Program-made: the position numbers and the translations under genes
Shown: positions 1-14,222 of the stretch, one piece after another
Position numbering within the stretch: the first letter of the stretch is position 1
Layout: every line of letters begins with the position of its first letter
Source of the DNA: a bacterium ADurb.Bin157
GTDB lineage: Bacteria > Muiribacteriota > Ozemobacteria > Ozemobacterales > Ozemobacteraceae
Direction: 5' to 3'
Assembly (NCBI GenBank): GCA_002070375.1
Contig: MWDD01000061.1
Span: 1 to 14,222 of the forward strand
Length of the DNA stretch: 14,222 nucleotides
The notes under the pieces: generated by a model
Database searches by the model: none
What the model was told of the DNA's origin: nothing
What the model saw: the letters and a program-made list of their open reading frames with translations, nothing else

Positions 1-1169
1 TCGCCGACTTTAATATGCTTATTCCAAGAAGAAGAGGTTGGCATATTAAAATTTGGAGTAATTAAATAGCTTTTATATCCGAAATTTTTTAAAAAATCAG
101 GAAGTACTAATCCAAGCTTTTCAGGTGGCTGCAAAAGAATGTTTATAGGAAAAGAGCCGTTGAATATGCTGTGCAAGGCGCTTAAGGTTCCGTTAGAAAC
201 GGAATGATGGTTGCCAAACTCAAGTCCGCGTTTGCAGTAGGTAGCGGTGCGGGGCATATATTGCTTGAAATAATCTCTTTTAATGCTTTCGATAATAATA
301 TACACGATTTTTTTTGGCAGTGATTCTTTTGTAAGCTGAATTTGCGGCTGAGAATAGCATTTGGCAATATCTATTTTAAAGGGCTGATTAAGTAAAGCTT
401 TTATAGAAGATGATTTAGACAGTGCCGGGTGAGGTGGCAAGGGCAGTGAGGCTGTGGTTATTCTGATAGAAATATACTCGGCTAAGCTTAATCCTGTGCA
501 AAAATAGTTAAAGTGAATTAAGTTGATAATGAGACAGATTAAGACTATTACGGTAATTTTTAGCAAATGAAGCGGTTTATTTAAAATTTTTGTTTTTCTT
601 TTGACGGCAAAAATCAATGGTGCGAGAGCCAGCATCAGCAAATCAAAAACAAACCTGAATATGCTTGTGTCGATAAAAGATAACGCGTTAAAGAATTCTT
701 TTGACACTTGTGGCATGTATATAAGCTGTCCGAGGCTTATATGTATTTTAGTTGTGGTAAGAAAAATGCGATCTGCGTAAAGCCAAATAATTAATAGCAG
801 ATTGATTATGTAAAATATTATCTTTATAGTTCGATATTTTGGGAGAGCTGAAATAATCAGCTCTTGAATCGATAAAAGCATAATACTGCAGTAAATAGCA
901 CATATCACCAACCAGTTTATCATGTTATGGCCATCATAAATGTATATAATTGCCATTATTGAAGTTAGCAAAGTTAGATGAAGAGTGAAGTTTTTGAAAA
1001 AGTCATATTTTTCTGAAAGAATATATATGGCAAGAGCAGCGGTTATAAATATGTGTTCGGGTGCAAAATTATGAAATAAGTTAAATTCGGGCAGAGGGTA
1101 TATTTGCCATATTACGCCAGCACCTAAGATAATTATTCCGATTATTTGTATTTTAATGGCGTTAGTCAA
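1..1169 (-). CDS. Sulfatase-like hydrolase/transferase with an N-terminal polytopic membrane domain (LTA-synthase / OpgB / phosphoethanolamine-transferase-like). It is partial: the C-terminus lies beyond position 1.
   Basis: I translated the minus strand by hand. An open frame runs from the stop at 1193..1191 down to position 1 with no stop, so it is absent from the ORF track. A candidate TTG start lies at 1169..1167, 6 nt after GGGAGA. The N-terminus is very hydrophobic (e.g. 'IQIIGIIILGAGVIWQIY', 'LVICAIYCSIMLLSI', 'KIIFYIINLLLIIWLY'), giving about 5 TM helices. It is followed by 'KKIVYIIIESIKRDYF' and 'GLEFGNHHSVSNGTLSALHSIFNGSFP', which resemble the metal-site/nucleophile-Thr region of LtaS/OpgB/EptA-type alkaline-phosphatase-superfamily enzymes. 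Confidence 0.6.
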   Translation of the reverse strand, partial: MTNAIKIQIIGIIILGAGVIWQIYPLPEFNLFHNFAPEHIFITAALAIYILSEKYDFFKNFTLHLTLLTSIMAIIYIYDGHNMINWLVICAIYCSIMLLSIQELIISALPKYRTIKIIFYIINLLLIIWLYADRIFLTTTKIHISLGQLIYMPQVSKEFFNALSFIDTSIFRFVFDLLMLALAPLIFAVKRKTKILNKPLHLLKITVIVLICLIINLIHFNYFCTGLSLAEYISIRITTASLPLPPHPALSKSSSIKALLNQPFKIDIAKCYSQPQIQLTKESLPKKIVYIIIESIKRDYFKQYMPRTATYCKRGLEFGNHHSVSNGTLSALHSIFNGSFPINILLQPPEKLGLVLPDFLKNFGYKSYLITPNFNMPTSSSWNKHIKVG

Positions 1170-1229
1170 GAGCGGTCTCCCAAAAAGCAGTCAATACTTT
1201 ACATGATCATTTGAATATAGTATCTTTTG

Positions 1230-1248
1230 TTTGTCTTGCCAAGACAAA
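1230..1248. promoter_or_regulatory. 19-bp palindrome (9-bp arms) TTTGTCTTG-c-CAAGACAAA in the leader or start region of the HEAT-membrane gene. It is a candidate operator or 5'-UTR hairpin.
   Basis: The left arm 1230..1238 reverse-complements exactly to the right arm 1240..1248. It lies between the TTG (1231) and ATG (1261) candidate starts. Confidence 0.35.
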
Positions 1249-1260
1249 ACGATAAAAACA

Positions 1261-2916
1261 ATGACAGATACTAAAAATGATTGGAAAAGTCTTATAATAA
1301 CGTCTTTGTCGTCAGACGACGACGATGCAAGACTTTTTGCATTAGATTTTTTGAGTAACCAAAATTCATTTTCGGTAGACATTCTTGCTGAGTTTATGCC
1401 CCTCTTAGAATCGTCGCTGGTTCACAGAGATACCAGAATCAGATATTTTGCAAGACGTGCGAGAAGCCACATTTTTGATTGTTTTCCTTCGTTAAACATA
1501 GACAAAACAACCGGCCCGGTTCGTGTAAGCGATTATAAACCGGTAATTAAAGAGGGCGAACAGATTACTGCGCAGCAAATTTTGTTGCATAAAATGTATC
1601 TTAAAAGCAGGTATGTGGTTTTTGACGCGATCGAAAGGCTTACCGAAAGCTCAGATCTCTCATTGGTCGAGCCCATGCTTAAGTTTTTAGCCGAGGAAAA
1701 AGACGAATACAAATTATCTTTTTTGGTTCGCAGATTGGGGCGCTTTAAAGATAAAAGAATACCCGAAGCATTGGTGCCGTTTCTCGATCACGAAGATTCA
1801 AGAGTGGTTGCGAACGCATTAGACGCTTTTGCCGAATTTGATTACCCAATGATTCAAAGCCGGTTGTTAGATTTGGCCATGTCTTCTGACAACAGAATAA
1901 GAGCGAATGCCATAAAAGTTTTATATAGGTATTCGCCTTCTATTTCTGAACACCATATTGCCGAAATGATAAAAAGTAAAAATATAGCTCTGCAAGATTC
2001 GGGAGTGTTTCTTTTGAATTGTCTCAGACCCTCAAACTTAGGACCATTGCTTGAAATAGCTTGCAACTCAAGTTATTCGTCTGTTCGTTTGAAGGCAATT
2101 CAAATTAAGCCGCCGTCAGAAGCAGAAAAACAAAATTCTGAAATGCTTTTGAAAGAAGATGTAGAAAAAATAGACCCCAAACGAGACGCTGTCTTTTTGA
2201 TCTGCGTTTTGGTTGTGGCGGCCATACTTTTGGCTTTTGAAACAGAAGCTAACAAGCACCTTCTTATAATATTGTTTATGGGTATAGGGGGTCTAATTAT
2301 GCTAAGACCCGATACAACAAGAACAAGTATTCAAAAATCGGCGCTGTCTATGGGTTTTTTAGCCTCTATGGTATGGGGTTCGACATATCTTATGATAATC
2401 CCCGGTTTAATGGGGCTTTGGCTTACTTGGAACGAAGGAAGAATTAATAAACGGGGTAACCCCGAAAAAGCGGCACCCGAAAATATTACAGCCTGGTTTT
2501 TTGTAATGGGCTCAATTATCATATCGCAGTTAGTACTCGGTGACAGATCTGTTTTGCTGCGTCTTTCAGGTAAATTTGCTCTATTATGCGATCCGGCTTT
2601 ATTAAAAGAGATAGCACCTGTTATAGCGACTCAATATCACTTTGATTTTATACTGTTTGTATTTATTTCGGGCATGGCAATAGGTATCGTCAGATTTAAG
2701 TCTTGGTTTCCGTTAAAACGCGATGAAAACGGCAATATAATTGAATCGGCCGCACAAAAAAAACTCATGCTCATAACGGCTGTGTTTTTGGTGCTTATAA
2801 CATTCTTGTGCTCTGTGCACTATGTCACCGGGCTGATGCGTGCAAGCGTGCTGCGCTCAAAACCGCCTATTGAGATTCTTACAACCGTTATCAACGGTTG
2901 TAAAGATAAGCTATAA
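1261..2916 (+). CDS. HEAT-repeat (PBS-lyase-type) protein fused to a C-terminal domain of about 6 TM helices. Function unknown.
   Basis: The ORF track gives 1231..2916 from a TTG start; an ATG at 1261 ('MTDTKNDW') is the more likely start. The N-terminal ~300 aa show repeated 'D.RVR..A...L' HEAT-like units ('DSRVVANALDAFAEF', 'DNRIRANAIKVLYRY', 'SSVRLKAIQI'). The C-terminal ~250 aa contain hydrophobic helices ('AVFLICVLVVAAILLAF', 'LLIILFMGIGGLIMLRP', 'FLASMVWGSTYLMIIPGLMGLWLTW', 'AWFFVMGSIIISQLVLG', 'FILFVFISGMAIGIV', 'LMLITAVFLVLITFLCSV'). Confidence 0.65.
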   Translation: MTDTKNDWKSLIITSLSSDDDDARLFALDFLSNQNSFSVDILAEFMPLLESSLVHRDTRIRYFARRARSHIFDCFPSLNIDKTTGPVRVSDYKPVIKEGEQITAQQILLHKMYLKSRYVVFDAIERLTESSDLSLVEPMLKFLAEEKDEYKLSFLVRRLGRFKDKRIPEALVPFLDHEDSRVVANALDAFAEFDYPMIQSRLLDLAMSSDNRIRANAIKVLYRYSPSISEHHIAEMIKSKNIALQDSGVFLLNCLRPSNLGPLLEIACNSSYSSVRLKAIQIKPPSEAEKQNSEMLLKEDVEKIDPKRDAVFLICVLVVAAILLAFETEANKHLLIILFMGIGGLIMLRPDTTRTSIQKSALSMGFLASMVWGSTYLMIIPGLMGLWLTWNEGRINKRGNPEKAAPENITAWFFVMGSIIISQLVLGDRSVLLRLSGKFALLCDPALLKEIAPVIATQYHFDFILFVFISGMAIGIVRFKSWFPLKRDENGNIIESAAQKKLMLITAVFLVLITFLCSVHYVTGLMRASVLRSKPPIEILTTVINGCKDKL

Positions 2917-3109
2917 AAGTTATAATCATAATACCTATAATAAGGATCCACAGAGGTTTAAGGACGTTGCTCTTTTCGGCAATAATGCTGAAACTGTCGG
3001 GTTCATTGTCGTCTCCGTCTGTTATGAGCTTGTTCCATTTTTTCAATCCATAAAGCAATAGCATAATTACGGCAATCAATATGATCAGATTTACCAAAGC
3101 AATAAGCAT
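2891..3109 (-). CDS. Small (72 aa) two-TM membrane protein, translationally coupled downstream of the TPR-deacetylase gene.
   Basis: The ATG at 3109..3107 lies 1 nt after the TGA stop (3113..3111) of the upstream gene. There are two strongly hydrophobic segments ('LIALVNLIILIAVIMLLLYGL', 'LWILIIGIMIITFIAYL') separated by an acidic loop. It overlaps the convergent 3' end of the HEAT gene by 26 nt. Confidence 0.45.
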   Translation of the reverse strand: MLIALVNLIILIAVIMLLLYGLKKWNKLITDGDDNEPDSFSIIAEKSNVLKPLWILIIGIMIITFIAYLYNR

Positions 3110-3110
3110 G

Positions 3111-4496
3111 TCAGTTTAGTTCCGCCGCGGTTGATGCAATAGGATGTATGGGCATATCCGGTTTCATTATTTGCGCTCTCTTGCGCTTAATCATCTCGGT
3201 TATAGTTATGAATTCATAACCGCTTTTTTTAAACGCCTTAATAATAATAGGCAATACCGAAGCTGCATGCGAATGAATATCGTGCATTAATACAATGCTG
3301 CCCGGGGAAATAGTTTTCATAACTCGCCACAATATCGCTTCCGGGGTTTTGCTTTCCCAGTCTCTGCTGTCAACATCCCATAAAATTTCGTGCCATTCTT
3401 CTTGTCTGAAAAGGTTCTTTAGTTGGCGGTTTGTTGCACCGTAAGGAGGTCTGACAATTTCGCAAGGTTTTCCTGTTATTCCGCTTATCAGATCGTTTGT
3501 TTTTCTTATGCTTTCAAGGGCTTCATTAGAGGTGCTTTTGACAAGCGACCTGTGATCCCAGGAGTGGTTTCCGATGTCGTGTCCTTCTTCAGAGATTTTG
3601 CCCACAAGTTCGGGAAAAGCCTCGGCTCTGTTGCCTACAACAAAAAATGTTGCTTTCGCCCCCTCTTTTTTTAGAATTTCTAATAGCTCGGGGGTGTTGG
3701 TGCGGTGTGGGCCGTCATCAAAGGTTAGGGCTATAAATTTTTCTTCTTGTGAGGGCTTGAATCCCTTAATTATTTCTATGCAGTCGTCGACAGACAGTGC
3801 TTTGATCCCGTCGGGAACACTGTAAGGTCTTGTTTTTCCGCCGTAAGTTGATGGAGGTATTCCCTTTGAAGTCTGTGTCCCTATAAGTCTTTCATTGTAG
3901 TGTGTCTGCGCCCCTATTTCGGTCGGAGGTTTATAACTTCCTATTGATAATGGCTCTCCGCCTTGCTTCTTGGGAAGTTGAACATGGTATCCAAGTTCAG
4001 AGAGCTGTTTTAATGCCGGCTGAAACTCAGGGCTTTGTGCCAAGCATTGTTGGAAAGCTTCGGCGGCTTTAGCTGTATTGCCGTCTTCTCGTTCTAAGAG
4101 TCCTAAGTTATAATAAATCCAATATGAGTTTGAATAAACCAAACCGGTTCTGAAAATAAGGCGCGCTTGATCATATCTTTTTTGTTGTTTCAGTGCCGAA
4201 CCTAAATTATTGTAGAGATGCACATAGGTCGGGTCTACCGACATTGCGAGTTTCCAAAGATTTATTGCTTCATCTAATTTACCTGCCCGTGCGTAAATAA
4301 TGCCCAAAGAGTTCAAGGCCGGGACATCTCTTGGATTCTTTTTAACACGACTTCTCAAGGCAGAAAAATCTTTGAGCAAATCGGGCGGGCTGCTTTGATC
4401 GTAGCTTTCTGATTGAGAATAGGCACGTTTCATAAGCATTTCACAGCTTATGCAAGCCAAAAATAAACTTAATATTAGGGCTAATGTTTTTTTCAT
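3111..4496 (-). CDS. Secreted/lipoprotein TPR-repeat protein fused to a CE4 (NodB-type) polysaccharide deacetylase domain.
   Basis: There is a signal peptide 'MKKTLALILSLFLACISC' with a possible lipobox Cys. TPR units are present ('LNSLGIIYARAGKLDEAINLWKLAMSVDP', 'YNNLGSALKQQKRYDQARLIF', 'YYNLGLLEREDGNTAKAAEAFQQCL'). The NodB catalytic motifs are 'ALTFDDGP' (Asp-Asp), 'HSWDH' (His-His) and 'RPPYG'. Confidence 0.85.
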   Translation of the reverse strand: MKKTLALILSLFLACISCEMLMKRAYSQSESYDQSSPPDLLKDFSALRSRVKKNPRDVPALNSLGIIYARAGKLDEAINLWKLAMSVDPTYVHLYNNLGSALKQQKRYDQARLIFRTGLVYSNSYWIYYNLGLLEREDGNTAKAAEAFQQCLAQSPEFQPALKQLSELGYHVQLPKKQGGEPLSIGSYKPPTEIGAQTHYNERLIGTQTSKGIPPSTYGGKTRPYSVPDGIKALSVDDCIEIIKGFKPSQEEKFIALTFDDGPHRTNTPELLEILKKEGAKATFFVVGNRAEAFPELVGKISEEGHDIGNHSWDHRSLVKSTSNEALESIRKTNDLISGITGKPCEIVRPPYGATNRQLKNLFRQEEWHEILWDVDSRDWESKTPEAILWRVMKTISPGSIVLMHDIHSHAASVLPIIIKAFKKSGYEFITITEMIKRKRAQIMKPDMPIHPIASTAAELN

Positions 4497-4519
4497 TTGT
4501 ATAAACTATCGACAAAATA

Positions 4520-4555
4520 AACGCCTCTCTTTACGTAAATTAAGAGAGAGGCGTT
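4520..4555 (-). terminator. Candidate rho-independent terminator for the ankyrin-M48 operon.
   Basis: An imperfect 12-14-bp stem AACGCCTCTCTT (4520..4531) pairs with AAGAGAGAGGCGTT (4542..4555) around a 10-nt loop. On the minus strand it is followed by a T-rich tract (TTATTTTGTC), 20 nt past the M48 stop. Confidence 0.5.
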
Positions 4556-4574
4556 AAATTTGCAGTGAACGCTT

Positions 4575-5423
4575 TTAGGCGCAATCAAGGCCGGTGATTT
4601 TTGAATATTCCCCGTCTTTTATCCAGTTGTCGATGTGTTTCGCTCTTGTAATGGTAAAGGGATGACTCATCTTGGCAGTTATGAAGGCTGTGTAAGTTTT
4701 ATTTATGAAAGATTCGTCTGAAGAGTCTTCATAAGCCCTGATCTGGCGCAAAAACTCGTTTTCATCCATGTCGTCGTAATATTTGGGTGTGGCAGCTGCA
4801 AGTTTCATAAATGCCAGATTGGCTGCTCTTTGACTTTGAACGGCGAGAAGGCCGGCTCTGTCGGCAGAAAGCTCCGATTTGCGTTCCCAATCATAGATGG
4901 CCATTTCCAGTCCGGTACTGATCATGCCCGAAAACCCAAAAGTTGCGGCAGAAGCCAGCTCAAGCACCATTTTAAAGTTGCGTGCCATGGTTTTATAGAG
5001 CACGTGGCCGCATTTAATGTGACCAAGCTCATGGGCAAATACAAACATTATTTCTGATTCGCTGAAAAGCTCTAATAGCCCTGATGTCACAACTATAAAA
5101 GGGCGAGTGTCTCCGTAAGTGTAACTGTTGGGAACAGGGTGGGTTGTAACGTATAAATCAGGTTCGGGCACATTGAGTATTTCTGCCGATTCTCTTAAAA
5201 TGCGTCGAATGTTAGGAAGCATTTTGCCGCGAACTTGAATGTTGGATGCTAAATTTGTAATTCTGAAAAATTGTTCAAAACCGATTTCCATTAGTTTTTT
5301 TACGAGGTATTCGAAGCCGGGTATGCCGCGCAGTGCTTTTATGGCTTGTCGGTCCCAGGGGTGCTGAAAATCTTTCGCTTCAAGGTCGGGGAATTTTTTG
5401 AACTCGTGTTTAGTCATATCCAT
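4575..5423 (-). CDS. M48-family Zn metallopeptidase (HtpX/Ste24-like catalytic core), apparently soluble with no TM helices.
   Basis: The 'FAHELGHIKCGH' HEXXH motif is present, with a downstream 'SELSADRAG' (third Zn-ligand Glu region) typical of M48. There are no hydrophobic segments. A strong RBS, AGGAGG, lies 8 nt upstream of the ATG and sits inside the last codons of the ankyrin gene. Confidence 0.85.
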   Translation of the reverse strand: MDMTKHEFKKFPDLEAKDFQHPWDRQAIKALRGIPGFEYLVKKLMEIGFEQFFRITNLASNIQVRGKMLPNIRRILRESAEILNVPEPDLYVTTHPVPNSYTYGDTRPFIVVTSGLLELFSESEIMFVFAHELGHIKCGHVLYKTMARNFKMVLELASAATFGFSGMISTGLEMAIYDWERKSELSADRAGLLAVQSQRAANLAFMKLAAATPKYYDDMDENEFLRQIRAYEDSSDESFINKTYTAFITAKMSHPFTITRAKHIDNWIKDGEYSKITGLDCA

Positions 5424-5996
5424 CTAGTTTCCTCCTGTTTGGGTAAGAAGTAAAATAACTTCTCGCCGGTCTTGCAGAACAGCCAAGTCTTTGGGAGTCT
5501 GCCCGACATGATTTGTGACAAAAGAGTCTGCACCTTTGTTAAGAAGTCTTTTCACTACACTTGCATGCCCTTGCTGGGATGCAATGTGTAAAGGAGTCCA
5601 ACCGTCATTGTCTTTTTCGTTAAGGTCTGCGCCAAGTTCAAGCAGTTCTGTGACAATAGGCTCGCAGCCACGGTATGCGGCCCAGTGCAAGGGTGTCCAG
5701 CCGTCTGATTCTTTTAATCTGAAATTTGCTCCCTTTTTGATAAGCAAAGAAAAGGTCGCGGGCTTTTGACGCGCTGCCGTAAGGTGAAGCGGCGTTACGT
5801 TGTCTAAGGTAAGAATGTCAACAGGAATGCCCTTTGACAACAAAAGTTCTGTAACTTCTACCATTCCCATTTTGGCGGCAACGTGAAGTAAGGTTATACC
5901 GTTTGGTTCTTTAATGTTGAAATTTTCGCCTGAATTTAGGAGCTTAAGGGCCTCTGTCGTATCGTTATTATAGACAGCGTCAAATAATTTATTCAT
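5424..5996 (-). CDS. Ankyrin-repeat protein (about 5 ANK units).
   Basis: It shows repeated 'G.TPLH.AA..G....V..LL..GA' units ('GITLLHVAAKMGMVEVTELLLSKGIP', 'NVTPLHLTAARQ', 'GWTPLHWAAYRGCEPIVTELLELGADLN', 'GWTPLHIASQQGHASVVKRLLNKGAD', 'GQTPKDLAV'). Its TAG stop (5426..5424) directly abuts the M48 ATG (5423). Confidence 0.88.
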   Translation of the reverse strand: MNKLFDAVYNNDTTEALKLLNSGENFNIKEPNGITLLHVAAKMGMVEVTELLLSKGIPVDILTLDNVTPLHLTAARQKPATFSLLIKKGANFRLKESDGWTPLHWAAYRGCEPIVTELLELGADLNEKDNDGWTPLHIASQQGHASVVKRLLNKGADSFVTNHVGQTPKDLAVLQDRREVILLLTQTGGN

Positions 5997-6086
5997 TGCA
6001 AGCCTTTTTTTATTGATATAATCCCTAAAAGTAATTATACTAAAAGACAGTGCAAGTGTGAATTTATATTTTAACGGAGGGATATT
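5997..6086. promoter_or_regulatory. Divergent promoter region between the ankyrin-M48 operon (minus) and the SPFH-zinc-ribbon gene (plus), with interleaved candidate sigma70-like elements.
   Basis: Plus strand: an extended -10 'TGaTATAAT' at 6014..6022, with a weak -35 TTGCAA at 5996..6001 (15-nt spacer). Minus strand: -35 TTCACA (plus coordinates 6062..6057), a 17-nt spacer, then -10 TATAAT (6039..6034). RBS GGAGGG lies 6 nt before ATG 6087. Confidence 0.35.
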
Positions 6087-7232
6087 ATGGGATTTTGGGC
6101 TAATCAGACTCGTTCTGTTATCGAATGGAAGGACGCTTCTCCTGATATACTTATCTGGCGCTGGGACGGAACTAACGATGAATTGAAAAATGCTTCAAAA
6201 CTTATAGTCAACCCCGGACAAGCTGCAATTTTTGTATACAAAGGCGAAATCAGAGCTGTTCATGAAGATCCGGGAATGTTCGAACTTAGAACAGGTAATA
6301 TTCCCTTTTTAACAACTTTGTCAAAAATCATGCAGAATTTTACTTCTGAAAATAAAGCTAATGTTTATTTTGTTAAAATAAATCAAATGGTCAATCAAAA
6401 ATGGGGAACAAAAGCACCTGTTAAATACAATGACCCCGTTTATAAATTCCCCGTAGGAATGCGTGCATTCGGCAACTTTAGCTTCAGAATTACCGATATA
6501 AGAATGTTCTTCAACGAATATGCCGGAAATCAAGACGTTGTGCCTGTTTCTTACATAAGAAACATAATCGTCGACAGAATATTGCAGCCAATGACAGATA
6601 TTTTTGCAACAGCCGGTTTCAGCTATGCAGAAATAGACAAAAACCGCATGGAACTCTCTGCCAAAGTTCAGCAAGCTGTGGCTCCCGAGTTTTTGCCCCT
6701 TGGCTTCGAAATGTCAGATTTCAGAATAGAAAATACCGATTTTGATGAAAAAACACAAGAAAGAATCGACAAAATTTCTGATAAAATGGCTGATGTTCAC
6801 GCGGTTAACGCTATGGGCGACATAAATCAGTCATCTATGAACGCATATGCAAACGTCGAACAGCTCAGAGCTCTCAATACAGCAGCGGGCAATAACGGTG
6901 CGGCAGGCCTCGGAGTAGGTATGGGCGCAGGTATGGGTCTGGGTGCCGGCATGGGAATGATGGGCGGAATGCAGCCTGTCGCAAATAAATCAGGTGCCAC
7001 AGCCAAATGTGCTTCCTGTAACGCTTCAATGAGCGAAACAGCCAAATTCTGCCCCGAATGCGGCGCTAAGACCGGCCCGGCTACAGTGGCTTGCATTGCA
7101 TGCAAAGAACAGATTCCTCAAAACTCTAAGTTTTGCCCTGAATGCGGCAAACCTCAGTCTGTTTCATGTAAAAAATGCAACGCCCCGATCGGTTCGGCAA
7201 GATTCTGCCCCGAATGCGGCGAAGCAAACTGA
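6087..7232 (+). CDS. SPFH/band-7 (COG4260, YdjI-like stomatin/prohibitin-family) protein fused to a Gly/Met-rich low-complexity linker and three C-terminal zinc-ribbon modules.
   Basis: The N-terminal 'VIEWKDASPDILIWRWDGTNDELKNASKLIVNPGQAAIFVYKGEI' matches the characteristic start of COG4260 SPFH proteins. The linker is 'AAGNNGAAGLGVGMGAGMGLGAGMGMMGGM' (6882..6977). Three CxxC-x10-FCPECG units follow (7008..7229). RBS GGAGGG. Confidence 0.8.
   Translation: MGFWANQTRSVIEWKDASPDILIWRWDGTNDELKNASKLIVNPGQAAIFVYKGEIRAVHEDPGMFELRTGNIPFLTTLSKIMQNFTSENKANVYFVKINQMVNQKWGTKAPVKYNDPVYKFPVGMRAFGNFSFRITDIRMFFNEYAGNQDVVPVSYIRNIIVDRILQPMTDIFATAGFSYAEIDKNRMELSAKVQQAVAPEFLPLGFEMSDFRIENTDFDEKTQERIDKISDKMADVHAVNAMGDINQSSMNAYANVEQLRALNTAAGNNGAAGLGVGMGAGMGLGAGMGMMGGMQPVANKSGATAKCASCNASMSETAKFCPECGAKTGPATVACIACKEQIPQNSKFCPECGKPQSVSCKKCNAPIGSARFCPECGEAN
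7008..7229 (+). repeat. Intragenic tandem repeat encoding three zinc-ribbon units.
   Basis: An exact 19-mer TTCTGCCCCGAATGCGGCG occurs at 7047..7065 and 7203..7221. A diverged copy TTTTGCCCTGAATGCGGC is at 7131..7148. The units are spaced about 75-85 bp apart. Confidence 0.7.
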
Positions 7233-7250
7233 TTACTTCTAACTAACAAT

Positions 7251-7284
7251 AAAACGGGTGATAAAAAATTATCACCCGTTTTTT
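7251..7284. terminator. Bidirectional rho-independent terminator between the convergent SPFH gene (+) and PIN-like gene (-).
   Basis: A perfect stem AAAACGGGTGATAA (7251..7264) pairs with TTATCACCCGTTTT (7269..7282) around a 4-nt loop AAAA. It has an A-run on the left and a T-run on the right, so it can act as a U-tract hairpin on either strand. Confidence 0.8.
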
Positions 7285-7297
7285 ATTGCCCAAAATT

Positions 7298-7843
7298 CTA
7301 ATTGTTTTTGAGATATTCTGAAAAGCTTTTGTAACCGAGTCTACGCTTTTTATTTAACATATTTTTCCATATTGTGTTTCCTTGCTCTTCGTTTATTAAA
7401 CCTGCTGTCATTGCTTCTTTTAAGATGGCTCCGGTTGTGACGTGTTTCAGGTTATATAGTTGAACATAGTCTGAGATGTCTTTGAGATTATTACTCGCAA
7501 GTATTCCGTTTCGCTCTTTTGCTAATGCTATTGCTGCAGCTTCGCCATCGCCAATAATTTTGTGGCCCGGGTCAGGATTTTTCGTCAGTTTGACAAAAAG
7601 GTCATATTCTGTACTGCCAATCATAATTGATTCTAAAGTTGCTTGACCATTCATAAAAAGTTTATCAACTTGCGCTTTCATTTTTTTTATGTGATTGAGC
7701 CCGGGATGTGAAAGTTCATTGTAGACTTGAGTCGGAATAACGATTCTTCCCGGATAAAGTTTGGCAAGAATGCTTTCATTATCAATCCATAGAAATGCTG
7801 AGAGGCAGTCGTTGTCGAAAAAAAGAGGTTCAGTCAACGACAT
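7298..7843 (-). CDS. PIN-like (DUF4411-like) protein. It is the third gene of the XRE-ImmA cassette and a putative nuclease/effector.
   Basis: The preferred start is ATG 7843..7841 ('MSLTEPLFFDND...'), preceded by AGGAAGG. It overlaps the ImmA stop by 14 nt; the ORF-track start at 7864 lacks an RBS. PIN-fold hallmarks include a beta1 acidic motif 'LFFDNDCLSAFL', 'RIVIPTQVYNELS' (conserved Glu) and 'IIGDGEAAAIALAKERNGILASNNLKD', which resembles the GEAEaIaLA...DD motif of PIN_3/DUF4411-type proteins commonly annotated next to ImmA/IrrE genes. Confidence 0.6.
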   Translation of the reverse strand: MSLTEPLFFDNDCLSAFLWIDNESILAKLYPGRIVIPTQVYNELSHPGLNHIKKMKAQVDKLFMNGQATLESIMIGSTEYDLFVKLTKNPDPGHKIIGDGEAAAIALAKERNGILASNNLKDISDYVQLYNLKHVTTGAILKEAMTAGLINEEQGNTIWKNMLNKKRRLGYKSFSEYLKNN

Positions 7844-8588
7844 CACCTTCCTCTGCTTGATCATAAACTAAGTCGGGACGAAATGCAGTCAAGAGGAGTT
7901 CTTCATATTTTCCGATAGATATTAAATCGCTTTTTAGTAATTGATCTGCTTGATTAATATAGTGACCGTATGTTTTATATTGCTCTTCTACAGGAAGCGG
8001 TCGATATAGTTCTGAGCTAAACCCCATTGTTTCAGCTCTATTTCGGACACTAATCGCTAGATATTTTTCAAAATTAGCGCGTTTCATATAAGGGCTTTCT
8101 TTAAGACGAATTACCATTGCCTGATGACTCACCCTAAAATGCTGCTCAAGCCTAATTATATCATCCAGCGAGAGTTTGTTATCTTTGTGCTTAGCTGCCA
8201 GCTGCGCGGCTCTGTAATCTAATTCGGCGTCCGGTATCAGAAAATATGAAGCGAACATATCTGCTTCTTTTTCAATGGTTTTTCCATCGCCGATTTTTTT
8301 TGCACAAACAGATACCATGTTTTGATCGTAATACAGATGATAAAACTCGTGTGCCAAAGAAAAGCGCTGGCGGCCGAGAGACATTGCTGAATTAATTGCA
8401 ATTACGCAATCATTCCTCTTTCCTTTGATGCACATGCCGCTTAGAGTATCGCCCATAGGATAATAAACTAGCGTGAGCCTTTCGATGCTTTGTGCCAGAG
8501 AAAAAATATCAACGGGTGAATGGCTGTCTTCACCCAGTTTCATTCTGAGTTGAATTGACTTAGTCATCAAGTCAGCTTTATTCATCAC
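7830..8588 (-). CDS. ImmA/IrrE-family (COG2856) Zn metallopeptidase.
   Basis: It carries the 'SLAHEFYHLYYD' HEXXH motif and a downstream 'EKEADMFASYFLIPDAEL' (third-ligand Glu), typical of ImmA/IrrE. A GTG/ATG start at 8588/8585 sits 8-11 nt after GGAGGG and overlaps the XRE stop (8578..8580). Confidence 0.88.
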   Translation of the reverse strand: MMNKADLMTKSIQLRMKLGEDSHSPVDIFSLAQSIERLTLVYYPMGDTLSGMCIKGKRNDCVIAINSAMSLGRQRFSLAHEFYHLYYDQNMVSVCAKKIGDGKTIEKEADMFASYFLIPDAELDYRAAQLAAKHKDNKLSLDDIIRLEQHFRVSHQAMVIRLKESPYMKRANFEKYLAISVRNRAETMGFSSELYRPLPVEEQYKTYGHYINQADQLLKSDLISIGKYEELLLTAFRPDLVYDQAEEGDVVD

Positions 8589-8928
8589 GCTTTTTGCCCT
8601 CCAGCAGGCTGCTCATGAATTCAGAGTTGAGCGCAATTTTATTGATAGCGCTAATGGCCTCGAGGTCGCTTGAAGACAATTCACTGCATCTGAAGGCGCA
8701 AGACAGCGGTCTCGTTGCTACGACATCATTTACAATCGCTGTTGATGAAACGCCAAAAAGCGAAGCAAGTTTATCTAACATGTCTGCTGATATGCTACGC
8801 TCCCCTTTTTCGATTTTGCTAATCAGGCTTTGATCTACACCTAAAAAATTAGCTATATTTTGCTGGTTATACCCGGCGTTATCTCTTAGCATTCGTAGAT
8901 TTTCGCTAATAATTTTATTGTCTGTCAT
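8578..8928 (-). CDS. XRE-family helix-turn-helix transcriptional regulator. It is the first gene of the cassette.
   Basis: An HTH_3-like N-terminus is present ('ISENLRMLRDNAGYNQQNIANFLGVDQSLISKIEKGERSISADMLDKLASLFGVS'). The preferred start is ATG 8928..8926 (GGAGGG about 10 nt upstream). The ORF-track TTG at 8937 has only a 2-nt spacing to the SD. A C-terminal extension of about 50 aa follows the HTH. Confidence 0.85.
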   Translation of the reverse strand: MTDNKIISENLRMLRDNAGYNQQNIANFLGVDQSLISKIEKGERSISADMLDKLASLFGVSSTAIVNDVVATRPLSCAFRCSELSSSDLEAISAINKIALNSEFMSSLLEGKKRDE

Positions 8929-8954
8929 GTCTTTCAATCCCTCCGTCCACTTTT

Positions 8955-9009
8955 ATTATATCTTAAAATTGTCATAAATATCAATTTGTAATTCAAACTT
9001 TTATGACAA
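8955..9009 (-). promoter_or_regulatory. Candidate promoter of the XRE-ImmA-PIN operon, with a 10-bp inverted-repeat operator.
   Basis: Minus strand: -35 TTGATA (plus 8984..8979), an 18-nt spacer, then -10 TATAAT (plus 8960..8955). A perfect inverted repeat TTGTCATAAA (8969..8978) / TTTATGACAA (9000..9009) has one half-site inside the spacer and the other just upstream of the -35. Confidence 0.5.
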
Positions 9010-9067
9010 AACATAATGATTTCTAACAAATTGCCCTGTCACTGTGTTAGTTTTTGATGCAAATTCA

Positions 9068-9076
9068 TGATATAGT
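9068..9076 (+). promoter_or_regulatory. Candidate extended -10 (TGaTATAGT) for the VOC gene.
   Basis: It lies 41 nt upstream of ATG 9117 and has the same TGnTATA architecture as the 6014 element. No clear -35 is present. Confidence 0.25.
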
Positions 9077-9116
9077 CGGTGCGGATACCATGTAATGGTC
9101 AATAGGAGCCATGAAA

Positions 9117-9509
9117 ATGAGACTAGATGGATTTGGGATTATGGTAGATGATATGCCGAAAATGGTTCGGTTTTACAGAGATGTGCTTGGGTTTGAAATT
9201 AAAGAAGATGAGAATACGACAAATGTCTTTTTGCAAAAGGACGGAACCCTTTTTCTTTTGTATAGAAAATCAGATTTTGAAAAAATGACAGGCAGAAGTT
9301 TATCTTATGCAAAAGGGATAAATGGTCATTACGAGATAGCTTTATCAGTTTCTGATTATGAAGCAGTTGACAAAACGTTCGAATTCCTTGTGCAGGCCGG
9401 TGCTCAGCCGGTGATGCCTCCAACAACAGAACCTTGGGGACAACGCACTTGCTACATTGCTGACCCTGAAGGCAATCTGATTGAAATTGGTTCATTTAAC
9501 GTGAAATAA
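9117..9509 (+). CDS. VOC-family protein (glyoxalase / bleomycin-resistance / dioxygenase fold), small single-domain.
   Basis: 'LDGFGIMVDDMPKMVRFYRDVLGFEI' and '...HYEIALSVSDYEAVDKTFEFLVQAGAQPVMPPTTEPWGQRTCYIADPEGNLIEI' match the paired beta-alpha-beta-beta-beta VOC module pattern. The preferred start is ATG 9117 (AGGAG 8 nt upstream) rather than 9111. Confidence 0.8.
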   Translation: MRLDGFGIMVDDMPKMVRFYRDVLGFEIKEDENTTNVFLQKDGTLFLLYRKSDFEKMTGRSLSYAKGINGHYEIALSVSDYEAVDKTFEFLVQAGAQPVMPPTTEPWGQRTCYIADPEGNLIEIGSFNVK

Positions 9510-9538
9510 TAAATTTGTTAGGCACCCAATAAAGCCGG

Positions 9539-12481
9539 TCATTTAGCCGGATTAAGCAATTTTTGATACATTTTCATAAGTTCGGCAACACAGCTGCTTT
9601 CGGTCATTGTTTTGTAATCAAACCCGTATGCAGTCATTACTGCACAATCGTTCGCCTGATGAGCTTTTCGAAGTTCTGAGGGCATAGTGGTTTCGTCATA
9701 AAGGTCTGCAAGCGAGCTATCTGGATAAAGTGCCCTTGCATCAAGTATTGCCTGTGCTGTTTGTTCGATTTTTGCTTTTTGCGCATCTGTCGGAGTTGGC
9801 CACGGAAAATTGTTGTAAACAATATCTTTTGAGTAACGGTAATCGCTTTTAAGTCTTCCGCAAACAGCACGCATCCAAGCCATGTGTACATTTGAGGTCA
9901 GTATTCCAAAGTGATAAAGAGAGGCGTCGGTGATAATTACAGCAGAGTCTGTTGGAATAATAGATTCATCTAAAAAACCAAGCGGAATGTAACGTCTTCT
10001 TTCAGATGAAACACGGGGCACAATCACGTATTTAGCTGGATTAATCTGCTCTCTGAAAAGTGTTGGAGTCAGAGCTAATTTCTGTCTTCCGGGGTCAGGA
10101 GCTTTTAAGCGGTCTTCTTTACAAGCTTCCACTCGCTTCATCACTTTATGCATTTTTCTCAAATCAGCCGGATTTATGCCGACAAGCCAAAGACAGTATC
10201 TCTTCTTTCCATTGATGTATTCTTCTGAACCTGTGAGTCGTTTGATATATTTAGCAGCATTAGGTTCATTTTTTATAAATTCTTCGTATTCATTTGCTTC
10301 AATAATCAAATGCCCACCATCAGCCGGTCTGTTTCCTGTGATCATTGGTATGACATTTTTGCACAGTGGTTTGCTTCGGCTCTCAACAAAAACATCAGGG
10401 CCTTCAACCAAATAAGCATTTATGTTTTTAACTTCTCTAACTTTGTCTCCGTCAAACAAATAGCTTTGTTTGCAATCGTCTGTGCTACTAAAACCAACAA
10501 TTACACAGTGAACGTGGGCCTTTAAGAAGCTTTCACTATCCCACCTGAAAGTGCGATGAGCAAAGTCTATATGAATCTTAAACTGCTCAAAGAGCGGCTT
10601 CCAAAGTGCGGCAACCTGTTCGCCCTGTGTAATGGAATTCGTTGAAACAAAAGCAACTTTTGTATTTGTTCCAGCTATAAGCTGAGAAGCTTTGTAATAC
10701 CAGCCCGACACGTAGTCTATTTTGCCGGCAGTCTTATGTGCCTTGCCTTTTTCGTTTACAAAAACTGAGAGCAAATCTTCTTTCTGTTCTTTGCTTTGCA
10801 GTGAATAGCCAACAAACGGCGGGTTTCCCAAGATATAATCGTAATGATTGCCTATCAGCGATTTGACCGGCATTTCAGGCTTAACGAGCTTTTTGGTGTA
10901 TAAGTCGATTTCGTCGTAATGAACAATCGGTTCATTTACTTGATTTTCGTCTGCTTTTATTAGGTTTACTTGCTTAGCATAAACAACGGTTCTGTCAGAT
11001 TCAGATGAACCGAAAAGATAACGCCAATCAAGCTTCAGTGCGTTGCCCTCAACGATATTTGAGTAGCTTTTCAGCGGCAAATAATCAAGGTCGACCTGCA
11101 TAAGCTTTTCAGTCTCTTTCATCATCTGCGATTCGGCTATCCAAAGGGCGGTTCGGGCAACCGTAACTGCAAAATCATTAATTTCGATGCCGTAAAACTG
11201 ACCGATATTCACTAAAATCGGCTCAAACTCTACGCCCATAAGCTTTTGCCCTTTGTTTTCTTCGGCAAGAGCTTCATTTTCAAGTTTACGAAGTGAAATA
11301 AAGGTTTCGGTCAAAAAGTTTCCGCTGCCTGCAGCCGGATCTAAAAACCGCAGAGAAGCTAGTTTTTGTCGGAATTCCCGCAGTTTGATCTTTTTGTTTT
11401 TGTCTTGTTTTGTGGCTTTAATTTTTTCAAATTCGGCTTTAAGCTCATCAAAGAATAACGGGTCTATGACCTTGTGGATGTTTTCAATGCTGGTGTAGTG
11501 CATACCGCCTGTGCGCCTTGTTACAGGATTAAGAGTAGATTCAAACAATGCGCCGAAAATAGTAGGCGAAATACCCGACCAGTCAAAACGAAAACTTGCA
11601 TGATTTATCAGCTCATCGCATATTTCTTCGTTAAACTGCGGTATTTCTACTGTTTCGTCAGAAAACAAACCGCCGTTTACATATGGAAAAGCCGCTAAAT
11701 CATCGTTCATATAAAGGTCTCTGTCTTCTATCTTGGTGTCAAGCACCTTAAACAGTTTAATAAGCTCTTCTCTAACATGCTTCGGCTGAAACTGCTGCAA
11801 ATATTTTCCAAACATGTCGTGAGTATCGAAAACTCCGGCATCTTCTGCATACAGACAAAATACCAACCTAACGCATAAAATGTTTATACTGCGCAAAGTC
11901 TCATGACTTTCTGGGTTCTTGTATTGTTTTAAAATAAGGCTGTAAAGCTTGCCAACAAGATTACCCGCTTCAATAGACACCTGCATTTCACGCTGAATGT
12001 TTTCGTTACCTTTATCAACTAGAAACTGCAAACGATAATATTCTGTTGGCAAGTCTTTCAGAAAAATCTGCTCAGGTTCACCGTTTGGTTGTTCCATGTC
12101 ATAAATCAAAAACTCCGCAAAATTGCACGTTACTATCCATCTGGGTCGTAGGGAATAAGGCAGTTCTGAAGCATATCTCTTCGCCTGCTGAAAAGGCGAC
12201 AGCAAGGTGCCGTCAGACTGTCGGATGCCGTCTCTGAGGTTTTTGCCTAAACTTTTTTGCTCAATCATAACGTGTGTGTCACGTATATAAGCGTCTATAA
12301 ACGAGGTGTGGTCGAGCTTTACCTGTTCTTCAAAGTCAATAAATTTTTCGGGGTGCGGAATATTGAGCACATCACGAAGAAGCGAAAGCCAAAATGCTTG
12401 GCTCTGCCCTTTTTCATATCCTTTATCTTTCCAAAACTCCGCAAATTCTTTTGCAGAATTGCTATGCGCGTTTGAAGACAT
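9539..12481 (-). CDS. MmeI-family type IIL (IIG) restriction-modification enzyme. It is a single polypeptide with endonuclease, gamma-class N6-adenine methyltransferase and TRD regions.
   Basis: This 980-aa protein has an N-terminal 'FIDAYIRDTHVMIEQKSLGK' (D...EXK, matching the MmeI D70/E80/K82 region). Further MmeI hallmarks are 'CVRLVFCLYAEDAGVF', 'NGGLFS', 'HYTSIENIHKVIDPLF', motif I 'FLDPAAGSGNFL' and motif IV 'LGNPPFVGY'. The C-terminal 'ELRKAHQANDCAVMTAYGF...SCVAELMKMYQKL' resembles the MmeI C-terminus. RBS AGGAG lies 6 nt upstream. Confidence 0.9.
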   Translation of the reverse strand: MSSNAHSNSAKEFAEFWKDKGYEKGQSQAFWLSLLRDVLNIPHPEKFIDFEEQVKLDHTSFIDAYIRDTHVMIEQKSLGKNLRDGIRQSDGTLLSPFQQAKRYASELPYSLRPRWIVTCNFAEFLIYDMEQPNGEPEQIFLKDLPTEYYRLQFLVDKGNENIQREMQVSIEAGNLVGKLYSLILKQYKNPESHETLRSINILCVRLVFCLYAEDAGVFDTHDMFGKYLQQFQPKHVREELIKLFKVLDTKIEDRDLYMNDDLAAFPYVNGGLFSDETVEIPQFNEEICDELINHASFRFDWSGISPTIFGALFESTLNPVTRRTGGMHYTSIENIHKVIDPLFFDELKAEFEKIKATKQDKNKKIKLREFRQKLASLRFLDPAAGSGNFLTETFISLRKLENEALAEENKGQKLMGVEFEPILVNIGQFYGIEINDFAVTVARTALWIAESQMMKETEKLMQVDLDYLPLKSYSNIVEGNALKLDWRYLFGSSESDRTVVYAKQVNLIKADENQVNEPIVHYDEIDLYTKKLVKPEMPVKSLIGNHYDYILGNPPFVGYSLQSKEQKEDLLSVFVNEKGKAHKTAGKIDYVSGWYYKASQLIAGTNTKVAFVSTNSITQGEQVAALWKPLFEQFKIHIDFAHRTFRWDSESFLKAHVHCVIVGFSSTDDCKQSYLFDGDKVREVKNINAYLVEGPDVFVESRSKPLCKNVIPMITGNRPADGGHLIIEANEYEEFIKNEPNAAKYIKRLTGSEEYINGKKRYCLWLVGINPADLRKMHKVMKRVEACKEDRLKAPDPGRQKLALTPTLFREQINPAKYVIVPRVSSERRRYIPLGFLDESIIPTDSAVIITDASLYHFGILTSNVHMAWMRAVCGRLKSDYRYSKDIVYNNFPWPTPTDAQKAKIEQTAQAILDARALYPDSSLADLYDETTMPSELRKAHQANDCAVMTAYGFDYKTMTESSCVAELMKMYQKLLNPAK

Positions 12482-12526
12482 GCTTAGCTCCTAATTCTGT
12501 GATGAAATCTCTACTCTTATATAAAA

Positions 12527-12555
12527 ATCTTATCATTGAACAAAGTTTTATTCAA
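12527..12555 (-). promoter_or_regulatory. Candidate sigma70-like promoter for the MmeI-family gene.
   Basis: Minus strand: TTGAAT (plus 12555..12550), a 17-nt spacer, then TAAGAT (plus 12532..12527). An alternative is TTGTTC-16-TATAAG, 12 nt further downstream. Confidence 0.3.
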
Positions 12556-12572
12556 CAACCTATAAAATAGCC

Positions 12573-12601
12573 ACAGGCAATCTACCAGATAGATTGCCTG
12601 T
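12573..12601 (-). terminator. Candidate terminator of ftcD, possibly an insulator before the RM gene.
   Basis: A perfect 12-bp stem ACAGGCAATCTA (12573..12584) pairs with TAGATTGCCTGT (12590..12601) around a 5-nt loop CCAGA. On the minus strand it is followed by GGCTATTTTATAGG, 26 nt after the ftcD stop. Confidence 0.55.
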
Positions 12602-12626
12602 AAATGCTAGTATAAATTCAAAACAA

Positions 12627-14222
12627 TTACTTAGAGCGTTCGTCGAGGATATTCAGAATTTCTTTGCAGCAGGTTTCTGCTCTGAGTTTCATTGATTCGG
12701 CTTCTTGTAAGGTTTCTGACTTGAATTTTTCGTCTTTGATATCTTTCATGTTAATTAAAACATTTTGATATGCGCCCCAGATGCCAAGTTCAAGTGATCT
12801 TGCGCCAACCTGAAGGTCTGATTTTGAAGCTATATTGCAGCAGTTTGCGCATTCCTTCATCATTTCCCAGGCTCTGTCGCCCAATCGCATAGTGTTTAAG
12901 GGTACATTGATGGCCTTTTTAAGGCCTTCCTGCATTTGTTCAAATCTGCGAGCTTTTTCTGCTTCGGTTTTTTGAGGCAGTCGCATGGCTTCTACATAGT
13001 CGTTGAATGCATTTGTATCAGCGTCTATCATAGGAATAAGGCCCATGGTGGTGTTGTGCAAAACGGGTATGATTTTGCGCAAAGCATTTTCGTGTTCTTC
13101 AAATTTTCTGACGCCGTATGTCAGTTTTGAAACCATGGCGCCTAACCCTGACCCTATGGCTCCGATCGCTGCTGAGGCGCTTCCGCCGCCCGGTGCCGAG
13201 GTTCGGGCATTTATGGTTTCGATAAACTTGCGTGTGCTCATGCTTGCGAGAGGTTCGTTCGGTTCTTCTTTTATAATGTAGTCAATTATGCGTTCTTTGG
13301 GCTTAAACTGCGATACTGAGCTTAAGCCCAAACGATCGATTACAAGTTTGATTTTTTGGTCTTCTTCCAAAATGAAGAGGTTTTCTTTTTCGATGTAGTA
13401 ATCAGCTGCTTTAAGCATGGGTTCTAAGGGAATAAGGCCTACAAGCTCTGAGCCTGCCACACCAACCTGAAGCTGTGCCGCTTCTTCCTTAACTGCTTCA
13501 AATACTTCGTGCGGAGCCGTTATATTGTAGTTGTTAAGGTTAAATGAGCATTGCGCCATATTATATTCATCAACAAACCAGCCTAAGCCTTTTAATTCTT
13601 TGAATCGACCGGGTTCACCGTCGCCTCTGCCTTGTTCTCTTAAGTTCAGAGCAATTCGGTGAGCTTGATTGTTGGTGCCCAAAATGTTCACATTATATGC
13701 TACCAAAAAGAATCTTGCGCCTGTAACGGTTGCGCCCCATTCGGGTACAAACTCGGCAGGCCCGTAATCGGGAGCCCATTCGGGCTGTTTGATTTTTTCA
13801 GATAAGCCTTCGTATTCGCCTTTGCGAATGTCGGGCAATTTTTTTCTGTAAGCTTTTTCTTGTGAGTGTTCATAAAGATACAAGGGGATTCCAAGCTCTT
13901 CAGATGCTCTTCGCGCAAATTCTTTAGATATTTCAACGCATTCTTCCATTGTTACGTTAGCTACAGGAACAAAAGGACAAACATCTAAAGCGCCCATTCG
14001 AGGGTGTTCGCCATGTTGGGTGCGCATGTCAATTTTGGCTCGTGCTGTTCTGCAAGCTGAAAGCGCGCCCTCTATTATAGATTCGGGATCGCCGACAAAG
14101 GTGTATACAGTGCGATTTGTTGATTTGCCTGGGTCAACATCGAGCAGAGTAACGCCTTTTACGCTTTTAATCGAATCGGCTATGGCACTTATAACCTCTT
14201 GGTTTCGGCCTTCAGAAAAGTT
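12627..14222 (-). CDS. ftcD: Bifunctional glutamate formimidoyltransferase / formimidoyl-THF cyclodeaminase. It is partial: the N-terminus lies beyond the window end.
   Basis: 'HGEHPRMGALDVCPFVP' is the conserved formiminotransferase motif. The C-terminal half ('SAPGGGSASAAIGAIGSGLGAMVSKLT') is the cyclodeaminase domain. I translated 14028..14222 by hand: the frame stays open to the window edge and reads 'NFSEGRNQEVISAIADSI...GKSTNRTVYTFVGDPE', the canonical FTCD N-terminus. The ORF-track Met at 14027 is therefore internal. Confidence 0.85.
   Translation of the reverse strand, partial: NFSEGRNQEVISAIADSIKSVKGVTLLDVDPGKSTNRTVYTFVGDPESIIEGALSACRTARAKIDMRTQHGEHPRMGALDVCPFVPVANVTMEECVEISKEFARRASEELGIPLYLYEHSQEKAYRKKLPDIRKGEYEGLSEKIKQPEWAPDYGPAEFVPEWGATVTGARFFLVAYNVNILGTNNQAHRIALNLREQGRGDGEPGRFKELKGLGWFVDEYNMAQCSFNLNNYNITAPHEVFEAVKEEAAQLQVGVAGSELVGLIPLEPMLKAADYYIEKENLFILEEDQKIKLVIDRLGLSSVSQFKPKERIIDYIIKEEPNEPLASMSTRKFIETINARTSAPGGGSASAAIGAIGSGLGAMVSKLTYGVRKFEEHENALRKIIPVLHNTTMGLIPMIDADTNAFNDYVEAMRLPQKTEAEKARRFEQMQEGLKKAINVPLNTMRLGDRAWEMMKECANCCNIASKSDLQVGARSLELGIWGAYQNVLINMKDIKDEKFKSETLQEAESMKLRAETCCKEILNILDERSK

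Follow-up and report, generated by a model that had tools for sequence, protein, structure and literature searches.

Why should a bacterial gene for an ankyrin-repeat protein run without a gap into a gene for a metallopeptidase, and do the two products work together? The question is raised by a stretch of 14,222 nucleotides (the window) of contig MWDD01000061.1 from bacterium ADurb.Bin157, a Riflebacteria-like organism. An earlier note on this DNA had read the pair as a translationally coupled unit probably yielding a stoichiometric complex, in which the ankyrin protein (ANK) would be a recognition or regulatory subunit of a soluble M48 peptidase (M48). This reading is partly borne out: the operon, the active site, the absence of transmembrane (TM) helices and a recurring adjacency all stand, whereas conserved coupling does not. 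We find instead a Riflebacteria-specific three-gene block encoding peptidase, ankyrin and SPFH proteins. Every sequence compared stems from a metagenome-assembled genome or a metagenome contig.

The ank-m48 operon and its junction

In the window ank and m48 form a tight two-gene operon delimited by a promoter-like site and a terminator hairpin, and the SPFH gene is transcribed divergently from it. In window coordinates, the features are:

6087..7232, plus strand: SPFH-zinc-ribbon gene, YdjI/SamI-type (PF13421); Band_7_1 E 9e-44, DZR E 2e-12
6013..6041, plus strand: promoter-like site for the SPFH gene, TTGATA-17 nt-TATACT, a 10/12 motif match
6034..6062, minus strand: promoter-like site for the ank-m48 transcript, upstream of ANK, TTCACA-17 nt-TATAAT, 11/12
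5424..5996, minus strand: ANK, 190 aa; Pfam Ank_2 E 1e-38
5431..5436, minus strand: Shine-Dalgarno (SD) sequence AGGAGG for M48, within ANK codons 187-189, 7 nt to the ATG
4575..5423, minus strand: M48-family zinc metallopeptidase, TM-less, 282 aa; PF01435
5019..5033, minus strand: HELGH, zinc-binding and catalytic motif, residues 131-135, conserved in the subfamily
4890..4976, minus strand: moderately hydrophobic helical hairpin (low-confidence), residues 150-178; KD19 1.23, pLDDT 52-69
4860..4874, minus strand: E184-x3-D188, predicted third zinc ligand and plug-stabilising Asp, from conservation and as counterpart of BepA E201/D205
4644..4664, minus strand: H254-P255-x4-R260, HPX4R autoinhibitory-plug motif, from conservation and the motif of the BepA paper
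4512..4556, minus strand: intrinsic-terminator-like hairpin and U-tract, end of the ank-m48 unit, from folding and an inverted repeat

The two promoter-like sites face each other in the 90-bp ANK/SPFH intergenic region. At the other end, the terminator hairpin 3' of M48 (4555-4520, -22.8 kcal/mol, z -4.2 by folding; inverted repeat I1) is all that a search for inverted repeats around M48, as scars of rearrangement, recovered. A defence island adjoining the block is a strain-variable insertion. PADLOC profiles gave 0 matches for M48 or SPFH, for which a defence-system reading was dropped, and matched ANK through generic ankyrin models only.

Read on the minus strand, the junction is ...ACA GGA GGA AAC TAG ATG GAT ATG.... 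The ANK stop (TAG, 5426-5424) is followed without a spacer by the M48 start (ATG, 5423-5421), and the AGGAGG at 5436-5431, 7 nt before that ATG, lies inside the ANK codons for T-G-G-N, exactly as the earlier note had described. The window therefore has the geometry of a coupled pair, with stop/start abutment and an SD inside the upstream gene. The only other co-directional ANK-M48 locus, L083, forms clade A together with the window strain; its M48 is 81% identical to that of the window, and its junction is an 11-nt ANK/M48 overlap with AAGGAG as the SD equivalent. Thus the geometry behind the proposed coupled translation is real, but it is not conserved among orthologs. Nor is the SD occluded: no significant structure hiding it was found in the junction RNA (z -0.84), so M48 could also initiate independently. 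Other tight junctions occur in the window (11 nt of overlap for M78/HTH, 35 nt for o188/M78), and with abutments and overlaps so common the ANK/M48 geometry is unexceptional. Abutting stop and start codons by themselves do not identify a protein complex; in the window's clade, coupling would be one route to co-expression, not a requirement for fixed stoichiometry.

Peptidase, ankyrin and SPFH proteins

The peptidase has the M48 fold and matches PF01435 at 89.5 bits (gathering score 20.3, E 3e-25; Pfam), as do all 112 sequences of alignment A4, that is, the window M48 and 111 subfamily representatives. Its HEXXH...E site is intact, as claimed before, and conserved across relatives: the zinc site H131-E132-L-G-H135 plus E184 is invariant in alignment A1, and across 150 subfamily members E132 and H135 never vary, with H131 conserved to at least 90%. 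E184 and D188, the counterparts of BepA E201/D205 (bioRxiv 10.64898/2026.07.01.735768), and the plug motif H254-P255-FTIT-R260 are likewise invariant in A1 and at least 90% conserved in alignments A3 and A4. The BepA paper defines the HPX4R plug motif of the M48 family, sets out the plug and lid mechanism with the concept of a BepA alpha6-lid, and describes the family as autoinhibited and in need of an activator (bioRxiv 10.64898/2026.07.01.735768). Judged by its sequence, the window M48 is predicted to be a zinc-dependent peptidase whose catalytic residues (HExxH, Glu) are all present, and it appears to hold the autoinhibitory set of the family as well: ExxxD, HPx4R plug and hydrophobic lid.

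The earlier prediction of a cytoplasmic protein without classical TM helices agrees with a maximum 19-residue Kyte-Doolittle window (KD19) of 1.39 and with the N-terminus, MDMTKHEFKKFPDLEAKD, which is polar and in which no signal peptide was found. Segment 150-178, which the earlier note overlooked, is the only hydrophobic stretch outside the core. It has a KD19 of 1.23 and contains acidic residues, the value reaching 1.83 in family members, and it is modelled at pLDDT 52-69. Flanked by the HExxH helix and the Glu helix, the segment takes the place that the alpha6-lid has in BepA, and as the counterpart of the hydrophobic M48 lid it may permit peripheral membrane contact. By all these sequence features the window M48 is predicted to be cytoplasmic and without a membrane anchor. 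It belongs to a large and so far uncharacterised M48 subfamily of about 970 clusters at 50% identity, in which H21 and D24 of the N-terminal HPWD-containing helices are at least 90% conserved.

ANK scores 132 bits with Ank_2 (vs 27.3) and 120 bits with Ank (vs 21.1) in Pfam. Its AF2 model (pLDDT 83.5) has six helix pairs, namely an N-cap, four internal repeats and a C-cap, in tandem 33-residue helix-turn-helix repeats; neither a signal peptide nor a domain besides the ankyrin repeats was found in it. An effector role is unlikely, given the lack of a signal peptide, the conserved chromosomal ortholog and NCBIfam T4SS-effector matches far under their cut-offs. ANK orthologs were drawn from the fetched loci; the homolog search returned generic ankyrin proteins only. 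A metagenome scan with the ANK alignment gave true orthologs in 3 of 80 loci, the remainder holding unrelated ankyrin proteins with neither M48 nor SPFH nearby. The orthologs are 41-65% identical. In the three central repeats, positions 5, 13 and 14 (V67/A75/R76, W100/Y108/R109 and W133/Q141/Q142) do not vary apart from a single Y/F exception, at an overall column identity of only 50%. In ankyrin repeats generally these positions vary and contact the target, as DARPin design has established, and their invariance here suggests that ANK has a conserved partner: M48, SPFH or both. ANK is thus probably an adaptor that binds protein in the cytoplasm through a conserved groove, and its ligand would be one or both of its block partners.

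The divergent SPFH-zinc-ribbon gene, also overlooked by the earlier note, is the most constant neighbour of ANK. Its product matches Band_7_1 at 150 bits (vs 24; E 9e-44) and DZR (E 2e-12), and is laid out as PF13421 followed by a Gly/Met-rich linker and, at the C-terminus, three zinc ribbons. No TM helix was found in it, the maximum KD19 of 1.12 falling in the Gly/Met linker; with a Band_7_1 match and no TM anchor it is of the YdjI/SamI type. YdjI/SamI is described as a cytosolic SPFH protein that stress recruits to the membrane (bioRxiv 10.64898/2026.02.06.704340).

A conserved block and what it may do

The adjacency of ANK and M48 recurs outside the window. In a synteny check 20 of 23 Riflebacteria-type reference species genomes and two metagenome contigs carry M48, ANK and SPFH side by side (genomes L001-L019 and L021; contigs L090 and L091). 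At all 22 loci ANK is convergent with M48, on opposite strands, and in 21 of them the 3' ends overlap by 14-23 nt. Genes placed in this way in clade B cannot be co-translated, and mutual transcription interference is possible; M48 and SPFH share a strand there, separated by the opposite-strand ANK. Given that the two genes face each other in the sister lineage, tight coupling is a local arrangement and an obligate complex is not proven. The gene order PDA-M48-ANK-SPFH is common to layouts A and B. A single inversion cannot turn layout B into layout A; PDA and M48 have each been flipped, which implies at least two events. The adjacency has therefore outlasted at least two rearrangements between the sister clades A and B, with an ANK/M48 intergenic space of at most 1 nt in both. 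The flanks of the block vary (upstream PDA, an SLC12 permease or others; downstream OMP, ClpA/B or others), and the three-gene core is kept where both have changed (L010, L012, L013, L015, L016, L021). As the region is generally syntenic in clade B, its conservation may partly be inheritance rather than selection. In mirror-tree comparisons all gene pairs correlate (r 0.84-0.95), with a partial r of 0.51-0.62 for ANK-M48 and about 0 for ANK-SPFH. With an unrelated exported deacetylase, too, ANK reaches a partial r of 0.50 given SPFH; the signal is therefore unspecific, and it was set aside as evidence for ANK-M48.

Most of the M48 subfamily is without ANK. Basal Riflebacteria-type genomes have M48 orthologs without it, neither ANK nor SPFH accompanies M48 in basal relatives or in any other phylum sampled, and no ANK was found at about 57 M48 loci of other phyla. 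The subfamily M48 of Myxococcota is coupled to an alpha/beta-hydrolase, and that of Acidobacteriota is placed behind a CN-hydrolase. Among the 111 subfamily representatives, fused modules include Zn_Ribbon_1 (42), DZR (35) and GYF_2 (2), and an ANK fusion is found in none (0/111); FHA, TIR, TPR and fn3 are other protein-interaction domains fused in the subfamily. The C-terminus of Riflebacteria SPFH bears the same zinc-ribbon or GYF_2 modules, which ties M48 to the SPFH network. Zinc-ribbon and GYF_2 modules are promiscuous. On the contigs of the zinc-ribbon M48 relatives, all but one of which are too short, no SPFH was seen near M48, and one M48 adjoins another DZR protein.

What, then, is the function of the block? 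The ank-m48 operon sits in an M48-ANK-SPFH block that the core Riflebacteria have kept throughout, and the block is most likely, with a probability of roughly 0.45, a membrane-proximal proteolysis module. The YdjI-like SPFH protein would assemble at the membrane's inner face, with ANK tethering or gating the plug-inhibited M48, and engagement of the lid would release the plug. The operon anatomy with its same layout in L083, the adjacency of the block despite varying flanks, the invariant binding positions of ANK, the plug and lid features of M48, the modules shared by M48 and SPFH and the stress recruitment of YdjI/SamI argue for such a module; the convergence in clade B, the occurrence of ANK-SPFH without M48 and of M48 without ANK or SPFH, the SPFH homologs of other Riflebacteria that lack ANK, the lack of an ANK fusion in the subfamily, the equal coupling of M48 to unrelated upstream enzymes in other phyla, the general synteny of clade B and the promiscuity of the shared modules argue against it.

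Somewhat unlikely, yet the strongest of the alternatives, is that ANK belongs with SPFH, sharing a bidirectional promoter region and binding or regulating the scaffold, and that M48 became the next gene by rearrangement. The divergent ANK-SPFH pair is present in every locus with an ANK ortholog, including L087, where M48 is absent within 10 kb and ANK nevertheless keeps its invariant binding positions, and the orientation of M48 changes while ANK and SPFH stay fixed. This would leave unexplained why M48 stays at the 3' end of ANK in both clades, at most 1 nt away despite rearrangement, and why subfamily M48s elsewhere bear the same C-terminal modules as SPFH; moreover, SPFH homologs elsewhere, including those in other Riflebacteria, have no ANK.

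That the three genes have no functional link is unlikely. Adjacency by ancestry in a compact genome, with coupling arising from gene packing among three unrelated cytoplasmic genes, would fit the synteny of the whole clade B region, the frequent overlaps and abutments in the window, the restriction of the association to one phylum and the unspecific mirror-tree signal, but it sits poorly with a core that persists with both flanks changed and across at least two rearrangements, and with accessory modules common to the M48 and SPFH families.

More doubtful still is the proposal that scaffold-controlled membrane proteolysis has in this block a cytoplasmic counterpart not described before, with ANK bridging SPFH and M48. 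Here a YdjI/SamI-like SPFH assembly would mark stressed sites of the inner membrane, the ankyrin protein would bridge it to the autoinhibited, anchor-less M48, and the hydrophobic lid of M48 would enter the membrane and free the HPX4R plug, in the manner of BepA at the BAM complex. In other phyla, M48 would reach the same sites not by an ANK adaptor but by zinc-ribbon or GYF_2 modules fused to it.

Least probable is the obligate stoichiometric complex of the earlier note, with ANK as recognition or regulatory subunit: the stop/start abutment and internal SD of the window, the SD-bearing overlap of L083, the conserved binding groove of ANK, the autoinhibited family's need for an activator (bioRxiv 10.64898/2026.07.01.735768) and the FHA, TIR, TPR and fn3 fusions all speak for it, but coupling is limited to one small clade against 22 other, convergent loci, an SD that is not sequestered does not enforce it, M48 does without ANK in most lineages, and the equally coupled alpha/beta-hydrolase of Myxococcota indicates that coupling does not mark a dedicated subunit.

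The M48-ANK-SPFH block is a lead from gene neighbourhood, well delimited and specific to one lineage of an uncultured phylum, for which a mechanism is only proposed. If functional, it would provide the first context for the large anchor-less M48 subfamily of about 970 clusters, broaden the SPFH-protease theme to take in the cytosolic YdjI/SamI type, and present a bacterial ankyrin protein as a housekeeping adaptor and not a host-directed effector.

Relation to known systems

A literature search found neither an ANK-M48 pairing, which the earlier note had taken to be undescribed, nor an M48-SPFH(PF13421) system. BepA, the periplasmic M48 of E. coli (PDB 6sar/6ait), is an exported protein that works at the BAM complex with a TPR domain in cis, whereas the window M48 is predicted to be cytoplasmic and lacks a TPR, so that any repeat module (ANK) would be in trans. 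The window protein has neither a signal peptide nor a C-terminal TPR, its only Pfam matches being PF01435-related, and its sequence similarity to BepA is too low for HMMER against PDB.

Around the HExxH region, the best sequence matches in NCBIfam and the PDB are to HtpX, the M48B inner-membrane heat-shock protease, whose active site faces the cytoplasm as in the predicted setting of the window M48. On the NCBIfam HtpX models the window M48 scores 27-45 bits, where the cut-offs are 245-422 (best 44.8 against 341), and unlike HtpX with four TM helices and Ste24 with seven, the window M48 has none. In E. coli, HtpX is genetically linked to QmcA, an SPFH protein. Geobacter sulfurreducens Q74D82 (PDB 3c37), a putative M48 peptidase with 18% identity to the window M48, is a structural-genomics entry of undescribed function and is without the N-terminal HPWD-containing helices conserved in the subfamily of the window M48.

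The SPFH protein shares its subtype (Band_7_1) with the PspA-YdjGHI (SamGHI) membrane-stress system of B. subtilis. A zinc-ribbon element belongs to both, as a separate protein (YdjG) in Bacillus and as a fusion to SPFH in the window. In the text on the Bacillus system that was searched, no protease or ankyrin protein was found; profile searches among the window ORFs found no homologs of PspA, YdjG or YdjH.

The block also resembles the SPFH-protease pairs (HflK/C-FtsH, stomatin-NfeD/STOPP, prohibitin-m-AAA), in which an SPFH gene likewise lies beside a protease gene in a conserved block. Those pairs combine a membrane-anchored SPFH protein with an AAA+ or serine protease, whereas the window block combines a cytosolic YdjI/SamI SPFH protein bearing zinc ribbons with an M48 protease and places an ANK gene between them; its SPFH protein is without a TM helix, and M48 and SPFH never form one operon. 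What the two arrangements may have in common, by analogy, is the idea of scaffold-controlled, membrane-proximal proteolysis.

Anatomy of the ankyrin-M48 pair

The earlier note proposed that the ankyrin-repeat gene (ANK) and the metallopeptidase gene (M48) are translationally coupled, and its description of their junction is confirmed: on the minus strand the ANK stop directly abuts the M48 start (5424 to 5423), and the final ANK codons encode the M48 Shine-Dalgarno sequence (SD).

5996..5424, minus: ANK gene, 190 aa (Pfam Ank_2, E 1e-38)
5436-5431, minus: SD AGGAGG for M48, within the ANK codons Thr-Gly-Gly-Asn, ATG 7 nt on
5426-5424, minus: ANK stop TAG, read from the sequence
5423-5421, minus: M48 start ATG
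5423..4575, minus: M48 gene, 282 aa (Pfam Peptidase_M48, E 3e-25)

The two genes constitute a self-contained bicistronic unit, because they abut and are bounded by a promoter-like site close to consensus (TTCACA-17-TATAAT), 40-65 nt 5' of ANK, and by a strong hairpin with a U-tract behind the M48 stop (fold calculation: -22.8 kcal/mol, z -4.2). RNA folding of the junction gave no significant SD-masking structure (z -0.84), and further co-directional gene pairs within the window overlap as well; coupling is therefore possible but unenforced, and the abutting geometry is statistically unremarkable. What stands of coupled translation is thus the stop/start and SD arrangement, whereas the SD is not occluded and most orthologous pairs converge. 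Beyond the terminator lies a gene (3111-4496) for a TPR and polysaccharide-deacetylase (PgdA/PdaB-like) protein with a lipoprotein-type signal peptide; it adjoins M48 in most Riflebacteria loci, in an order and orientation unlike the window's.

Conservation of the three-gene block

The best matches of M48 and of SPFH, the divergent YdjI/SamI-type SPFH-zinc-ribbon gene, come from Candidatus Riflebacteria / Ozemobacteraceae genomes. Scanning the M48 alignment against one genome per species yielded 80 loci, whose ORFs were then searched with the window proteins. M48, an ANK ortholog and SPFH are adjacent in 20 of 23 Riflebacteria-type loci; in all 20 ANK lies on the strand opposite M48, the genes converging, and in 19 they share 14-23 nt at their 3' ends, therefore leaving no space for a terminator and making antisense read-through possible. 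These overlaps (L001 1517-1539 and equivalents in L002-L018 and L021) come in lengths of 14, 17, 20 or 23 nt, each leaving a remainder of 2 on division by 3. Two metagenome contigs share this layout (clade B). The pairing described by the earlier note recurs as adjacency, whereas co-directional coupling is confined to clade A, made up of the window strain (L081, L082, L089) and L083, where M48 is 81% identical to the window's and the ANK/M48 overlap is 11 nt, with the SD AAGGAG.

In a neighbour-joining tree of M48, clade A is sister to clade B; at the basal loci L020, L022 and L023 neither ANK nor SPFH accompanies M48. At least two rearrangements separate the two layouts, since the order deacetylase-M48-ANK-SPFH is unchanged whereas the deacetylase and M48 both point the other way; an inverted-repeat search found no remaining scar. 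The block is intact although the flanks differ in L010, L012, L013, L015, L016 and L021. Sequence comparison thereby shows a block of three genes that is specific to the phylum and in which the orientation of M48 varies. Several genomes (L009, L016, L020, L022) are labelled Erysipelotrichia, Methylomirabilis or Avigastranaerophilus, and the grouping of their M48/ANK/SPFH genes with Riflebacteria suggests mislabelled or mis-binned MAG contigs.

Next to the block, between the SPFH and FTCD stops, lies a 5.4-kb strain-variable insertion (7234-12626), replaced by 77 bp in L081, whose flanks are 96-98% identical; L089 holds its SPFH-proximal end and stops at window position 9139. The insertion resembles a small defence island, with genes for a PDC-S70-like 188-aa protein, a CapP-like M78/ImmA-IrrE peptidase, a CapH-like HTH repressor, a glyoxalase-fold protein and an MmeI-family type IIG restriction-modification enzyme. 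At its edge, SPFH (stop 7232) and the 188-aa ORF (stop 7298) converge on a 14-bp perfect-stem hairpin (7251-7282), which is probably a bidirectional terminator.

The peptidase and the ankyrin protein

On all sequence and fold criteria tested the window peptidase belongs to family M48. HtpX (NCBIfam 27-45 bits against cut-offs of 245-422), Ste24 and BepA identities were each rejected. The HEXXH...E site is intact, as claimed earlier (HELGH 131-135 and E184), and the motifs HELGH, E184-x3-D188 and H254-P255-x4-R260 are invariant across a 14-sequence alignment (47-71% identity) and at least 90% conserved in 150 subfamily members. E-x3-D and HPx4R correspond to the Asp/Arg/His 'autoinhibitory plug' set of BepA, stated to be common to the M48 family (bioRxiv 10.64898/2026.07.01.735768); by alignment, the catalytic and autoinhibitory motif set is shown to be complete. 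We found no signal peptide, and a hydropathy scan no classical transmembrane window, in M48, supporting its prediction as cytoplasmic and anchor-less. The earlier view of a soluble protein holds to that extent, but residues 150-178, the sole hydrophobic, low-confidence segment (reaching Kyte-Doolittle 1.6-1.8 in relatives), match in position the membrane-inserting alpha6-lid of BepA, and M48 may contact the membrane peripherally through them.

A full profile search collected 967 cluster representatives of the subfamily at E <= 1e-30. Tight upstream coupling is common there, and is not diagnostic of a dedicated subunit, because an Abhydrolase_2 gene lies directly 5' of M48 in 32/38 Myxococcota loci, often with a 4-nt overlap, and a CN_hydrolase gene in 19/19 Acidobacteriota-type loci. 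Both partners are conserved and lineage-specific (L024-L080; for example L027 5959-5962, L085 6001-6004); the former is of phospholipase/carboxylesterase type. Among 111 representatives the domain search found no ANK fusion; extra domains were Zn_Ribbon_1 (42), DZR (35), fn3 (3), GYF_2 (2) and FHA, TIR and TPR (one each). Many anchor-less relatives are multidomain (P0330, P0331, P0336, P0346, P0416): about 38% carry C-terminal DZR/Zn_Ribbon_1 ribbons, and further arrangements include an N-terminal FHA, a TIR-M48-zinc-ribbon protein and N-terminal domains of 140-190 aa without family match. Zn_Ribbon_1/DZR, and GYF_2 in the L012/L016-L018 subclade, double as C-terminal modules of Riflebacteria SPFH, which may independently link subfamily and SPFH type, weakly so because these modules are promiscuous (PMC3581485).

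ANK orthologs are 41-65% identical, and the AF2 model has six helix pairs. In the 33-residue ankyrin repeat, targets are contacted through positions 5, 13 and 14, as established with designed ankyrin libraries. In the three central repeats these are V67/A75/R76, W100/Y108/R109 and W133/Q141/Q142; eight of the nine do not vary and the ninth is Y/F, whereas mean column identity is 50%, from which we infer that ANK is a predicted binder of a conserved ligand.

Candidate roles and known systems

Our preferred reading, held at slightly under even odds (about 0.45), is that ANK would act as an adaptor serving M48 or SPFH, or both of them, the three proteins forming a putative membrane-proximal proteolysis module. 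That ANK serves SPFH only is less probable, though SPFH is a more constant neighbour of ANK than M48 or any other gene: ANK and SPFH are divergent, 30-208 nt apart, at all ANK-ortholog loci whose SPFH start is unobscured by an overlapping ORF call, and in L087/L172 a 256-aa ortholog stands beside SPFH (57% identical) with no M48 within 10 kb, the L087 ortholog keeping the same contact residues. The SPFH homologs of Ca. Ozemobacter sibiricus, L171 and L088, which are more distant, have neither ANK nor M48 beside them. Synteny without function is unlikely. A mirror-tree analysis gave an unspecific signal. An obligate stoichiometric ANK-M48 complex enforced by coupling, as first proposed, is quite improbable because the convergent layout dominates.

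SPFH itself is of the cytosolic YdjI/SamI type (PF13421), with a Gly/Met-rich linker, three zinc ribbons and no transmembrane helix found. In B. subtilis, YdjG/H recruit an SPFH of this type to the membrane, and it localises PspA (bioRxiv 10.64898/2026.02.06.704340). GYF_2 (PF14237) replaces the C-terminal ribbons in L012, L016, L017 and L018 (P0243, P0246, P0248, P0251), with ANK and M48 neighbours unchanged. Distant homologs adjoin, or lie ~3 kb from, Tim44-like (PF04280) proteins (L088 4489-5985; L169/L170 10407-12563), one with an additional faint TerB-like match.

Literature searches found no description of an ANK-M48 or PF13421-M48 system, in agreement with the novelty first claimed for the pairing. 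HflKC-FtsH and stomatin-NfeD, whose defining features as SPFH-protease pairs are absent here, serve as analogy only. The nearest mechanistic model is BepA, with its plug, lid and repeat domain, from which the window M48 differs in being predicted cytoplasmic and in that a repeat module, if any, would be supplied in trans.

Follow-up and report, generated by a model that had tools for sequence, protein, structure and literature searches.

A compact XRE–ImmA–PIN operon from an Ozemobacteraceae genome as a possible protease-gated switch for a PIN nuclease

Cassettes in which an Xre-type regulator and a COG2856 peptidase accompany a toxin have been flagged as three-component systems since 2009, and CBASS, among other defences, is now known to be gated by the regulator halves of such cassettes. 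The combination of HTH, DUF955 (COG2856) and PIN domains was predicted to constitute a three-component toxin–antitoxin system (Makarova 2009, PMC2701414; Matelska 2017, PMC5499597); the later study explicitly names COG2405 together with HTH and DUF955, and includes COG2405/DUF3368 PIN proteins among the partners. The same architecture has also been described computationally by Ernits 2023 (PMC10440598). A first-pass annotation of the locus reported here had stated that no characterisation of such a trio as a unit was known to it. This stands for experiments, none of which was found in the literature for the XRE–ImmA–PIN trio, but not for computational description, which is available from 2009, 2017 and 2023.

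Several described systems share parts of this architecture. CapH and CapP, a separate small HTH repressor and an M78 peptidase, regulate CBASS and other defence operons (Lau 2022, 10.1101/2022.04.27.489752; Calloji 2026, PMC13228613), and the pair is usually divergent from the operon it controls. In ImmR/ImmA of ICEBs1 and IrrE/DdrO of Deinococcus, a damage signal leads an M78 peptidase to disable an XRE repressor by cutting it at a specific site, and the targets of control are an integrative element and a chromosomal DNA-repair regulon, respectively. In Rosmer systems, as summarised by Ernits 2023 (PMC10440598), RmrA, a fused HTH–ImmA protein of ~380 aa, counteracts a variety of RmrT toxins and provides defence against phages; most of the RmrT toxins that were tested are membrane-active proteins. 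PADLOC holds PDC-M69 (A+B) and PDC-S70 as candidates (Payne 2024, 10.1101/2024.01.29.577857). PDC-M69 is defined without a third gene and is a candidate only. PDC-S70 is described as a PIN nuclease, one member of which reduced plating of T4, T5 and T7, with a 100- to 1000-fold EOP reduction in E. coli (PMC12881386).

The window analysed here, i.e., the whole stretch of 14,222 nucleotides of contig MWDD01000061.1 from the bacterium ADurb.Bin157 (Ozemobacteraceae), carries on its minus strand three overlapping genes in the order XRE, ImmA, PIN, with a strong promoter at the front and a terminator at the end. The features are as follows, in the direction of transcription.

9000..9009, minus strand: distal operator arm, TTGTCATAAA (minus-strand reading), 15 nt upstream of the −35 box
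8979..8984, minus strand: −35 hexamer TTGATA from the promoter scan, between the two operator arms
8969..8978, minus strand: proximal operator arm, TTTATGACAA, adjoining the −35 box and occupying the promoter spacer
8955..8960, minus strand: −10 hexamer TATAAT from the promoter scan
8578..8928, minus strand: XRE-family repressor, HTH plus a C-terminal extension of ~45 aa, with an HTH_3 match
7830..8585, minus strand: ImmA/IrrE (M78) zinc metallopeptidase of 251 aa, with HExxH, Glu ligand, invariant Cys and a helical C-terminal domain
7298..7843, minus strand: PIN-fold nuclease-like protein of 181 aa, the predicted effector, COG2405/DUF3368-like and PDC-S70-like
7251..7282, no strand assigned: intrinsic terminator hairpin with a 14-bp stem, 16 nt past the PIN stop codon

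The open reading frames, both stop/start overlaps and the upstream GAGGAAGG described in the first-pass annotation were all found. The XRE stop codon TAA (8580-8578) overlaps the ImmA start (GTG 8588 or ATG 8585), the ImmA stop codon TGA (7832-7830) overlaps the PIN ATG (7843) with an overlap of 14 nt, and GAGGAAGG stands directly 5′ of that ATG. Translation of the overlapping genes is probably coupled. The XRE start is to be moved from the TTG at 8937, where it had been placed, to the ATG at 8928, on which homologue alignment and public gene calls concur and which gives a product of 116 aa. ImmA is called from ATG 8585, and the mechanical ORF of the third gene begins at 7864, with homologues beginning at ATG 7843. 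As sequence and comparison indicate, a single sigma-70-type promoter is predicted to drive XRE, ImmA and PIN, and the operon ends at the terminator. The terminator hairpin is also positioned to serve a convergent SPFH gene. A terminator-like hairpin in the 5′ end of ImmA (8536-8513) was considered as a conserved attenuator and rejected: scored against synonymous-recoding controls, it had a mean z of −0.13 over 67 distinct loci, and the stem is a by-product of conserved G-E...S-P codons.

The promoter has 11 of 12 hexamer matches and an 18-nt spacer, and the arms at 9000-9009 and 8969-8978 form a perfect 10-nt inverted repeat. Among 69 distinct upstream regions from homologous loci, 64 contain the pattern GTCATW-N26-WATGAC, compared with 3 of 7,179 background windows, and 57 of those 64 have an inner gap of 26 nt. 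In the homologous loci, the proximal arm is likewise placed as in the window with respect to TTGAnn and TATAAT. These features point to a putative operator over the promoter, consisting of a conserved inverted repeat of fixed spacing that brackets the −35 box. The pattern occurs once in the window (0.01 expected); no second operator was found in the window, and neither a second operator nor a divergent regulated promoter is conserved across the loci. The single half-site at 12097-12104 is no more than chance would give, and a regulon reading of the window was rejected.

Conservation of the trio was assessed in 80 related genome loci, one of which is truncated by a contig end. In all of the other 79, the order XRE–ImmA–PIN is kept and the PIN gene never occurs without both partners; adjacent genes overlap or are separated by at most 5 nt in nearly all related loci, and XRE and ImmA are separate genes in all of them. 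Genomic copies number roughly 286 or more. The hosts include Bacillota, Bacteroidota, Lentisphaeria, Spirochaetota, Synergistota, Caldisericota and Atribacterota, among others. In contrast to the trio, the flanking genes vary. When 937 flanking ORFs were clustered all against all and the 117 nearest neighbours were scanned with Pfam and PADLOC, neither a fourth conserved gene nor a conserved integrase emerged; the nearest neighbours span 126 Pfam families, and the largest flanking-ORF clusters stem from one ICE-like element common to 11 loci. Defence or candidate-defence genes make up about 14 of these 117 neighbours, a resolvase is found in 3, and phage integrase is absent among the 25 most frequent families listed. 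One identical PIN protein lies beside a serine-recombinase element in some contigs and beside McrBC and type I RM genes in others. In the window, an MmeI-type IIG RM gene is located ~600 bp upstream of the operon, a divergent glyoxalase/bleomycin-resistance-like gene adjoins it, and there are no mobility genes, with no integrase within 14 kb.

Phage or plasmid carriage was considered and rejected: relatives were found in 5 of 2.9 million viral contigs (4 intact copies), in 1 of 50,697 phage records, as a weak match, and in 1 of 72,556 plasmid records, which is a mis-sized ‘plasmid’ record. The first-pass annotation had proposed that conservation of the neighbourhood be checked, and that finding the trio only in immunity regions of prophages or ICEs beside an integrase would speak against a self-contained unit. 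As the trio is not integrase-linked, it is not confined to such regions, and its constancy amid changing neighbours bears out the self-contained unit that had been proposed. The trio is thus a real conserved unit, beyond chance, and, judged from its distribution, a horizontally mobile one: the patchy spread over phyla and the occurrence of identical proteins in different contexts indicate that it moves horizontally and does not belong to a core stress regulon. It fits the predicted HTH + DUF955/COG2856 + PIN system in lying on one strand, in one predicted operon, and in being conserved across genomes and mobile. It also has the same three domains, co-directional and co-transcribed, as the systems of Makarova and Matelska, and would follow the same logic in which the protease cleaves Xre as repressor or antitoxin. 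Many of their examples, however, have the HTH fused to the peptidase, whereas XRE and ImmA here are separate proteins, and those reports are gene-neighbourhood predictions without operator, cleavage site, structure or experiment. The system is real and its kind is already predicted, not new; what the present analysis adds is the putative operator, a candidate cut motif and four acidic PIN positions.

The XRE product matches HTH_3 (E = 1.6e-13) and the PADLOC models capH (E = 5.9e-12) and PDC-M69A (E = 1.2e-7). The C-terminal extension opens with the motif A-[F/L]-R (A78-F79-R80, numbered from ATG 8928), in which R is conserved in 79/79 homologues, A in 76/79 and F/L in 78/79. DdrO is cut at L106|R107, which the motif matches. 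The CapH cut site F82|R83 is matched by the motif as well (10.1101/2022.04.27.489752). When the extension alone was compared with PDB (phmmer) and PADLOC, no similarity to CapH, DdrO or any solved structure was found; as the isolated segment lacks detectable similarity to the CapH C-terminal domain, the full-length capH match may rest mainly on the HTH.

The ImmA product matches Peptidase_M78 (E = 1.9e-16) and the capP model, and its best PADLOC match is PDC-M69B (E = 3e-25). It has a CapP/IrrE-like peptidase and HTH-like core with an HExxH...E zinc site, and its alignment with CapP covers 159 of 251 residues. The HEFYH motif and downstream Glu that the first-pass annotation had recognised are invariant in 80/80 homologues (H80, E81, H84 and E106 in GTG numbering). 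A Cys (C95) located 15 residues past the first His is likewise invariant (80/80) and aligns to the loop Cys of Thauera CapP, i.e., the cysteine-switch position. Whereas an acidic pair follows the switch Cys in CapP, this pair is absent from the switch loop of the window ImmA, in which basic residues follow. Also, in CapP and IrrE, a GAF domain forms half of the ssDNA groove, whereas no GAF match was found in the window ImmA, which has a small helical domain at residues ~165 to 236. This non-GAF C-terminal domain is highly conserved and ends in an invariant A-F-R-x-D-L-V-Y tail.

For the third protein, the PIN fold (Rossmann-like, alpha/beta/alpha) was assigned by fold search, and the family has no sequence-level match to solved PIN structures. 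The motifs FFDND (D10, D12) and VYNEL (E43), both noted at first reading, are present and are invariant in 81/81 sequences, as are GDGEAAA (E101), S117-N118-N119 and D122. D10, E43, E101 and D122 represent the four acidic active-site positions of PIN proteins, for which a check had been proposed, and occur at the expected secondary-structure places: past strand 1, in helix 2/3, at the N-terminus of the helix that follows strand 3, and in the T/S-N-x-x-D motif past strand 4. The earlier DUF4411-type label has to be dropped, since PF14367 was not matched by the window protein at E up to 10 or by 45 family members at E up to 1. The precomputed annotation is PF11848/DUF3368, i.e., the COG2405 group, and PDC-S70 is matched weakly by the window protein (E = 2.5e-7, 28.9 bits) and by 45/45 aligned relatives (E down to 4.5e-10), suggesting a protein of COG2405/DUF3368 and PDC-S70 type. 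PDC-S70 is, however, a single-gene, largely archaeal candidate, and the tested gene was stand-alone, whereas this PIN is never alone. The trio also differs from VapBC type II systems: the PIN protein carries a helical C-terminal extension of ~45 aa, and there is no small RHH, AbrB or Phd antitoxin, with two upstream regulator genes rather than one.

These features can be combined into a model in which the self-contained mobile operon is a protease-gated switch for the PIN nuclease, triggered by stress or phage, and we put its chance at about even. XRE, as a dimer or higher oligomer joined via its C-terminal extension, would bind both operator arms and repress its own operon, so that all three products would be kept low. 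ImmA would be latent, its zinc being capped by the invariant Cys in the manner of CapP, until stress or infection supplied an activating signal; by analogy with CapP, IrrE and ImmA, this could be DNA damage or ssDNA, although the signal may differ because ImmA lacks the GAF sensor domain. Active ImmA would then cut XRE at A-[F/L]|R, between the HTH and the oligomerisation region, causing collapse of repression and induction of the operon, including more protease, and accumulation of the PIN nuclease. Cleavage of RNA, or possibly DNA, by PIN would then arrest growth, abort the infection or damage the invader directly.

The protease-gated switch is suggested by the operon anatomy, the conservation of the trio, the putative operator, the A-[F/L]-R motif and the acidic PIN residues, together with the lack of a conserved neighbour, the identical PIN in different contexts, the defence neighbours and the PDC-S70 EOP result. 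The proposal that XRE represses and ImmA cleaves, already made in the first-pass annotation, gains from the conserved putative operator, the candidate cut motif and the CapP-like ImmA with its invariant Cys. Against the switch count the normally divergent arrangement of CapH/CapP, whose counterparts here share strand, promoter and overlapping frames with a single PIN effector, unlike the operons controlled by CapH/CapP; the GAF-less ImmA with its basic switch loop; the XRE C-terminal region unlike that of CapH; and the weakness of the match to PDC-S70, together with the stand-alone nature of the tested PDC-S70 gene. In addition, since PIN shares an operon with its regulators, silencing of transcription may not suffice as an explanation: basal expression would yield PIN along with XRE and ImmA, and a gate acting on transcription alone would work only if small amounts of PIN did no harm.

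Alternatively, the trio could be a tripartite Rosmer-type toxin–antitoxin system with a split antitoxin, which we hold possible but somewhat doubtful. ImmA, by binding or proteolysis, and/or XRE would then neutralise the PIN protein, XRE autoregulation would set the dose only, and phage or stress would disturb the antitoxin and not transcription. In its favour, XRE and ImmA each match only their own half, N-terminal and C-terminal, respectively, of many PADLOC RmrA models; an HTH and ImmA-type peptidase with a swappable toxin is common to both systems, and pairings of ImmA with PIN are noted in NetFlax (PMC10440598). The overlapping coupled genes would provide fixed stoichiometry, as in toxin–antitoxin complexes, PIN is accompanied by both partners in 79/79 loci, and the conserved C-terminal domain and tail of ImmA could be a partner-binding surface. 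However, RmrA is defined as a fusion, whereas the antitoxin-like part here is split into proteins of 116 and 251 aa, and the candidate toxin is a PIN protein rather than a membrane-active one; regulated XRE cleavage explains the invariant Cys and A-[F/L]-R more simply, and near absence from plasmids is not typical of an addiction module. The loss of GAF, which supplies half of the DNA groove in CapP and IrrE, together with an ImmA tail whose A-F-R copies the putative XRE cut site, leads to a further reading, which seems rather unlikely: a self-amplifying one-shot switch, in which ImmA would sense something besides ssDNA and the tail would be a pseudo-substrate lock or self-processing site, so that activation would follow a protease cascade, possibly gated by PIN or by what PIN produces, and not the mechanism of CapP.

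The chromosomal context of the window, integrase-free across 14 kb, and the adjoining glyoxalase/bleomycin-resistance-like gene would suit an IrrE/DdrO-like stress pair, with PIN as a housekeeping-type enzyme that processes RNA or DNA and is induced once DNA is damaged, neither toxin nor defence. This is improbable, as the only operator in the window is at the operon's own promoter, arguing against a regulon, and as the neighbours vary and the patchy phyletic spread includes identical proteins in differing contexts. Still less probable is that the operon serves an integrative element or prophage as its immunity or regulatory region and governs its life cycle, as ImmR/ImmA does in ICEBs1, with PIN as an accessory. 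In ICEBs1, immR-immA-int is a three-gene operon with the repressor first, some of the present loci have serine recombinases, transposases, ParE, HTH_17, DUF4314 and YodL as neighbours, all of them usual cargo of ICEs, and intact copies occur in viral contigs. Nevertheless, the window is devoid of mobility genes, resolvase and integrase are rare or absent among the neighbours as counted above, relatives are scarce in viral, phage and plasmid records, and neither a second operator nor a divergent regulated promoter is conserved. The trio thus differs from ImmR/ImmA and IrrE/DdrO in having no conserved integrase and no regulon.

Should the outcome prove ordinary, the trio would be one more regulated PIN toxin in the catalogue of defence and toxin–antitoxin systems. 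The trio is an unusually clean minimal case of the Xre–COG2856–toxin type, with three small genes, one promoter and no further partners, and it offers handles for experiments: the putative operator, which is defined in sequence, the bond in XRE that ImmA may cut, the Cys that may act as a switch, and four putative catalytic residues. It bears on whether such cassettes act as a transcriptional switch or as a true toxin–antitoxin complex, and on what a GAF-less M78 peptidase senses.

The three minus-strand genes at 7298-8937, encoding an XRE repressor, an ImmA peptidase (M78 zinc peptidase) and a PIN-fold protein, are a conserved, autonomous and mobile unit. Their true starts, which were set by homologue alignments and public gene calls, lie inside the listed open reading frames (ORFs):

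8578-8937, minus strand: XRE ORF; true start ATG 8928, 116 aa
7830-8588, minus strand: ImmA ORF; true start ATG 8585, 251 aa
7298-7864, minus strand: PIN ORF; true start ATG 7843, 181 aa

The contig is also present in public assemblies (e.g., GCA_022704895.1). The overlapping stop and start codons described in the first-pass annotation are seen on reading the minus strand: GTGATGAATAA contains the XRE stop TAA (8580-8578) as well as the ImmA GTG (8588) and ATG (8585), and the ImmA stop TGA (7832-7830) lies 11-13 nt past the PIN ATG (7843), directly upstream of which is GAGGAAGG. Pfam identifies HTH_3 in gene 1 (E = 1.6e-13) and Peptidase_M78 in gene 2 (E = 1.9e-16); a Pfam scan of the gene 3 protein returned no match.

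Scanning one genome per species by pattern, we found 286 loci that encode a relative, the best 80 of which were fetched. ImmA and XRE homologues lie immediately upstream of PIN in the same order wherever the upstream sequence is intact (79 of 79 loci), and their identities across loci track that of PIN. Consecutive genes of the trio are nearly always separated by -14 to +5 nt, and 58 loci show an 8-nt overlap of ImmA and PIN. Judging from the conserved PIN M-T-E and the ImmA terminus (Asp-stop), the overlapping octamer would be ATGACTGA, and its sharing would account for the Asp with which ImmA invariably ends. The hosts are mostly Bacillota; among the others are Bacteroidaceae, Lentisphaeria, Spirochaetales, Synergistota, Deltaproteobacteria, Caldisericota, Atribacterota, Mollicutes and a Melainabacteria-like MAG.

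Alignment of 81 PIN sequences bears out the assignment of the third gene as PIN-like with acidic residues. D10 (end of strand 1, FFDxD), D12, E43 (helix, VYxEL), E101 (start of the GEAAA helix), T137 and the S117-N118-N119-x-x-D122 segment after strand 4, which corresponds to the VapC-like T/S-N-x-x-D motif, are invariant, and D60 and T136 are each conserved in 79 of the 81. All four canonical acidic PIN positions are thus occupied and under strict selection. The DUF4411 label first given to the protein has to be dropped, as neither it nor any of 45 relatives matches that family. Precomputed tables list PF11848/DUF3368, which Matelska et al. (2017; PMC5499597) equate with COG2405, for almost every PIN homologue, but PF11848 was absent from a live hmmscan of 45 family members against the current Pfam copy, in which 7/45 gave a weak PF01850 PIN match; this discrepancy may reflect a different Pfam release or model. 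All 45 relatives match the PADLOC candidate models PDC-S70 (best E = 4.5e-10), as does the PIN protein of the window (E = 2.5e-7). A PIN profile retrieved 867 clusters at E<=1e-3, 138 of them at E<=1e-30, from 1.84 billion cluster representatives; the best 150 of the 867 are all small proteins (100-221 aa). A sequence search of the PDB with this profile found nothing meaningful.

The following elements bound the cassette:

9009-9000, minus strand: distal operator arm TTGTCATAAA, half of a perfect 10-nt inverted repeat
8984-8979, minus strand: -35 hexamer TTGATA (sigma-70-type promoter scan; 11/12 matches together with the -10)
8978-8969, minus strand: proximal operator arm TTTATGACAA, abutting the -35 box and occupying the promoter spacer
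8960-8955, minus strand: -10 hexamer TATAAT, 18-nt spacer from the -35, upstream of XRE
7282-7251: terminator with a 14-bp stem, after the PIN stop

The promoter, the terminator and the GGAGGG motifs ahead of the XRE and ImmA starts argue that XRE, ImmA and PIN form one transcription unit. The hairpin at 7251-7282 is flanked by A and T runs and could end the cassette transcript and the convergent SPFH transcript alike. A further terminator-like hairpin with a T run (8513-8536, minus strand) lies inside ImmA, ~50 nt from the start of its coding region. As a candidate attenuator, the ImmA 5' hairpin was rejected: across 67 loci there was no excess structure over synonymous recodings, and it is not under selection.

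In the window the -35 hexamer is thus bracketed by the perfect inverted repeat, a layout found again ahead of XRE in homologous loci, where the intervening sequence differs. Of 69 distinct upstream regions, 64 contain GTCATW-N(25-27)-WATGAC, with an inner gap of 26 nt in 57 of these 64; the background in 130-nt windows from other parts of the homologous loci is 3 of 7,179, and the window itself has one occurrence (0.01 expected). About three helical turns separate the half-sites, which lie on the same DNA face, a spacing that fits an XRE dimer or tetramer built via the C-terminal extension, as in CapH, the CBASS-linked repressor. This is comparative evidence for autorepression of the three-gene operon by XRE, with no other target in the window.

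XRE matches the PADLOC model PDC-M69A and, over residues 7-100, capH (E = 5.9e-12). Its C-terminal extension opens with A-[F/L]-R (R in 79/79, A in 76/79, F/L in 78/79). DdrO is reportedly cleaved between L and R (Ludanyi 2014). The XRE motif resembles the cut site of CapH: according to the Lau paper, which also cites the IrrE/DdrO system, the F82-R83 bond in the opening helix of the CapH dimerisation domain is cleaved, and R83A blocks the reaction (10.1101/2022.04.27.489752). Searches with the XRE extension alone detected no similarity to CapH or PDB entries, so the XRE cleavage site is predicted solely from the motif and its position.

ImmA was modelled from a 42-sequence alignment (pLDDT 86.5). 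With GTG 8588 as residue 1, H80, E81, H84, C95, E106 and D110 are invariant in 80/80 sequences, and C95 pairs in a phmmer alignment with the loop cysteine of the CapP peptidase, which caps the zinc and is displaced on ssDNA binding. This latency mechanism is probably shared. The activating signal may differ from that of CapP: the C-terminal ~90 residues of ImmA lack a GAF match, and the residues following the cysteine are basic, whereas CapP has an acidic pair there through which DNA binding is linked to movement of the loop. The ImmA tail (7830-7880; residues 235-252 in the same GTG 8588 numbering) contains an invariant A-F-R-x-D-L-V-Y (R237, D239 and V241 in 80/80) at the edge of a low-confidence model segment (residues 237-251, pLDDT <50). 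This tail motif echoes A-[F/L]-R of XRE, and could be a pseudo-substrate, a self-processing site or chance.

The cassette is flanked in the window by the following genes, none of the genes in the window being a mobility gene:

9539-12481, minus strand: full-length type IIG restriction-modification gene of the MmeI family; 980-aa product with all five MmeI domains
9111-9509, plus strand: glyoxalase/bleomycin-resistance (Ble)-like gene, divergent from the XRE promoter region
6087-7232, plus strand: SPFH/Band-7 gene with several C-terminal zinc ribbons, convergent on the cassette

The MmeI-family gene (PADLOC REase_MTase_IIG, E = 0) shares the strand of the cassette and lies ~600 bp upstream of it, and the stretch may therefore be a small defence islet. 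XRE and the Ble-like gene share the 182-bp intergenic space holding the operator; their co-regulation is unlikely because the upstream neighbour is unconserved in other loci. Elsewhere in the window (4575-5996, minus strand), an M48 peptidase gene directly follows a 190-aa ankyrin-repeat gene with adjacent stop and start, an unusual bacterial pairing.

Clustering of 937 flanking ORFs gave no family present in more than 13 loci, and the top clusters derive from a single ICE-like element common to 11 loci (ParE, HTH_17, DUF4314, YodL, D12 methylase and DUF4011 helicase). Near-identical cassettes lie within one and the same ICE-like cargo region, with a ParE toxin, HTH_17, DUF4314, a YodL-like protein and D12 adenine methylase (L043-L047, L050, L052, L056-L058, L061 and L067; locus coordinates ~5000-16000), and their occurrence in different Clostridia families points to recent horizontal spread. 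In four loci this cargo includes a 1,582-aa DUF4011/AAA_11/AAA_12 helicase with a REase_MTES_1575 domain. The 117 nearest neighbours represent 126 Pfam families, the commonest being DUF4143/AAA_14 (5 times) and Resolvase (3 times), and ~14 match defence or candidate-defence models. One identical PIN protein (P0027) has a serine-recombinase element as its neighbour on some contigs; on others it adjoins McrBC and type I RM genes. The family occurs in 5 of 2.9 million viral contigs (PIN intact in 4), as one weak match in 50,697 phage records and as one match in 72,556 plasmid records, actually a 2.6-Mb replicon. One degenerate viral-contig copy (L097, 3374-3625) keeps XRE and ImmA with a PIN match limited to residues 95-178; in another (L095, 5254-6505) the ImmA and PIN matches are split, apparently by frameshift, and XRE is unmatched. 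Both are consistent with occasional effector decay. Given the variable neighbours and the rarity in mobile-element collections, the trio is not confined to the integrase-linked immunity region of such elements, and a role in element immunity is improbable.

Sequence and comparison thus show a single operon with a conserved operator over its promoter. Both enzymes keep their catalytic apparatus, and the cassette is strictly co-inherited, horizontally mobile and occasionally resident in defence islands. By analogy with CapH/CapP, IrrE/DdrO and ImmR/ImmA, XRE would keep the operon repressed until latent ImmA, on a damage or infection signal, cleaves it between [F/L] and R of A-[F/L]-R; the operon would then be induced, extra protease included, giving positive feedback, and the PIN nuclease would act after this induction. 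We give this transcriptional switch about an even chance. The main alternative, which we rate as less likely, is protein-level neutralisation of PIN by ImmA and/or XRE, as in the Rosmer toxin-antitoxin system, in which RmrA, an HTH-ImmA fusion, neutralises varied toxins and defends against phage; NetFlax also noted ImmA-PIN pairings (PMC10440598). The same-operon layout and coupled translation suit such neutralisation well, and it can coexist with the transcriptional switch. That the cassette serves a stress regulon we hold to be quite unlikely. The gene arrangement first described for this locus stands, and its reading as a toxin or abortive-infection module is partly supported.

The architecture was predicted to be "a novel, three-component TAS" (Makarova et al., 2009; PMC2701414), and COG2405, DUF4411 and other PINs have been listed as co-transcribed with HTH and DUF955 (Matelska et al., 2017; PMC5499597). 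PDC-M69 and PDC-S70 are already PADLOC candidates; PDC-S70 has been described as a PIN nuclease, and one member lowers plating of T7 and T4 ~100-fold and of T5 ~1000-fold (PMC12881386). Given the earlier computational descriptions, the trio belongs to a known, computationally defined kind, and a literature search found no experiment on the XRE-ImmA-PIN trio. The novelty is modest: a putative operator with fixed geometry, a candidate scissile motif, a predicted GAF-less cysteine switch and evidence of cassette autonomy are added here. With these, a prediction some fifteen years old is now directly testable via defined mutations.
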